Of a stretch of DNA of 64,000 bases, positions 1 through 64,000 are shown in pieces (position 1 is the first letter of the stretch; every line of letters begins with the position of its first letter). Origin of the DNA: an uncultured Thermoplasmata archaeon (GTDB lineage: Archaea > Thermoplasmatota > Thermoplasmata > RBG-16-68-12); NCBI GenBank assembly GCA_963768855.1, contig CAVYJM010000011.1, positions 352,001 through 416,000 of the forward strand, in the 5' to 3' direction. The notes under the pieces are model-generated. The model was not told where the DNA came from. It saw nothing but the letters and a program-made list of their open reading frames with translations, and did no database searches. Made by a program: the position numbers and the translations under genes.

Positions 1-1
1 G

Positions 2-82
2 TGGGACGGCTACCAGCGGCTTCGCACGCGGATCGTCGACGCCCTATCGCGGATCCTGCCGAAGCGGGCGAAGCCCGCCTAG
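2..82 (+). CDS. 3' end of a gene entering the window (partial, unknown function)
   Basis: Frame from nt 2 reads WDGYQRLRTRIVDALSRILPKRAKPA-TAG(80-82); its stop overlaps the convergent roadblock stop. Confidence 0.4.
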   Translation, partial: WDGYQRLRTRIVDALSRILPKRAKPA

Positions 83-384
83 GACGTCTTTGCCAGGAGG
101 GCCCGCGCCCGGGTCGCGGTCTCCTCGACCTGCTTCTCGACGTCCGCGGGATGTCCGTCCGTCAGGGCGACGAAGAACACCTTGGACGTGACCACGCGGA
201 TCAGGAGGTTCCCGTTCTCCGTGTGCACGGCGACCTGCTGAGGGGACGGCCCCTTCGTCGTGGAGTAGATGACCTCCAGGGCACCAAGCAGGGTCGCGGC
301 CATCGTCGCGAAGTTGTCCGCGGGCACCTCGTCCGGGAGGACGGAGGCGAGCGGCACCCCGGAGCGCGTCACGACGGCGCACAT
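79..384 (-). CDS. Roadblock/LC7 (MglB-like) domain protein; true start probably a non-ATG codon ~20 codons upstream
   Basis: CAVVTRSGVPLAS...DNFATMAATLLGALE...VAVHTENGNLLIRVV...FFVAL matches the roadblock beta-beta-alpha-beta-beta-beta pattern; frame stays open upstream (LSGGPDELRVLLKGFNGQTGSR), supplying the N-terminal helix. Confidence 0.8.
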   Translation of the reverse strand: MCAVVTRSGVPLASVLPDEVPADNFATMAATLLGALEVIYSTTKGPSPQQVAVHTENGNLLIRVVTSKVFFVALTDGHPADVEKQVEETATRARALLAKTS

Positions 385-486
385 GCGGCTTCCGGTCTGC
401 CCGTTGAAACCCTTCAGGAGGACGCGTAGTTCGTCGGGGCCGCCAGACAGGGAAGTCCCTCCAAGCCCGCGCCGATGAGTCCCTCG

Positions 487-495
487 TTATTTATA
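487..495 (-). promoter_or_regulatory. Archaeal TATA box upstream of roadblock gene
   Basis: TATAAATAA on minus strand in an otherwise GC-rich intergenic region. Confidence 0.55.
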
Positions 496-583
496 CATTC
501 CTCACGCGGGTCGCTCCTGTGAAATGACTCTCGCGAGCTTGAGGGGAGAAACCTTATCCGCGCCCTTCTGATTCGGCGGGTCG

Positions 584-1519
584 ATGGAGGACGGTGCGCG
601 GCTCATTCTCCGAACAAGCGCCGGCCTCCGCGAGAAGGAGAAGGTCCTGATCCTCGTGGACCGGGACACGAGGACCCTGGGCGACGCGTTCCTCGCCGCG
701 GCCCGGAGCCTCGGGACGGACCCCGTCCTCTTCCTCATCGTCCCCCGAGAGCGCGACGGCGAGGAGCCGCCCGAGATCGCCTCGACCGCGATGGAGTCGG
801 CGGACCTCATCGTCCTGGCGACCCGCAGGTCCCTCACGCACACCCACGCGAGACGGCAGGCGAACCGCGCGGGCGCCCGCGTCATCTCGATCCCGGGCAT
901 CACGGAGGACATGCTCGCGAAGGGCGGGCTCGCCGCCGACTGGATCGAGGTCCACGAGCTCGTCCGCCGCGTCGCACGCCGCCTGCGCAACGCACGGCAG
1001 GTCCACCTGACCTCCTCGGCGGGGACGGACCTGTCCTTCTCGATCGACGGCCGGGAGTGGATCGCGGAGGACACGGGCCTCTGCTCCCGGAGGGGCGCGT
1101 TCACGACCCTCCCGGCGGGGGAGCTCTTCATCGCGCCAATCGAGTCGAGCGCGGAGGGCCGCCTCGTCGCGGACGTCTACTTCGACGAGCCCCTTATCGA
1201 GCCCGTGACCGCGACCCTGCGGGAGGGGCACGCGACCAAGATCGTCGGCGCCTCGAAGGCGGTCCACGCGATGAACCTCGGAGGCCGGGAGGGGCGCACC
1301 CTCGGCCGCTTCGGCTTCGGGCTCAACGCGAAGGCGCGTGCATCGGGTCCCCACTTCGAGGCGGAGAAGTCGCTCGGCTGCGCGAACCTGGGGTTCGGGG
1401 ACAACGTGGCGATCGGCGGGCGGCTCGCATCCAACGTGCGGGTGGAATGCATCCTCTCCGACGTGACCTTCGAGGTCGACGGCAAGCCCGTGATCGAGAA
1501 GGGCCATCTCGTCGGGTGA
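584..1519 (+). CDS. M29 (aminopeptidase T/AmpS-like) family protein with degenerate metal ligands
   Basis: LPAGELFIAP, EAEKSLGCANLGFGDNVAIGG and the N-terminal EKVLILVD pattern are typical of M29 proteins. Confidence 0.8.
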   Translation: MEDGARLILRTSAGLREKEKVLILVDRDTRTLGDAFLAAARSLGTDPVLFLIVPRERDGEEPPEIASTAMESADLIVLATRRSLTHTHARRQANRAGARVISIPGITEDMLAKGGLAADWIEVHELVRRVARRLRNARQVHLTSSAGTDLSFSIDGREWIAEDTGLCSRRGAFTTLPAGELFIAPIESSAEGRLVADVYFDEPLIEPVTATLREGHATKIVGASKAVHAMNLGGREGRTLGRFGFGLNAKARASGPHFEAEKSLGCANLGFGDNVAIGGRLASNVRVECILSDVTFEVDGKPVIEKGHLVG

Positions 1520-1525
1520 GCGCGG

Positions 1526-4381
1526 TCAGCGGTGGTAGAGGACCCCGTAGAAGCGGTTCTCCTTCGAGGTCTTCTCCAGGCGGCCCACGATCGCGACCTT
1601 CGTGCCGCACTTCTTGCACTTGTTGTCCTTGTCCAGGTACCAGCCCGTGATGTCGAATCCGTACCGCTTCACGGCCATGGCCCCGCATCCGGGGCAGTAC
1701 GTGTTCTCGAGGCGGTGGCCCGGGACGTTGCCGATGTACGCGTACGGGAGACCTTCCTCCTTCGCGACCGCGCAGTGCCGCTCGAGGGTCTCGACCGGCG
1801 TCCAGGGGAACTCCATCATCTTGTAGTCCGGATGGAAGCGGAGGAAGTGGATCGGCGTGTCGGGGCCGAGGTTGTCGTGGACCCAGCGGGCCAGCTTGCG
1901 GGCCGCCTCCAGGCTGTCCCCCACCTGGGGAACGATGAGGTCCGTGATCTCGATGTGGATCTTCTTCGTGTCCCGCATCTCGAGGATCGTCTGGAAGATG
2001 GGGTCCGCGTTCGGGATGTTGATGTACTTCCGGACGAACTCGGTCTCGCCGGACCCCTTGAAATCGACCGTCACGCAATCGAGGAACTTCTCCATCTCCG
2101 CCACGGTCTCGGGCGTGTCGTAGCCGTTGGACACGAAGATGTTGATGAGGCCCGCCTTCCTGGCGAGGACACCGATGTCCCGGGCGAACTCGATGAAGAT
2201 CGTGGGCTGGTTGTACGTGTACGCGAGGCCCTGACAACCCTGCTCCACGGTCATGCGGACGACGTCTTCGGGTTGGACCTCGATGCCCTCGACCTTGCGC
2301 CGCTGGGAGATGTCAGCGTTCTGGCAGTTCGCGACCGCGAGGCCGTTGGCCGTGTAGCTGTGATCTTCCTCGACCTCGATGTTGTAGACGGGACCGACGT
2401 AGGTCTCCTCTGTGATTTCGCGAATCGGAACGAGCAGATACCGTGCAGTCTTGATTGTGCGGACCTTGCTGCTCACCCACTCCACGGAATCGGGGTCCAT
2501 ACGGACTTGGTCTACGAAGAGCCGAAGCATGAAGTCGTTCGCGCGCGACACCTTCCGGCCTTCGATTTCGTACTCGGTGGGATTCTGGGCGACGTACACT
2601 CGGGGTGTCTCGCCAAGCATGACGAGCAATTGTGCGACGCCAAAGGTCAGCGCTGGAGAAGTGGACGAACTCCCGAGCACCAGGGAATCGCCTCGGCCCT
2701 TGGTTACATAACCGTCCCCGTTGAGATACCCGGAGAGGAATCCGAGGATCACAGGCGGGTCCGTGGACCGGAGGATGAATGAAGGAACCCGCTTGGTTTC
2801 GCAGGAGTCGCCGCATGTCTCTTGGACGAGTCGGGTGAAGGGTGCGTTCGGGACGATGACGGCGGCTCGATGTCCCTGGACGGAGACGCGCGTCGGGAGC
2901 CCGAGAGTCGTCTCGATCAGCCGACGGACCTCCGCAATCCGGTCCGTTTCCTGGAGCCCCAAGCTGAACCAGACTGAGCCGCTATTGGGCCGCTTTCGAT
3001 GCCACGACACCGACCCCTCTGCGCAGTAGTAGCCAAGAAGCCTCGCGAATTCCGGGGTCACACGAATGCGGGCCGGGATTCCAGGTCCCTTCTCGGCAGA
3101 CCAACGGATCCGTCCAGACTGCGTCTTGAGGCTGTACCTGTGCTTGTATTTCGGGGAGCTCGCGGCTCGAACGAACGCATCCATGTCGAGCGGAGGGTTG
3201 GCCTCAGGGAAGGGGCGTGGTATCGCCAGGAAGTCTCCAATCTTGAGATCCCGGGCACGGAGCTTCCGTACCGGCCCACCTGCGACCGAAGCGAAGACCG
3301 GGTGGTCCGGCGTGCAGCGGAAGCCGGGCAGGTAGAACGGTCTGATTGTCAGGAGAGGGCCCTCGTACAAGTGTCGGAATGCCTGCCGGACCTGCTTCCA
3401 CCGACCCCGATGTGTCAGGACCTCGTGGTCGCCGACATCCCGGACATCCATGTTCCTCGTTGCCGTTCCGCTCTCGAATAGCGACTCGATCGGGAGGTGT
3501 CCGTTTTCAGTCAGCACGAGCGTCCCAGGTGCAAAACAGTATCGACAGTTGTGAACGACCGTCCCATCGGCTACATAGTTGTGGAAGGGAACGCATTCGA
3601 AGCTGAAAACCGGTTCGCTGGAGTCCTCTTCGGTGATCGTCCGTACTCGTTTCCACCCAAGCTCCGGCACGGGGGCGTGAAGTGAGTCCAGCGTCGTGAA
3701 GAACGCAGACATCTCCCTCGGGTGTGCCACGACTCCATGTGCTGGAAGGTCATGCGGGCATTCCAAGCTTCGGGGTTCCGGCGCAAAGCCCTGTGAGGCG
3801 AGTACGTCATCCCCGGGAGAGAGCGAAGAGACCCTCGTCCAGCCTTTCGTTGAGAGAACGGGATGCTCGGCGGTAGCGAGTAGCGGCTTGTGCGGACCCC
3901 AGAAGCGGACGCGGAAGGAGGGGGCGCGACGGAACCCTCGTGCAGACACGATGGAGGGCAGGGGGTTCGTGGGCCCGGAGAGTGACCAGAGCACATCCCC
4001 CTCGGACACGTCCTCCACGGGCTTCGTGGACCCGTCCGCCAGAAGGACTTGAGTGCCCGCAGGGTGGCAGAGCCAGTTGCACCCCGTCGTCGCGATGCTG
4101 AAGATCTTCGACCCCGGTCGATAGTGCTGGACCGGCTTCTTCTCGATCGGATCGACATGGCCGGTGATCACGCGCCCGTACACGTAGAGCCACAGTTTCC
4201 CCTGGTGGACCCCTCGGATCCCACAGAGGCCGACCTGGCCCTCGCCGATCTTGCAGTACCGCGCGCAGGCGGTGCACATGATCTTGTTCGTTCCCTCGAC
4301 GGGCTTCCACAGCTCCGCCACCTTGCCCACCGCCTGTCCGGGCGGCTGGCGCACGTCGAGGACATCCTCGGGAGGAATCAT
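1526..4381 (-). CDS. amrS: AmmeMemoRadiSam system radical SAM enzyme (PFL-activase-like) precursor with two inteins; 373 aa after splicing
   Basis: N-terminal CxxCxxxC and DPIEKKP; spliced motif ATTGCNWL-CRY-CQNADISQ; YTYNQP, SNGY, LLRFHP-like HFLRFHPDY, YIGNVPG, CPGC. Confidence 0.93.
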   Translation of the reverse strand: MIPPEDVLDVRQPPGQAVGKVAELWKPVEGTNKIMCTACARYCKIGEGQVGLCGIRGVHQGKLWLYVYGRVITGHVDPIEKKPVQHYRPGSKIFSIATTGCNWLCHPAGTQVLLADGSTKPVEDVSEGDVLWSLSGPTNPLPSIVSARGFRRAPSFRVRFWGPHKPLLATAEHPVLSTKGWTRVSSLSPGDDVLASQGFAPEPRSLECPHDLPAHGVVAHPREMSAFFTTLDSLHAPVPELGWKRVRTITEEDSSEPVFSFECVPFHNYVADGTVVHNCRYCFAPGTLVLTENGHLPIESLFESGTATRNMDVRDVGDHEVLTHRGRWKQVRQAFRHLYEGPLLTIRPFYLPGFRCTPDHPVFASVAGGPVRKLRARDLKIGDFLAIPRPFPEANPPLDMDAFVRAASSPKYKHRYSLKTQSGRIRWSAEKGPGIPARIRVTPEFARLLGYYCAEGSVSWHRKRPNSGSVWFSLGLQETDRIAEVRRLIETTLGLPTRVSVQGHRAAVIVPNAPFTRLVQETCGDSCETKRVPSFILRSTDPPVILGFLSGYLNGDGYVTKGRGDSLVLGSSSTSPALTFGVAQLLVMLGETPRVYVAQNPTEYEIEGRKVSRANDFMLRLFVDQVRMDPDSVEWVSSKVRTIKTARYLLVPIREITEETYVGPVYNIEVEEDHSYTANGLAVANCQNADISQRRKVEGIEVQPEDVVRMTVEQGCQGLAYTYNQPTIFIEFARDIGVLARKAGLINIFVSNGYDTPETVAEMEKFLDCVTVDFKGSGETEFVRKYINIPNADPIFQTILEMRDTKKIHIEITDLIVPQVGDSLEAARKLARWVHDNLGPDTPIHFLRFHPDYKMMEFPWTPVETLERHCAVAKEEGLPYAYIGNVPGHRLENTYCPGCGAMAVKRYGFDITGWYLDKDNKCKKCGTKVAIVGRLEKTSKENRFYGVLYHR
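2327..3538 (-). mobile_element. Intein 2 (404 aa) with LAGLIDADG homing endonuclease
   Basis: Starts CFAPGTLVLTENG; block B CTPDHP; LAGLIDADG motifs LLGYYCAEG and FLSGYLNGDG; ends HSYTANGLAVAN followed by Cys+1. Confidence 0.92.
3548..4069 (-). mobile_element. Intein 1, mini-intein (174 aa) without endonuclease
   Basis: Starts CHPAGTQVLLADG; block B ATAEHP; ends VFSFECVPFHNYVADGTVVHN followed by Cys+1. Confidence 0.92.
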
Positions 4382-4429
4382 GCTCCCTCCAGATTAGGCC
4401 AGAGCGACCATAAACATGTTTCGAGGAGA

Positions 4430-5416
4430 CTACCCCGAATGTGAAACTCGGAAGTGCTCCCATCCGCGGCCCGCGAGCGGCTCCGGTTTCCCCAAAACTA
4501 CCAGGACGTTGGGTCCGGGCTTGCCCACCTTCCCGATGACCGTGAGCGCGTGATGGGTCCCGCGGTGCGGCTCGTTGAGCCGCGCCGCCAGATCCGCGAC
4601 GGCCTCCGGCTTGACCGTGGCCACGAGCTCGAAATCCCCGCCGGAGTAGAGCGCGTACTCCCGCTGACGTTCGAGCGGGGCGGATTCGAGCGGTTTGTAG
4701 AGCGGGACCTTCTCCCACTCGACGGCGTAGGACAGTCCGCTCATCGCCGCCATCTGCGCGAGGCTCAGCCCGAGGCCATCCGAGATGTCCATGCAGCTCG
4801 TCACGACCCCGGAATCGGAGAAGATCTGTCCCTCCGCCACGCGCGGGTACGGATGGAGGAGCTGCTCGAGGCCCTCCGCGCGAGTCGTGGGTGCGGCGAT
4901 CTGCTCGTACGCCAGCCCCGCGCGCCCGAGGTCGCCCGTGACGACGATCGCGTCCCCCGGGCGGGCTCCCTTCCGGAGCAGGATTCGCTCCTTCCGCACG
5001 CGGCCGATCGCGGTGCCCGCGAGGGACATCACGTCGGCCTCCTTCGTGTCCCCCCCGAGCACGGCGACCCCGAACTCGCGCGTGCAGGCCTCCATGCCCT
5101 GCGCGAGCCCCTTGAGGAAGTCGACCTCCGTGGTCGGCGGGAGGGACAAGGCCGCCACGAACCCGAGCGGGCGCGCGCCCGCCGCGGCGATGTCGCTCAA
5201 GTTCACAGCGACGAAGTACCAGCCGACCGCCTCGGGCCGCGAGCCTTCCGGGATATGGGTCCGCGGGTTCACGACGTCCGTCGTGATGACGAGGTAGTCC
5301 TCGCCCCACTCCGCGACGCCGCAGTCGTGCCCCAGGCCGATGGGCTGCCCGCGGTCGAAGATGCGGGTCAGGAGCCGGATCGCCTCGCGCTCGCCGATGT
5401 CGGAGAGCTTCGCCAT
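4430..5416 (-). CDS. thiL: Thiamine-monophosphate kinase
   Basis: GEREAI, GHDCG, VNLSDIAAAG, GGDT, MDISDGL, GGDFELV motifs. Confidence 0.93.
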   Translation of the reverse strand: MAKLSDIGEREAIRLLTRIFDRGQPIGLGHDCGVAEWGEDYLVITTDVVNPRTHIPEGSRPEAVGWYFVAVNLSDIAAAGARPLGFVAALSLPPTTEVDFLKGLAQGMEACTREFGVAVLGGDTKEADVMSLAGTAIGRVRKERILLRKGARPGDAIVVTGDLGRAGLAYEQIAAPTTRAEGLEQLLHPYPRVAEGQIFSDSGVVTSCMDISDGLGLSLAQMAAMSGLSYAVEWEKVPLYKPLESAPLERQREYALYSGGDFELVATVKPEAVADLAARLNEPHRGTHHALTVIGKVGKPGPNVLVVLGKPEPLAGRGWEHFRVSHSG

Positions 5417-5464
5417 CCCCCCCGGGAAGGCGGGGCCGCTACAGAAGACTGTCGCCCGCCGGCG

Positions 5465-5968
5465 TCACGGGGTGGTCCAGGACTCGTCCGTGAGGAGGGA
5501 CGCGTCCGACCAGAGGAGGGAGAAGTCGAAGAAGGTCGTGCTCGGCAGGGACACGCCGTTCCCGGAGACCGTGATCAGGTCGCCCTGGGTGAGCGCGCCT
5601 CCGCTGTCGAGGTCCGACCAGGTAACGCGGTACACGGTCCCGTTGACCGTGACCAGCGCGGGGACCTCGCTCGCGGCGAAGTCGGTCCGGGCTCCGAGCG
5701 TGTCCCCGACCTGCAGGACGAACCGGTAGTTCGGGATCGTGATGGTCCGCGAGGCGCCTGCGACCGAGAAGGTCGTGTTGTATCCGCCGAGGGTGAAGGG
5801 GTGGACGGCCGAGAACGCGACGGTGGGCGGGACGGACGAACCCGTGCTCAGGAGGCCGCTCGCCATGATGTAGAGGACAGCCGCCAGGACGACCGCGATG
5901 GCCACCAGGAGGATCTCGGCGACGACGGGCGAGACCGCATGCCGGTCCGGACGAAGGATGGACCTCAT
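5465..5968 (-). CDS. Archaeal type IV pilin (class III signal peptide, DUF1628-like)
   Basis: MRSILRPDRHA-VSPVVAEILLVAIAVVLAAVLYIM prepilin cleavage motif plus hydrophobic helix; beta-rich C-terminal domain; alternative start at 5992. Confidence 0.85.
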   Translation of the reverse strand: MRSILRPDRHAVSPVVAEILLVAIAVVLAAVLYIMASGLLSTGSSVPPTVAFSAVHPFTLGGYNTTFSVAGASRTITIPNYRFVLQVGDTLGARTDFAASEVPALVTVNGTVYRVTWSDLDSGGALTQGDLITVSGNGVSLPSTTFFDFSLLWSDASLLTDESWTTP

Positions 5969-6143
5969 CTCTTCTCGGGTCCAGCGCCCCATGGAGGTCA
6001 AGTAGCTTCCGGGGCTATTATCCATCTGTGAACTCGGCTGCCCCCGCCGAGGTCGCGGGGAGGGCGCGGGAGGTCCGCGCCGCCAAGGGCTCCCTCTCGT
6101 CGGCCGCAACCTTTTCAAACCACCCCGCGTTGGTCCCCCCCGC

Positions 6144-6215
6144 GCGCCGCTAGTCTAGCCGGTAGGACATAGCCTTGCCAAGGCTATAACTCGGGTTCAA
6201 ATCCCGAGCGGCGCA
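6144..6215 (+). tRNA. trnG-GCC: tRNA-Gly(GCC), intronless, CCA not encoded
   Basis: Acceptor GCGCCGC/GCGGCGC, anticodon arm TAGCC-TTGCCAA-GGCTA, T arm TCGGG-TTCAAAT-CCCGA, discriminator A; TTTTCAAA box about 25-30 nt upstream. Confidence 0.97.
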
Positions 6216-6305
6216 CTCCTCGGCCCGCCCTCCTTCTGGGCCGCTGCAGGGCCTTTGGGCGAGTCGTTATTATCCTCTCCCCGGGTTCCCGTCCCCGGTC
6301 ATCGC

Positions 6306-7179
6306 ATGGACGAGGGGTTCGTCGATCGTCCGGAGGTGCGGCTCTACTGGCGGAGCGTGGGCGAGGGCGAGCCTCTGCTGGTCCTCCATGGCGGCCCCGC
6401 ACTGTCCCACGAGTACCTCTACCTAGGCCTCGCTCCCCTCCAAGACGTCGCCCGCGTGGTCTTCTTCGACCAGCGCGGCTGCGGGCGATCCAAGAAACCC
6501 CGCGACGGCCACTACGACATGGCGACCCTTGCGGCCGACGTCGAAGGCGTCCGGACCTCCCTGGGCCTCGGGAAGGTGAACGTCCTCGGGTTCTCGTTCG
6601 GCGGGATGCTGGCGCAGGAGTACGCCCTGCGCTACCCCGCGTCCGTCCGCCGGCTGATCCTCGCGGGTGCGGGACCCAGCGGCTCTGACATCAACCGGCG
6701 CCTTCGCGAGGTCAAGGCCGCCGTCTCGCCAGAGATCCGCTCCGTGATCGATCGATACGAACGCGCCGCTCCGTTCACGAGGGGATGCGTATCCGTCCGA
6801 ATACGCCCAGGCGGCCGACGCGGCCTACCGCCCGTTCTCGTTCCACCGCCTGGCAGCGCCTCCACCCGAGGTCGCGGAGATCCTCGGCCACCTCTCGTTC
6901 GACGTGTACAAGGTCCTCTGGGGGGACCGCGGCGAGTTCGAGGTGACGGGTGTCCTCCGGGACTGGGACCGGCTCGAAGATCTGCCGCGGATCTCCGTCC
7001 CGACGCTGATCCTCCTCGGCCGGTACGACCTGACGACCGTGGAGACCGCGCGGGAGATGGAGCGCCGCATCCCGCACTCGAAGCTCGTGGTCTTCGAGGA
7101 GAGCGGGCACTTCATGTATCTCGAGGAACCGGAGACGTTCCTGCGCGAGGTCCGTTCGTTCCTCCGCGGGCCGGGCTGA
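6306..7179 (+). pseudogene. Proline iminopeptidase-like alpha/beta hydrolase with a +1 frameshift near 6780
   Basis: HGGP, DQRGCGRS and GFSFGG in one frame; DAYPSEY...WDRLEDL..I.VPTL..GRYD and SGHFMYLEEP in the +1 frame. Confidence 0.8.
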
Positions 7180-7200
7180 GCGACCTTCTTGCGAGTCGGA

Positions 7201-7980
7201 TTAGGCTGGCGCCCCGACGAGGTAGGCGATCAGGAACCCGGCCAGCGCCGACACGATGCCGATGATCAGCATCTGCGTGCCGCTGCGGTACGGCCGGCCG
7301 ACCGTGATCCGCCCCTTGTACCAGCCGATGACGAACAGCACGATCGCCGCGACGATCACGGACCCGATCATCCCCAGGATGACGTCGGAGGAGAACACGA
7401 GGAACGGGAGGAGCGGGATGATCGATCCGAAGATGGCCGCGAAGCCGACGAGGAGCGCGCTCTTCCGCGCCTGGTTGTCCTCGAGAGGGGCGAGGCCGAG
7501 CTCGTGGGCCATCATGAACTCGAGCCAGGCTTTGGGCTTGGAGATGATGTGCCCGACGGCGGCTTCGAGTTCCTTCCCTTCGAAGCCCCACCGCTGGAAG
7601 ACCTCGCGGACCTCCTGCCGCTCGACGTCCGGGAGCTCCTCCATCTCGCGCTGCTCGCGCGCCAGTTCGCCGAGATAGTGGTCCCGCCTCGCCAGGGTGG
7701 ACGTGTAGGCCACCGCGCCCATCGAGATCGACTCGCCGAACGTGGCCGCGAGGCCTCCCGCGAGCACCACCCGGAACACGGCGCTCGAGGGGCCGTACTG
7801 CTGCATGGCCCCCGCGGCGACTCCGAGGAGGACCGCGAGGACGTTCACGATGCCGTCTTGGCTCCCGAGGATGAAGTCGGAGAGCATCCCGGGGTGGGTG
7901 TGCCGCTCCGCCCCCTCCTCGAGCTCTTCCTTCCGCCAGAACGTGAGTCGCGTGACCACGGTCGCTTCCGGGGGGAGCAC
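7201..7980 (-). CDS. VIT1/CCC1 family Fe/Mn transporter (copy 1)
   Basis: DFILGSQDGIV, ESISMGAVAY, EREQ..ELP..ERQEV, FMMAHELG. Confidence 0.92.
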   Translation of the reverse strand: MLPPEATVVTRLTFWRKEELEEGAERHTHPGMLSDFILGSQDGIVNVLAVLLGVAAGAMQQYGPSSAVFRVVLAGGLAATFGESISMGAVAYTSTLARRDHYLGELAREQREMEELPDVERQEVREVFQRWGFEGKELEAAVGHIISKPKAWLEFMMAHELGLAPLEDNQARKSALLVGFAAIFGSIIPLLPFLVFSSDVILGMIGSVIVAAIVLFVIGWYKGRITVGRPYRSGTQMLIIGIVSALAGFLIAYLVGAPA

Positions 7981-8065
7981 CGCGATGGGCCCGATTTAGG
8001 GGTTGCGTCCTTACTATTGTCCGGATACGCATTTTCGGTTGGAGGAGCGAAAGCCGAAACCCTTA

Positions 8066-8875
8066 TCAGATGGGCCCTGCGCCGACGAGGTACGCGATCA
8101 GGAACCCAGCCACCGCGGACGCGATCCCGATCGCGACCATCTCGAGGCCGCTGCGGGCCGGCCGCCCGACCGTGCTCGTGGCCTTGTACCAGCCGATCAG
8201 GAACAGGGCGACCGCGGCGACCAGGACGGACGCGAGCATCCCGGTCAGGATGTCCCCCGGGAAGACCAGAAAGGGGAGGAGGGGGATGACTGATCCGAAG
8301 ATCGCCGCGAAGCCCACCAGGAACGCGCTGTTCCGCGCCTGGCGCTTTTCCACGGGCGTCAGGCCGAGCTCGTGGGCCATCATGAACTCGAGCCACGCCT
8401 TCGGGTTCGAGACGATGTCGTCCGTGACCTGCTCCAGCTTCGCGCCCTGGAACCCCCATTTCTCGAAGACCTCCCGCACCTCCTGCCGCTCGAGGTCGGG
8501 GAGCTCCCGCATCTCGCGCTCCTCCCGCTCCCGCTCCTTCAGGTAGTGGTCCCGCCGGGCAAGGGTCGTCGTGTAGGCGACGGCCCCCATGGAGATGGAC
8601 TCCGCGAACGTCGCGGCGAGCGCGCCCGCGACGACGATCCGGAACGGGTCGGCCAGTTGCTGCGCCAGGGCCTGCTGGTGCGCCGCGATCGCGATCCCGA
8701 GGATCACGCCGAGGACGTTCACGAGCCCGTCCTGGCTGCCGAGGATGAAATCGGACAGGAGTCCCGGCCGGGCGTGCTCCTCGCCCGCGGCCTCCTCTTC
8801 CTGCTTCCGCCAGAACGCCAACCGTGTCGACACCGGCCCACCGTGGGTCCCGAACCGGTCGGGTCTTTTAGCCAT
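8066..8875 (-). CDS. VIT1/CCC1 family Fe/Mn transporter (copy 2)
   Basis: C-terminal 269 aa of the long 8066..10078 ORF; DFILGSQDGLV, ESISMGAVAY, FMMAHELG. Confidence 0.9.
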   Translation of the reverse strand: MAKRPDRFGTHGGPVSTRLAFWRKQEEEAAGEEHARPGLLSDFILGSQDGLVNVLGVILGIAIAAHQQALAQQLADPFRIVVAGALAATFAESISMGAVAYTTTLARRDHYLKEREREEREMRELPDLERQEVREVFEKWGFQGAKLEQVTDDIVSNPKAWLEFMMAHELGLTPVEKRQARNSAFLVGFAAIFGSVIPLLPFLVFPGDILTGMLASVLVAAVALFLIGWYKATSTVGRPARSGLEMVAIGIASAVAGFLIAYLVGAGPI

Positions 8876-8959
8876 TGCGCTGGCCGCCCTCGGCGGACGG
8901 GGCGAAACCGAACCGGGTCGGGAAGGTATTTCAAGGAAACCTGAGATGCCGCGCCGGCC

Positions 8960-10294
8960 ATGCCCGATTCCCCCCAGGCATCCCCGCTGGCCGAGCTGGA
9001 GCTCGCCCTCGCGGCGTCTCGCTCGGACCGGGCCGCGGACGCTGTCCTCGCGGCCCTCCGGGAGCACGTCGGGCCGGTCGAACTCCTGCGGACCGCGGCC
9101 CGCGTCGCGGCCTCCCGATACGACGCGGCCTCCCGCCTCGCGCCCCACGCCCTCCCGACCCTCGCGGCCGCGGCCGCCCTGCGGGACGCGATGGATCCGC
9201 GTCACGTCCCGCTCGCCCTCCTCCAGGCCGTCGTCCTCGTGGCCGCGGAGAAGAAGCTCCCGGCCCCGCAACGGCCGCCGGCCGTGGTCTCCGGGGAGAT
9301 CACCCACCTGGGCCGCTCCGCCCTCTTGGCCCTCCGCGCAGGCAACCTGTCCGATGCGGAGCCGATCTTCCTGGGGATCGTCGACGAGGGGTGGGAACGC
9401 CGGATGGCGGGGGAGATCCTGTTCCGCGCGGCCGTCGAGGATCCCGGCGAGGGCGGTCACAAGCTCCTCGCGGCCGTCGCGACGTGGCGCCTCGCGCGCG
9501 CGCTGGGCTTCCGCGATGCCCGCACCCTCCTGCGCCCGGCGGTCCAGTATCTCGTGAACGGCGAACCTGCGAAAAGGTCCTATGCGGTAACGATGACCCT
9601 CCTGGGGAAGGAGCGGGCGGACCTCGACACCCTCGCGTCCGGAGGAAGACCCCTCGACGAGCCCGCGCGCGGACGTCTGGCCACCGCGCTCGCGACCCCC
9701 ACGGACGAGGCCTGCGCCGCGGCGATCCTGGGGATGCTGCGCGACGGATACGCGGCGTCCTCCCTCGCACTGGGCATCGGAATCGAGGCGTCCAAGCGGC
9801 TCCTGGCTTCGGAGGGCTACCACCCCGAGCTCGCGCACGTGCTCCTCTGCGCCCACTCCGCCCGGTTCGCCCTCGAGTTCACCCGTTCGAGCGACCGCGT
9901 TTACGCCCTCTTCCGCGCCGCGCTGCGCGTCCGTTCCCCGGCGCCGCACCTCCCCTCCGTCGCCGTCGCCGAGGTCGTGGGCGAGGACGCCGCCCTGAAG
10001 CAGGTCGTTGAGGACCTCGCGTCCCGGAGGCCCCGCGAGGCCGCGGCGCACGTGCGCGTCTACCTGGCGCGCGGCCATCCTGCATCGCGCCTCGTCCCGG
10101 TCCTAGCCTACCACGCAGCCCTGGATTCCTCCCTCGCGAACCAGGGCCACAACCTGCAGCTCGCGGACGCCTGCGTCTCGGAGCACGCCGCGACGGGGGC
10201 CCCCGAGTTCCTCATGGCCCTCGCGAAGAGCGTCGCCGCCTCGCCCAAGGACGTGACCGCCTCGAAGGCGTGGGCCGCGGCCCTCGGCCTCTGA
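8960..10294 (+). CDS. Alanine-rich all-alpha hypothetical protein with four His-containing internal repeats
   Basis: 444-aa ORF filling the gap between VIT copy 2 and rfcS, with abutting convergent stop; no family recognised. Confidence 0.7.
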   Translation: MPDSPQASPLAELELALAASRSDRAADAVLAALREHVGPVELLRTAARVAASRYDAASRLAPHALPTLAAAAALRDAMDPRHVPLALLQAVVLVAAEKKLPAPQRPPAVVSGEITHLGRSALLALRAGNLSDAEPIFLGIVDEGWERRMAGEILFRAAVEDPGEGGHKLLAAVATWRLARALGFRDARTLLRPAVQYLVNGEPAKRSYAVTMTLLGKERADLDTLASGGRPLDEPARGRLATALATPTDEACAAAILGMLRDGYAASSLALGIGIEASKRLLASEGYHPELAHVLLCAHSARFALEFTRSSDRVYALFRAALRVRSPAPHLPSVAVAEVVGEDAALKQVVEDLASRRPREAAAHVRVYLARGHPASRLVPVLAYHAALDSSLANQGHNLQLADACVSEHAATGAPEFLMALAKSVAASPKDVTASKAWAAALGL

Positions 10295-11257
10295 CTACTT
10301 CTTGATCTCCTGGCCGACGAGGGCGAAGTGCGCGAGCAAGGCCTCGATCTGGATCCGCTCGTTGCTGCCTTCGACGAGCCGGTAGTCCGTCTCGCCGATG
10401 CGGTCCAGGAGCCGCACCTTGATTTCGTCGGGCACGTTGAGGTCGAAGACGGACCGGTGCAGCTGGCGCACGACGTCCTCCCCGGAGACGCCGTACTCGA
10501 TGAGCAGCTTGTCGAGGACCTCGCGCGCCTTCAGGAACTCCCCGGCGAGGGCGCGCTCGACGATCTTCTTGACCTCCTCCGGGCGGATCGTGCTGGCCAC
10601 CTTGTACAGGGCGTCCGCGTCGATTGTCGAGCTCAGGGAGGCCGCGACCTGCAGCGAGTTCACCGCGCGCCGCATGTCCCCCTCGGAGATGTACACGAGG
10701 GCTTCCATGCCATCGTCCGTGATCTTCAGCTTCTCCGCCTTCGCGATTCGCGCCAGGTACGCCCGAATCGCCTCCGGCTTCAGCGGACGGAAGCGGAAGA
10801 CCGCGCACCGCGACTGGATCGGCTCGATGATCCGCGAGGAGTAATTCGCGGAGAGGATGAACCGCGAAGTCTTCGAGTACGTCTCCATCGTGCGACGCAG
10901 GGCCGCCTGGGCGTCCGCGGTCAGGTTGTCCGCCTCATCGAGGAAGAGCAATTTGAAGTCCGTGCCGCCGAGGGGCGCGAGGCGGGCGATCTCCTTGATC
11001 TTCGTTCGGACCGTGTCGATCCCGCGTTCATCCGACGCATTGAGCTCGTAGTAGTTCTGCCGCCAGGTCTCGCCGAACAGGTCGCGGGAGAGCGCCATGG
11101 CGCTCGTCGTCTTGCCCGTGCCCGCGGGTCCGGCAAACAGGAGGTGCGGCAGGTTCCGGGAATCGCGGTAGGCCTTGAGCCTCTCCACGATTTCGTCCTG
11201 ACCGACGATATCCTCGAGGGTCTTTGGTCGGTACTTCTCGACCCAGATCTCCTTCAT
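10295..11257 (-). CDS. rfcS: Replication factor C small subunit (no intein)
   Basis: WVEKYRP, GPAGTGKT, ELNASDERG, LDEAD, IQSRC, GDMRRAVN. Confidence 0.97.
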   Translation of the reverse strand: MKEIWVEKYRPKTLEDIVGQDEIVERLKAYRDSRNLPHLLFAGPAGTGKTTSAMALSRDLFGETWRQNYYELNASDERGIDTVRTKIKEIARLAPLGGTDFKLLFLDEADNLTADAQAALRRTMETYSKTSRFILSANYSSRIIEPIQSRCAVFRFRPLKPEAIRAYLARIAKAEKLKITDDGMEALVYISEGDMRRAVNSLQVAASLSSTIDADALYKVASTIRPEEVKKIVERALAGEFLKAREVLDKLLIEYGVSGEDVVRQLHRSVFDLNVPDEIKVRLLDRIGETDYRLVEGSNERIQIEALLAHFALVGQEIKK

Positions 11258-11469
11258 CCTGGCCCCAACGTCCGCGGCATCCGGCGGGAGCGTAATAACC
11301 CTTTGCCGGAGGGCCCCGATTGGGACCTTTGGCGTCCCGCCGGTGAGAACCGCTAGGAAGGTTTCAAGACACCTAAATCACATCGACCAGGAGATAGCAT
11401 AGGCCCGCCGGGTCGTCCGGGAGAAGCCGAGGTGCCCCTCCCGCCGCTCCTGCGGAGAGGGACGCTACG

Positions 11470-12306
11470 ATGAAGATCCTGATCGCGGACGACGATGAGC
11501 TGCTGCGGGAGCTCTTGGCGGAGTTCCTTCGGGACCACGGCCACTCGGTCGATCTCGCGAACGATGGGACCGAGGCCCTCGAACGTCTGCGCACAGGCTC
11601 GTACGAGGTTGCGTTCCTCGACTACGCCATGCCTGGCATGTCCGGAATGGAGGTCATCCGCGCCGCGCGCGAGGCGGTTCCGCAAACGGCCTGCGTGATG
11701 ATGACCGGGCACACGAGCGTCACGACGGCCGTGGAGGCGATCAAGTCCGGAGCGAGTGACTTCGTCGCAAAGCCGCTCGAACCAGAGGCGATCGACCGCG
11801 TCCTGGAGAGCGTGAAGACGGCCACCCGAGCGCGGGAGGCGGCCGGGGTACGCTCCCGCGCGAGCGGTCTCTCCCGCCAGCCCGAGATTCGCGCCGCCTT
11901 CCTCACCGACCACGCAGGCCTCCTCATCGCCTCCCGGGTGGACCCGGAAGAGGGCATGGTGGACGGGGATCTCTTCAGCGCGACGCTCGACGTCATCCAG
12001 AACTTCATGCGCACTTCCTTCCCGGTGCTCCGCGGCCGCTCCCTGTCGGCCATCCACCAGGGCGACTGCACCCTCGTGCTCGAGCCCGGCGACCAGGCGC
12101 TCCTCACGGTCCTCGTCCAGGGGCGGGAGACCGAGTCCCTACGGCGTCGGATGCGGAAGGTCCTGCGGGACTTCGAGGTCCAGAACGAAGGGCGACTCCA
12201 AGCCGGTCTCGTCCACACGGACGCGGTCCGTGGAGCGGAGGAGCTGATGTCGAGGATCATGGTCAGCGGCGATTCGCACTCCGCCCGGCCACCGCGCGCC
12301 CCCTAG
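11470..12306 (+). CDS. Response regulator receiver (REC) fused to a longin-like output domain
   Basis: ILIADDD, FLDYAMPGMSG, MMTG, FVAKP intact; C-terminal DLFSATLDVIQNFMRTSFP domain shared with 21208 and 22388 genes. Confidence 0.88.
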   Translation: MKILIADDDELLRELLAEFLRDHGHSVDLANDGTEALERLRTGSYEVAFLDYAMPGMSGMEVIRAAREAVPQTACVMMTGHTSVTTAVEAIKSGASDFVAKPLEPEAIDRVLESVKTATRAREAAGVRSRASGLSRQPEIRAAFLTDHAGLLIASRVDPEEGMVDGDLFSATLDVIQNFMRTSFPVLRGRSLSAIHQGDCTLVLEPGDQALLTVLVQGRETESLRRRMRKVLRDFEVQNEGRLQAGLVHTDAVRGAEELMSRIMVSGDSHSARPPRAP

Positions 12307-13301
12307 AGGCGAAGGTGGAGAGCCGCGAGGACCTCTTCGATCGGGTTCAGGATCGTCGTCGTGGCCCCGCCGGCGAAGAGCAGGCCGACGGCCCGGTTGG
12401 CGTCGTCGAGGATGAGGGATCCGCTGTCGCCGCCTCGGGACAGGATGTCGCCCACGACCTGGCGCCGGAAGAGGGCGGTCTTCCCGCCGTAGTCGACTTC
12501 GACGGAGGCGTCCAGCGCCGTGATCCGACCCCGCGTCAACCCGGTCGTGCGCCCGCTCTTCTTGACCCGCGTGCCGATTTCCGCTTGGGCGGTCCCCGAG
12601 ACCCGCCCCACTTCGAGGATGTCCGGGGCCACGAGGTCCGTTGCGAGCGGCCGGGCCAAGGCCGCATCGACCACGTTCGTGTTCGCGGATGGCAGGCGGC
12701 GCACCCCGAGCCCGATGGGCGCCAGGAGTGGTCCGAGCGCCCGTTCCAGGAGGCGTCCCAGTCCGCCCAGATCCTGCTCGCGAAACTGGATCGGGACGAA
12801 CTCGACGAGCTCCGCGATCGCATCCTGCGGACGCCCTCCGTCGTACGGACCGGGCTGAAGGATTCGGTCGCCCACCTTGGCCTCGTTGCTGTTTGCGAGC
12901 ACGTGGTTGTTCGAGAGGATGACCGCCTCGCCCGACGTCCGCCGCGCGAGGACGCCCAGCGTCCCTGCGGTGACCCGCTCATGGGCGATGCTCACGCCGC
13001 CCGGCGCGGGCCGGACCTTGGCGGTGTGACTCACCGCGAGCGTCTCGAGGAGGGGCAGGGCCCGGAACCGCCCGGTCTCCACGACGTCCGTCCGGATGCC
13101 GTCGAGGGCCTTCGGCACGAGGTCCCTCCGCCGCAGGCGGTCCTCGTCCTCCTTATGGTCCACATAGACGACGACGCACGGCTCGTCGCTCTCGCGACCT
13201 CCGGTGACCTTGCGGCCCACCGCCACGCCGACCACGTTCGCGCGGTCGAAGAGCTCCGCCTCGTACGCGGCCTTCGCCTCGCGTGCCCCGTCGAAGGCCA
13301 T
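12303..13301 (-). CDS. Trypsin-like serine protease (NAL1-like), no signal peptide
   Basis: Catalytic triad contexts ILSNNHVL (H), VDAALA (D), GGDSGS (S); TAGTLG; KSGRTTGLT. Confidence 0.85.
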   Translation of the reverse strand: MAFDGAREAKAAYEAELFDRANVVGVAVGRKVTGGRESDEPCVVVYVDHKEDEDRLRRRDLVPKALDGIRTDVVETGRFRALPLLETLAVSHTAKVRPAPGGVSIAHERVTAGTLGVLARRTSGEAVILSNNHVLANSNEAKVGDRILQPGPYDGGRPQDAIAELVEFVPIQFREQDLGGLGRLLERALGPLLAPIGLGVRRLPSANTNVVDAALARPLATDLVAPDILEVGRVSGTAQAEIGTRVKKSGRTTGLTRGRITALDASVEVDYGGKTALFRRQVVGDILSRGGDSGSLILDDANRAVGLLFAGGATTTILNPIEEVLAALHLRL

Positions 13302-13305
13302 GCGA

Positions 13306-13596
13306 TCACTTCTCGTGGGAGCGGAACGCGCTGATCTCCAGGAGGCCTTCGCCGAGCTTCCCGCCCGCGGTGATCCCCGCGACCCGGACGATCATGTTCG
13401 CGACGAAGCCCAGGAAGATGCCGATGCCGTAGTACGCGAGCAGGTCCTTCGCGTACAGCCACGAGATCAGGCTCACGCCGAACCCGATCACGAAGAACGC
13501 GGCGAACGCGCCCCACTGGACCTTGTACCTCCGCACCGCGAAGAGGAGGAACCAGCCCAGGACCGAGCCCATGAGCAGGATGCCGACTTGGTTCAC
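13306..13596 (-). CDS. Small membrane protein (3 TM), upstream of the protease in an operon
   Basis: 96 aa, three hydrophobic segments; stop 4 nt from protease ATG. Confidence 0.75.
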   Translation of the reverse strand: MNQVGILLMGSVLGWFLLFAVRRYKVQWGAFAAFFVIGFGVSLISWLYAKDLLAYYGIGIFLGFVANMIVRVAGITAGGKLGEGLLEISAFRSHEK

Positions 13597-13832
13597 ATCG
13601 ATCGAGATCCCTCCGGATGGGGTCGCCGAGTCGACGGACGTTGGATAAACGGACCTCCGCGGTTCTCATGCGCAGTAACCGCGGCGCGTCCGGCTGCCGA
13701 TATCCGACAACCTCTGGCACCGCGTCTTGAGGCCCTCTCGCAACCCGCGCCGAAGCCGGCGCACTCCCTGCCGGTCAGTAGCGGCGTCCCGAAATCCTGA
13801 AGCTTTCTCAACATCCTCCGGGCGTCGGAGGG

Positions 13833-14924
13833 TTGCCCACGTCTGCATCCCGATTCTGTCCGAACTGCGGCCGGCCCCTGTCTCCCGAACACCGATTCTG
13901 CCCGGCGTGCGGAACCGCCACGGGAGGCGCGGCCGCGACGCCGATTGCCGCTCCGCCCGCGGCGCCTCGTCCCGCTTATCCGCTATACCCTGGGTATCCG
14001 CCGTATCCCGCCTATCCACCAGGCTACTGGCAGCCGCGCCGGATGGCAGACTTCTCCAACATGTTCTCCGGCGTCTTCAACGTCTGGACGAAGAACTTCC
14101 TCGAGTTCTTCGTCGTCTACGTCCTCCTGGCGGCCGTGATCCTGGGCCTCACCGACTTGGGCGGGATTCTCCTCCTGCACACGCCGGTCCTCAGCGGAGC
14201 ATTCGGTGGGGTCACGACCGTGCCCAGTTTCACGAGCCTCGACCTCGGCGCGTTCGTTGCCTACGAGCTTCTCGTCGCCCTCGTCTCCTGGTTCTTCGGG
14301 AGCATCGCGATCGGGTCGATGACGGACTTCTCAGTGCGACGGTACCGGGGCGAGAAGGTCCGGCTCGGTGAGTCCTTCTCCCGCGGGTTTCAGAGGTTAC
14401 CGAGCGTGCTCGGTGCCAACTTCCTCGTGACCCTCGCGACGACCGGAGCGATTGTTCTCCCGCTCTTCGTCGCGCTCATGGGCGTCCTTTCGTTCGCCAC
14501 ATCGCCGGGCGTCGCGGTCGGCGTCCTGTGCGGCTTCGTCGTCGCGCTACCCTTCCTCCTGGTCCTCATCCTGTACCTGCTGCTCTCCCTCTTCCTGTAC
14601 GGACCCGCGATTATGGTGGAGGGTGCGGCCGCCGTGGACAGCCTCCAGCGCAGCTGGACCCTCACGAAAGGGTACAAATGGTCCATCTTCGGGACCGCCC
14701 TGATTCTGGGCATCCTGTCGGTTCTCTTCTCGGTCGTCGCTTTCGTCGTTGGGCTCGTGGCGGCGAACGGACTGGTCACCCTGGTGGCTTCCATCCTGCT
14801 GAGCGGCCTTACGGGAGGCTGGTTCACGATTCTGGCGGCGGTCGTGTACCACCTGATCATCCAGGATCAGAGGGCTGCGCCGTGGCCCTGGCCGTATCCG
14901 CCTGCGCCCGTCCCGCCGCGGTGA
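13833..14924 (+). CDS. Zinc-ribbon plus multi-TM membrane protein (DUF975-like)
   Basis: FCPNCG...FCPACG double zinc ribbon, Pro/Tyr-rich linker, about six TM helices, SLQRSWTLTKG motif. Confidence 0.8.
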   Translation: MPTSASRFCPNCGRPLSPEHRFCPACGTATGGAAATPIAAPPAAPRPAYPLYPGYPPYPAYPPGYWQPRRMADFSNMFSGVFNVWTKNFLEFFVVYVLLAAVILGLTDLGGILLLHTPVLSGAFGGVTTVPSFTSLDLGAFVAYELLVALVSWFFGSIAIGSMTDFSVRRYRGEKVRLGESFSRGFQRLPSVLGANFLVTLATTGAIVLPLFVALMGVLSFATSPGVAVGVLCGFVVALPFLLVLILYLLLSLFLYGPAIMVEGAAAVDSLQRSWTLTKGYKWSIFGTALILGILSVLFSVVAFVVGLVAANGLVTLVASILLSGLTGGWFTILAAVVYHLIIQDQRAAPWPWPYPPAPVPPR

Positions 14925-14964
14925 AGCCTGAAGGGTAAAGAACCCGGGCCGCGCTCTCAGCGAC

Positions 14965-15891
14965 GTGCCCTGCAACCGGTGCGACACGCCCGCGGTCCTC
15001 TTCATCCGGTACAGCGGCGCCCACCTGTGCGCCAAGCATTTCCAGGAATACGTGGAGCACCGCGTGAAGCAGGAGATCCGCCGCGAGCTTGACCTGACGG
15101 GCGACCCGACGACGATCGCGGTCGGGCTCTCCGGCGGCAAGGACAGCAGCACGACCCTCGTACTCCTCCATGAGTACCTGGGCCGCCGGCCGGACGTGAC
15201 CCTCGCGGCGATCACGGTCGACGAGGGCATCGCGGGCTACCGGCCTCCGAGCCTGGAGTCGGCGCGCGCCCTCTGCGAAAACCTGGGCGTCCCGCATCAC
15301 GTGATTGCCTATCGGGAGAGCCAAGGATTCGAGATGGACCGAGTGGTCCGCGTCGATCCAGACGCGATCCCGTGCAGCTACTGCGGCGTCTTCCGTCGGG
15401 CCGCGCTGAACGAGAAGGCCAAGGAGATCGGCGCAAACTTCCTCGCGACGGGCCTCAACCTGGACGACACGGCCGAGTCCATCCTGATGAACGTGGCGCG
15501 GGGCGACGTGGAGCGCCTCGCCCGCCTCGGCCCGCACGAGCATGTCCAGCCCGGTCTCGTCCCGAGGCTCCAGCCCCTGCGGATGATCCCCGAGCTCGAG
15601 GTCTACCTGTACGCGTACCTGCGGAAGATCCCGTTCCACGATGCGGAGTGTCCGTATGCCGCGAGGGCGCAGCGCGGACGGTTCAAGGAGATCGTGCACC
15701 GCCTCGAGGCGGAGAGCCCGGGGACACGCCACGCGATCGTGCGCGGCTACGACGAACTGAGGCCGGTTCTCCTGTCCGCGTGGCCTCCCGCGACCCTCCG
15801 CACGTGCACGAGTTGCGGCGAGCCGACAGTCCACGAGATGTGCAAGGCGTGCGAGCTCCGGCTGCACCTCGAGTCGCTCGCCGGTGCGTGA
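14965..15891 (+). CDS. ncsA: tRNA 2-thiolation protein (TIGR00269/NcsA/TtuA family)
   Basis: N-terminal CxxC..CxxH zinc finger, PP-loop SGGKDS, CSYCGVFRR, C-terminal CxxC..CxxC; GTG start. Confidence 0.9.
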   Translation: MPCNRCDTPAVLFIRYSGAHLCAKHFQEYVEHRVKQEIRRELDLTGDPTTIAVGLSGGKDSSTTLVLLHEYLGRRPDVTLAAITVDEGIAGYRPPSLESARALCENLGVPHHVIAYRESQGFEMDRVVRVDPDAIPCSYCGVFRRAALNEKAKEIGANFLATGLNLDDTAESILMNVARGDVERLARLGPHEHVQPGLVPRLQPLRMIPELEVYLYAYLRKIPFHDAECPYAARAQRGRFKEIVHRLEAESPGTRHAIVRGYDELRPVLLSAWPPATLRTCTSCGEPTVHEMCKACELRLHLESLAGA

Positions 15892-15903
15892 TCGTCACGC
15901 GCC

Positions 15904-17202
15904 TCAGCGGTGCAGCGCCATCGTCGCGGCGCGTGAGCGACCGACGGACGCGATGTCGACGCGAACCTTGAGCGCCGACTCCAGGTACGCCAGGTAGCGG
16001 CGCACCGGGGGCGGGAGCGCCCGCGAGCCCTTCTTCGCGATTCGGATCCAATCATCCTCAGGGAGTTCGGGCCAGCCCTTGAAGTCGCGGTACACGGGTT
16101 CGGCCTCCGCGAGGACCTTCGTCGAGGCGGGGAACTCCTTCACGGTCGTCCCGTGGTGGCGGTACGCCGTGCAGACCCGGATCCGGTCGAGACCGCCGAG
16201 CACGTCGAGCTTGGTCACCGCGAGACCCGTGAGCCCGTTCACCCGCACGGCCGCGCGGAGCATGACGAGGTCGATCCATCCGACCCGCCGCGGCCGATGC
16301 GTCGTCGTCCCGTACTCGCCTCCCCCGGTCTCTCGGAGATGGGTGGCCACGTCATCCTGTTGTTCCGTGGGAAAGGGCCCCGCGCCGACGCGGGAGGTGA
16401 ACGCCTTCGCGACGCCGAGGATCGTGTCGAGGTATCGGGGGGAGACGCCCGCGCCGGTCGCCGCCGCCCCCGCGGTACAGTTGCTCGAGGTGCCGTACGG
16501 GTAGATGCCGTGGTCGATGCAGAGGAGCGTCCCCTGGGCGCCCTCGAAGAGGACCCGCTTGCGCCGCTTCAGCATCCCGTCCAGGAGCACGGAGGTGTCC
16601 GTGACGAAGGGCGCGAGCCTCTTGCCGTACAGCGCGTACTCCGTGTAGATCGCCTCGAGGTCGAGGACGTCCGTGCCGCCGTAGGCCTGGATGAGCCGCT
16701 GCTTGATCGGGACGACGAGGGAGAGCCTCTCGCGCAGGGCGTCCGGATCCACGAGGTCGCACATCCGCAGGCCCCACTTGCCCACCTTGTCCTCGAACAC
16801 GGGCGCGATCCCGCGGCGCGTGCTCCCCGCGGCGAGGCTGCCCTTGAGGCCCTCCTCGAGCCCGTCGAGGATCTTGTGGTACGGCATGACGACGTGCGCG
16901 CGGTCGGAGATGCGGAGGTTCTTCGCCGGATGCCCGCGCGCCTCGACCTCGTCGATCTCCGCGAGGAGCTGCCCCGGTTCCACGACGACGCCGCCCGCGA
17001 TCACGTTCAGGGTGCGGGGTCGCAGGATCCCGGACGGCATGAGGTGGAACGCGTAGAGCTCGTCGCCCACCTGGACCGTGTGCCCGGCGTTCGCTCCGCC
17101 CTGAAAGCGAACCACGACGTCGGCCCGCTCCCCGAGGAAGTCGATGATCTTCCCCTTGCCTTCGTCCCCGAATTGGCAGCCCAAGACTACCGTGGCGGGC
17201 AT
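15904..17202 (-). CDS. purA: Adenylosuccinate synthetase
   Basis: QFGDEGKGK, GGANAGHT, EGAQG, RVGAGPFPTE, GTTTHRPRRVGW, TKLDVL. Confidence 0.97.
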   Translation of the reverse strand: MPATVVLGCQFGDEGKGKIIDFLGERADVVVRFQGGANAGHTVQVGDELYAFHLMPSGILRPRTLNVIAGGVVVEPGQLLAEIDEVEARGHPAKNLRISDRAHVVMPYHKILDGLEEGLKGSLAAGSTRRGIAPVFEDKVGKWGLRMCDLVDPDALRERLSLVVPIKQRLIQAYGGTDVLDLEAIYTEYALYGKRLAPFVTDTSVLLDGMLKRRKRVLFEGAQGTLLCIDHGIYPYGTSSNCTAGAAATGAGVSPRYLDTILGVAKAFTSRVGAGPFPTEQQDDVATHLRETGGGEYGTTTHRPRRVGWIDLVMLRAAVRVNGLTGLAVTKLDVLGGLDRIRVCTAYRHHGTTVKEFPASTKVLAEAEPVYRDFKGWPELPEDDWIRIAKKGSRALPPPVRRYLAYLESALKVRVDIASVGRSRAATMALHR

Positions 17203-17390
17203 GGCCGTCCTCGCCGAGAGGATGACCTGGGAGATAAGGAGCTTTCGCCCTCCATCGCCCGGCCGAGCGCCGCGGGTGAAAACGGAACATACTCCGGTCC
17301 GCCTACCGAATGTATTTATCCGCAGCAACCGTTCGCCGTCCCACACCGCTCGGGCCGGGGGGTGCGGGTTCCACGTCGGAGTACATACCA

Positions 17391-18098
17391 CTGGACAGTC
17401 GAGTGCCCACGCGCGTCGCCGGCCTCGATGACCGGCTCGGTGGCGGCATCCCCCGGGGTCACATCGTCCTCGTCGCCGGCCCGCCCGGATCGCTCAAGTC
17501 CACGTTCGCGTACCGGATCCTGTACCAGGAAGCGAAGGAGCACGGCGCCTCCTGCCTCTATCTCTCGATGGAGCAGAGCCGCGCCTCCCTCATCGCGCAG
17601 ATGACCTCCCTGGGGATGGACCCGGAGCAGGTCAAGGGCGTCCACATCATCGACGTCCGCGCCCTCCGCAAGGAGATCGAGGACCTCCGGGAACAGCCGC
17701 GGTGGCTCCTCGGCCTGCGCCGCCAGCTCGGCCGCTACAAGGAGGAGATGGGCTGCGACCTCCTCGCGATCGACAGCCTCGACGCGCTCTACGCGCTCAC
17801 GCCGATGGAGAACCCGCGCAACGAAGTGTTCCATTTCTTCGAGGAGTTGCGGGAGCTCCAGGCAACGACCTTCCTCGTCTCGGAGATGGGCCGCGACGAC
17901 GTGCGCCTCTCGCACTACGGCGTCGAGGAGTTCCTCGCGGACACGATCGTCCACCTGCGCCTCCGGGAGATCGACATCGGGATGAGCACCTCCGTCCGCC
18001 GATACATCGGCGTGGTGAAGATGCGCGGCGTGGACCACGACCTCGACTACTATCCGTTGCTCATTGAGGACGGCGGCTTCGAGATCGTGTCGGAGTGA
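17391..18098 (+). CDS. Single-domain KaiC/RAD55-like ATPase
   Basis: TRVAGLDDRLGGGIP, Walker A GPPGSLKS, Walker B LAIDSL, VVKMRG; start codon uncertain (17391 CTG or 17403 GTG). Confidence 0.88.
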   Translation: MDSRVPTRVAGLDDRLGGGIPRGHIVLVAGPPGSLKSTFAYRILYQEAKEHGASCLYLSMEQSRASLIAQMTSLGMDPEQVKGVHIIDVRALRKEIEDLREQPRWLLGLRRQLGRYKEEMGCDLLAIDSLDALYALTPMENPRNEVFHFFEELRELQATTFLVSEMGRDDVRLSHYGVEEFLADTIVHLRLREIDIGMSTSVRRYIGVVKMRGVDHDLDYYPLLIEDGGFEIVSE

Positions 18099-18119
18099 GA
18101 CCACGCGCGGGGTGGGACC

Positions 18120-19871
18120 GTGAACCTCCTCGGTGCGGCTCTCTCCCTGGCGGCCTTGGGCGTCAGCGCGTTCCTCGCGGTGTACGTCCTCGGGATGCAC
18201 CCGCGCTCGTTGCCGAGCCGCGCCTTCTTCGCCCTCATGATGACGTTCGTGTGGTGGGACGCCTGCGAGGCGGTCGAGCGGGCGCTGCCCGCCGGGACCA
18301 CGCCGTCCGCGGCCTTCCCGTGGACTCAGGGCGTGTGGCTCGGGATCAGCGCGGTGCCCGCCGCCCTGATGCAGCTCGCCCTCGTGTACCCGGAGCGGCG
18401 ACCCTGGTTCCGGCGCGAGTACCTCCCGCTGATCTACGCCCCCGTGGTCGGGTGGGCCTACCTGATCTTCGGGACCCGCCATCTGATCGCCGGTGTGGCG
18501 GAGGGGCCCCTCGGTCCCGGCGCAGTCGTCGGGGATAGCTACCTCCCCCTCGCTTCGGTCTACGCGGCCTGGTTCTACCTCAGCGTCGTCCTGTTCGCCG
18601 TGAACTGGTGGCGTCTGCGCGGGAGCAACCTCCGCCAGATGCAGGGCGTCGTCGTCCTCGGCCTGCTGGTCGGGTCCGTCCCCGCCGGCGTGACGGAGAT
18701 CTTCTGGCCCCTGATCGACGGATTCTCGGTCCGCCTGGGGCTGGGGTCCCTCTATACGCTCGTCTGGTCCATCTTCCTCGCGTTCGCCATCGCGCGCTAC
18801 CGCTACCTGGTCATCGAGCCCGTGACGGAGTCGCTCGGCGCGACGCGTGCCCGCCATCCGCTCTCCCGCGGGTTCAACTACCTCGTTCTGGAGCCGGGCC
18901 GGGCCGCGGGGATGGGGGCGTTCCGCGAGATCGTCTCGACGACGCCGGGGTTGTGCGTGACGGGCCTCGCGCCGGCTCGGATCGCCGAGCGGTTCGGGCT
19001 CGAGCGGACGCCCGTCCTGTGGATCACGACCGTCTCGGGCGAGGGGCGCACGGTCCGCCCGCAGGGGCTCGACTTCGAGCTCGTGCACACGGTCCTGAAG
19101 TTCCAGCGGGAGAACCCGGGGACCGCGATCCTCCTCGACGATCTGGACTACCTGGCCGCGGTGGACGGGTTCGAGGCGGTCGCCCGCTTCCTGAAGCGTG
19201 TCGCGAATCAGGCGAGTTCCTCGAGCGGCACGCTCATCGTGACGGCGGGCCACGGTACGTTCACGGCGGAGCAGGTCGCGGTGCTCGGCGGTTGCGTCGA
19301 CCATGTCCTCGACATCCCCGAGACCTCGAACGGGACGCTCGCCCCTTCGCGGGGTCACGCCCTCCTCTTCGTGCCGCAACAGGACGTCGGGGGCGTCCTC
19401 GCCCTCGTCGGCGCCAGCCGCGGCCTGATCGTGACCACGGAGCACCCCGCGAAGGCCCGCCGCCGGCTCGGAGAAGGCTTCGACATCCTCTGGATCACGG
19501 AGCATCCGGAGGCAGGGATCCTCTGCGCGCGACCGACGGCGCTCGACACGGAAGCCCGCCGCGCCATCAGCAATCACCTTTCCGCCCATCCGGGATCGGC
19601 CGTCGTCCTAGCGGGGCTCGAGCAGCTGTCCCTCTTCGCGGACTTCCCCGCCCTCCTGTCCTTCGTGAAGGACACGGTCGACGCGGCGTCCCTCCGGGGA
19701 AGCCAGGTCATCGCCGCGGTCAGTCCGAACGGGCTCCCCGCCCGGGAGGTCGCGATGCTCGCCCGCCGCTTGGATGTTCCCGCGGGCTCTTTTGTCAGGG
19801 GTTCTCCGGCTGGAGGGCTGTCCACAGCCGTTCCTGGAAGTCGAACTCCGATTCGAGGACCCGTTTCATGA
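18120..19871 (+). CDS. 7TM sensor (HisKA_7TM-like) fused to two DUF835 (inactive KaiC-like) domains
   Basis: Seven hydrophobic helices ending AIARYRYLVIEP; then PGLCVT..P, PVLWIT, ILLDDLDYL and a second copy ILWITE, VVLAGLEQL. Confidence 0.85.
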   Translation: MNLLGAALSLAALGVSAFLAVYVLGMHPRSLPSRAFFALMMTFVWWDACEAVERALPAGTTPSAAFPWTQGVWLGISAVPAALMQLALVYPERRPWFRREYLPLIYAPVVGWAYLIFGTRHLIAGVAEGPLGPGAVVGDSYLPLASVYAAWFYLSVVLFAVNWWRLRGSNLRQMQGVVVLGLLVGSVPAGVTEIFWPLIDGFSVRLGLGSLYTLVWSIFLAFAIARYRYLVIEPVTESLGATRARHPLSRGFNYLVLEPGRAAGMGAFREIVSTTPGLCVTGLAPARIAERFGLERTPVLWITTVSGEGRTVRPQGLDFELVHTVLKFQRENPGTAILLDDLDYLAAVDGFEAVARFLKRVANQASSSSGTLIVTAGHGTFTAEQVAVLGGCVDHVLDIPETSNGTLAPSRGHALLFVPQQDVGGVLALVGASRGLIVTTEHPAKARRRLGEGFDILWITEHPEAGILCARPTALDTEARRAISNHLSAHPGSAVVLAGLEQLSLFADFPALLSFVKDTVDAASLRGSQVIAAVSPNGLPAREVAMLARRLDVPAGSFVRGSPAGGLSTAVPGSRTPIRGPVS

Positions 19872-20022
19872 AGAGGACGATCTGACCCTGCGGGTCGAGG
19901 CCGTTCCGGGCGCAGTACTCGCGGAAGCCGTGGAGGACCTCCCCCTCGACGCGGATGTTGTACTGCACCTTGGCTTTCCTCGGCGGGGGCGATCCTCGGG
20001 GCGCCACGGCCCTCCGAATCAC
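19795..20022 (-). CDS. Small ribbon-helix-helix (CopG/Arc-like) DNA-binding protein
   Basis: VQYNIRV (ribbon), EGEVLHGFREYCARNG (helix), DPQGQIVLFMKRVL (helix); GTG start; overlaps the 3' end of the DUF835 gene. Confidence 0.7.
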   Translation of the reverse strand: MIRRAVAPRGSPPPRKAKVQYNIRVEGEVLHGFREYCARNGLDPQGQIVLFMKRVLESEFDFQERLWTALQPENP

Positions 20023-20030
20023 ACCGCCTC

Positions 20031-20099
20031 TATATCTACATTCTGTAGCATTTGCTATCTTTTTGTTCAAATCGTAGCCATTAAGTAAGTGATAATCAC
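20031..20099. promoter_or_regulatory. AT-rich divergent promoter region with short palindromes
   Basis: CTACA-ttc-TGTAG (20036-48), TAGCA-tt-TGCTA (20046-57), TTAAGTAA box (20081-88) followed directly by GTGAT-a-ATCAC (20089-99). Confidence 0.6.
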
Positions 20100-20134
20100 A
20101 TCTGGGAACGAGTGGGAGAGGAGGAGACCATCGG

Positions 20135-21196
20135 ATGACCGAGGCGACCCCCGCCCGGAACCGGCCGGCGACCCCCGAGGAACCAGGACTGGAACCCCCT
20201 GATTCGACGGTATCCGGCTCCACCGACGCCGACTTGCAGGCGGACCTGCTTGAGTCGCTCGTCGAGTCGGCGGACTACGTGGACGTCCGGAAACCACTCC
20301 CGGCCCGGAGTGGAGGGGGCCTGCTACTGGCCACCCCCGAGGCGATTCGGGACGCCTTCGTCACCGCATGGGAGGGCCTCTCCCATTCTCTCCATCTGGA
20401 GATCAGCGCGGCGCGCGCGCTCGACGGCGTGAGGGACCTCGTGCTCTACGACATCCCGGATGGGACCCGCAGCACGCTCTCCGTGCCCGCGGCGACGGAC
20501 GTCGAGACGGACGCCGGGCTGTATTGCCTCGCGCTCGTGCACACGCTCGCGTCGCTCGGAGCGGCGAGGACCGTCCTGCTCACGCACACGGTCTACAATC
20601 GCGAGCGCGGGCCCGAGGACACGAAGCGCTTCCTCGAGATCATGGCCCACGGCGTCGAACCCTTCCGCGGGTACACCCGGCGGCACAAGATCCGCGTGCA
20701 CCTCCACGGGATTCACGAGGGCTACGAACTCGGCCCCCTCCTCTCGAAGGCCTTCCCCGTCCCTGCGGCCCCCAAGTTCGATGCCCATTTCCTCCTGGAG
20801 TACGAGGAGGAATGGTTCCTGACCCCGCAGGGTCGCGCCCTGCTGGAGATGCTCCCGGACATCGACGTCGTCGTGCGCCACACGAAGCTCCAGGTGAGCG
20901 GCGGCTGGATCCCGATGAAGATGCGCAAGTCCGCGTACGTGTACTCCCAGAACGGGAGCCTGAACTCGAACTGGTCCTACGACGAGTACGCCTCGATGGT
21001 CGCCGTGGCCTACCTGGCCAAGGTCCTGCACTCCGGCGAGGCCCTGAGCAAGAAGTACGTCTCGATCGACGAGATCAAGGAGCGCTACCAGCAGCGGGAG
21101 ATGCGGCTCCAGACACGGGTCGTGCGGCTCAGGGAGAAACCGCGGAAGCTCTTCGTCGTCGGCTCCGCGACCGGCCTCATCCAGGTCTACGCCTGA
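20135..21196 (+). CDS. Divergent cis-prenyltransferase-fold protein (Rv3378c/UppS-like)
   Basis: YDIPDGTR, TVLLTHTVYNRERG, RRHKIRVHLHG, PDIDVVVR line up in order and spacing with cis-PT motifs. Confidence 0.7.
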   Translation: MTEATPARNRPATPEEPGLEPPDSTVSGSTDADLQADLLESLVESADYVDVRKPLPARSGGGLLLATPEAIRDAFVTAWEGLSHSLHLEISAARALDGVRDLVLYDIPDGTRSTLSVPAATDVETDAGLYCLALVHTLASLGAARTVLLTHTVYNRERGPEDTKRFLEIMAHGVEPFRGYTRRHKIRVHLHGIHEGYELGPLLSKAFPVPAAPKFDAHFLLEYEEEWFLTPQGRALLEMLPDIDVVVRHTKLQVSGGWIPMKMRKSAYVYSQNGSLNSNWSYDEYASMVAVAYLAKVLHSGEALSKKYVSIDEIKERYQQREMRLQTRVVRLREKPRKLFVVGSATGLIQVYA

Positions 21197-21207
21197 GGCT
21201 GGCGCGG

Positions 21208-22326
21208 TCACGAGGCGGCCAGCAGGGCAGTGAGCAGGTCGTCGACGCCCCGGGCGTCTTTCGCCATGCCCCGCCAGTTGCCCAGCGCCTCCGCGTTCTC
21301 CTCTTCGAATTTCTCGACGGCCTCGATGACCAGCCGACGGAGCTGGTCGTTCTCCTCCCCGTCGAGGACGAGGGTGAGGCAGGCATGCCGTCCGCGCTCC
21401 ATGAGGAGCGTGTAGTTGCCATGGCGGATGGACTTGAGCCACTTCCCTCGCAGGGTCGGGAACGACGTGCGCATGAAGTTCGAGATCACGTCGAGCGTCG
21501 CGCTGAACGAGTCCGCGTCGATCATGCGTTCTTCCGGCTGGATTCTTGACCCGATCAGCGTGCCGTCGCTGAAGGTGAGGAAGGCGCCCTTCACATCGTA
21601 GGTCGAAGCCTTCTTCCGCCGGAGGGCGTCGTTCAGCCTCCGGCTGGCGGACGGGCTCGTCGCAAAGAAGATCAGGAATCCGGGGACGGCGAGAAAGGTC
21701 GAGAACAACGGAGGCTGGCCCGGGGAGTCCTCGAGGCCGAGCACCGCGTTCGAGAACGTGCCCGCCAGGAGGGCGGCGACGAAGCCAACGAGGATCGCCT
21801 CGATCCGATGCGCGAGTTTGGGACTCTGGCCGTGGACTTCGAAGACCGTCCGCCCGATTTGGGCCAGAGCGACCAGCCAGCACGCGGCAACAAACAGGAG
21901 CCACGGAAGATACCAATCCAGGTTGTACTGGGGGACCCGCGGGACCGGGCCCGGCGGGAGGGGCGGGAATCCGGCGAACATGTGTGTCGGGAACGAGACG
22001 ATGAAGAACGCGGCGGGGACGAAGACCAGGAGCGACACACGGCGGAACCGGCCGTGGAACGCCATCCCATAGAGGAGCAGGAACACGCTCCCCACGGTGA
22101 GGCAGGTCAGGGAGACGCTGGCCTCGAGCGTCAGGTCCGCACCTGGGGGCATGTTGAAGAAGATCGCATCGCCCAGGGCGTACCCTCCCGTCAGCGTGCA
22201 GAGGAGGACGAAGAACAACTCGGTCCACGTCCGGTACCGCTCCTGATACGTGAGGTACCCCGCCAGGGAGAACCAGATCCCCGCACTGACCAGGGGGGCC
22301 CAGAACAGGAAGTCGTACGCGGACAT
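21208..22326 (-). CDS. 7TM sensor fused to C-terminal longin-like domain (copy B)
   Basis: Seven TM helices starting MSAYDFLFW; C-terminal DSFSATLDVISNFMRTSFP domain. Confidence 0.85.
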   Translation of the reverse strand: MSAYDFLFWAPLVSAGIWFSLAGYLTYQERYRTWTELFFVLLCTLTGGYALGDAIFFNMPPGADLTLEASVSLTCLTVGSVFLLLYGMAFHGRFRRVSLLVFVPAAFFIVSFPTHMFAGFPPLPPGPVPRVPQYNLDWYLPWLLFVAACWLVALAQIGRTVFEVHGQSPKLAHRIEAILVGFVAALLAGTFSNAVLGLEDSPGQPPLFSTFLAVPGFLIFFATSPSASRRLNDALRRKKASTYDVKGAFLTFSDGTLIGSRIQPEERMIDADSFSATLDVISNFMRTSFPTLRGKWLKSIRHGNYTLLMERGRHACLTLVLDGEENDQLRRLVIEAVEKFEEENAEALGNWRGMAKDARGVDDLLTALLAAS

Positions 22327-22387
22327 GCGGGTTCCTCGATTCTTCAGTCCCCGTTGTGTCTTAAGCATTTAGTGTTCGAGTTCGGCC

Positions 22388-23527
22388 TCATGTCTGCTCG
22401 AGGAGGGAGGTGAGCAGCCCGTCCGTCCCGATCGCCTCGGACGGCATGCCTCTCCAGTCCGCGAGGACGGGCTGGTTGTCCCGCTCGTACCCCAGGAGGA
22501 GATCGCGCATGTGCCGGCGCAACTGGTCGTTCTCCTCTCCTTGTAGGATCACGGTCAGGTAGGCGTACCGGCCGCGTTCCATGACGAGCGTGTAGTCCCC
22601 GTGTTTGATCGCGCTCAGCGAACCGCGCAGGGTCGGGAAGGAGGTGCGCATGAAGTTCTGGATCACGTCGAGCGTCGCGCTGAACAGGTCCTGGTCGATG
22701 ACCTTCTCCCCGGGTCGGACCTTCGCGCCGATCAGGGTGCCGTCCGTGAAGATCACGAAGGCCGCCTTGATGTTGTAGCGGCTTGCCTTCCACCGCCGCA
22801 CCGCAACGGAGAACCGCTCCGTGCTCAGAGGCGACAGGGTCACGACCGAGACGATTCCCGGGAGGACGAGCCCGGTGGAGAAGAGCGGGAGGAACTGGTA
22901 ATTCCCGAGCCCGCGCGTCACGTTCGTCAGCCCTCCGAGGGCCAGGGCGAGGAGGGTCGAGACGAGCAGGCCGAGCATCCGGCGGCGGAGCTTCGTCGTC
23001 TGGTCCGCCACCTCCCGATAGGTTCGCAGGAGGAAGTACGCGGCGAGGCCGGCGTAGGCCACCACGCCCACCACCCAAGTGATGAACACGGTCTTGTCCC
23101 AGGAGCCGAGCCAGGGCGGCCCGAACAGCGCGCCGGGCGACGAGTCGAGGGGCTGGATCATGCCCAGGTTCGGGACGAGACCCGCCCACACGAGCGCGAT
23201 GAGGCCGACCGCGGGCACGAACGCGAGCAGGTACCCGGTCCGCATCCTCGTGTAGAAGACGAGGGAGAAGAGGAAGATGAAGCAGACACTGAGGGTGAGG
23301 ACGCTGAAGCCAAGCAGGGCGGCGGTTCTGGCTTGCATCTGGTCCGGCGAAGTGAAGAAGAGGACATCGGCAAAGGCGTACGCCCCGACGAAAATGCAGC
23401 CGGCGAGGAAGAACACCTCGGTCCACGTACGATAGCGGTCGCGATAGACCTGGTAGAGGGCGAGGCCCCACCACACGCCGACCGTGGCGAGGGGCAACCA
23501 CTGCTGGCCGGGGATGGGGAGGGCCAT
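22388..23527 (-). CDS. 7TM sensor fused to C-terminal longin-like domain (copy C)
   Basis: Seven TM helices; shares YRTWTE.FF with copy B; C-terminal DLFSATLDVIQNFMRTSFP domain. Confidence 0.85.
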   Translation of the reverse strand: MALPIPGQQWLPLATVGVWWGLALYQVYRDRYRTWTEVFFLAGCIFVGAYAFADVLFFTSPDQMQARTAALLGFSVLTLSVCFIFLFSLVFYTRMRTGYLLAFVPAVGLIALVWAGLVPNLGMIQPLDSSPGALFGPPWLGSWDKTVFITWVVGVVAYAGLAAYFLLRTYREVADQTTKLRRRMLGLLVSTLLALALGGLTNVTRGLGNYQFLPLFSTGLVLPGIVSVVTLSPLSTERFSVAVRRWKASRYNIKAAFVIFTDGTLIGAKVRPGEKVIDQDLFSATLDVIQNFMRTSFPTLRGSLSAIKHGDYTLVMERGRYAYLTVILQGEENDQLRRHMRDLLLGYERDNQPVLADWRGMPSEAIGTDGLLTSLLEQT

Positions 23528-23628
23528 GGAAACCAAGGGGTAGTTTCCCAACCTTCGCAAGGTATGTTAAAGCCTTCGACGTGATTTTCCGTCGCAAGAA
23601 GAGCCCGGGGCGCGCAACGGCTAAGGCG

Positions 23629-24665
23629 GTGGGTCCGATGCCCCGTCCACGAAGGTCCGGATCGCGGGCGCGGGTCCCGCAGGCCTCAGCGCGGCCTGCG
23701 TCCTCGCCGAGGGGGGAGCTGAGGTGGAGGTCTTCGATCGAGGACCCGCCCTCGGGTCGAAAGAGGCCGATTTCTCCGCAGGTCTGCGGAACTACGCCGG
23801 CCGGGACGCCCTCGAGGAACTTGCGTCCTACGGCGTGCCGGTCCGTCCGTTCGCCACCGCGCAGAAAACGATCCGGCATTCGCCGCGGTTCGCGAACGTG
23901 CTCCATGGCCCCTCCTACTTCATCCTGGCCCGCGGCGCGGGGCCGACCACGGTCGAGCGCCAGCTCTTCGACCGGGCCGTGCGGGCGGGAGCTCGGGTGC
24001 GGTTCGGGACGGCGAAGGATCCTCAGGACGTGGACATCGTGGCCGCGGGACGGCCCACCGGTCCGCCGTCCCTCCTCGGCGTGGGGTTCACGTTCTCGCG
24101 GGAGGGGAGCCCGATGGACGACACGACGCTCTACGCCCTCCTCGATAACTCGATCGCGCCCGCCGGCTACTTCGCCCTCGCCCCGGGGCCTGAGGCTTGC
24201 ACGCTCTACGCCGTCTCCTGGACGGATCTGGATCTGGAGAGCATGCGGTCGCGCGTCGAGGCCTCGCTCCAGATTCCCTGGGTGAGGGAGCTCGTCGGAT
24301 CGAGCCGCCGGCTTCAGCGGATCGAGTGCGGCGCCTACTTCGCGCGGGACCCGATCGCCGATGCGGTGGCCCCGTCGGGCGCGCTCCGGGTCGGAGAGGC
24401 CGCCGGCTTCCTCGATGCGATCGGCGGCTATGGCGTCCGGTACGCGTTGATCACGGGAGCCCTCGCGGCGAAGTCGGTCCTCGACCGGTCCGACTATCCT
24501 GCCCTCCTGCGGCAGGCGTTCGGCACTGAGTTCGAGGAAGCCTTCGCGTTCAGGCAGCAGTTGAACCGCGCGACGAACGAGGACATGGACCGCCTCGTGG
24601 CGTCCATGGGGCCGGAGATGGATCTGGCCGCGTACCAACAGCACCGGTCCTCCCGACTCCTGTGA
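23629..24665 (+). CDS. Geranylgeranyl-reductase-like FAD oxidoreductase 1; no in-frame start upstream of the GxGxxG motif (probable 1-nt indel)
   Basis: KVRIAGAGPAGLSAA at 23652, VGEAAGFLDAIGGYGVRYAL; in-frame TAA at 23622 with no ATG/GTG/TTG before the Rossmann motif. Confidence 0.75.
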
Positions 24666-24706
24666 CCCGCGCAAGCTTATTCTGGGGATCCCACCATCGT
24701 GCCGCG

Positions 24707-25726
24707 ATGGCCGATTCGGTCCGCGTCGCAGGGGCCGGCCTTGGAGGTCTGACCGCGGCACTCGTGCTCGCGCGAGCGGGGCGGACGGTCGAGGTCTTCG
24801 ACCCGAAGACGGCGCTGCTCCCCAGCTCGGGCCCGCACACGGAAGGCATCCGGAACTACCGCAAGTTGGACGCTCTCGAGGAACTGCGGTCCGTGGGCTT
24901 CGATTTTTCGCCGTTCTCGACCGTCCAGCGGACGATTCGCGCCGCGCCGCACGCCCGAACCGAGCTCCTCGGCCCCGCGCACTACCTGTTCCAGCGGGGC
25001 CGTGAACCCGAATCCGTCGATCAGGTCCTCTTCCGTCGGGCCCAGGAGGCCGGGGTCCGGTTCCACTTCGGCGCCTCCCTCGGCGCCGATGATGCAGACA
25101 TCGTCGCGACCGGTCCTCCGAAGGACGAGACCCAGATCCTCGGCGCGGGCTACACGTTCTCGGCCACGGGTAGCTCCCTGACGCGCGACGTCGCATGCGC
25201 CCTCTTCGACAACGAGGTCGCACCAGCCGGATACCTGGCCATCACGCCCGGCATCGACTACCACTCGATCTACAGCGTCTCCTGGTCCGAGTTCGACTAC
25301 GCGCGGCTCCTCGCTCGCGTCCACAAGGCGTTCGAGGTCCCCTGGGTCAAGGCGATTCTCGGGACGAGCACCTGGGTCGGCAAGATCCACGGCCGCGCAC
25401 ATTTCGTCCGAGATCCGATCGCGGACGCGGAGCGGGGCGGGGTGCTGTATGTCGGCGAGGCCGGAGGCTTCCAGGACGCCGTTGCGGGCTTCGGCTTCCG
25501 GTACGCGGCGATGACGGGCGCGCTCGCCGCACGGTCCATCCTGGAGGGCCGGGACTATCGTGGACTCCTGCGCCAGGCCTTCGGCAACGAGTTCGTGGAG
25601 TCCTGGGTCTTCCGGGAGAAGCTGAACGCCGCGACGAACGAGGACTATGACCGGATGTTCGCGGCCCTTGGCCCCGAGATCACCCTCGAGGCGTACGTCG
25701 CCCAGCGTGGCTCCCGCGGGTTCTGA
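24707..25726 (+). CDS. Geranylgeranyl-reductase-like FAD oxidoreductase 2 (tandem paralog)
   Basis: VAGAGLGGLTAA, VGEAGGFQDAVAGFGFRYAAMTG; clearly similar to the upstream copy. Confidence 0.85.
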   Translation: MADSVRVAGAGLGGLTAALVLARAGRTVEVFDPKTALLPSSGPHTEGIRNYRKLDALEELRSVGFDFSPFSTVQRTIRAAPHARTELLGPAHYLFQRGREPESVDQVLFRRAQEAGVRFHFGASLGADDADIVATGPPKDETQILGAGYTFSATGSSLTRDVACALFDNEVAPAGYLAITPGIDYHSIYSVSWSEFDYARLLARVHKAFEVPWVKAILGTSTWVGKIHGRAHFVRDPIADAERGGVLYVGEAGGFQDAVAGFGFRYAAMTGALAARSILEGRDYRGLLRQAFGNEFVESWVFREKLNAATNEDYDRMFAALGPEITLEAYVAQRGSRGF

Positions 25727-25728
25727 AC

Positions 25729-27489
25729 TCATGCGCCGCCGGGCTTCACGGCCTTGAGCTGTCCGCGGTACATCTCGAGCAGCTCTTTCTGGGAGGTCGC
25801 GTCCTCGGGCTTCTTGTCGTCGCGCCACTTGCCGGTGAACCGGGGGAACCGGACGGCAAGGCCCGCGCCCTTGCGGACCGCATCGCGGGCGCACGTGTGG
25901 ACCGGGCTGACCGTGATCTCCGCACCCTTGACCTCGAGGACGAACCGCGGCTCGAACCAGACGTCGGGTGTGAGCGCGGAATCCACGCGGGCGTGCCGGT
26001 GCGGGACGACCGCGTCCTGGAATCGGTCCTTCAAGCCGAACAGGGTCTCGTCGTCGAAGCCCGTGCCGAGCTTGCAGGTCGTGCGGAACACGTCCGCCTG
26101 GTCATCGTAGGCGGCCATGAGCAACGCACCGTACGTGCCGGCGCGCTTCCCCCGCCCCGCGAACGCGCCGACCGCCACGAGATCGATCGTGTCGCTCAGC
26201 TCCGTGCTGTATTCCTTCTTGAACTTGATCCACTGAAAGCCGCGGGCGCCCGCGTCGTACGTCGAGGAGAGGGCCTTCGCCATGAGGCCCTCGCACCCCG
26301 CCTGGAGGGCCTCGTCGAAGAACGCCTCCGCGGCCTTGACGTCCGCGGTGACCTTGTACGTCGCGCGCCGCACGCGCTCGTTCTCCTTCAGGATCCCGTC
26401 CAGGGCCTTCCTCCGCTCGACATACGTACGAATCGTGAGGTCCTCTCCCTCCAGGAAGAGGCAGTCGAAGGTGAACAGGGTCACGGGGAACTCCTGCGAC
26501 ATCCGGTCCACGTCCGTCTTCCGTCCGCGACGGCGGCTGACCTCCTGGAACGGGAGGAACTCGCCCGTGTTTGCGTCGACGGGGACCGCCTCGCCCTCGA
26601 CGATCGCCTCTTTCGCGCGGATCGCGGTCCGCAGCCCTTCGACAATCTCGGGGAACTGCCCCGTGATGTTTTCGAGCTCCCGCGAGAAGAGCCGGATCTT
26701 GTCGTTCGAGATGTGCGCCTGGCACCGCAGGCCGTCGTACTTGTACTCGAGCGCGGGCTCCCCCATCCTCTCCATGATTTCCTGCAACGTGGGCAGCCGC
26801 TCCGCGAGCATGGAGCGGATTGGGCGGAAGAGCTGGAGATGGATTGCATCGGCGCCCGCGAGCCCGTTCTCGGCGAGGGCGCGGGCCACCTCGCCCAGGT
26901 CGGACGACACGTTGTACGCGCGCTCGACGCGGTCCCGCTCCTCCTTCGTCGCGAAGGTGGCCGCAAGGGCGTCCACGATCGTCATGTCCGCGACCCCGAG
27001 GCGCATCTTGCCCACGACGATCCGCACGAGGTAGCGCGCCTCCTTCGGTTCCGCGTCAGTCAGGAGCTCCGCGAGGAGCCGCAGCTTCTTCTCCTGCGAA
27101 CCGGATCCACCGGTGGTCGCGATCTCCTTCAGGTTCTCGTAGACCTTCGCGATGGTCAGCGGCTCGGAGGTGAGCGAGGTCTGCTTCTTCCCGCGGAGGC
27201 GCTCCTCTGCCACGAGCCCGAGATCGCCGGAGGCCTTCCAGGCCTTCTCGATGTCCTCGTCCCGGTCCCCGGTGGCCTGAGCGATTGCGCGGATCGCGAG
27301 CTTCTCCGCGACGCCGAGCTCGATCCCTGCGTAGCCCGGATAGACCCGGCCCTGCGTGAGGTAGACGACCGGTTCCAGATCGGGCTTGGGCACCTGCCTG
27401 AACAGGCTGACGAGGAGGTCGGTCATCTCGAGGCGCTTCGTCGTGGCCTCGAGCTTCTCGTACGCGTCGACCAGGGTCGCGTACTGCAT
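25729..27489 (-). CDS. lig: ATP-dependent DNA ligase (archaeal)
   Basis: EYKYDGLR (adenylation Lys), EGEAV, CEGLMAK, WIKFK, RFPRF, RDDK. Confidence 0.97.
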   Translation of the reverse strand: MQYATLVDAYEKLEATTKRLEMTDLLVSLFRQVPKPDLEPVVYLTQGRVYPGYAGIELGVAEKLAIRAIAQATGDRDEDIEKAWKASGDLGLVAEERLRGKKQTSLTSEPLTIAKVYENLKEIATTGGSGSQEKKLRLLAELLTDAEPKEARYLVRIVVGKMRLGVADMTIVDALAATFATKEERDRVERAYNVSSDLGEVARALAENGLAGADAIHLQLFRPIRSMLAERLPTLQEIMERMGEPALEYKYDGLRCQAHISNDKIRLFSRELENITGQFPEIVEGLRTAIRAKEAIVEGEAVPVDANTGEFLPFQEVSRRRGRKTDVDRMSQEFPVTLFTFDCLFLEGEDLTIRTYVERRKALDGILKENERVRRATYKVTADVKAAEAFFDEALQAGCEGLMAKALSSTYDAGARGFQWIKFKKEYSTELSDTIDLVAVGAFAGRGKRAGTYGALLMAAYDDQADVFRTTCKLGTGFDDETLFGLKDRFQDAVVPHRHARVDSALTPDVWFEPRFVLEVKGAEITVSPVHTCARDAVRKGAGLAVRFPRFTGKWRDDKKPEDATSQKELLEMYRGQLKAVKPGGA

Positions 27490-27532
27490 CGGCCGGGCTA
27501 GGCAGGACGACGGCTTAAGCGTGGCGGGAGGG

Positions 27533-28876
27533 TCACCGGGACTTCGCGACCACGGCGGCGACGATCTCCTCGCTCTTCCCGGTGTAGCGGTCCGGGCGCA
27601 TGGCCTCGTCGATCTCCTTGTCGGTGAGGTGGGCCTTGATCCGCTTGTCCGCCTTCAGCGCGTCCCGGAGGTGGCGGCCCTCCGCGCGGGCTCTCATCGC
27701 GACCTCCCGGACGAGGCGGTGCGCTTCCTGGCGGCCCAGCCCCTTGCGCGTCAAGGCGATCATCACGGACTCCGACATGACCTGCCCCTTCGTCGCCTCG
27801 AGGTTCTCCTTCATGCGCTCCGGGTACACGCGCAGGTCTCGGAAGATCTCGATGCTCCGGGCGAGCATCTCGTCAAGCAGGACGCAGGCGTGCGGGATCA
27901 GGATGCGTTCGGACGCGCTGTTCGTCAGGTCCCGCTCGTGCCACAGCGCGACGTTCTCGTACGCGGGGATGACGAAGGACCGGACGATTCGCGCGAGGGA
28001 GACCACGTTCTCCGCGTTGACCGGGTTCTCTTTCTGGGCCATCGTCGAGCTGCCGACCTGCTTGGTCGACTCGAACGCCTCCGCGGCCTCGCCGATTTCG
28101 TTCCGCTGGAGGTTCCGCACTTCGGTCGCGAACTTCTCCAGGGAGGACGCGACGTTCGCGAGGACCGCGATGAACTCTGCGTAGCGGTCGCGCCCGACCA
28201 CCTGGGTGGACGCCTCGTCCACGCCGACGCCAAGGTCCGCCATGACGGCCGACTGAATCTCGAGGGCCTTCGGGCCGAACGCCGCGCCCGTGCCCACCGC
28301 GCCGGACATCTTGCCGACGACCACGCGCTTCGTCATCTCGACGATCCGTTCGCGGTGGCGGTCCACCTCGGCGGTGTACACGGCCATCTTCAGTCCGAAG
28401 GTGATCGGGATCGCCGCCTGCCCGTGGGTCCGTCCGAGCATGACTGTGCCCTTGTGCTTCTTCGCGAGGTCCGCGAGGGCCTGCGCCAGGGTTGCGAGAT
28501 CGTCGTCCACAATCGCGATCGCGTCGCGTAGCTGCAACGCCGTCGCCGTGTCCGAGATGTCGTTGCTCGTCGCCCCGAAGTGGACGAACTTCCCCGCCTC
28601 AGGGCCGCTCGCCTCGGTCAGCGCGAGGACGACGGCCATGATGTCGTGGCGGGTCTCCTTCTCGAGCTCGGACACCCGGTCGACGGTCACGTCCTTCGTG
28701 GTCGCATGCTTCGTGATGCCCTTCGCCGCGGGGGCTGGGATCAGGCCCGCCTTCGCCTCGGCCCGGGCCAACGCCGCTTCCACGTCGAGGAGCCGCTGGA
28801 GTCGGGTCTCTTCCTCGAAGACGGCTTTCATCTTCGGGCGTCCGTAGCGGAAGTCGATCGGGCAGAGGAGCGACAT
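27533..28876 (-). CDS. purB: Adenylosuccinate lyase
   Basis: PIDFRYG, TRHDIMA, HFGATSND, GRTHGQ, GSSTMAQKENP. Confidence 0.96.
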   Translation of the reverse strand: MSLLCPIDFRYGRPKMKAVFEEETRLQRLLDVEAALARAEAKAGLIPAPAAKGITKHATTKDVTVDRVSELEKETRHDIMAVVLALTEASGPEAGKFVHFGATSNDISDTATALQLRDAIAIVDDDLATLAQALADLAKKHKGTVMLGRTHGQAAIPITFGLKMAVYTAEVDRHRERIVEMTKRVVVGKMSGAVGTGAAFGPKALEIQSAVMADLGVGVDEASTQVVGRDRYAEFIAVLANVASSLEKFATEVRNLQRNEIGEAAEAFESTKQVGSSTMAQKENPVNAENVVSLARIVRSFVIPAYENVALWHERDLTNSASERILIPHACVLLDEMLARSIEIFRDLRVYPERMKENLEATKGQVMSESVMIALTRKGLGRQEAHRLVREVAMRARAEGRHLRDALKADKRIKAHLTDKEIDEAMRPDRYTGKSEEIVAAVVAKSR

Positions 28877-28982
28877 GGCCTTCCCGCACGGGGAACCGCA
28901 CGGGCCGTTATGGAGCTTTCCTCCCGGCGGCTGCGAGGCCGGGGACCACCGGTCACCGCCCTGCCGGGACGGCGCGGCCCGT

Positions 28983-29654
28983 CTACGCGCGGCGGACGGG
29001 ACTGCCATGCCCAGGGAGGAGAACCGGCGCGTCGAGGGTCGTGAGCTTGCGGTACGAATCGAGCGCTGCCTCGCGGTCCTCCACGACGATCGGCGGCTCG
29101 GGCTTTCCCTGCCGGCCGTTCACCGCGTCCCCGGCGAACAGGATGCCAGCGGAGCGGGCGTAGAAGGTGCACGATCCGAGCGTGTGCCCGGGCGCATGAA
29201 TGACCTCGATGGGCCAGCCGAGGACGTCCAGGACCTCGCCGCCTTGGAGGATGCGGTCCGTCTCGAGGGGAGGCCCTCGCATGAACGGAGTGAAGACGCC
29301 CATCAGGGCGGCGACGACCATCATCGACGGCCGCGTGCCGTGCGTCCGTCGGCGCTCGCGACGGGCCGCGACCGGGGCGTCGAGCGCATGGAGGTCGACC
29401 TGGGCTCGGCTCTCGCGCTTCCACACCGCCGCCGTGCCGATGTGGTCGACGTGGTGGTGGGTGAGCAGGAGCATGGAGACGTCCTGCACCTCCTTGCCGA
29501 GCTCCCGGAGCCCGCGGCGGATCGGTTCTTCCGCACGGCGCGTCCCCGTGTCCACGAGGACGACCTTGCCGAGGTCGAGGAGGTAGAGGTTGACGAAGCG
29601 GTCCTCGAGACGGTACACCTGGTCCGCGATGCGCTGGAGGACGTCGGCGGCCAC
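28983..29654 (-). CDS. Metallo-beta-lactamase-fold hydrolase
   Basis: VDTG, THHHVDHIG, PGHTLGS, FAGD, PGHG. Confidence 0.9.
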   Translation of the reverse strand: MAADVLQRIADQVYRLEDRFVNLYLLDLGKVVLVDTGTRRAEEPIRRGLRELGKEVQDVSMLLLTHHHVDHIGTAAVWKRESRAQVDLHALDAPVAARRERRRTHGTRPSMMVVAALMGVFTPFMRGPPLETDRILQGGEVLDVLGWPIEVIHAPGHTLGSCTFYARSAGILFAGDAVNGRQGKPEPPIVVEDREAALDSYRKLTTLDAPVLLPGHGSPVRRA

Positions 29655-29697
29655 GGATCAGGGAGCCGTGCGTCGCGGATAAGCCTCGCGGTCTCGA

Positions 29698-31629
29698 TCA
29701 GGGACCCGCGACCTCGGTCGGCAGGAGGAGGGAGAACGAGGCGCCCCGCCCCGGCTCGGACGCCAGTTCGATCCGCCCGCCGTGGGCCTCGGCGACGGCC
29801 TTCACGAAGAGCAGTCCGAGCCCGACCCCTTCGCCGTGCGGCTTCGTCGTGAAGAACGGCTGGAAGATCCGGTCCCGGTCCTGCGGCGAGATCCCCTTCC
29901 CCGTGTCCCGCACCGTGACGCACGCCCACTCCCCCTCGCGCCGCAGGGACACCGTCACGGTCCCCTTGTCCGTCGCCTGGTACGCGTTCTTGATCAGGTT
30001 GCCGACCGCCTGGGAGATCTTCAGCGCGTCGACGGTCATCGGGAGCGGCGCGTCGCCGACGTCGAGGTCAAGCGCCACGGCCGGTTTCCGGTAGGCGGCC
30101 ACTTGCTCCGCGGCGGCCCGAAGCAGGGTCGCGAGGTCCGCCTCCTGCCGGCGGATCTCCGTGGACCGGGTGAAGGTCATGATTTCCTCGATGATGCGGG
30201 CCGCGAGGCGCCGCTGGGCGTCGATCCGGTCGAGGCGCTCCCTCGTCGCATCCTCCTGGGTCTGGCGCCGGATGCTCGCGGTCAGCAGGGAGATGTTCGT
30301 CAGGGGCGTATTCAGCTCGTGGGCCACGTACGACGCGGTGCGGCCGATCGACGCGAGGCGCTCCGTCTCGAGGAGGGCCCGTTGAGCCTCCCGAAGGCTC
30401 GTGACGTCCACGAGGGTCGTGAGGATCGTCGGCTCGTCGGCGAGGGTCATCGGCTCGACGAACACGAGCGCGGTCCACGTCCGGCCCGACCTCGTCCGGA
30501 ACCGTTCCTCGACGCCGCGAACGCTCTCGCCCCGTCGCACGGGCTCCAAGATCCGGTCGCGCTGCGCCGCGTCGGACCAGATTTCGAGTTCGGGCGACGG
30601 TCGTCCGAGGACCTCGTACGGGGCGTACTCGCAGGCGCGGAGGAAGCTCGCGTTCGCCTCGATCACCCTGCCGTCCGCGAGGCGCGTGACCGCAGCGGGC
30701 ACCGGGCTGTTGTGGAAAGCCTTCGCGAACCGCTCCTCGGCCTTCCTCCGCTCGCTCTCGAGCCGCTCCGACTCGAGGAACTGTCCCATCCGATCCCCCA
30801 GGTCGGCCATGAGCTCGAGGAGTTGGGGATCCGGCTCGCGGGTGCTCCGGCTGAAGAAGACCATCACGCCGAGGACCCGCGGTCCGCGCCCGGTGATCGG
30901 GAAGGAGAGTCCCTGCCGCAGGCCGAGGTCCGCGCCGGATTGGCCGCGGGCGAAGTGCGTCCGGGGTGTCAGCTCCTCGAGCCACTCGGGGCGTCCGGTC
31001 GCCCAGGTGGTCCCCGGGATCCCGACCCCGCGCGGGACGGCGACGGTCCGGCTCGCGGCCTCGAACTCGGCGGAAGGGAACCCCGGGACGTGCCAGGCCG
31101 CCTGCCACCGCAGGCTCGTGCCCTCGGCGGACGCGATCCACAGTTCCCCGTACTCCCAGCTCGCTTCCTCGCAGACCGCCTGGAGGAGGCGCGGGATTGC
31201 CTCCCGAGCCGGGGCCGAGTCGTTCAGGACCCGGGTCACCGCGAACTCGGTCCGGAGGCGGCGCTCGAGCCGCAGCCGCTCCGTGATGTCGTGGCACAGC
31301 ACGAGGCGCGCGCGGTGGTCGTCGAAGTCGATCTCGCTCGCCAGGACCTCGACGTCGATGATGCTCCCGTCGCGCTTGAGATGCCTCCAGATCCCGATCG
31401 TCGTGGTGCCGCTGTCGAGCCGCCTGACCTCGTCCATGAGCGCGGGGATGTCCTCGGGCGGCCGGATGTCCTTGATCGTCATCCGGAGGAACTCGTTCCT
31501 CGAGTAGCCGTAGTGGGTGACCGCCGCGTCGTTGACGGCGAGGAAGTAGAGGGACTTGACATCGAACACCCACATCGGGAGCGGGTTCTTCTCGAACAGC
31601 AGGCGGTACGACTCCCTGATGAAGTGCAT
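29698..31629 (-). CDS. Cytoplasmic sensor histidine kinase PAS-GAF-PAS-HisKA-HATPase
   Basis: Two PAS domains (AVNDAAVTHYGY; EANASFLRACEY), GAF, H-box VAHELNTPL, N-box NLIKNA, G1 DTGKG, F and G2 GVGLGL. Confidence 0.93.
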   Translation of the reverse strand: MHFIRESYRLLFEKNPLPMWVFDVKSLYFLAVNDAAVTHYGYSRNEFLRMTIKDIRPPEDIPALMDEVRRLDSGTTTIGIWRHLKRDGSIIDVEVLASEIDFDDHRARLVLCHDITERLRLERRLRTEFAVTRVLNDSAPAREAIPRLLQAVCEEASWEYGELWIASAEGTSLRWQAAWHVPGFPSAEFEAASRTVAVPRGVGIPGTTWATGRPEWLEELTPRTHFARGQSGADLGLRQGLSFPITGRGPRVLGVMVFFSRSTREPDPQLLELMADLGDRMGQFLESERLESERRKAEERFAKAFHNSPVPAAVTRLADGRVIEANASFLRACEYAPYEVLGRPSPELEIWSDAAQRDRILEPVRRGESVRGVEERFRTRSGRTWTALVFVEPMTLADEPTILTTLVDVTSLREAQRALLETERLASIGRTASYVAHELNTPLTNISLLTASIRRQTQEDATRERLDRIDAQRRLAARIIEEIMTFTRSTEIRRQEADLATLLRAAAEQVAAYRKPAVALDLDVGDAPLPMTVDALKISQAVGNLIKNAYQATDKGTVTVSLRREGEWACVTVRDTGKGISPQDRDRIFQPFFTTKPHGEGVGLGLLFVKAVAEAHGGRIELASEPGRGASFSLLLPTEVAGP

Positions 31630-31847
31630 CCGACCGTTCCGTGGGCTCTCGGCTTCCCGCCGTTGGCTCGGGAACTCATCGGATGGTATGGGCTCGTTGC
31701 CGGGCATTGGAAAGGGTCAGCCGACCGGCCGTGGCCGCATCGCGCCCGGGGATACCATCCCCCGCGCGCGTATTTCCCCTTTGTGCAGTCGGATAAGGCA
31801 AGCCTAAAGAGTCGGATGGGCTCGCCCCCCATCCCCGGGCCGGGGGA

Positions 31848-33137
31848 TCATGTCGCGCGGCCCTTGCCAATCGTCTCCTGGCCCCCCATGTAGGGGCGCA
31901 AGACCTTGGGCACGGTGACGCTGCCGTCCGCGTTCTGATCGTTCTCCAGGATGGCGACGAGTCCGCGCGAGGTCGCCATGGCCGTCGAGTTCAGGGTGTG
32001 CGGGACGAACTTCTCGCCGCCGACCTTCCCCGCGCGGATGTTCAGCCGCCGCGACTGGTAGTCCGTGCAGTTCGAGCAGGAGATGACCTCGCGGTACTTC
32101 CCCTGCCGTGGATACCACGCCTCGATGTCGTACTTCTTCGCCGCCACGCTGCCGATGTCCCCCGTGCAGACGTTCACCACGCGGTACGGGATCTCGAGCG
32201 CGCGGTAGATTGCCTCCCCGTTCGCGCGGATCTTCTCGTGCCACGACCAGCTCTCCTCGGGTCGGCAGAAGACGAACTGCTCGATTTTGTTGAACTGATG
32301 CATCCGGAAGAGTCCCTTCGTGTCGACGCCGTGCGCGCCGATCTCCCGCCGGAAGCACGCGCTGATCCCCGCGAAGGCCAGGGGCAGTTGCGCGTCGTCG
32401 ATGATCTCGTCCTTGTACAGCGCGCCGATCGGATGTTCCGACGTCGCGATCAGGAAGAGGTCCTCCCCCTCGACCTTGTACATGACCGTCTCGAAGTCGC
32501 CGAGGTCCGTGACGCCCTCGTAGGCGCCGCGGTGCATCATGTAGGGCGGGAAGACGGGCGTGAAGCCCTGCTGGACCATGTAGTCCAGGGAGAACGACAG
32601 GAGCGCTTGGTCGAGCCGCACGAGGTCGCCCATCATGTACACGAAGCCCGCGCCGGCGATCTTGCGCGCGCGCTCGAAGTCCGCGAGCTGGAGCGCCTCG
32701 AGGAGCTCGCCGTGCGGCTTGAGCTCGAAGTCGAACTTCCTGGGTGTGCCCCATTTCGCGACCTCGACGTTTTCGGAGTCGTCCTTGCCCACGGGGACGG
32801 ATTCGTGGAGGAGGTTCGGCAGGCGCATCAGGCCGTTGCGCACCTTCGCGTCGAGGTCCGCGGTCTTCGCGTCGAGGGCGTCGATCTTCTTTGGGAGCTC
32901 GGCGGCCTCCTTCTGGAGGGCCGCGGTGTCCTTCATCGCCTTCCGCGCCTCCGCGATCGCGCGGGTGATCTCGTTCCGCTTCTTCTTCAGGCCGTCCGCC
33001 TCCGACGACGCGGTCCGCCATTCTTTGTCCCAGCGGATGACCTCGTCGAGGAGGCGTTCTTTGTCCGCGGCCCCCCGCTTCTTCAGGTCGTCCCGGACCC
33101 GATCCGGATGCTCGCGGATGAGACGGATGTCCAGCAC
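31848..33137 (-). CDS. serS: Seryl-tRNA synthetase (canonical type)
   Basis: MLDIRLIR, LIATSEHP, FRREIG, RMHQFNKIE, SCSNCTDYQSRR, HTLNST. Confidence 0.97.
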   Translation of the reverse strand: MLDIRLIREHPDRVRDDLKKRGAADKERLLDEVIRWDKEWRTASSEADGLKKKRNEITRAIAEARKAMKDTAALQKEAAELPKKIDALDAKTADLDAKVRNGLMRLPNLLHESVPVGKDDSENVEVAKWGTPRKFDFELKPHGELLEALQLADFERARKIAGAGFVYMMGDLVRLDQALLSFSLDYMVQQGFTPVFPPYMMHRGAYEGVTDLGDFETVMYKVEGEDLFLIATSEHPIGALYKDEIIDDAQLPLAFAGISACFRREIGAHGVDTKGLFRMHQFNKIEQFVFCRPEESWSWHEKIRANGEAIYRALEIPYRVVNVCTGDIGSVAAKKYDIEAWYPRQGKYREVISCSNCTDYQSRRLNIRAGKVGGEKFVPHTLNSTAMATSRGLVAILENDQNADGSVTVPKVLRPYMGGQETIGKGRAT

Positions 33138-33326
33138 GGCGGAGCCGATGGGGTGGAGGCTATTAGTACGTTACCGGAAACGGCCCGGGAGAGCGGCGGC
33201 GCACCGAATGCGGAAGCATGCGGGCCGCGGGTCGTACAGGGCGGTCCCGCCCCTTGATTTCCCGCCTGATAACAACCGGGGACCTGTTAAATAACGCGCC
33301 ATCCAAGGGAGACCGATGGAGCCACC

Positions 33327-34055
33327 ATGGCGTTCCATCTGCGACCGTCCATCGTGAACGCCGCGTTCGTGATCCTGTTCGCGGTCATTGCCGGCCTTGC
33401 CTGGGCCACCGCCTCGGCGACCAGCGCGCCGTGGTACGACGCTTCGGTAGGGCTTCAGGTCTACGCTCTTGCGGCGGCTCTTGCGACGTTGCTCGCGACC
33501 GTCGTGGTCCTCACCACCTCGCGTCGCGTCTCGGACCTCGAATCTTCCCTGCGTCGCGTCGAACGGCGGGTCGGGATGCTCCGTGCGAAGGTCCGGAAGA
33601 ACCCGTCGAGTTTCGCGTCCGCCGCCAGATCCGTCTCCCTCCCTGAGCTGGACACGGTCGAGGCGCTCGACGGCCTGGCCGGTGCGGGCACGCCCTCCGT
33701 GATCCGGATCGAGCGGCAGGGTCACGACACCCTGGTCCCGGTGCCGGAGGGCGTCTCGTCGTCGAAGTCCTTCGCGGTCACGGAGGTCCTCCGTCAGCTG
33801 GTCCGGGAGCGGAACGCGCTGTGGCAAGCCCGCGCGCAGGTCTGGGCGGTGGCGGCGGGCCCGGTCATCACGTGCATCGTGTTCCTCGCGATCGCGGGCC
33901 CCATGCTCCCCGGGTCGGCCGGGTTCGCGGCCGCCCACTTCCAGATGAACACGGCGTTCATCCTCTTCCTCGCGTACGGCCTTCCACCCCTGGTCGCCTG
34001 GTCCCTCATCGCCCTGGGGATGCTCGGCGGATCGAGCCGTCGCTGGGTCCCCTAG
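33327..34055 (+). CDS. 4-TM membrane protein with cytoplasmic coiled-coil loop; paralog of 57388..58080
   Basis: Two N-terminal TMs, charged linker, AAGP..LP...Q.N C-terminal TM hairpin; TTAAATAA box upstream. Confidence 0.75.
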   Translation: MAFHLRPSIVNAAFVILFAVIAGLAWATASATSAPWYDASVGLQVYALAAALATLLATVVVLTTSRRVSDLESSLRRVERRVGMLRAKVRKNPSSFASAARSVSLPELDTVEALDGLAGAGTPSVIRIERQGHDTLVPVPEGVSSSKSFAVTEVLRQLVRERNALWQARAQVWAVAAGPVITCIVFLAIAGPMLPGSAGFAAAHFQMNTAFILFLAYGLPPLVAWSLIALGMLGGSSRRWVP

Positions 34056-34339
34056 AAGCAGGGACTCGTGGGTCTGCCTGCTGCGATTCAAGGCGGCATG
34101 GCCCCGCTCGACACGCTGCCCGCCCGGCGCCCAGGATGCTCGAAGACTACATAGGTACCGAGACGTTGCCGCAGTTGACCGCCGCGCGTCGGCGAACTGG
34201 GAAATCCAACCGGTTGGATGGGTATCTCGTGGCAGGTGCAACGGAGCGGACCGGGGACGCCGGACGGGACGCCGGCGTCATCTCAGCTCGGTGGAGGGCA
34301 GCGAACGCCTTGGGCGGGTCCTTGGTCTCCCTTGCCGCG

Positions 34340-36952
34340 ATGGGTCCAGGCGGGGCCGCCCCGGATCCGTCGGCTGCGGCGGGGACCCCAACCGCGGCAC
34401 CGCTCTGGTCCGGAGACCCGGTCCGCACGCTCCGAGGGCTGAAAGGGCTCGATGAGATTCGTCCCCTGTGGGATGCCCTGTCGGCTCCGTGGGCCAGCCC
34501 CATGCTGAGCCAGGCCTGGATCCGGGCCTGGGCCGAGGTGTACGGGATCGATCGGGATCTGGAGTTCCTCGTGGCGGGAGACGGCCGCGCGGCAGCGATC
34601 GCGCCGCTCGTCCGCTCGAGGCGGGGTGGGCTGCGGTTCGAACTCGCGGGACCCGACAACCTCGTCGAGGTCATGGACTTCCTCTACGAGGATGGCTCGC
34701 ACATTCCCGTGCTCGCCCGATCCCTCGCCCGTTCGCGGGTTCCCCTGCGATTCTGGCGGGTCCCGGCCGATTCTCCGATCATCCCCGCTCTGACGGAGGC
34801 GTGTCGAGGCCGGGGGATTGTCCGATGCCAGGCGAGCGCCGGGTGTCCCTCGCTTCCTCTCGACGCGACCTGGGCGAACCCCCTCGAGCACTTGGATTCC
34901 CACCGGCGTTCGAACGTCCGCCGGGCTCGACGGATCGCGGAGAGCATGGGGCCGGTCACGTCGGAGATCCTCTCGCCGCGCCCCGACGAGGTCGACCGAC
35001 TCCTGGACGAAGCCTATGCGGTCGAGGCGGCGGGGTGGAAATCGCGCGAGGGTTCGCCGCTCGCCCGCGATCCCCTGCTGGGCGATTTCTTCCGTCGGTA
35101 CGCGCGGCTTGCCGCGGAGACCGGAGAACTTCGGATCTGCTTCCTCCGAATCGGGGGACGGGCGGTCGCCATGAAGCTTGCCGCCGTCACGGGGAAGCGG
35201 TTCTGGCTCCTGGCGATGGGCTTCTCCGAGGACTACGAGCGGTGTTCCCCCGGCACGCTTCTCCTCCTCGATACCCTCCAGTACGCGGCCCGGGCCGACC
35301 TCCGCTCCTACGAGTTCCTCGGGGCGGACGAGCCCTGGGTCCGCGTATGGAGCCCGACCCAGCGACCTTGCGTTTCGATTCGGACGTACCCCATCGGGGC
35401 CCGAGGAGCCGTGGCGTTGGTTTCCGATGCATCGGACCGGATGCGTTCTCGCGCGCGGACCCTGAGGCCGACGGGGGAGCGCCTCTTCGACAAGGTCGTC
35501 CAGCGGTTGGCCCTGGCGTACTCGGCGGGGCCCACGGCCGAGCAGGCGGTGCAAACGGCGGAGTCTCTGGCGGCGATCGGCTATCCGGGCATCGTCGGCT
35601 ACATGAGCGCCGACCGCGCCGATCCCCGAGTCGTCGCGCGCAACAGCCTGGAGGCCCTCGAGGCCATTCACGCGAAACAACTCGACTGCTACGTGTCGAT
35701 CAAGGCGCCCCCGCTTCGGTTCGATCGAGGCCTCGTTCGCGGGATCGTCCAGTCTGGAAACGAGAAGGGCATCCGGGTCCACTTCGATGCGATGGCCGCG
35801 GACGACGTGGACCGCACATTCTCCCTCATCCAGGAGATGCAAGCGATAAATCGGAACGTCAGTTGCACCCTCCCCGGTCGATGGCAACGGAGCACGGCGG
35901 ACGCCCAGCGAGCGATCGACCTCGGCCTTGCGGTCCGGGTGATCCAAGGAGAATGGGCCGACCTCCCGGAACGCGAGCGCGATCCCGTGGCCGGTTTCTA
36001 CGAGATCGTCGATCGGCTCGCGGGCCGCGTTCCCACGGTTGGCGTCGCAACGCACGACCCGGCGCTCGCGCGCAAGTGCGTTCGCCGTCTGCGTGCGGCA
36101 GGGACCCCGTGCGAAATCGAAGTCGTCCGGGGATATCCGATCCATCGCGTCCTCCCCGTCGCCGTGGACGAAGGCGTCCGGGTGCGGGTCTACGTCCCCT
36201 TTGGGCACATCGCGTTCCCCTACACGATGGGCAAGGTCGTCCACAAGCCCCGGATTGCGCTCTGGGCCCTGCGGGATGTGTTCCGAGGCGGCACGTCCGT
36301 GGTTCCACGGACGCGAGCGGGAAGGGGACCGGGCAGCGAGCGGCTCAGGCAGGGCCGACTCGGCGCCTCGGGATTCGGTACTCACGCCTGGGAAGCTCCG
36401 CGTCACAGGCGACCCAGACCAGCCCGACAGGTCACGGACCTCCGGAGCTCGATCACGGCCTCCAGCTATGTCGTGCTCCAGTGGACGGCCCCCGGAGACA
36501 ACGGGAGCGTGGGCCAGGCGAGCCAGTATGATCTCCGTTACAGCGCGCAGGGCCCCCTCGACAGCACGTCGTTCGGTGCCGCCACACGGGTGCCCACTTT
36601 CCCGCCCCAGCTGGCCGGCTCAACGGAGTCTCTGAACGCCAGCGGACTGTTGCCCGGGACGCAGTACTGGTTCGCCTTGCGGACCGCCGACGCCGTGCCG
36701 AACTGGTCCCCAATCTCCAACGACCTATCGGTCACGACTCCCGCGCTCCCGCCTCCCGTGCCCGCGTGGCGACGCGCTGAAGAGGCCTTCCGGAAGCGGA
36801 TTCTGAATCGGAGGACCCTCCGAACCGGGAGGTGCGTGGGATGCACACGACCCGGGCGAGCGCCCGGCTTCATGCCTCGTCGGTCCAACGCAACCAGCTG
36901 GCTCGGCTCGGCTACCGTCGCCGATTCGTCTCCGAGAGGAGCGAGTCGATGA
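34340..36952 (+). CDS. Fusion ORF: CelD/BcsL-like GNAT, proline-dehydrogenase-like barrel, fibronectin type III domain
   Basis: GNAT (AWIRAW, AIAPL, SPGTLLL), ProDH-like (SIK, RVIQG, ATHD, RVYVPFG), Fn3 (LQWTAPGDNG, YDLRYS, YWFALR, WSPISN); start uncertain. Confidence 0.72.
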   Translation: MGPGGAAPDPSAAAGTPTAAPLWSGDPVRTLRGLKGLDEIRPLWDALSAPWASPMLSQAWIRAWAEVYGIDRDLEFLVAGDGRAAAIAPLVRSRRGGLRFELAGPDNLVEVMDFLYEDGSHIPVLARSLARSRVPLRFWRVPADSPIIPALTEACRGRGIVRCQASAGCPSLPLDATWANPLEHLDSHRRSNVRRARRIAESMGPVTSEILSPRPDEVDRLLDEAYAVEAAGWKSREGSPLARDPLLGDFFRRYARLAAETGELRICFLRIGGRAVAMKLAAVTGKRFWLLAMGFSEDYERCSPGTLLLLDTLQYAARADLRSYEFLGADEPWVRVWSPTQRPCVSIRTYPIGARGAVALVSDASDRMRSRARTLRPTGERLFDKVVQRLALAYSAGPTAEQAVQTAESLAAIGYPGIVGYMSADRADPRVVARNSLEALEAIHAKQLDCYVSIKAPPLRFDRGLVRGIVQSGNEKGIRVHFDAMAADDVDRTFSLIQEMQAINRNVSCTLPGRWQRSTADAQRAIDLGLAVRVIQGEWADLPERERDPVAGFYEIVDRLAGRVPTVGVATHDPALARKCVRRLRAAGTPCEIEVVRGYPIHRVLPVAVDEGVRVRVYVPFGHIAFPYTMGKVVHKPRIALWALRDVFRGGTSVVPRTRAGRGPGSERLRQGRLGASGFGTHAWEAPRHRRPRPARQVTDLRSSITASSYVVLQWTAPGDNGSVGQASQYDLRYSAQGPLDSTSFGAATRVPTFPPQLAGSTESLNASGLLPGTQYWFALRTADAVPNWSPISNDLSVTTPALPPPVPAWRRAEEAFRKRILNRRTLRTGRCVGCTRPGRAPGFMPRRSNATSWLGSATVADSSPRGASR

Positions 36953-37208
36953 CGGACGTCGTCTCGCTATCCTTCGAGCCGGTCACACTCGAACGGGGAA
37001 TCATCAACGCAGTCACGGTCAGGGACAGGCCCACGGATGCGAGGATCGACACGCCGAGGAACGGCGCGATGACCGTGACGACGGACTGGAGCGGCCAGTA
37101 CATCGTCGACACGACGGCCAGGAAAAGGAGGGCGAGAGCGATAAGCGCCGACCCCACCACCAGAAGCGCCGTCCTCGTCTTCACGTCCCCAACCGCCCCC
37201 GTCATCAT
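36912..37208 (-). CDS. Small 2-TM membrane protein
   Basis: Two hydrophobic helices and a Ser/Thr-rich tail. Confidence 0.55.
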   Translation of the reverse strand: MMTGAVGDVKTRTALLVVGSALIALALLFLAVVSTMYWPLQSVVTVIAPFLGVSILASVGLSLTVTALMIPRSSVTGSKDSETTSVIDSLLSETNRRR

Positions 37209-37405
37209 GGTCGACGCATAAAAGGAGGCGCCCCGCAACGCTTGGCGCAAAACCTCGCCGGCGTCCCCGGTGCGGAGGCGTCCACCGTACCCGTTACCCC
37301 GATTTTCAGGGTGAAAGCCTTATCCCCCTAGCCCGGGATGGGGCGACCCTAAGGGAGGAGTCCGCGATCGACCGTCCCGAACCACCCCGCCGACGCCGGA
37401 TCCGT

Positions 37406-38855
37406 GTGCCGCACGTGCTCGCGGCCCTCGTGGCCGTGGGCCTCGTCCTCCGGTTCGTGACCTTCGACTCCTGGGGCATCGTCTACGACGGCGCGGTCAT
37501 GAGTGTGATGGGCGACTCCTTCGCCCTCCACGGAGAGTTCCTCCTCCCCTATGCGTCCGTGCCGACGTTCTACCACCACTACCCGCCGCTCTACCCGATG
37601 TTCCTCTCCCTGTTCTACCGCGCCCTCGGTTTCTCGATCTTCGCGACGAAGTTCGCGGAGCTCGTGCTCTCCGTCCTCCTCGTGGCCGTCGTCTGGTTCG
37701 CGACCGCGGACCTCTTCGGCCGCCGCAAGGCGTGGTACGCCGCCGCGTTCGTCGCCCTCGAGCCGATGTTCCTCATGACGAGCCTGATCGGCTACTCCGA
37801 GGAGCTCGTCGGGATCTGTTTCGTCCTGACTGCTTGGGCCGCGGTGAAGGGGCTGCGGGACCTGCCCTACCTCGCCCTCGCCGGGCTCTTCGCGGGCCTC
37901 GGGTTCCTCGCGAAGGCGTCCATCGGCTGGGTCTTCGTCGTGACGATCGTCATGGGCTTCCTCTGGATCCGAAGGGCGAAGGGCTGGTGGATCCTGAAGG
38001 ACAAGTGGTTCCTGACCGGCGTCGGCGCGTTCGCCCTCCTGGCGGGCGGCTGGACCCTCCGCAACCTGTCCGTGTACGGCTGGCCGCACTGGGACACGTC
38101 CGCCTACATCGACAACGTGTACGGTTACGGGTTCGCGCATCCCTCCATGCTCGCGGAGGCCCTCGTCGTCAAGGTGCCGCTCTTCCTCCTCTTCTTCCTC
38201 CTGTACGGGGGGCTGTTCTTCCCGGAGCTGCGCCTGTCCCGGCGGGCGGCCGCAGGCGAGGCGACCGGCCTCCTGTGGACGATCGTCGGCTCGACGTTCC
38301 TCATGGGCTGGATCGTGTCCTCGTTCTTCTGGACGGTCGAGCAGACGCCGCTGTGGTGGTGGGACAACCTCCGCTACGTCGTCGTGTCCTCGCCGCTGAT
38401 CCTGTGGCTCGTCCTGAAGGAGACGGAGCCGCGGTGGACCTTCACCCGTGCGCCCTCCACGGACCTGCGATCCTTCTCGAAGCGCTTCGCGGTCCTCATG
38501 GCGGTGTTCCTCGCGATCGGCCTTGCGATTGTCGCGTTCCCCGCGCCGTACCCGCAGATGAGCGTCGTGCAGAGCCTCGACGGCTACCTGCAGCCCGGGG
38601 CCATCGTCGGCGTGGATGGGATCTCGCCCGAGTCAGATCCTCCCCTACATCTCCGTGCCGAACGTCTCCGTGATCCCCTATCACGGCGGCGTGGCTGCGG
38701 CCTACATCCTCTCCGCGACGTCCGCGGCGTACGCGGGGTTCGTCCACGTCACCACGTCCAAATCCGGCGACCTCCTCGGGGAGAACTTCGCGTGCTCGCT
38801 GTGGGCACGCGCCGGGACCGCGCTCGCGGACGCGGCGTCCCACCCCGGCCCGTGA
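37406..38855 (+). pseudogene. ArnT/PMT-like (GT-C fold) glycosyltransferase with a +1 frameshift near 38628
   Basis: YD acidic loop, HHYPPLYP, YSE, GFLAKAS, about 12 TM; C-terminus continues in +1 frame QILPYISVPNVSVIPY after an extra C in tcgcccgag. Confidence 0.75.
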
Positions 38856-38943
38856 CGGACTCGCACGACTTGGGCGCCCGAATCCGCCCTCCTCCCCTCG
38901 GGATCGGGCCGAGGCCCTCGGGCATGGGCCACGGCAAAAGCCT

Positions 38944-39924
38944 ATGAGGACCCGCCGCGTCGGCCCCGAACGGCAGACCATGGCACCCCGGAGGCGTGGA
39001 CGCGGACTCGTGATCCTCGGCGCGATCCTGATCGTCGCGGGGCTGTTCGCGATGTTCTACGGGCTCTCGCCGGCCGGCGCCCAGGACACCGCCCCGATCG
39101 GTCCGAACGATGCCACGACGGAGTACTTCACGGAGTACTCCTGGAGCGTCCTCGCAGGCGGCAACGTGCAGGGCACCTTCCAAGTCCTGAACGGCACGCC
39201 CGTCACGGTCTTCGTCTTCAACGACGCGGACTACAACGCCTACCTGAATGGCGCGAACCGGACGGGACTGTACACGGTCACTGCCTCGAGCGGCTCGATC
39301 GACGTCGCGGTCCCCGGCTTCAACACGTACCACCTCGTCTTCCAGCACGCCCCCGGCTACGAGAACGTGGAGCAGGACGTGGCGGTGGACCTGACGAGCA
39401 CGGGGATCGACCCCGGGTTCTTCTTGGGCGGGATCGCGGCGATGGGAATCGGTCTGGTGCTCGTGGTCTTCGGGGTCCGCCGCATGCGGGCGTCTTCGGG
39501 ACAGGCCCCCTCCGGGATTCTCGACAGCCGCGCGACCTACGCACCGGCTCCCTTGCCGCCCTCCGCTCCGGACACGACGCCGAGCGGCTCGGGCGTCTAC
39601 CGCGTCCCACCGCCCCTGCTGGGGTCTTCGGGCTCGGAGGGTTCGGGAGAACCCGCGGCGGTCCCCACGGGGAGCGTCGTCGTATCCGTGGAGAACCGCT
39701 CCGCGGGGGCGGAGACCGTGCAGCTCCTCGTGAACGGCTCGGCCGTCTCGACCCTGAGCGTGCCTCCGGGGACCTCCCAGGTCACGACGGTCGCGGCACG
39801 CCTGTCCTCGCCCTTCGGCTCTATGGTCACGATCCAGGCCATCACGTCGGGCGGCCGCCGCGCAGAGCAGTCCGTGTTCGTCGGGGCGAAGGGGACCGCG
39901 CAGGTGGCCCTGCGCATCGGGTGA
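38944..39924 (+). CDS. Membrane protein: TM, beta-sandwich, TM, Pro-rich linker, Ig-like C-terminal domain
   Basis: Hydropathy and beta-strand periodicity of the 326-aa ORF. Confidence 0.7.
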   Translation: MRTRRVGPERQTMAPRRRGRGLVILGAILIVAGLFAMFYGLSPAGAQDTAPIGPNDATTEYFTEYSWSVLAGGNVQGTFQVLNGTPVTVFVFNDADYNAYLNGANRTGLYTVTASSGSIDVAVPGFNTYHLVFQHAPGYENVEQDVAVDLTSTGIDPGFFLGGIAAMGIGLVLVVFGVRRMRASSGQAPSGILDSRATYAPAPLPPSAPDTTPSGSGVYRVPPPLLGSSGSEGSGEPAAVPTGSVVVSVENRSAGAETVQLLVNGSAVSTLSVPPGTSQVTTVAARLSSPFGSMVTIQAITSGGRRAEQSVFVGAKGTAQVALRIG

Positions 39925-39936
39925 GCGACGCGGCGC

Positions 39937-40899
39937 TCACTTCATCCGCTCGAGCTCGGCCTCGACCATGAGCTTGACGAGGTCCTTGAACCGGACCTTC
40001 GGCTCCCAGCCCAGGAGGCGCTTCGCTTTCGAGGCGTCCCCGCGGAGATTGTAGACTTCGGAGGGCCGCAGGTTCTTCTCGTCCACGGTCACGTGCTTCT
40101 CCCAGTCCGGGATCCCGGCGACGCGGAACGCCTCCTCGACGAACTCCCGCACGGGGTGCGCCTCGCCCGTCGCGCCGACGAACTCGGTGGGCTCCTTGTA
40201 CTGCAGGACCCGCCACATCAGGTCGACGTACTCCGGGGCGTAGCCCCAGTCGCGCTTCGCGTCGAGGCTCCCGAGGGAAATCGACTTCGCCTTGCCCGCG
40301 TGGATCCGGGCCACGCCGTTCGCGACCTTGCGGGTGAGGAACTCGAGTCCGCGCCGTTCGGACTCGTGGTTGAATAATATTCCATTCGATACATAAATAT
40401 CGTAGGCCTCGCGATAGTTGATGCACGCCCAGTACGCGTACACCTTCGCGACGCCGTAGGGGCTGCGGGGGTGCATCGGAGTCGTCTCGTTCTGCGGCTC
40501 CCGGTCCACCTTGCCGAACATCTCGCTCGAGGAGGCTTGGTACACGCGGGCGTGGGGGGCGTAGTTCCGCACGGCTTCCAGGATTCGCACCATGCCGAGG
40601 CCCGTGATCTCGCCCGTGAGGACAGGCTGGACGAAGGACGTGCCCACGAAGGACTGGGCCGCCAGGTTGTACACCTCGTCCGGCTTCGAGGCCCGCACGG
40701 CCGCATCGAGGGACGACTGGTCCATCAGGTCCCCGTCGTGGAGGTGGATCCGGTCCGCGAGCGCGGCGATGTTGTTGAAGTTCGGGGTGCTCAAGCGCCG
40801 CACGAGGCCGTGGACCTCATAGCCTTTCTTGAGGAGCTGCTCCGCGAGGAACGACCCATCTTGGCCGGTGACTCCGGAGATGAGGGCTCGCTTGGACAT
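39937..40899 (-). CDS. gmd: GDP-mannose 4,6-dehydratase
   Basis: GVTGQDGS, NLAAQSFV, ASSSEMFG, PRSPYGVAK, LFNHES, RDWGYA. Confidence 0.96.
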   Translation of the reverse strand: MSKRALISGVTGQDGSFLAEQLLKKGYEVHGLVRRLSTPNFNNIAALADRIHLHDGDLMDQSSLDAAVRASKPDEVYNLAAQSFVGTSFVQPVLTGEITGLGMVRILEAVRNYAPHARVYQASSSEMFGKVDREPQNETTPMHPRSPYGVAKVYAYWACINYREAYDIYVSNGILFNHESERRGLEFLTRKVANGVARIHAGKAKSISLGSLDAKRDWGYAPEYVDLMWRVLQYKEPTEFVGATGEAHPVREFVEEAFRVAGIPDWEKHVTVDEKNLRPSEVYNLRGDASKAKRLLGWEPKVRFKDLVKLMVEAELERMK

Positions 40900-40925
40900 C
40901 GGGCCGGTGTACCGGGCCCAGGGTC

Positions 40926-41597
40926 TTAACGGTGTCGCTGTGTCCGGGCATCGAGCTTCGCGGGCTCCCGGCGATCTGCGTCAACGGGCAGGGCCAGGAG
41001 GGGCAGCGGCTCTCGTGCTCCGCGTCGGAGCCGCCACTCCGGCGGCCTCGGCGCGTCCGAGAAACCTACCAGCTCTAGGGGGAAGGGCAGGAGCGTGACG
41101 AGGAGGTCGCGCGCGTAACATGCCTTCTCTGGATCCCCGCGGTCGCCGTCCCTCCGGAAGAACCACCAGGTCGTGCGCCGTCCACCGTGGATCTCCAGGC
41201 AGGGGAGGGTCTGCCTCTCCCGTCCGCGGGTGAGCCTCGCGCGCCGTACGAGCGCGTAGGGGACGATTGCGGTCACGTGGGCCGGGGTCAGGGGTCGAGG
41301 AATCGCGACGAGGTGGAGCGCCGCGTGGACTGTGGGGTACCGGTCCGCGAACGCCGGAGGGGGCGGCAGGAAGAGGCCGGAGGCCTGCGGGGCCGGTTCG
41401 GAGAAGGCGGGCACCGCGAGGAGCTTGTCCTCCGTGAAGAGGAGGTGGTGCCACCGCGGGATCGTGCTCACGTCCGCGACGAACGGAAGGACGCCTAGGA
41501 TCCGCTCCGGCCCGGTGAATGCGTCGAGGAGGTTCCCTGGGTCTACCTCTCTGACGCGCTCCCTCGGCGGGTGGATCATCTCGATCATGGATGCCAT
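40926..41597 (-). CDS. Hypothetical protein
   Basis: Open frame with mixed alpha/beta pattern (HLLFTEDKLLAV); no family recognised. Confidence 0.45.
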   Translation of the reverse strand: MASMIEMIHPPRERVREVDPGNLLDAFTGPERILGVLPFVADVSTIPRWHHLLFTEDKLLAVPAFSEPAPQASGLFLPPPPAFADRYPTVHAALHLVAIPRPLTPAHVTAIVPYALVRRARLTRGRERQTLPCLEIHGGRRTTWWFFRRDGDRGDPEKACYARDLLVTLLPFPLELVGFSDAPRPPEWRLRRGAREPLPLLALPVDADRREPAKLDARTQRHR

Positions 41598-41984
41598 CTC
41601 GCGCCGGCGAGAGTTCGGAGGGCCTAATAGCCGCATCCCGGGAATGCCGCGGGAGCCCCCCGATAGTTCGAGGGGCGTTCTCGTCGCGAGGGCCGTTTCG
41701 CGAACGGAGTTCAACGCATCCCGACGGAACCGGGCCGCGGTCTCGGGCGTCGGTTTCGGGTGTCCGAAATAGGGCGTTCCAGGCCCTCACGGCCCGGCCG
41801 CGGGAGGCCGGCATCAGCGCGAAGCCGCGTTTTTTATTACCATCGACCGCCATGACGGTCTGGGTTCGACAGACTGGTTCGGGGGGCAGGGCTTCTTCGT
41901 TCGAGCCTCCATGAAGGCTCGGCACGTCGGGGAACGCGCCAGTTGGGGGACTCGAAGACGAGGAGTCGCCGAGGTGCGGGCACC

Positions 41985-42515
41985 GTGCGTGTCCTCATCC
42001 TGCCCCTCCTCATCCTGCTGATTCTCCTGCCCGCGATCCTGCCCGTCGTCGCCTCCTCGGCCCTCGCGGACCTTCCGCCCGCGGCTGCCGTCGGCCTCGG
42101 CGTTGCGGCCCTCGACCATCCCACGCGCGCGAGAATCTTGGCCCACCTGGAGGCCATCCCCGGGGACCACTTCCGGTCCATCGTCCGGTCCATCCGGGTG
42201 AGCGTGGGGGAGACCCGGCACCACCTGAACGTCTTGATGCGACGAGGCCGTGTCCGTGAGCAGCGGGTCGAGGGACGATGTCGCTACTACGTGAACGGCG
42301 AGGAGATCACGGACCGGAATTCGGTGTTCGAAGCGTACTGGACCCTGCAGGGTTGCCGCCTCCGCGTCCTGGCCGTGGTGCGCGAGCGGCAGGTCGTCCG
42401 GCCTTCCGATGTCGCCGCGGACCTGGGGATTAGCCGCCAACTCGCCGACTACCATCTGCAGCGCCTCGCGGCATCCGGGCAGGTGCGGCATGAGGGTGGC
42501 CTCTACCGTCCGTGA
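41985..42515 (+). CDS. Membrane-tethered double winged-HTH regulator
   Basis: N-terminal hydrophobic helix, LDHPTRARIL..HL..L and a second wHTH ISRQLADYHLQRL. Confidence 0.75.
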   Translation: MRVLILPLLILLILLPAILPVVASSALADLPPAAAVGLGVAALDHPTRARILAHLEAIPGDHFRSIVRSIRVSVGETRHHLNVLMRRGRVREQRVEGRCRYYVNGEEITDRNSVFEAYWTLQGCRLRVLAVVRERQVVRPSDVAADLGISRQLADYHLQRLAASGQVRHEGGLYRP

Positions 42516-42727
42516 CATCGGAGCGGTTTAGGCTGACCAAAAATCGTACACTTTTGCGGTTCGGTCAAATGTCGAACTAATCTGCCCAAGTACCCACCCG
42601 CGGATTCGGTCCCACTCCTTGAACGGCTGGGGGAAGGGCAGAGATGACATCTTCAAGCGGTCGGCGTGCTAGTTCGACAAACGAATCGGTGTCCGGACGC
42701 ACGGCTCGGTCGCATCGATCCAAGGCG

Positions 42728-45700
42728 ATGGCTCTGCTCCTCACCTGGGTGATGCTCGGCGCCGCGCTCCTCGCGGTGACCCAAGTCGCGAACGCGGTCC
42801 ACGCCAACGGGCAGTTCGAGCTGGGCCCGGGTCCGGGGGCGGGAGCCCTGACGGACATCCTGGGCGATGGCGCGATCCCGGGACCCGACTGGGGTGACAT
42901 CTTCGACGCGTCGGGCCACGTGATCTATCCCGGTGCGATCGCCGACTTCCTTGCGGACGATTTGTCTCAGGGAGGCGCGACCGACCAGACGACGTACTCG
43001 GGCGGCGGCAGTTCCAACAAGAACGGGGACCCCATCTCGACCTGGAGCTGGGCTACCGGGAACGTGCCGGCGAAGGACGATCTGTCCAACGTCTACGCCT
43101 ACGCGACCCTGTACGGCGGTCATCTTCTCATCTACGTCGGCTTCGAACGGATCACGGCGAACGGCGACAGCCACATCGACCTCGAATTCTTCAAGGACAA
43201 CGTTCGCCTGGATGAAGCCCCGCCCTGCGACGACCCCGGTATCTCCGATCCGACGGTCTGCCACTGGCTGGGCTCCCGCACCGTGGGCGACATCATCGTC
43301 TCCATGGACTTCACGACGGGAGGCTCGTTCGGCACGATGACGGTCCGGAAGTGGGATGGGAGCGCCTACCAGGTCATCATCACCTTGACGGGTCAGGGCT
43401 GCAACCTCGCTGCCGGGGCAATCCCCGCCGACTCGATCTGCGGCTTCAACAACGGAGGATCGATCAACGGCGGCCCGTGGCCGAACTACGACAGCCACGG
43501 CAACCTGATCACGAACCTGCCCACGAACGCGTTCACGGAATTCGGACTCGACATCACCGCGATCGAGGGCAGCACGCCCTGCCTGACGACCGTCTTGGGC
43601 AAGACCCGCAGCTCCCAGTCCTTCACGGCGGAGCTCAAGGACTTCGCCGGCCCGGCCGGCTTCCCGCTCTGCAGCGCGGGCATTGTGATCAAGCCGGACG
43701 CGGTCAACGAGATCGGACAGGAACACACGTTCAACGTCTTCGTCAACAAGACGTTCGCGGGCGTCGAGTCTCCAGCCGATGACGGCACGATCGTGACGGT
43801 CGACCTGACCGCCTCCTTCGGCGCCTCCGTCGACCTGATCTCGGACACCTGCGCTTCGCCGGGGACGGTCGCCGGGATGTGTTCCGTGACGTTCAAGTCG
43901 GACAGCTCGGGCACGATTACCGGGCATGCCTCCGCGGACGTCTTGGTAGCGAGCGAGACGATCCACGTCGAGACGGACGGCACCGGGACCAACTCCGGGG
44001 ACGCGACGAAACGATATGTCGACGCCTTCGTGACGCTGAGTCCCCTCGAGGCCACGGACGAGGTCAACGACCCGCACACCGTGACGGTCCACGTCGAGGC
44101 CGATGATGGCATGGGCGTGGACTCGAACAGCGACGGATCCTTCTTCGACCCGGTCTCGGGCGTCATCCCGGCGATCAGCTTCACGGGTGACACGCCTTCC
44201 TTCGTGGACACCTCCGACTGTGACGCGGGCACGGACGCCTCCGGCAACTGCGACGTCGTGATCAACTCGACCAGCGCTGGGACGTTCACGATCCACGCGG
44301 CCGTCTCCTTCGACGTCAGCGGCGTGACTCTGTCCCGCGAGACGGACGGGCTCGGCCAGAACAGCGGCGACGCGGTCAAGGTCTACGTGGATGCGAAGAT
44401 CTCGATCTCTCCGAGCGCGGTCAACGTGGTCGGCGACCCGCACACGTTCACCGTCACGGTGATGGAGGACGACGGCTCCGGGTCCGGCTTCGCGCCGGCC
44501 GCGGGTGAGCATGTCGACTTCTCCCTGACGGACTCGAACGGCGCGGTCAGCGTGCTCGACGCGACCGCGAGCACGTGCGACAACGTCGGCCCGAACACGG
44601 ACGCGTTCGGCCAGTGCACAATCGTCTTCACGTCGGAGACAGGCGGGATCGTCACGGGCCACGCCTCATCCAGCGTCCAGGTGGGAGGGCTCTCCCTGCT
44701 CCGCTCGACGGACGGGAATGCCCCGAACAGCGGCGACGCGGACAAGCGATTCGTCGACGCGACGCTCAGCCTGACACCGGGCGAGGCCGCGAACCAGGTC
44801 GGCGCGACGCACACGATCACGGCCTTCCTGCAGATCGACTCGGGCGACGGGGACGGCTTCCAGCCCGCCCCGGACGGCGAGGAGATCGACTTCGTGATTG
44901 ACTCCGGCCCCGGCGTGCTGACGCCCACCTTCTGCCTGACGACCGGCGGGACGGGCATGTGCTCCGTGGACCTGACGTCCGCGGTCACGGGCTTGAGCAA
45001 GGTCTCGGCCTTATGGTCCAACACGCTCGTGTTCCCCGAGGGCTCCGTCCTCGTGTCCGCGAACGCGGACCCCGTGGTCAAGCGCTGGGTCGACGCGCGG
45101 CTCACCCTGACCCCGCCCGATGACGCGAACCAGGTCGGCGACGACCACGTCCTGACGGCCACCCTCGAGTTCGACTACGGCGACGGGAACGGCTTCGTGT
45201 CCGCGCCCGCCGGCGAGACGATCACCTGGGAGATCGTCAGCGGACCCGGGCAGCTCTCGAGCCTGACCTGCGTCACGGACGCCTCCGGCATGTGCTCGGT
45301 CACCCTCCACTCCGACACGACGGGCACGACGAGCATCGGCGCATCCTGGACCGGGACGATCGGCACGGCGGAGGGCAACGCGGACGCGACCGCGACAGCG
45401 GACCCCGTCTCGAAGCGCTGGGTCGACGTGCGCCTCTCCCTGACGCCCGAGGACGCGGCGAACCAGGTCAACACGGACCATGAGATCGTCGCGCTCCTTG
45501 AGTTCGACACGGGGAGCGGCTTCGTGGCGGCCCCCGACGGCGAGGAGATCGACTTCACGGTCGTCTCCGGGCCCGGCGTGCTCACCCCGACCTTCTGCCT
45601 GACGGACGGCGGGGACGGCGACTGTTCGGTCTTCCTGTCGTCCTCCATCACGGGCCTGACGACGGTCGAGGCCTCCTGGAGCGGCGACATCGTGACCACG

Positions 45701-47221
45701 GACGGGACCGTGTCGACGAGCGCAACCTCGAACGACGTCCTCAAGCTCTGGATTGACGCCCGGATCAGCGTGAACCCGGACGGCGACAACCCGATCTTCA
45801 CGACGCACACGTTCACCGTCCTCCTGGAGATTGACTACGGCGACGGGAACGGCTTCGTCGCGGCTCCGGACGGCAGCGTGCCGACGGTGAGCGTGACGGG
45901 CGTGGGCAGCATCGACAGCGAGACCTGCTCCGCCGGGACGATCAACGGGGAATGCCAGGTCGTCGTCTCCTCCCAGGTCGCGGGGACCACAAACATCGAC
46001 GTGAGCTGGTCGGGCGACGTGTCCACGCCGCACGGCACCGCGAGCTCGGTGGACGCCGGGTCGGACAGCGCGGTCAAGACGTGGTGGGCCGGATCGATCT
46101 CGATCACAAAGGAGGTCGAGTTCGGCAAGTTCACGACGTCGGCCACGGTCTGCTTCACCCTCGACCGAACGGACGGCACCCTGCACACGACGAGCGATGT
46201 GACCCAGTGCTACGACTTCAGCGTGGGGGACGACTCGCACACCTTCACCTGGGAGGGCCTGACAGCCGGGACGTACAGCATCTCGGAGACGGTGACCTCG
46301 CCGTACGCGGCGATGGACCCGAACCCGATCACGGGCATCGTGGTCGACTCGGACCACCGGGACGTGAATGTGGGCACAGTCGAGAACCCGCTGCCCCCGG
46401 GCAACCTGTCGATCACGAAGCTCAACCAGGACGGGAGCCTGTGGACGGCGTTCGACGTGACCTTCGAGGTCTACCCGTGCTTGGACGACGCCTGCTCGAG
46501 CCTCGGCCCGATTGCGGCGAGCGTGCACATCCCCTCGGACGGCAACCCGGTGGTCCTGAGCTTGCCGGAGGGCCGCTACCTCGTGAAGGAGATCGTCCCC
46601 GCCGGGTACACGGTCCAGCCGTCGGACACGCAGATCGTGGACGTGATCTCGGACCAGACGAGCTCCGTGACCTTCACGAACATCCCGCCCTCCCAAGGCT
46701 GCTCGCCCGGGTTCTGGAAGAACCATCCGGAACTCTGGGACGGCGTGGGCACGGATGACGTGACGTCGACGATCAAGACCTACCTGCTGTTCAACGCCTT
46801 CTTCGGCGTGACGTCGGCGCAGTCGGGGCTCGCGAACAGCGTGACCCTGCTCCAGGCCACGGTCCTCCAAGGCGGTGGACTCACCGCCCTCGACCGGCAC
46901 GCGGCCGCGGCCCTGCCGAGCGCGGACTCGGGCATCAGCTACCCGTACACCGTCGCCGGCGTGCGGGCCCTGTACCGCGACGCGGTCGGCGCAGACCCCG
47001 GGCCCGAGACGGTCGATTCGGCCTTGGCGCTCCTGTCGGCGGCGAACAACCTGAAGTGCCCGTTCGACTCGAGCGGGGCGACGACGGCCCTCGTGGTCGC
47101 TTCGCTCCCGCTTGCGGCGGTCGTCCTGAACCCGGAGGTCGTGATGGCGGCGAACGTCATTGCGCTCGTCGTCATCCTGGCATGGGTCGGCCTCCGCGGA
47201 CGGGGCAAGCGCGAACCGTGA
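42728..47221 (+). CDS. Large surface/adhesin-like protein: signal peptide, N-terminal domain, 7 Ig-like repeats, 2 CnaB/SpaA-like domains, GCSPGFWKNH domain, C-terminal TM anchor
   Basis: Signal MALLLTWVMLGAALLAV; repeats bounded by K(R/V/L)xVD; C-terminal VIALVVILAWVGL-RGRGKR. Confidence 0.88.
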   Translation: MALLLTWVMLGAALLAVTQVANAVHANGQFELGPGPGAGALTDILGDGAIPGPDWGDIFDASGHVIYPGAIADFLADDLSQGGATDQTTYSGGGSSNKNGDPISTWSWATGNVPAKDDLSNVYAYATLYGGHLLIYVGFERITANGDSHIDLEFFKDNVRLDEAPPCDDPGISDPTVCHWLGSRTVGDIIVSMDFTTGGSFGTMTVRKWDGSAYQVIITLTGQGCNLAAGAIPADSICGFNNGGSINGGPWPNYDSHGNLITNLPTNAFTEFGLDITAIEGSTPCLTTVLGKTRSSQSFTAELKDFAGPAGFPLCSAGIVIKPDAVNEIGQEHTFNVFVNKTFAGVESPADDGTIVTVDLTASFGASVDLISDTCASPGTVAGMCSVTFKSDSSGTITGHASADVLVASETIHVETDGTGTNSGDATKRYVDAFVTLSPLEATDEVNDPHTVTVHVEADDGMGVDSNSDGSFFDPVSGVIPAISFTGDTPSFVDTSDCDAGTDASGNCDVVINSTSAGTFTIHAAVSFDVSGVTLSRETDGLGQNSGDAVKVYVDAKISISPSAVNVVGDPHTFTVTVMEDDGSGSGFAPAAGEHVDFSLTDSNGAVSVLDATASTCDNVGPNTDAFGQCTIVFTSETGGIVTGHASSSVQVGGLSLLRSTDGNAPNSGDADKRFVDATLSLTPGEAANQVGATHTITAFLQIDSGDGDGFQPAPDGEEIDFVIDSGPGVLTPTFCLTTGGTGMCSVDLTSAVTGLSKVSALWSNTLVFPEGSVLVSANADPVVKRWVDARLTLTPPDDANQVGDDHVLTATLEFDYGDGNGFVSAPAGETITWEIVSGPGQLSSLTCVTDASGMCSVTLHSDTTGTTSIGASWTGTIGTAEGNADATATADPVSKRWVDVRLSLTPEDAANQVNTDHEIVALLEFDTGSGFVAAPDGEEIDFTVVSGPGVLTPTFCLTDGGDGDCSVFLSSSITGLTTVEASWSGDIVTTDGTVSTSATSNDVLKLWIDARISVNPDGDNPIFTTHTFTVLLEIDYGDGNGFVAAPDGSVPTVSVTGVGSIDSETCSAGTINGECQVVVSSQVAGTTNIDVSWSGDVSTPHGTASSVDAGSDSAVKTWWAGSISITKEVEFGKFTTSATVCFTLDRTDGTLHTTSDVTQCYDFSVGDDSHTFTWEGLTAGTYSISETVTSPYAAMDPNPITGIVVDSDHRDVNVGTVENPLPPGNLSITKLNQDGSLWTAFDVTFEVYPCLDDACSSLGPIAASVHIPSDGNPVVLSLPEGRYLVKEIVPAGYTVQPSDTQIVDVISDQTSSVTFTNIPPSQGCSPGFWKNHPELWDGVGTDDVTSTIKTYLLFNAFFGVTSAQSGLANSVTLLQATVLQGGGLTALDRHAAAALPSADSGISYPYTVAGVRALYRDAVGADPGPETVDSALALLSAANNLKCPFDSSGATTALVVASLPLAAVVLNPEVVMAANVIALVVILAWVGLRGRGKREP

Positions 47222-47229
47222 AATCATAG

Positions 47230-47286
47230 GGGGACCGCGCCCGGGGCTGGGTCCCCGGGGCGGCCTCCCTCCCTTTCTCTTTTCTT
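47230..47286 (+). terminator. Hairpin plus pyrimidine tract after the surface-protein gene
   Basis: GGGGACC/GGTCCCC stem followed by CCCTTTCTCTTTTCTT. Confidence 0.5.
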
Positions 47287-47315
47287 AGACCAAGTCGGGA
47301 AGCGGAACGCCCGGC

Positions 47316-48320
47316 TCATCTCCGACGGGCGTGCTGGCCCAGGTACTCCTCCAGGCGCGCGTAGCTTTCCCGCATTCCGTACTCCATCCCCGAGTTGACC
47401 TTCCCGTCCCGGTCCTCTCGGCTGTCGAATCGCGCATTCACCGTCACCTTCGTCTTGTCGCCCCGCACCGCCTCGAACGTGATCGTCTCGACCGAGACGT
47501 GGCCCGGCATGCCTTCGTACTCGAACGTCCAAGTGAGCCGCTCGGGCGGACGGATCTCCCGGAACTCGCCATGGAACCCGTGCTCGCTCCCGTCCGGCGC
47601 CTTCGAGATGAATCGCCAGGCGCCGCCCGGGCGCACCTCCATCCGGTCCACGGTGACGATGGAGCCGCGAGGCCCCCACCACTCCGGGATTGCCTTCGGG
47701 TCCACGTACGCCCGGAAGACTCGCTCCCGCGGCGCATCGAGGACGCGCGTGACGACGACCTCGCGCTCAGTCGGCAACGTCAGCTTGAGCGCGTCCCGGC
47801 CTCGGAAGCCTTCGGCCAGCTTGTCCAGGGACGAGTTCCATCCCGCGCCGGTGAGTCGGGTCATCTCTCCTGCGGGGAGGCCCGCGTGACGCAGGGTGAG
47901 CTTCGTCTTGCCTCCGTGCTCCTCGAAGGTCACGGTCACGTTCATCTCGAGCGGGAAGTCCCCGCCCATCCCGTAGTACGTCGCCGGCACGATGCGGCCC
48001 TTCTCGTCCGCGAAGTGATCCGTGTACACGAGCCGCTCGTTCGGGACGACCTCCTGGAAGACCCCCGTGCTCCAGAAGTCCTTCCCCTCGGGGGAGCGCA
48101 TGCAGAACAGGTACGTGCCGCCCACGCGCGGGTCCATGCGGATGGACGGCGCCGTGAAGGGGGCCGGGCCCCACCACTTCTTCATCTGCTCCGGCTCCGT
48201 CCACGCCTTCCACACCTTCTCGCGCGGCGCGTCGAGGAACCGCGTGATCACGAGGTCTCTTCCCTTCGCGCCCTTCCTTTTCGTTGGGGTCCTCTTCTCC
48301 GTCGTCTTGGGCATGATCAT
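47316..48320 (-). CDS. Tandem SRPBCC (AHSA1-like) domain protein
   Basis: Two copies of VITR.LDAPRE.V..A..P....WWGP ... GW/GM C-terminal helix. Confidence 0.9.
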   Translation of the reverse strand: MIMPKTTEKRTPTKRKGAKGRDLVITRFLDAPREKVWKAWTEPEQMKKWWGPAPFTAPSIRMDPRVGGTYLFCMRSPEGKDFWSTGVFQEVVPNERLVYTDHFADEKGRIVPATYYGMGGDFPLEMNVTVTFEEHGGKTKLTLRHAGLPAGEMTRLTGAGWNSSLDKLAEGFRGRDALKLTLPTEREVVVTRVLDAPRERVFRAYVDPKAIPEWWGPRGSIVTVDRMEVRPGGAWRFISKAPDGSEHGFHGEFREIRPPERLTWTFEYEGMPGHVSVETITFEAVRGDKTKVTVNARFDSREDRDGKVNSGMEYGMRESYARLEEYLGQHARRR

Positions 48321-48398
48321 ACCTCCAGGGCCTTCGCCCGCGGAGCGGGTCTCTTCGTGTCTTGCTTCGTCATGATGCTTCCCCCTGTTCGTCCTGCG

Positions 48399-48734
48399 TC
48401 ATCGGTCTTCCTCGAGATGCTTGGCCAAACGGTCGAACCGGTCCTCCCACAGGACGCGGTAGCGCGTGAGCCAGCCGAACGCGGCGCTCAGCGGCGCGGC
48501 GTCGATCTGACATCGGTGCACGCGACCCTCGGGCTCCACCTTGATCAGGCCCGCGTCCTCGAGCACGCGCAGGTGCCTCGAGATCGCGGGCAGGCTGACG
48601 TGGTGGGGCTCCGCGAGCTCGCCCACGTTCGCGTCTCCCCCGGCGAGCTGCTCGAGGATGGCCCTCCGGATGGGGTGGGCCAGCGCCGCGAAGACCGCGT
48701 CCAGGTCCAAGGCGACCGGCTTTCGTTTAACCAT
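48399..48734 (-). CDS. ArsR/SmtB family repressor (SRPBCC-associated)
   Basis: VFAALAHPIRRAIL, SLPAISRHLRVLEDAGLI, GRVHRC. Confidence 0.92.
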   Translation of the reverse strand: MVKRKPVALDLDAVFAALAHPIRRAILEQLAGGDANVGELAEPHHVSLPAISRHLRVLEDAGLIKVEPEGRVHRCQIDAAPLSAAFGWLTRYRVLWEDRFDRLAKHLEEDR

Positions 48735-48780
48735 CTGGTTAAGTGAAAAGCAGGCCGGATATTTAACGCTTTGGTTAAAT
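48727..48780. promoter_or_regulatory. Two TTAAC-N6-GTTAA inverted-repeat operators
   Basis: TTAACCA-tc-TGGTTAA (48727-42, over the start codon) and ATTTAAC-gctttg-GTTAAAT (48761-80). Confidence 0.75.
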
Positions 48781-48842
48781 GACGCACTACGGTCCTCTCG
48801 CTTTGCGTGAGTCCGTCACGAACCCCGCACGGGACGCTTCTC

Positions 48843-49127
48843 CTAGAATTGCCGCGGGGGCGGAATCTGGGCGAAACTGGGCATGCCCCGGAAAGGGCCC
48901 CAGAGCCAGAGGTAGAGGAACATGCTCACGAAGAACACGAAGAAGGAGAATACCCCCATCGCCGAGATTGAGATGGAGCGCACGCTGTCGAGGAAGGGGT
49001 AGTGCACGTCCACACCGTTGACGACGACCCGAAGGACGATGTACAGCCACAGGAGGAAACTGGAGACCCAGGTGGTCAGGATTAGGGCCCGGAGGAACCG
49101 GCTGGTTTGCAGCAACGGGACGGCCAT
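48843..49127 (-). CDS. Small 2-TM membrane protein
   Basis: Two hydrophobic helices in 94 aa. Confidence 0.6.
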   Translation of the reverse strand: MAVPLLQTSRFLRALILTTWVSSFLLWLYIVLRVVVNGVDVHYPFLDSVRSISISAMGVFSFFVFFVSMFLYLWLWGPFRGMPSFAQIPPPRQF

Positions 49128-49274
49128 CGCCTGGCTCCAGGGACTCCCGGTACATAGGGTATTCGGTTCCAGGCCGGCCGGGGCAGGACGGATCCCGACG
49201 ACCCCTCCCGTCGCGCGATCCGGCCATTTGACTCTCCGTCGCGAGTCGAATGGGGTGCGTTGTCCGCGTTGCCA

Positions 49275-50180
49275 CTAGGTCACGGTCACGTACAGGTGGA
49301 TCTCCCGGTACGCGCTCGAGAAGTCGTCATTCTTGTAGAGGAGGAGCTGGACTTTCCACAGGCCGGCCGCCGGGATGGCGAAGGAGTACGGCTCCGTCCG
49401 GTTCGCCCCGTCCGCGACGGTGAGGTTCGTCCATGTCCACGTGGTGCGGTTGACCTCGACGGTCTCGTTGAAGCCCGCGGTCGCGTTGAACACGATCCGC
49501 ACGCCAACCAGCTCCACGCGCACGGTGTAGTTGACCGTCGCGCCCTCGTGGTTCGCGACGCCGATGATCACGCTGCCTGTCTCGTTCACGGTCAGGTTCG
49601 TCGGATAGCCGCTCGCGTTCCCGCCCGGGCCGAGAACGTAGAACTCCGTGAAGGTCTCTCCGGGCCGTGGCGTCAGGACGACGTAGGCGAGGGTACCGCC
49701 GGCGACGAGGATGCTCGCGATCAGGGCGATCGTCAGGACCTTGTCGAGCATGCCGTACTCCTTCCACTCAGGAAGGCCGAGGACCATGGTCAGGGAGAGC
49801 CGCCGCTCCGAGGGCAGCTGCATGCGCCGCCAGTACGCCGCGTAGCCGACGCCGACCGTGAAGAGCGTGATCGTCGAGACGATCGGGGCGAAGCGGATCC
49901 CGAACGGCGTGAAGTTCAGGAGAAGGCCGAGGAGCGGGACGACGGCGATGCTCAGCCCGAAGGACAGGGCGACCCGCTCGATCCAATCGATCTCGGGCTT
50001 CTCCGGCGTGAGGGAACCCGGGAACAGGGCCGCCACGAGGACGTATCCGGGGATGAAGAGGACAAGGAGGATTGCGAGGAGGTTGCCCACGTTCAGGGCG
50101 AGGAGAACTGCGGCCATGACGATGGTATAGGCCACAACGACGTACAGGTCCCAGGGCTTCTCCTGAAAATGCAGCCTCAC
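49275..50180 (-). CDS. DUF1616 domain membrane protein
   Basis: LFIPGYVLVAALFP, IERVALSFGLS, FTEFYVLG...YP, LLYK. Confidence 0.88.
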   Translation of the reverse strand: MRLHFQEKPWDLYVVVAYTIVMAAVLLALNVGNLLAILLVLFIPGYVLVAALFPGSLTPEKPEIDWIERVALSFGLSIAVVPLLGLLLNFTPFGIRFAPIVSTITLFTVGVGYAAYWRRMQLPSERRLSLTMVLGLPEWKEYGMLDKVLTIALIASILVAGGTLAYVVLTPRPGETFTEFYVLGPGGNASGYPTNLTVNETGSVIIGVANHEGATVNYTVRVELVGVRIVFNATAGFNETVEVNRTTWTWTNLTVADGANRTEPYSFAIPAAGLWKVQLLLYKNDDFSSAYREIHLYVTVT

Positions 50181-50340
50181 GCCAGACCTCTCGCCCGGTG
50201 CAGGCGAGACGGTCGTTTAACCGTTTTCCTACGTTGCCTCAGGACGCGGGGTGGCCGCTCCAGGAGCCGACGAGGACGCACGCTCTTCGTTCGATGACGA
50301 TCGACTTCGGATCGTCTGCCTGGCCGGGTCGGCGAGTCGA

Positions 50341-50727
50341 CTACCACCACCGCCCGTCCCCGAGCCTGCGGATGACCCACTCCTGGTCTCCCCATTCATC
50401 CATCTCCGCCAACGCGAGGCCGATCGCGTGATGCAGGGGTTCGTGGGTGAACACGTGGACGAAGACCTCCCGCCACGTGATCCCCTTCGGGAGCTGGTCC
50501 ATCTGCCACAGGTGGACCGCCGTCGTGCTCCGGTACGCGTGGAAGTCCGGGTCAGGGGACCCGAACGTGACGGCGAGACGGAGAAACCGGTTGTGCCTCG
50601 CCCACCTAACGATCTGCCGTTCGCGCGGGGGGACCTCCGACTCTCGGAAGAAGAAGACCCATTCGATCCCGCCGTCCCGCAACACGCGGGTCTCCCTCGG
50701 TTCGAGCATGGGCCTCGTCGACCTCAC
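50341..50727 (-). CDS. Small HExxH-containing (minimal zincin-like) protein
   Basis: VFTHEPLHHAIG within a predicted helix. Confidence 0.55.
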   Translation of the reverse strand: MRSTRPMLEPRETRVLRDGGIEWVFFFRESEVPPRERQIVRWARHNRFLRLAVTFGSPDPDFHAYRSTTAVHLWQMDQLPKGITWREVFVHVFTHEPLHHAIGLALAEMDEWGDQEWVIRRLGDGRWW

Positions 50728-50797
50728 TCCGTGCGGGTAGATACGGACTCGCCGATCGGCTCACCGGAAGGAGTCCGCCGGAGCGCCGGACGCAGCG

Positions 50798-51394
50798 TCA
50801 CTTCTCGTTCTGCGCGACCTTGAGCATCTCGCGGCAGAACGCGGGCAAGTCCATCGGATAGCGTGAGGTCACGAGGTTGCCGTCGACGACGACCTCCTCG
50901 TCCTCCCACTTCCCGCCTGCCTTCTGGATCTCCTGGGGCACGCCGTCGTGCCAGTAGGAGGTCAGGCGGCGTCCCTTGACCAGGTCGGCGGAGACGAGGG
51001 TCCATGGCCCGTGACAGATCGAGGCGACCGGTTTGTCCTTCGCGAAGAAGGAGCGGGCGATCTCCTGGGCCCGCTTGATCTTGCGCACGGTGGCGGGCGC
51101 GCCGTCCGGGAACCCGCCGGGGATCAGGAGGAGGTCGTACTCGTCGGGGTTGACCTGGGCGATCGTCTTGGCCGGCTTCAGGCTGTAGCCGTGTTCCCCA
51201 CCGATCGGATCCAGGGTCGGGGCGGCGATGTCCACGTCCCACCCCTCCTCGAGGAGGCGGAACAGTGGGACGAACACTTCCATGTCCTCGAACTTGTCGG
51301 CCGTCAGGATGACGGCCTTGCGAGTGCGGTTGGCGGAGATGTGGTTGGCCCCCGGCGCGCCAGGTGAGCGGGGTATTTCAGGATGTGCCGTCAC
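50798..51394 (-). CDS. pfpI: PfpI/DJ-1 family protein
   Basis: FEDME, LLIPGG, nucleophile ASICHGPW, DGNLVTSR. Confidence 0.9.
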   Translation of the reverse strand: MTAHPEIPRSPGAPGANHISANRTRKAVILTADKFEDMEVFVPLFRLLEEGWDVDIAAPTLDPIGGEHGYSLKPAKTIAQVNPDEYDLLLIPGGFPDGAPATVRKIKRAQEIARSFFAKDKPVASICHGPWTLVSADLVKGRRLTSYWHDGVPQEIQKAGGKWEDEEVVVDGNLVTSRYPMDLPAFCREMLKVAQNEK

Positions 51395-51428
51395 GAGCCC
51401 GGCCAACTCGAGACCGGTGGCCCGTCTG

Positions 51429-52883
51429 TCAACCGGCAAGCCGGCGCAGGAAGCGCCTCATCTTGTGCAGCGGATAGGCCAGGAATCTCTGGCTCTGCTG
51501 GACCGCCCGCCGGGAGATCGCCTCGGCCGACGTGTAGGCGGCCTTCAGGTCCTGCAGCTCGCTCCGCGGGGAGAAGAAGACGTAGATCGGGATCCCGACC
51601 GCGAGCAGGATCAGGGAGATTGCGATGAGCAGCGGACTGACCAGCGCCATCAAGGTCAGGGAGAAGAGGGCGCCCGCCAACGGGATCGCGCGTTTCAGGC
51701 GGAGTCCGCGGGAGACCTGGGGATGCTTCTTCTCCAGGACCAGGGTGGAGATGCAGGTCATGAAGTACACGAAGGCGAGAAGGAACACAGAGGAGGAGAT
51801 CAGATCCGTGAGCCCGCCCAACAGACTGGCGACATAGGCCGCGGCACACAGGACGATCAATCCGACGTAGGGCGTCTTGAACCTCGCGTGCGTCCGGCTG
51901 AAGGCCCGAGGGAGAAGGCCGTCGATGGACATCGCGTACACCAGGCGTGAGGTCCCGACGGTCCCCGACTCATCGGCCCCGGTGATCGACAGCAGGGCGC
52001 CCACCGCGACGACGAGCACGACAACGCTCGTCAGGAGGACCGGGGAGCCGAACATCGCGTATGCCGCGTCGATGAGCGGGCTGCTGGAGCTCGCGAGGAT
52101 GCTCCCGCCGACCGATCCGATGACCACGAAGTTCGTGAGGAAGTAGAAGGCGATGACAATGAGCATGCCGACCAGGATGGCCCGCGGGATCGTTCGCGCG
52201 GGCCGATCGACCTCATCGGTCGGGATCGTGGAGAGCTCGAATCCCGCGTACGCCCAGAAGATGAGGACGAGGGCTCGACCGAAGGCAACGAGGTCGCCGG
52301 TGAGCGGGGGCTGGAAGTTCGATTCGAATCTCCCGGGTTGCAGGCCCAGAAACGCGAGGCCCCCCAAGACGATGAGGAACAGCGGGGCGAGCTTGGCGAT
52401 CGTCAGGCCGTCGTTGAACCGTCCCGCGGCCTTGACCCCGACCAGGTTCGTGACCAGGATGATCGCGATGAACACCGCCTTCAGCAGGGCTCTCCCCAGA
52501 TCGCTGATGCCCGGATCGAAGAACAGGAAGTACTGGGTGAAGGCGACCGGGAAGACCGCGAGGGAGAAGAATTCCGCGAGGAGGAGACCCCAGCCGACGA
52601 GGAACCCTGCGAAGGGGTTGAACGCCTCCCTCACGAAGGCATAGGGGCCACCGACCTTTGGCAGGATCAGGACGCAGTGGGCGAAGGAGAGGGCGATCAC
52701 CATCGCCATCGCGCCGGCCAGGACCCAGACCAGGAGGGAGGCGGGGCCGATGAGCTTGGCGCCGATCGCGGTCGCCACGTACACGTCCGCGCCGATGATC
52801 GACCCAACGACCAGGCTCGTGACGTCAAAGGTGCTGAGTTTGGAGGCCGGACCCCCGGCGTTCGCTGGGCTTCCTCTCCGCAT
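51429..52883 (-). CDS. APC family amino-acid permease
   Basis: GSIIGADVY, GGPYAF, FWAYAGFE, SRLVYAMS.DG.LP, TPY; 12 TM. Confidence 0.9.
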   Translation of the reverse strand: MRRGSPANAGGPASKLSTFDVTSLVVGSIIGADVYVATAIGAKLIGPASLLVWVLAGAMAMVIALSFAHCVLILPKVGGPYAFVREAFNPFAGFLVGWGLLLAEFFSLAVFPVAFTQYFLFFDPGISDLGRALLKAVFIAIILVTNLVGVKAAGRFNDGLTIAKLAPLFLIVLGGLAFLGLQPGRFESNFQPPLTGDLVAFGRALVLIFWAYAGFELSTIPTDEVDRPARTIPRAILVGMLIVIAFYFLTNFVVIGSVGGSILASSSSPLIDAAYAMFGSPVLLTSVVVLVVAVGALLSITGADESGTVGTSRLVYAMSIDGLLPRAFSRTHARFKTPYVGLIVLCAAAYVASLLGGLTDLISSSVFLLAFVYFMTCISTLVLEKKHPQVSRGLRLKRAIPLAGALFSLTLMALVSPLLIAISLILLAVGIPIYVFFSPRSELQDLKAAYTSAEAISRRAVQQSQRFLAYPLHKMRRFLRRLAG

Positions 52884-53097
52884 CCCGGGGCACATCCTCC
52901 CGGAGGTTCTTAGCGGCTTCGTTCCTCCGCTTCCGGCTTCGGCGTTGCGCGGTCCCGGATGGGGATCGTCCGGGAGGCGTCCGTCCTCGCGTCGGGATGC
53001 CGCCTTGGCTTCGCAATTCGGGCATCCGGAGGGGCCGAAAAGGTGAAGGGTCCTCTCGCGATAGGATGACGCACGAGAAGCAGGAGGGTGCGGTAAC

Positions 53098-53355
53098 ATG
53101 GAGGACAGCGCGGGCAAGAGCAACGACGAATGGTTCGAGGCGAATCTCCAGGACCTCGTGGGGAAGTACCCGCGTCAGTGGATCGCGGTCTTGGAGGGCA
53201 CGGTGATCTGCACCTCCGCGTCGAGAGGCCGGGCCAGGGCGGAGGCGAAGAGGCTCGCTGGCGGACGGGAATTCTCCCTCTACTTCATCGAGCCCAGCAT
53301 GCTCCAGATGGGGTTCGCCCGCGGACGTTCCCCTCCGGGCGAAGGCTCGGGATAG
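53098..53355 (+). CDS. DUF5678-like small protein
   Basis: WFEANLQDL.GKYPRQWIAV..G.VI pattern. Confidence 0.65.
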   Translation: MEDSAGKSNDEWFEANLQDLVGKYPRQWIAVLEGTVICTSASRGRARAEAKRLAGGREFSLYFIEPSMLQMGFARGRSPPGEGSG

Positions 53356-53541
53356 GCGAGGACCCACGGCCTGGATTGGGCTCAATCCCATCCGACCCGG
53401 GCTCGCCGAGGGTCGGTTCCCAAGGAGTATCTTATAGGGAGGACGGCATTCCGGAGGCGCCGCATGGCGGGATGATCCCCGTTCGCCGCCTCACGTCGAG
53501 CGCGGCCAGCGCGGCAGGAACGACTCGAGGAGAGGGGAATC

Positions 53542-53781
53542 ATGGCGTTCGTCGATCCGTTGGCACTTCAGCTCTTCACGCTTGCCTTCGTCGCGGGATT
53601 GCTGTTCTACTCCGGAGTTGTCGGATACATCTCGTACACGCGCCACGGCCACCACCGCGCCTACGAGCACCTCCGGGGTCAGGCCGTGCCCCTCGCGGGC
53701 ATCGGAGTGATCGTCTTTGCGATTGGGATCTGGGGAGAGCTGACCTGGCCCCTCCCGGGGTTCTCCAACATCCTCTTCTAG
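53542..53781 (+). pseudogene. Truncated DUF981-like membrane protein
   Basis: FVDPLALQL and TWPLPG..NILF motifs; stops at TAG with no room before the convergent gene. Confidence 0.6.
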
Positions 53782-53804
53782 ATCCAGTGCGCTTACTTGC
53801 CGGC

Positions 53805-53839
53805 GGAAAAACGAAAGGTGACCGGATCACGATCCGGTC
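53805..53839 (-). terminator. Hairpin plus U-tract terminator for the Lrp-domain gene
   Basis: GACCGGATC-ac-GATCCGGTC inverted repeat followed on minus strand by CACCTTTCGTTTTTCC. Confidence 0.6.
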
Positions 53840-53865
53840 GTTGGGTCTTCTTCGAAGGAAGACGT

Positions 53866-54366
53866 TCAGAACTGCGCGAAGGTCGGCAGCGTCTCGGTGG
53901 ACTTCACGCCGGGCACGTCGTTGACCTGCTTCACGATCGAGGAGAACATGCTGTCCCGGTTCTCCGCTCCGATGCGGGCGATGACGTCCACGTCTCCGGT
54001 CGTCCCGATGACCGTCTCGACGCCGGCGAGCTTGCTCAGCTCACTGGTCGCCCGAGCCGGGTCGGCGCTCCGGATGAGGATGTACGCGCTGGCCGCGTGG
54101 CCGTCCTTCTCCGAGCTCTTCCAGTTCTGGAGGCTCGGGTACGAACGCAATCCGCGGACGTTGTCCATCGACTGGACATGGGCCGCGAACTTTTGGAGCT
54201 CCTCCGTGGTCCGGAAGCTGGCCGCGACGGCAACGTCATGCCGTCCGAGGACCGCCTCGGCCTTGGTGACATGGGGTTGCTCTCGAATCGTCTTCAACGT
54301 TCTCTCGACATAGCCTGGCGCCACCTTGAGAAGGATAACGCTGTCACCGTTCAGGTCCGTGGTCAT
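53866..54366 (-). CDS. Tandem Lrp/AsnC ligand-binding (RAM) domain protein without HTH
   Basis: Two copies of AxILx...V......G..DVxA. Confidence 0.82.
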   Translation of the reverse strand: MTTDLNGDSVILLKVAPGYVERTLKTIREQPHVTKAEAVLGRHDVAVAASFRTTEELQKFAAHVQSMDNVRGLRSYPSLQNWKSSEKDGHAASAYILIRSADPARATSELSKLAGVETVIGTTGDVDVIARIGAENRDSMFSSIVKQVNDVPGVKSTETLPTFAQF

Positions 54367-54608
54367 GTGTTTCACTCAGTCGTCCTACCAGGCCCGAGCA
54401 CTTATAGTTAGGTAAACCGAATAGATGCACCCTCTAACGGGTTCGAACGAGAAATGGTCGGCGCGTGACTCGCCGGTTTCTCCAGAGGATTGCGGTTTTC
54501 GTTCAAGTCCGGGCAACATCTGGAGGATCGGCGGTCCGGCGAATCCGGAGGTCCCGATCACCGAGGGGATGTTTCCGAGAAAGGGCCCACTCCTTCGAGC
54601 GGGATTCT

Positions 54609-54788
54609 TCATGGGCCGCGACGGGGCTTGAAGCTCCAGGCAATCAGGACCGCGCCGGCGGCTGCGTAGACCAACCCGAACCCAATCAGGGCGCCCGCAG
54701 CTTGGTCTCGCCCGTATTCGGCGAGGAGGATCCCGGCAGAGATGAACCAGATCCCCAACAGCACGACGGGTGTGCGGACGGTTCGCAT
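54609..54788 (-). CDS. 59-aa 2-TM membrane protein not in ORF track
   Basis: MRTVRTPVVLLGIWFISAGILLAEYGRDQAAGALIGFGLVYAAAGAVLIAWSFKPRRGP; GGAAGGA purine tract upstream. Confidence 0.6.
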   Translation of the reverse strand: MRTVRTPVVLLGIWFISAGILLAEYGRDQAAGALIGFGLVYAAAGAVLIAWSFKPRRGP

Positions 54789-54844
54789 GTTCCTTCCCTG
54801 CCCCGCCTCGCTGCCCTACGATCCCATCTCAGTTGGCCGGACCG

Positions 54845-55267
54845 CTAAGGCTGCTGGCTCTCCAGCTTCTGGATGCCCTCATCGATGAATTCGAGGATGG
54901 CGTTCAAGTCCGCGAGGTGTTGATCGACTCGGCGTAGCCCCTCTTCTGATTTCTCGTGGCTTGGCTGTCCTGCGTGGCCAGCGCGAGTCATTTCCCGGTG
55001 GTCCTCCGAGAGAACTTCCCTCCGACTGATCGTGTCTTGCCGGAGTTCAAGCAACCCCTTGAGCCGGACCGCCAGCGGGGCGTCCCGGTACTCTTCGACT
55101 TGGTAGGTCAGCCGTGCGGCGTGAAATAGAATCGGGAAACCGAAAACCCCCTCATCCTCAAGCTGCCTCAACAGCTGCTGTCGCCGCTCATTCGACATTC
55201 CGCCGTATCCGGCGAGCATCTCCCCGAATCGCGACATGCTATCCGACAGAAACGGGAGCAGAGCCAC
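54845..55267 (-). CDS. Hypothetical helical protein (lower GC)
   Basis: 140-aa ORF, coiled-coil-like; no family recognised. Confidence 0.55.
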   Translation of the reverse strand: MALLPFLSDSMSRFGEMLAGYGGMSNERRQQLLRQLEDEGVFGFPILFHAARLTYQVEEYRDAPLAVRLKGLLELRQDTISRREVLSEDHREMTRAGHAGQPSHEKSEEGLRRVDQHLADLNAILEFIDEGIQKLESQQP

Positions 55268-55444
55268 TTAAGGGTTCGGAAACGATGATCTCATGTCCGG
55301 CAGGGTTCAAGTCTGTCTGGACCCACGCCATGGATGGGATAGTGCCCGCCCGCCGCGGACACATCCGCCTCGCGTCTGCCTTCTTATGTTCGGATTACGT
55401 CGTCGTAGCCCTCGTTCCCCGCCAACGCCCGCCCCTTACAGCTG

Positions 55445-56260
55445 TCAATTCAATTCGTAACGAGCAATCCACATGATCTTACCAAACCTTGGGAGCTTGA
55501 GCAGAAGCCGATACCAGCCCCATTTCTTCTCTTTTGTCTTCAGATAGTAGGATTCGCTAAGCAGCCTGATGCCGGAGTGCCAGTGCTCTGGGGCATGGCT
55601 ATCTTCCATCCCCCAATTGAAGATCGCCTCCTTTCCCAAGTGAAATCGTCGCTCGAACTTCCTCCGTCCAAGCTTGCCTCTTGCGATTTTCGTTCCCCAG
55701 GCGCTGCAAGTCTCGAATGCGAGTTCCGCGCCGGAGAACCTCTCTTGAATCTTCAACACGACCGATTTGACCTCGTCTTCATGGAGGTACATGAACAGAC
55801 CCTCGGCCAAGAATAGGAACGGCTTCCCACGGTGCACCTCGGAGAGCTTCGTCATCCAGCTAGAATCGAGTACCGAGGATGAAATTGAATGGTAGCGATC
55901 GGTCTCCTCAAAGAAGCGCTTTCTCATCGCGATAACCCCCGGGAAATCGAGGTCGTACCAGTTGCACCTACCGTTGTCCATTCTGGTGAAGCGAGTATCC
56001 AGGCCGCATCCCAGATTCACAATGACGCCATCGGGTGCACGTGATAGGAAGGCACCTACGAGTTCATCGAAAACCTTCGTACGAACCGCAATCATCACCT
56101 GCAGTTGCCTTCGCTGGAAGGGAGCCTGCACATTGAGTTGTCTAAAGATCTCGACTGCTTTGGGATCTCGTATGATCGGCTTCTCGGACTCGGTTTCCAG
56201 CGCTCGACAGTAGAGAGGGATGAACAGCGTCTCTGCAACATCTGGGAGTTCTTTCACCAT
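55445..56260 (-). CDS. Class I SAM-dependent methyltransferase (LCM/TcmP-like)
   Basis: ETLFIPLY, VNLGCGLDTR, WYDLDFP, AEGLFMYL; GGTGAGG SD. Confidence 0.9.
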   Translation of the reverse strand: MVKELPDVAETLFIPLYCRALETESEKPIIRDPKAVEIFRQLNVQAPFQRRQLQVMIAVRTKVFDELVGAFLSRAPDGVIVNLGCGLDTRFTRMDNGRCNWYDLDFPGVIAMRKRFFEETDRYHSISSSVLDSSWMTKLSEVHRGKPFLFLAEGLFMYLHEDEVKSVVLKIQERFSGAELAFETCSAWGTKIARGKLGRRKFERRFHLGKEAIFNWGMEDSHAPEHWHSGIRLLSESYYLKTKEKKWGWYRLLLKLPRFGKIMWIARYELN

Positions 56261-56649
56261 TTCCTCACCCCCTCTTCGAGCCCCACCGCGCCGTCGATAT
56301 GGGGTCTTGTGTTCTTGTTCGGTTTCGCGGCGGAGAACGACCTCACGCAGCCAGACTGGTGACCCGGGAGCTGGGCATAGGTCGTCGGCGAATCGCTCTC
56401 GTCCCCTATCAAGGATCGCCCCTACCTGGGGTGCCATTCCTCACAACAAACATCCGGGAGGGTTCGAACCCGATGAGATTCGAAGCATCCCGTGCCGCCA
56501 CGGTACTCCCTCATCGCAGAGGATGTCACCTCGGTGATTGTCCGCGGGCCTTCGGTGGCCGATCTGGGAGGAGTGGCGGGCCTGCGAGACCCGCGCGATT
56601 CCGTCAACGTTATCCCCCGCCGCGGTGGTGAGTGCTCGAGGGAGATTCC

Positions 56650-57111
56650 GTGGCCGTCGATTTTGCCATGAAGCGTGCGCCGAAGTACCGAGTGGCATCC
56701 GTCCGCTTCGTCGGACCGTACCAGGAAAAGCGCATCCGGTCCGAGTGGGAGGGAATCGCGAGCTGGGCGGAGGCCAAAGGCCTGAAGACGGGCCGGTGGT
56801 TCTTCTCCGAGGACGGCGAAGGCCCACGATACAAATTCGAGGTCGCGATCGAGGTGCGAGGTCCGGCGAAGTCGGATCGCAAGGTGCGCCTCCGGACGTT
56901 CCCCGCGTCGCCCATCGCGACCGTGACGTTCAATCCGGACCAGGTCGAGCCGCGGGTCATCTACCACGGACTCAATGACTGGCTCCGCTCGCGGAAGAAG
57001 GACAAGACGATCAAGCGGGCGCGGACGTGGCGCGAGGTCTACACGGGCAACCCGTGGAAGGACGCGAAGGCGTGGTCGAAGACGGAGATCCAGGTCCTCG
57101 TCTCGAAGTGA
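56650..57111 (+). CDS. GyrI-like small-molecule-binding domain protein
   Basis: VASVRFVGPY, W..I..W, EVAIEV, YHGLNDWL, REVY, TEIQVLV. Confidence 0.75.
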   Translation: MAVDFAMKRAPKYRVASVRFVGPYQEKRIRSEWEGIASWAEAKGLKTGRWFFSEDGEGPRYKFEVAIEVRGPAKSDRKVRLRTFPASPIATVTFNPDQVEPRVIYHGLNDWLRSRKKDKTIKRARTWREVYTGNPWKDAKAWSKTEIQVLVSK

Positions 57112-57387
57112 TCCCGGTCCCGACAGGATCAGGCTCGCGTGACTTCGACGCGCGAGCGTCCTGAAGACGGTTCCCTCAACGCGCGTCCCCGGGGTCGTCC
57201 TCGGGGCGACAGAACCCTAGACGCCCCGATCCCGAGCGAGAACCGGGAGAAGATGGCGTGTCCTTTCGTTGATGCGGATCTCTGGATTGAGTCGCGTCCG
57301 GCATTGCCTCGCTCCCGGCGTCCGTCGCTATCAATGTTGAAAAGAGGGGGGCGAAGTATATCCGGAGCAGGAGGAGGTACGTCGCCG

Positions 57388-58080
57388 ATGGCGACGGCGC
57401 GTCGGGTCCGACCTCGTACCCTGTCTCTCGTCTTCGGGGCCTACGTCGTGGTCGTCTTCGGGGTCACCTTCTTCGTTTCCACCCCGCTCTCCATCTACGT
57501 CGACCCGGGCGCGACCCGCTGGATCTGCGCCGCCTACGTGCTCCTGGGAGCGCTCGTCTTGGTGGCTGTGTGCGTAGGGGCCTTCGCACGCTCCGCGCGT
57601 CTCGACGCGCGCCTCGCGGAGCTCGAGGACGCGCAACGCGAAGCCCCGGCGGCCGCCCCGGCGGGCGTCCCGGCGTCGCCCCTCGAGGAGGCCGCGCTCC
57701 CGGCCGAACCGTCAGACCAGGACGTCGACCAACTCCTCGAGGAACTCCACCACATCGGCGAGGCCGCGGCGGAAGCGGGGCCCGGCGAGGAGCCCGAGGC
57801 ACCGTCGGGGCAGATGGCCGAGGCGACCGCCGGCCTGCGAGAGGCCCGCAGCCGCGAGTTCCGGCGGCTGACGAGGATCCGCGACGCCGTCGCCGCCACC
57901 GCGGCGGGGCCTGCGATCGCAAGCGCCGGGCTCCTCGGGGTGTTCGCCACCCTCCTGCCTGCGTCGAATGGGATGCTCCTCGGGAATCTGCAGCTCAACG
58001 CGTTCCTGGGGCTCGCGGGACTCGGATGGCTTGTGGGACTCCCCATCTACGCGGGCGTGAGCTTCCATCGGCTGTCCTAG
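57388..58080 (+). CDS. 4-TM membrane protein with acidic loop; paralog of 33327..34055
   Basis: AGGAGGAGG SD; same TM layout; AAGP...LLP...QLN. Confidence 0.75.
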   Translation: MATARRVRPRTLSLVFGAYVVVVFGVTFFVSTPLSIYVDPGATRWICAAYVLLGALVLVAVCVGAFARSARLDARLAELEDAQREAPAAAPAGVPASPLEEAALPAEPSDQDVDQLLEELHHIGEAAAEAGPGEEPEAPSGQMAEATAGLREARSREFRRLTRIRDAVAATAAGPAIASAGLLGVFATLLPASNGMLLGNLQLNAFLGLAGLGWLVGLPIYAGVSFHRLS

Positions 58081-58153
58081 GCCGGTGTCGTGGAAGGCGG
58101 ACCGGGGCGTGCGCGTCGAGTCCCCTTGGGACGGCCCGAATCGGGATCCGCTG

Positions 58154-58606
58154 TCAGCCGCCCTCGACCGCGAGGCCGTGGCTTCGCTCGAAACCCGTGA
58201 TGCGCGGCACGAGGACCCATTCGCGCAGGAACGGGAGGAGCCTCGGAGACGGTCGCGCGGCGATGGGCGTTCGGACGTTCCCGCGGTCGTCCACGGCGAG
58301 GAGGCCGACCCCTTCCGCCTCGAACCGCCACCGCTGCCGGTACGCGGACGAGGCCGCGGCGAGGGGCATCGCGACCCAGGCCCACTCCGCGGCCACCTGG
58401 TAGGCGATTGCCTGCCGCAGCGCGCCCGACCAGTCGCGCATCTTCATCTCGACCGCCGCGAGCCCATCGGGCCGCACCCCGAGCACGTCGGCCCGGCGGG
58501 CGAGGATCGGGACCTCCGTGCGGACCTCGAATCCCGCCTCCTCGAGCCACCGCGAGACCGGGTCCAGGAGTTCGGCTTCGACGCGGAAGGCCACGGACCG
58601 GGGCAT
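58154..58606 (-). CDS. PD-(D/E)xK nuclease-like protein
   Basis: E(AELL)...EV...RADV...AVEMK...QAIAY. Confidence 0.7.
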   Translation of the reverse strand: MPRSVAFRVEAELLDPVSRWLEEAGFEVRTEVPILARRADVLGVRPDGLAAVEMKMRDWSGALRQAIAYQVAAEWAWVAMPLAAASSAYRQRWRFEAEGVGLLAVDDRGNVRTPIAARPSPRLLPFLREWVLVPRITGFERSHGLAVEGG

Positions 58607-58971
58607 GAGCGTCCGGCAGAAGAAGCTGTCCGTGGGTGGGGCGAACGCTCGAAGGGCGTCCGGGAGAAAGAGGCTTCCGCGCCCGCGAGTCCGTGCCGCT
58701 TGGCGAACCGCCGCAGGCGAGGTCGCGGGTAGCGTGCTCCTGTCGAGGTAGGCGATCCCCCCGCTCCTCCGCCGTCGGCGTGCTTCCCAGGCATCCACCA
58801 CGAACGTGCGGGGGCTCGACCCTTTCACGAGGGACTTCGAGGCGAGCCTCGCACCCACGCCCGCCCGCTCGGGGGATTTCCACCTTCGCACCCCTCCCCC
58901 GGACGTGGTGTTCCCTTTCTTCGCCCTTGCCCAAAAGACTAAGTATGGCGGGTTCACTAAGTGAATCGGAT

Positions 58972-59208
58972 ATGCTTAGCAAGAGCAAAGTCTCAAAGGG
59001 CTACCTCACCGTGGTCCCGAAAGAAGTGCGCAAGGCCTCGCAGGTACAGGAAGGGGATATCCTCGAATGGTCGCTGGAGGGCGACAAGATCGTCGTCCGT
59101 CCTCGCCGGCGGCGGACCCTCGACGACATCACCGGTCTCATCGCCCACGGCGGGGACGCGGTGTCCTCGAAGCGGACGGCCCAGAGGGGAGAACCTGATC
59201 CTCGCTGA
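58972..59208 (+). CDS. AbrB/MazE-type antitoxin
   Basis: SKVSKGYLTVVPKEVRK....EGD.LEW. Confidence 0.85.
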   Translation: MLSKSKVSKGYLTVVPKEVRKASQVQEGDILEWSLEGDKIVVRPRRRRTLDDITGLIAHGGDAVSSKRTAQRGEPDPR

Positions 59209-59581
59209 TTCCTCGTACTTCGTGGCCCTGGCGGATGAGCGGGACCGGTGGCATCGGGACGCCCTCCGCGTCCGGGAGGAGGCGGGTCAGGAGTACCTGG
59301 TCCACGATCTCGTCGTCGCGGAGGCCGTGACGATCGTGGGCTCCCGGCAGGGCTGCAAGCCCGCTCGGACGCTCTACGAGTACTTCACGGACGCCTGCGA
59401 GGTCGTCTTCGCGGACCGCGGCATCCTCGAGGACGCGATGGCCCTCCACCTCCGCTACGACGGATCCCTCTCTGTCGCGGACTGCGTGAGCCTCGCCCTC
59501 ATGGAGCGGCGGGGGATCCGCACGATCGTCTCCTTCGACCGGGACTTCGACAAGGTCCGCGGCCTGCGGCGAATCCACTGA
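59195..59581 (+). CDS. vapC: PIN-domain (VapC) toxin, apparent CTG start
   Basis: ILADSSYFVAL, VVAEAV, SVADC.S, IVSFDRDF; overlaps antitoxin stop. Confidence 0.88.
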   Translation: MILADSSYFVALADERDRWHRDALRVREEAGQEYLVHDLVVAEAVTIVGSRQGCKPARTLYEYFTDACEVVFADRGILEDAMALHLRYDGSLSVADCVSLALMERRGIRTIVSFDRDFDKVRGLRRIH

Positions 59582-59614
59582 CGGCTCGATCCTCGTTGTT
59601 CCCGTCCTCGCGGA

Positions 59615-60223
59615 TCAGTCCAAGTCCTCGTCGCGCAGGACGTTGCAGTAGCCCGACACGAACCGGCTGATCTCCCCCGACACGGGGTCGTAGCTGTGCC
59701 GCTCCGTGGTCCCGATGTCCCGTCCGTAGACGTGGATGCTGTGGGACGGCCTCGCGGAGACGTTGTCGATCCGGTGGATCCCCGCCCGGCCGAGGGTGGT
59801 GACGTGCCCCTTCGCGCTGATCCGCTCGCTCGCGAGCACCAGGGTCGCCCTCTTCGGATCCGATCCGTCGTCCGTCCTCCGATAGATGGATTCCCGCTCC
59901 TCTCCTTCTTACACCCCGACGACCGCCCAGGTCAGATGGTCATGGATTGGAGTGGTCTGTCCCGGGGCCCAGTTCCCACCCGTGACGGAGAAGATCGCGT
60001 CCTTCGGTCGGTAGAGGAGGTTGTTCGCGAACCGATCCTTCCGGGGTGCGAAGGCCTCCGAGGGGACCGATCCCGGGGTGCGAAGGAGCCGCTCCATTCG
60101 AGGTTGGAGACTCCGGAGCAACTCGGACTCGGAGGGGGAGGACCGGACGATCGCCTCGGCCTCCTCGGTGAAGCGCAGGAGCGAATATCCGTCCGAGCCG
60201 GTGGTCATGGGTCCGGACGACAT
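59615..60223 (-). pseudogene. Cysteine-dioxygenase-like cupin with in-frame TAA at 59909-59911
   Basis: TPIHDHLTWAVVGV-TAA-EGEERESIY...IHRIDN...SIHVYG in one frame. Confidence 0.8.
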
Positions 60224-60332
60224 GGCGAAGATGAGCAAGGTCTTTTCGGTCCTCCGAAAACGCTCGGGTGTCTTTGTCAAGCCATGGGAGCTCGGGTCCT
60301 GCGATCTCCCGCCGGCCGCGTACCGCCCCGGC

Positions 60333-61613
60333 CTAGCGCTCGAGCTCCTTCGGTTCGTGGATCCGCAGGAGGACGAGGAAGGAGAGGACGAAGGGCGGCA
60401 CGGCCGCCAGGAAGGGAAGGACGGGCGCGATCGTGTACAGGTAGCCGCCGAGGATCCCGGCGGGGATCGACGCGAGCAGGGGGAAGGCGCTGAAGATCGC
60501 CATGATCCGGCCTCGGATGATGCGCGGGACGATGTCCGCCTGGAGGGAGCTGAGGGGCGGTCCGAGGAGGGCGGTGCCCGTCCCGCTCACGACGCTCCAG
60601 GCGACGAGCTCGTCCACGTTCCTCGCGAGGGTGAAGAAGAACTGGTTCAGGGGCACGGAGAGGGAGGCGAGCACGACGGCGCGCTTGAGTCCTGCGTGTT
60701 CGGCGAGGGACGCGGCCGGGAAGAGGAGGAGGATGACCGCGATGGAGGTCATGCCGACGAGGAAGCCGAACGCCACGGGCGAGACGTGGACGTCCTGCAC
60801 GAGGTAGAGGATCGAGAAGGAGGACGTCAGGCCGACCCCAAAGGCGCTGAGGACGGCGTAGTCCAGGAGGAGGTGCACCTCCCGCCCGGACTCGCGGAGG
60901 GCGGCGCGGCTCTCCCGCAGCAGGGAGCGTGCGAACTGCCCGAACGAGACGCGCACCCGGATTACGTGGGTCTCCTCGAGCTGGAGGGCGCGCCACGTGA
61001 TCCCGACGATCCCGAAGGCCCCGCTCAGGAAGAACGCGATCCGCAGGCCCGGGACGTCGCCGAGGGAGGCGATCAGGACGCCTCCGAGGTACGGGCCGAA
61101 GACGGAGGGGATCGAGCTGATCACGGAGAAGGAGGCGATCCCGCGCGGGCGCAGGCTCGGCTCGAGGGACTCGGAGAGGGCTGTGCTGAAGAGCGGGCCG
61201 TAGATGCCCGCGACGGACCCGACGACGATGGGGACGAAGAGCCACGAGGCGTCCGGAAGGGCCGCGAGGATGAAGCCGTTCGCCACGCTCAGGAAGCTGA
61301 AGACGACGATTGTCCGCTTGCGGCCCCAGACGTCGCCGACGTAGCCTCCGACGATCTGCACGACGGCGATGATCGCGGACGACAGGGCGGCGAGGTAGCC
61401 GATGAAGACGACGGACGCGCCGAGGTCGTAGAAGTAGAGGCTCTGGAACGGGGTGCTCATCGCGCCGCCGATGGACCAGACCGTCGCGGTCGCCGTGAGG
61501 ATCCACGCGTTGCGCGGGAGGTAGAAGGCTCCCCGGAGGCGCGCCCAAGGATGCCCGCGCCGCGCGGCCGCGGCGGCATCCTCGGGACGGGTGACGATGC
61601 CTCCGTTCCTCAT
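60333..61613 (-). CDS. MFS transporter
   Basis: GYVGDVWGRK motif A, 12 TM, DIVPRIIRGR. Confidence 0.9.
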   Translation of the reverse strand: MRNGGIVTRPEDAAAAARRGHPWARLRGAFYLPRNAWILTATATVWSIGGAMSTPFQSLYFYDLGASVVFIGYLAALSSAIIAVVQIVGGYVGDVWGRKRTIVVFSFLSVANGFILAALPDASWLFVPIVVGSVAGIYGPLFSTALSESLEPSLRPRGIASFSVISSIPSVFGPYLGGVLIASLGDVPGLRIAFFLSGAFGIVGITWRALQLEETHVIRVRVSFGQFARSLLRESRAALRESGREVHLLLDYAVLSAFGVGLTSSFSILYLVQDVHVSPVAFGFLVGMTSIAVILLLFPAASLAEHAGLKRAVVLASLSVPLNQFFFTLARNVDELVAWSVVSGTGTALLGPPLSSLQADIVPRIIRGRIMAIFSAFPLLASIPAGILGGYLYTIAPVLPFLAAVPPFVLSFLVLLRIHEPKELER

Positions 61614-61734
61614 CCGGGATCCTCCGGCCGCGCGCCGACCGTTCGTGCGACGCGGCCTATTCAAAGGTGTCGTCCTTATTCACCGGAACCGGAATGGGGC
61701 GGATCTCCGGTCGCGTCGTCTCGATTGGCGCGGA

Positions 61735-62205
61735 CTAGGCCGGCGGGGGAGGAGCCGGTTCGGGCTCGGCTAGCGATTCCGTGCTCGGGCTCGGCGGTGG
61801 CGGGATTTCCAGCGGCGCGGGCTCGGCCTTCATGGGTTCGGGTTTCGGTGAGTGGGCTTCGACCCAGGTGCGGGTCGATGCGATTCCAACGCCCAGTCCG
61901 GAACGGAATCCCGAACGGTGCCCGGCGCAGTACGTCAGGTAGGCGAGGGTCGCCGCGAATCCCCCGAATCCGATGAACGGTTTGAGGACGTCCGGCGGCC
62001 AGGGTTGCCAGAGCGGGCGGAACAGGTCGATGTAGATCCCGGCCCGGGCGAGCGTGGTCAGGACGCCCATGAGGACGAGCGGGAGTCCGAACACGAGGAG
62101 GAGGACCCAAGCGCCTCGCAGGGGGCGTTCATTCGGAGGTTTCCGGGGGCGTCGATGGTCGAAGGAGATGGGGTGCCGAGCCACCGGATGCTTGGGGGCG
62201 GCCAT
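61735..62205 (-). CDS. Small 2-TM membrane protein with Pro-rich tail
   Basis: Two hydrophobic helices; upstream in-frame extension looks non-coding. Confidence 0.55.
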   Translation of the reverse strand: MAAPKHPVARHPISFDHRRPRKPPNERPLRGAWVLLLVFGLPLVLMGVLTTLARAGIYIDLFRPLWQPWPPDVLKPFIGFGGFAATLAYLTYCAGHRSGFRSGLGVGIASTRTWVEAHSPKPEPMKAEPAPLEIPPPPSPSTESLAEPEPAPPPPA

Positions 62206-62682
62206 GCTGGCGGCGGACCGGGTCGAGGGTGGGATAAAGCCCGCGGCGACGCTATCAGCGACGATAACCTCCTTTCGCAGGCTACTGGGGGAGGGGACGG
62301 CGTTCCTCGAGGAGATTGGGTCCGAGGTGCACGAAGGGAGGGTCGAGCTGACGAGAGCGGACCGAGGGGCGCTGGCGGACCATCCGAACTGCTCCGACCT
62401 GATTGTCCAAGGAGGGGACAAGAGGCGCGCCATCGGCAACCCATGGCCACTTCGAGGAATGTGGGACCGGGCGGGGGACAGCCTGAATGCCCCAGGCCGA
62501 TGCCTATGACCCTCTGCCCGCCCATACGGGGTCGGGGAGGGAATCATCCGCGATCTACGCTGCCACTGTGGCCATGGGTTCGACCAGCACCTGGACAACG
62601 ATGAGTGTCATGAGGCGGATTGCTCCTGCCTCCACTTCGTAATTGACTGGGCCGTCGAGGACGAGATTTACGCTTAGGGCGT

Positions 62683-62716
62683 AGAAAGGGGAAGAGGCCC
62701 GCCCGTTCGGACGGGC
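62683..62716 (-). terminator. Hairpin plus pyrimidine tract after the C39 gene
   Basis: GCCCGT-tcgg-ACGGGC; minus strand continues into TCTTCCCCTTTCT. Confidence 0.45.
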
Positions 62717-62726
62717 CTTCTGCGAT

Positions 62727-63905
62727 TCAGGCTCCAATCGTGATGCTGGCCGATCGGGTGCCCCCGATTCGATCCGTGTAGCTGTAGGCGGGATAGTCCG
62801 GCCACCAGGGGCCGAGCGAGCCCGATACGAGGCCGGTGGCGGTTACCGCGAAGGAGGAGGGGCCCGGGGCGCTTCCGGCCTGCACTTCCCAGCTCACGGT
62901 CACCGCCTGGCCTGCGGCCAGGGTCCCCTTCGTGGTTGCGATGGGGCTCCCCAGGAGGACCAGACCCGTCCCGACTCCCAGGCGGATCTGGACCCCGGAG
63001 GCGGGGAACGTCGGGAAGTTCGTGGAGCCGAAGGGCGCGAGCACGGGGTACGTGACCGTGGCCGTGACGGTGAAGGCCTTCCCCGGAGCGACCGTGGCCG
63101 GGGCGCTCATCCGCACGTTCCACGGAGTCACGAGCACGGCTCCGTACGCCAGGCCGGGGACTCCCCAAATCGTGGTGGGCGCCCGCCACGTGGTCAGGAA
63201 GTCCGCGTAGGTCATGTTGAACGTGCCGAAGTCCGTGTCCCAGGCGCTCGAGTTGGCGAACCCGGACGTCGAACCCTGGTAGTTCATGTCGTTCTTGAAC
63301 TGTCGGGACCATGGGTCGAGCATCATGAGGACCCCCTTCGTGTCGTCATAACCGACGACGACCCGATAGTGGAAGGCGAGATCCCCCTGGGCCGTCCCGG
63401 GCAACCAGTAGACGAGCACGATCACGGGCCACCCCTGGGCCAGGATCGCCTTGAGCTGGCCGAGCCAGGGCGCCGTCGAGGCGTAGTAGAAGCCCGCGTA
63501 CCCCAGGGATCGCTCCTGGAAGCCCGTCGTGATCCCTTTCGTGAATCGATCGCCGGCCGTCGTGCTGAGGTTGCTGAACTGGGCCGCCCGCGCCATGTCC
63601 GGGAGGGAGGTCCCCCGCGTCCGGGCCGCGTCGTAGATTTCCATTTGATCAATGATGGGGCCGTAGTGGGCGAACACCATCTGCAACGAGGCCGCCCCGC
63701 ATCCCGAGGCGTCGATCTGCTGGAAGAGCGGAATTCCCTGAATCCTGGTGCTCGGCGGGATTGCCTGAGATGCCGCCACCGTGGGAAGGAGCAAGATCAG
63801 CCCAACGACGACGGATAGACACGCACCCGTGTGCCTCCACAATCTGCGATTGTCATACGTCAGGTCCTTTGCCTCCGTTCCGACAAAACCCCTCAACCGA
63901 GGCAT
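62727..63905 (-). CDS. Secreted C39-like cysteine peptidase with C-terminal Ig-like domain
   Basis: Signal/TM, QQIDASGCGAASLQMV (Q,C), HYRVVVGYD (H), LDPW. Confidence 0.85.
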   Translation of the reverse strand: MPRLRGFVGTEAKDLTYDNRRLWRHTGACLSVVVGLILLLPTVAASQAIPPSTRIQGIPLFQQIDASGCGAASLQMVFAHYGPIIDQMEIYDAARTRGTSLPDMARAAQFSNLSTTAGDRFTKGITTGFQERSLGYAGFYYASTAPWLGQLKAILAQGWPVIVLVYWLPGTAQGDLAFHYRVVVGYDDTKGVLMMLDPWSRQFKNDMNYQGSTSGFANSSAWDTDFGTFNMTYADFLTTWRAPTTIWGVPGLAYGAVLVTPWNVRMSAPATVAPGKAFTVTATVTYPVLAPFGSTNFPTFPASGVQIRLGVGTGLVLLGSPIATTKGTLAAGQAVTVSWEVQAGSAPGPSSFAVTATGLVSGSLGPWWPDYPAYSYTDRIGGTRSASITIGA

Positions 63906-64000
63906 CCCGCAGGGACGGCTTCACCCTTCTGTACGTACTCTGCGCTTGGACACGCGGGCGGGGGCACCCGCGGCCGCTCGCGCTCTCGAGCCAGTGGATC

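Follow-up and report, generated by a model that had tools for sequence, protein, structure and literature searches.

Two tandem genes of a soil Thermoplasmata archaeon, a non-Asgard host as the first-pass annotation of this DNA had proposed, encode paralogous membrane proteins that are best explained as seven-helix sensors of a divergent HisKA_7TM-like type, and the cytoplasmic tails of both are predicted to adopt a longin-type fold rather than a PAS or GAF fold. The longin-like domain is an interchangeable output module that stands where a histidine kinase would, and we give a little less than an even chance to the reading in which the tails of these seven-helix sensors serve as platforms regulating one of the approximately 19 Ras/Rab-like GTPases encoded elsewhere in the genome. 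All coordinates refer to the window, i.e. the whole stretch of 64,000 nucleotides that was analyzed.

The receptor pair and its predicted longin-type tails

The two receptor genes, P0001 and P0002, are located on the same strand with a gap of 19 bp in the ORF list and probably form one operon. Both ORFs show a coding-type GC3 (0.87-0.91, with 0.91 for P0002), and since homologous proteins of this family measure 370-375 amino acids, translation probably starts at internal methionines of the longest ORFs. The probable start of P0002 at nt 23527 is also the end coordinate given in the first-pass annotation. The two proteins are paralogs with 42% identity (BLASTP, E 5e-94), and all of the 162 homologues of P0001 originate from Thermoplasmata metagenomes. 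The pair comprises the following features:

21208-22368, minus strand: P0001, downstream receptor gene (386 aa as longest ORF; probable start M15, nt 22326)
21655-22326, minus strand: seven-helix region of P0001, residues 15-238 (model helices; positive-inside count)
21601-21654, minus strand: juxtamembrane basic helix of P0001, residues 239-256, following the invariant P239 (AlphaFold2 model)
21211-21600, minus strand: cytoplasmic longin-like domain of P0001, residues 257-386 (DSSP order, VIA-align, Foldseek)
22388-23560, minus strand: P0002, upstream receptor gene (390 aa as longest ORF; probable start M12)
22835-23527, minus strand: seven-helix region of P0002, residues 12-242 (hydrophobic segments; alignment to the P0001 model helices)
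22391-22798, minus strand: cytoplasmic longin-like domain of P0002, residues 255-390 (profile A2, E 1.9e-72)

Seven hydrophobic segments are found in P0001, and six strong ones plus a weaker one, the first, in P0002. For P0001, an AlphaFold2 model derived from 66 homologues (pLDDT 89.5, pTM 0.82) contains membrane helices at residues 20-41, 48-71, 79-105, 110-130, 150-179, 183-213 and 222-236, in agreement with the seven helices per paralog read earlier from the sequence. An orientation with the N-terminus outside and the C-terminus inside fits the distribution of lysine and arginine residues in P0001, with ten in the loops and tail predicted to lie inside versus one in the outer loops. In the 66-sequence alignment T47-W48-T49-E50, Y63 and D67 are invariant in the membrane region, and an invariant R-x-R-T-W-T-E loop sits at the inner end of helix 2. 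Neither HisKA nor HATPase was matched in P0001 or P0002 at E<=1, as had been claimed, and the longin-like domain occupies the entire cytoplasmic part of the P0001 model. At the same cutoff, HisKA_7TM (PF16927) was not matched by either receptor; precomputed PF16927 matches exist for nine homologues among those listed and for the orthologue at locus L001, and several orthologues of P0002 are among the carriers. A comparison by hhalign of the receptor family with the seven-helix part of the neighboring 7TM-DUF835 protein (P0003) returned no alignment, and we therefore refrain from a firm assignment of the membrane part to HisKA_7TM. The structural matches to GPCRs, with Foldseek E values of 2e-3 to 1e-2 at rmsd 6-10 Å, are weak and generic, extending to the helix bundle as such; kinship with GPCRs was thus rejected as a membership claim, and the likeness is treated as an analogy.

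The tails comprise approximately 135 residues in both receptors, and 25 of their alignment columns are invariant among the 66 sequences. DSSP assigned the order strand-strand-helix-strand-strand-strand-helix-helix, which is the pattern read by the first-pass annotation, to two AlphaFold2 models, i.e. to predicted structures; in P0001 the strands comprise residues 257-266, 271-276, 313-316, 319-325 and 329-337, and the helices residues 285-302, 341-363 and 375-384. A model of the domain by itself had a pLDDT of 76, and the same residues reach about 77-96 in the full model with the exception of the loop between alpha1 and beta3, which scores 66-68. In an exhaustive structural comparison with VIA-align, ranks 1-14 were taken exclusively by longin domains (Z 10.2-13.2, 117-132 residues aligned). 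The best match was Sec22 (3egd_C; Z 13.2, rmsd 2.3 Å, 119 residues aligned), further longin matches included VAMP7, synbindin, sedlin, Ykt6 and the AP sigma/mu subunits, and a Lokiarchaeal longin (8yqg_B) aligned with the P0001 tail at Z 9.9. Foldseek concurs on the longin fold, and no PAS or GAF structure was found among the 50 best VIA-align matches. Roadblock proteins align with the core of the tail only (Z 8-9, about 95-106 residues, model residues 19-123); the first of them to appear, at rank 15 with Z 10.0, was 9m28_A, a Rag C-terminal domain present as a fusion, and stand-alone Roadblock proteins begin at rank 29 (Z 9.1). Both C-terminal helices of the tail superpose on those of longin domains, with an aligned range up to model residue 149, and the juxtamembrane helix lies outside the longin and Roadblock alignments, which begin at about model residue 19-21.

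At the level of sequence the domain stands apart from the described families. Pfam and NCBIfam contained nothing at threshold for either receptor, and the Pfam longin families (Longin, Sybindin, Sedlin_N, Clat_adaptor_s, Fuz_longin_1) were not matched at their curated thresholds; Fuz_longin_1 was the sole longin family seen below threshold, with a best E of 0.014 in five of 66 members and E 0.069 in one of 27. The 23-bit threshold of Roadblock PF03259, which the genuine Roadblock genes of this genome exceed with 24.5-54 bits, was likewise not reached (best E 0.12 in two of 66 members and 0.047 in four of 27). A search of PDB sequences with the domain profile found neither a longin nor a Roadblock chain. 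With a broader profile, the cytoplasmic part of MotA appeared as a borderline PDB match (E 9e-4), which we regard as chance because this part of MotA is helical. When the tail family was compared by hhalign with the Roadblock proteins of the genome, the core was aligned in register (P 2.7e-4, probability 41%), and Foldseek reported up to 25% identity to MglB. One receptor homologue carries the JGI name Roadblock/LC7/MglB. By language-model features, the nearest named clusters are Asgard proteins of 130-140 amino acids, partly annotated as Fuz_longin_1 (0.81-0.84), which we treat as leads only.

The domain family and its link to Ras-like GTPases

With 3310 cluster representatives, the family of the longin-like domain is large and unclassified. 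The domain is placed in it just past the last membrane helix of seven-helix proteins, of four-helix proteins (two copies) and of giant single-pass surface proteins whose ectodomains are of the PKD, CARDB or Big_9 type; it also occurs stand-alone and after REC. The window contains an example of the latter:

11470-12306, plus strand: fusion of a receiver with the longin-like domain (Pfam Response_reg, E 1.9e-28; domain profile, E 2.7e-42)

The domain of this protein (approximately 11875-12261) is 60% identical to that of P0002 over 100 residues, and between the two receptors the tails are 61% identical versus 37% in the membrane part. Both observations bear out the earlier proposal that differing sensor parts share one conserved output domain, and the seven-helix and receiver fusions show this domain in the place of a histidine kinase. 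The same module follows many different anchors and a phospho-receiver domain, in keeping with expectations for a domain that contacts effectors. In the 2.9-Mb genome, approximately 17 genes with a longin-fold domain, most of whose copies are joined to membrane anchors, are found together with approximately 19 Ras-family GTPases and eight Roadblock genes.

Eukaryotes dock Ras/Rab-type switches on the longin fold, and longin domains and expanded sets of Ras/Rab-like GTPases are commonly regarded as hallmarks of eukaryotes and Asgard archaea. In a survey of 151 genomes of the class, Ras-like GTPases were present in all 92 genomes that carry the domain, and 45 genomes had neither. The copy numbers of domain and GTPase co-vary with a rho of 0.92 across the 151 genomes, a correlation for which shared ancestry and genome size are confounders and that tells little about the seven-helix subfamily, which is confined to part of one order. 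Adjacent pairs of domain and GTPase genes were counted at least 24 times in 23 genomes and eight families (cross-reading the listed rows), and at nine of 30 loci of the class a GTPase gene lies within 1.5 kb of a domain gene. Of the domain genes of this genome, two share their strand with a Ras-family GTPase gene at distances of 77 and 319 bp, and for a third the distance is 2.3 kb; this adjacency is by itself statistically marginal (P about 0.05), and we therefore rely on the multi-genome data. In a complex prediction, two copies of the longin-like domain of the paralog L054 with the adjacent GTPase scored 0.62, versus 0.60 for a control with an unrelated chain, a result that weighs on neither side of the binding question. 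Longin and Roadblock dimers are known as GTPase platforms (PMC3521125, PMC10933270).

The earlier suggestion of a coupling resembling that of GPCRs and exchange factors is thus supported indirectly, by the genomic association of the domain family with GTPases. At the receptor loci, no GTPase gene was found in a radius of 10 kb at any of 39 related loci or within 100 kb in this genome. The GTPase coupling of P0001 and P0002 is indicated indirectly, by the adjacency and copy-number covariation seen for other members of the domain family, and the GPCR-like reading is plausible but indirect because no GTPase is encoded near the receptors and the co-inherited neighbor is a 353-aa protein. In the proposed mechanism, a signal in the membrane or outside the cell would move the helix bundle, including the R-x-R-T-W-T-E loop, and this movement would reposition the longin platform, which is probably dimeric, either as a homomer or as P0001 with P0002. 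The platform would then bind and regulate one small GTPase by recruitment, exchange or GTPase activation. For both receptors, the use of a GTPase and its identity, the direction of its regulation, dimerization and the ligand are inferences. A more far-reaching version, which we consider rather doubtful, has the receptors performing receptor-to-small-GTPase signalling in one polypeptide, where ligand-driven motion of the helix bundle would switch the longin and thereby the loading or unloading in trans of a Rab/Ras-like GTPase, as part of a large eukaryote-style Thermoplasmata network that evolved outside Asgard archaea. Should the tails indeed control GTPases, ordinary archaea would possess a signalling layer that leads from receptors to GTPases; this would bear on the origin of the eukaryotic GTPase-platform logic, with each receptor as a testable entry point.

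Neighboring genes and other readings of the tail

Further genes in the vicinity of the receptors have to be considered:

17310-18098, plus strand: KaiC-like ATPase (Pfam KaiC, E 6e-46)
18120-19871, plus strand: 7TM-DUF835 sensor (DUF835, E 6e-31; HisKA_7TM, E 1.7e-9)
20135-21196, plus strand: 353-aa soluble protein, convergent with the receptors (constant neighbor, same phyletic pattern)
23724-24665 and 24662-25726, plus strand: two tandem geranylgeranyl-reductase-like flavoprotein genes, divergent from the receptors (weak NCBIfam geranylgeranyl-reductase-family and Pfam FAD/NAD matches)

The receptors might partner the 353-aa protein, and perhaps the flavoproteins, in which case the seven-helix part would sense a compound of the isoprenoid type or a lipid of the membrane, while the tail would bind or regulate the enzyme-like 353-aa protein with no GTPase involved. 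The 353-aa gene is the convergent next neighbor in about 30 related loci, including L044 and L045, both of which lack the KaiC/DUF835 pair, and its distribution within the order matches that of the receptors: it is present in families f1 (9/10 versus 10/10 for the receptors), f4 (8/9 versus 9/9) and f6 (2/2 for both), and both are absent from f2, f3 and f5 (0/18). The position of the flavoprotein genes relative to the receptors is also conserved across related loci, and in L044 a FAD_binding_3 gene follows a receptor gene by 8 bp on the same strand. However, the convergent orientation of the 353-aa gene precludes co-transcription with the receptors, and its adjacency is by itself weak evidence because synteny extends over the entire block, with the genes for DNA ligase and adenylosuccinate synthetase. 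The 353-aa protein had no match in Pfam, NCBIfam or PDB sequences. Its language-model features lean weakly to cis-prenyltransferases (0.82, a lead only), but this idea has no sequence support: PF01255 was not matched at E<=10, hhalign against the UppS of the genome gave P 0.06, and no PDB sequence was found. We know of no longin domain that regulates such an enzyme, and altogether consider this partnership unlikely.

Alternatively, the domain might be a small-molecule-binding or purely dimerizing module of the wider PAS/profilin-like class instead of a GTPase platform, and the proteins would then be sensors or scaffolds with oligomerization or localization as their output. Longin and Roadblock domains fall within the PAS-like/profilin-like structural class, many members of which bind ligands (PMC3521125), certain longin domains, e.g. 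those of SNAREs, are not GTPase regulators (PMC10933270), and the frequent tandem pairs of domain-bearing genes (L057, L059-L061, L063, L070) would fit the formation of heterodimers. We nevertheless regard this explanation as improbable: PAS and GAF domains are absent from the best structural matches mentioned above, the domain is placed, after REC and membrane anchors, where an output domain is located, and the co-occurrence and adjacency with GTPases would need another explanation.

Least probable is that the longin tail feeds the neighboring KaiC-like ATPase/DUF835 signalling hub: the two genes lie 1.3-3.9 kb from the receptors in an arrangement recurrent in most related loci, and in L048, within an unrelated neighborhood, a gene for a membrane DUF835 protein follows a second receptor paralog after 64 bp and in the same direction, but we down-weight this partner because the phyletic patterns disagree, with 7TM-DUF835 orthologues in the receptor-less families f2 (7/8) and f3 (6/6) and none in the receptor-bearing f6 (0/2), the receptor is kept without the pair in L044 and L045, and the pair, having its own seven-helix sensor, looks self-contained and is probably a separate system. 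The Roadblock or KaiC partners proposed at first are not supported.

Comparison with known systems

The proposed regulation of a GTPase by the tails can be set beside several known systems. The longins of eukaryotes and Asgard archaea (Sec22/VAMP7/Ykt6, TRAPP Bet5/Trs23/sedlin, AP sigma/mu, Mon1-Ccz1, 8yqg) share the predicted topology and superpose closely on the whole domain (Z 9.9-13.2), and Thermoplasmata family members are likewise encoded beside Ras/Rab-like GTPases. In contrast to these longins, the tail is fused straight to membrane anchors or a receiver and shows no significant sequence match to them, and the Thermoplasmata host is not known to have endomembranes. Roadblock/LC7/MglB proteins (PF03259) have the strand-strand-helix-strand-strand-strand core in common with the tail, but their topology is helix-strand-strand-helix-strand-strand-strand; the N-terminal helix has no aligned counterpart in the tail, for which two C-terminal helices are predicted instead. 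It is this replacement of the N-terminal helix by two C-terminal ones that tells longin from Roadblock domains (PMC10933270).

With the HisKA_7TM (PF16927) sensors of archaeal histidine kinases (PMC5847659) the receptors share a seven-helix N-terminal sensor; their output differs in not being a kinase, and their sensors, as noted, did not match PF16927. In bacteria, the neighborhoods of Group 1 Rup GTPases contain, beside a Ras-like GTPase, a protein that combines an unclassified conserved domain with OmpA and a membrane helix (PMC4316618). The structural look-alikes of the longin-like domain include OmpA proteins of Pseudomonadota and Cyanobacteriota (TM 0.76-0.78), a likeness by predicted shape only; the hosts belong to different domains of life, the architectures are not the same, and there is no GTPase gene next to the two receptors. 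In Asgard archaea, NPRL2-like longin domains are reported to be fused to two-component signalling domains (bioRxiv 10.1101/2020.10.19.343400). By description these resemble the receiver fusion at 11470-12306 in using a longin-type domain as a signalling module, whereas here the lineage is Thermoplasmata and the module is also fused to a seven-helix sensor.

The closest prokaryotic precedent for a GPCR-like logic are the actinobacterial conservons, in which a sensor kinase (CvnA), a Roadblock protein (CvnB), CvnC and a GTPase (CvnD) are proposed to connect a membrane sensor via a Roadblock-class protein to a Ras-like GTPase (PMC12236503). None of the parts of such an operon (sensor kinase, Roadblock, DUF742, GTPase) is present in an operon with the receptors. 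While a conservon thus consists of four separate proteins from one operon with a histidine-kinase sensor, in P0001 and P0002 the putative platform is fused to a sensor without a kinase.

Topology of the receptors and fold of their tail

The two receptor genes lie 19 bp apart in the same direction:

21208-22368, minus strand: receptor P0001, 386 aa
22388-23560, minus strand: receptor P0002, 390 aa

Third-position GC is high in both, as in real genes here (window GC 68%), and because homologues measure 370-375 aa, translation probably starts at M15 (nt 22326) in P0001 and at M12 (nt 23527) in P0002. An AlphaFold2 model of P0001 from 66 homologues (pLDDT 89.5, pTM 0.82) places seven membrane helices, a number also obtained by hydropathy, within residues 20-236, followed after the invariant P239 by a basic juxtamembrane helix (239-256) and a compact domain, the tail, with strands at 257-266, 271-276, 313-316, 319-325 and 329-337 and helices at 285-302, 341-363 and 375-384. 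Lys and Arg number 10 on the predicted inner side versus 1 on the outer side, so the N-terminus should be outside and the tail cytoplasmic. No HisKA, HATPase or other Pfam or NCBIfam domain was found in the receptors at E<=1. The first-pass annotation had described two seven-helix paralogs whose tail has this order of elements and replaces a kinase, which is borne out throughout by sequence identity (42%, E 5e-94), the model, hydropathy and the domain searches. The tail is also, as had been noted, more conserved than the membrane part (61% versus 37% identity between the paralogs); it has 25 invariant columns in an alignment of 66 sequences. Invariant membrane-part residues are T47-W48-T49-E50 at the inner end of helix 2 and Y63 and D67 within this helix.

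Residues 238-386 of P0001 were folded alone (pLDDT 76) and solved structures were searched in three ways. With an exhaustive structural aligner, true longin domains ranked top and aligned through the last helix of the tail, the best match being Sec22 (3egd_C; Z 13.2, rmsd 2.3 A, 119 residues), with further matches to VAMP7, synbindin, SYBL1, AP-3 sigma, sedlin, Ykt6, CPLANE longin, Lst4, AP-2 mu and a Lokiarchaeal longin (8yqg_B, Z 9.9). Roadblock proteins (MglC, MglB, LAMTOR, Asgard Roadblocks) ranked below the longins (Z 8-9), with alignments spanning only ~95-106 residues (model positions ~19-123). Foldseek returned the same two groups, and no PAS or GAF structure was among the 50 best structural matches. 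Longins lack the N-terminal helix of Roadblocks and have an extra C-terminal helix instead (PMC10933270); by this distinction the tail, on its predicted model, appears to be a longin-type domain, in agreement with the fold originally proposed.

At the level of sequence, the tail is unclassified. A PDB sequence search with the profile of the domain family (the tail and its relatives) found no longin or Roadblock chain, Pfam gave only sub-threshold matches to the tail (best E 0.014 for Fuz_longin_1, 0.047 for Robl_LC7), and hhalign placed the tail and the genome's own Roadblock proteins weakly in register over the core (P 2.7e-4, probability 41%). By language-model features the nearest proteins were Asgard proteins of 130-140 aa, some annotated Fuz_longin_1 (scores 0.81-0.84, a lead only). 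The broader domain profile also gave a borderline match (E 9e-4) to the flagellar stator protein MotA in its cytoplasmic part (6ysf_E, 8ucs_C), which covers profile positions 50-135 (P0001 ~290-375), has D-V-I-Q-N-F and a W-x-G motif in common, and is probably due to chance.

The domain family and its association with GTPases

The tail profile matched 3310 cluster representatives at E<=1e-3, 778 of them at E<=1e-10. Among the best 150 of the 3310, membrane architectures include seven-helix proteins, four-helix proteins with two tandem copies and many single-pass carriers (600-1700 aa) whose ectodomains are of PKD, CARDB, Big_9 or cadherin-like type; in all of these the last hydrophobic segment is separated from the start of the domain by no more than ~20 residues. 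It also occurs alone in proteins of 135-160 aa and in two or three copies in proteins of 1200-2400 aa. These giants (e.g. P0128, P0161, P0164; in this genome G000:C18:136483-143802) additionally contain CARDB and a C-terminal DUF5915, and a crude hydropathy threshold found no clear membrane helix in them. Predicted-structure neighbours of the domain include receiver fusions and DUF11/CARDB proteins of Thermoplasmatota, bacterial OmpA proteins and Thorarchaeota proteins. This genome has 17 domain genes, one of which lies in the window, a receiver fusion for which a histidine kinase could be the partner:

11470-12306, plus strand: receiver domain with longin-like tail, the latter 60% identical to the P0002 tail
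29698-31707, minus strand: PAS-GAF-PAS histidine kinase

When 41 genomes from the order were sampled, the fusion was found in this one only; three close relatives carry orthologues (loci L047, L049, L051). Since the domain follows membrane anchors and REC, its position is that of an output domain. Longin-like genes are frequently in tandem, a larger membrane protein preceding one of 190-210 aa (loci L057, L059-L061, L063, L070; G114:C10:45872-49876; G135:C53:4718-8777), at times three in a row ahead of a GTPase gene; the tandem genes hint at heteromeric platforms.

The genome (2.87 Mb) encodes eight Roadblock genes and ~19 GTPases of the Ras family, whose G1-G5 motifs are canonical (Pfam Ras E down to 2.5e-39), and some relatives have at least 23 GTPase matches. 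Together with the longin-like genes, they make up a set that is unusually large for an archaeon outside Asgard (examples in G000 are C6:749251-750072, C6:702465-703094, C7:106450-108233 and C12:41736-42918). One Roadblock gene opens the window:

79-384, minus strand: Roadblock/LC7 gene

Elsewhere in the genome, two Roadblock/LC7 genes adjoin an Arf/MglA-like GTPase and another is directly upstream of a Ras-family GTPase (G000:C6:941612-943564; G000:C3:6628-7780). With true Roadblock/LC7 genes present, both Roadblock and longin-like partners would thus be used.

Two tail-bearing genes of this genome lie 77 and 319 bp upstream of GTPase genes on the same strand, and another is 2.3 kb away. In a sample of 151 class genomes, the domain was found in 92 and a GTPase in 106, including all 92 domain-bearing genomes, and neither occurs in 45 (families f11, f16, f23, f24). 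Match counts, partly lower bounds, correlate with rho 0.92 (0.84 among GTPase-positive genomes). A GTPase gene lies within 1.5 kb of the domain gene in 9 of 30 fetched loci, and the matches listed contain at least 24 adjacent pairs, spread over 23 genomes and eight families (gaps of 81-901 bp, mostly ~100 bp). Although related genomes are not independent and genome size confounds the correlation, the association is a consistent pattern. It fits longins and Roadblocks as known GTPase platforms (PMC3521125, PMC10933270) and the bacterial Rup1 neighbourhoods, which contain an unclassified domain (PMC4316618).

The receptor locus and candidate partners

All 162 detected homologues are from metagenomes, those that carry a name being Thermoplasmata; the 39 loci taken from species genomes belong to Thermoplasmata or "Methanobacteriota archaeon" MAGs from soil or sediment. 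The host is therefore a non-Asgard archaeon, as the first-pass annotation had it. The seven-helix subfamily is narrow: it was found in 9 of the 151 class genomes, all from the window's own order, where families f1 (10/10), f4 (9/9), f6 (2/2) and f30 (1/1) have it and searches of f2, f3 and f5 gave no match. Some loci (L001-L004, L015-L017, L021) have the tandem pair and other relatives a single copy at this position; both paralog types occur together on many metagenome contigs.

The GPCR/GEF-like coupling that had been proposed gains indirect support. Adjacency and co-variation point to GTPases at the family level, but no GTPase gene was found near the receptors in 39 related loci (up to 10 kb each side), and in this genome the nearest is >100 kb away. 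Our leading, still tentative reading is that the receptors are kinase-less sensors in which the seven-helix part would perceive the signal and the fused longin platform, probably dimeric, would regulate a Ras-like GTPase encoded elsewhere in the genome.

The syntenic block consists of DNA ligase, one or more reductase-like flavoproteins, the receptor gene or gene pair and a convergent 353-aa gene, together with a small ORF, the 7TM-DUF835 sensor, the KaiC-like ATPase and adenylosuccinate synthetase. In the window the immediate neighbours are:

20135-21196, plus strand: soluble 353-aa protein without family match, always convergent with the receptor gene
23724-25726, plus strand: a tandem pair of overlapping genes for geranylgeranyl-reductase-like flavoproteins, divergent from the receptor genes

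The first flavoprotein gene has no recognisable FAD/NAD-binding Pfam matches. For the 353-aa protein, language-model features gave a weak lead to cis-prenyltransferases (0.82), which sequence comparisons did not back. Because its phyletic pattern within the order nearly equals that of the receptors, the 353-aa protein is, on genomic grounds, the strongest candidate for a functional associate, and a partnership of the receptors with it and the flanking flavoproteins, although unlikely, comes second to the GTPase reading. Slightly less likely is a ligand-binding or scaffolding tail that works without any GTPase, a reading that would leave the family-wide GTPase association to be accounted for in some other way. 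That the tail feeds a KaiC/DUF835 hub is improbable, since the 7TM-DUF835 orthologue, unlike the receptors, occurs in f2 and f3, and none was found in f6. In another Thermoplasmata genome, at an unrelated locus with glycine cleavage T protein and ferritin genes (L048:9119-11809, plus strand), a second 7TM-longin paralog is followed after 64 bp by a membrane DUF835 protein on the same strand.

Comparison with known systems

Among the closest known systems are eukaryotic and Asgard longin platforms, MglB-type Roadblocks, actinobacterial conservons (PMC12236503), the Rup1 neighbourhoods (PMC4316618), Asgard longin fusions with two-component domains (10.1101/2020.10.19.343400) and NitrOD3, a Roadblock-like output domain of thaumarchaeal response regulators (PMC5847659). 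We found no paper on the domain family or on the seven-helix fusion. About half of the Asgard longin/Roadblock proteins fall into structural clusters common with other prokaryotes (preprint 10.64898/2026.10.28.762692), and a longin fold outside Asgard archaea is thus not new in itself. What the receptor locus adds is the fusion to seven helices and to receivers, a setting in which no GTPase gene is adjacent, and a 353-aa neighbour inherited along with the receptors.
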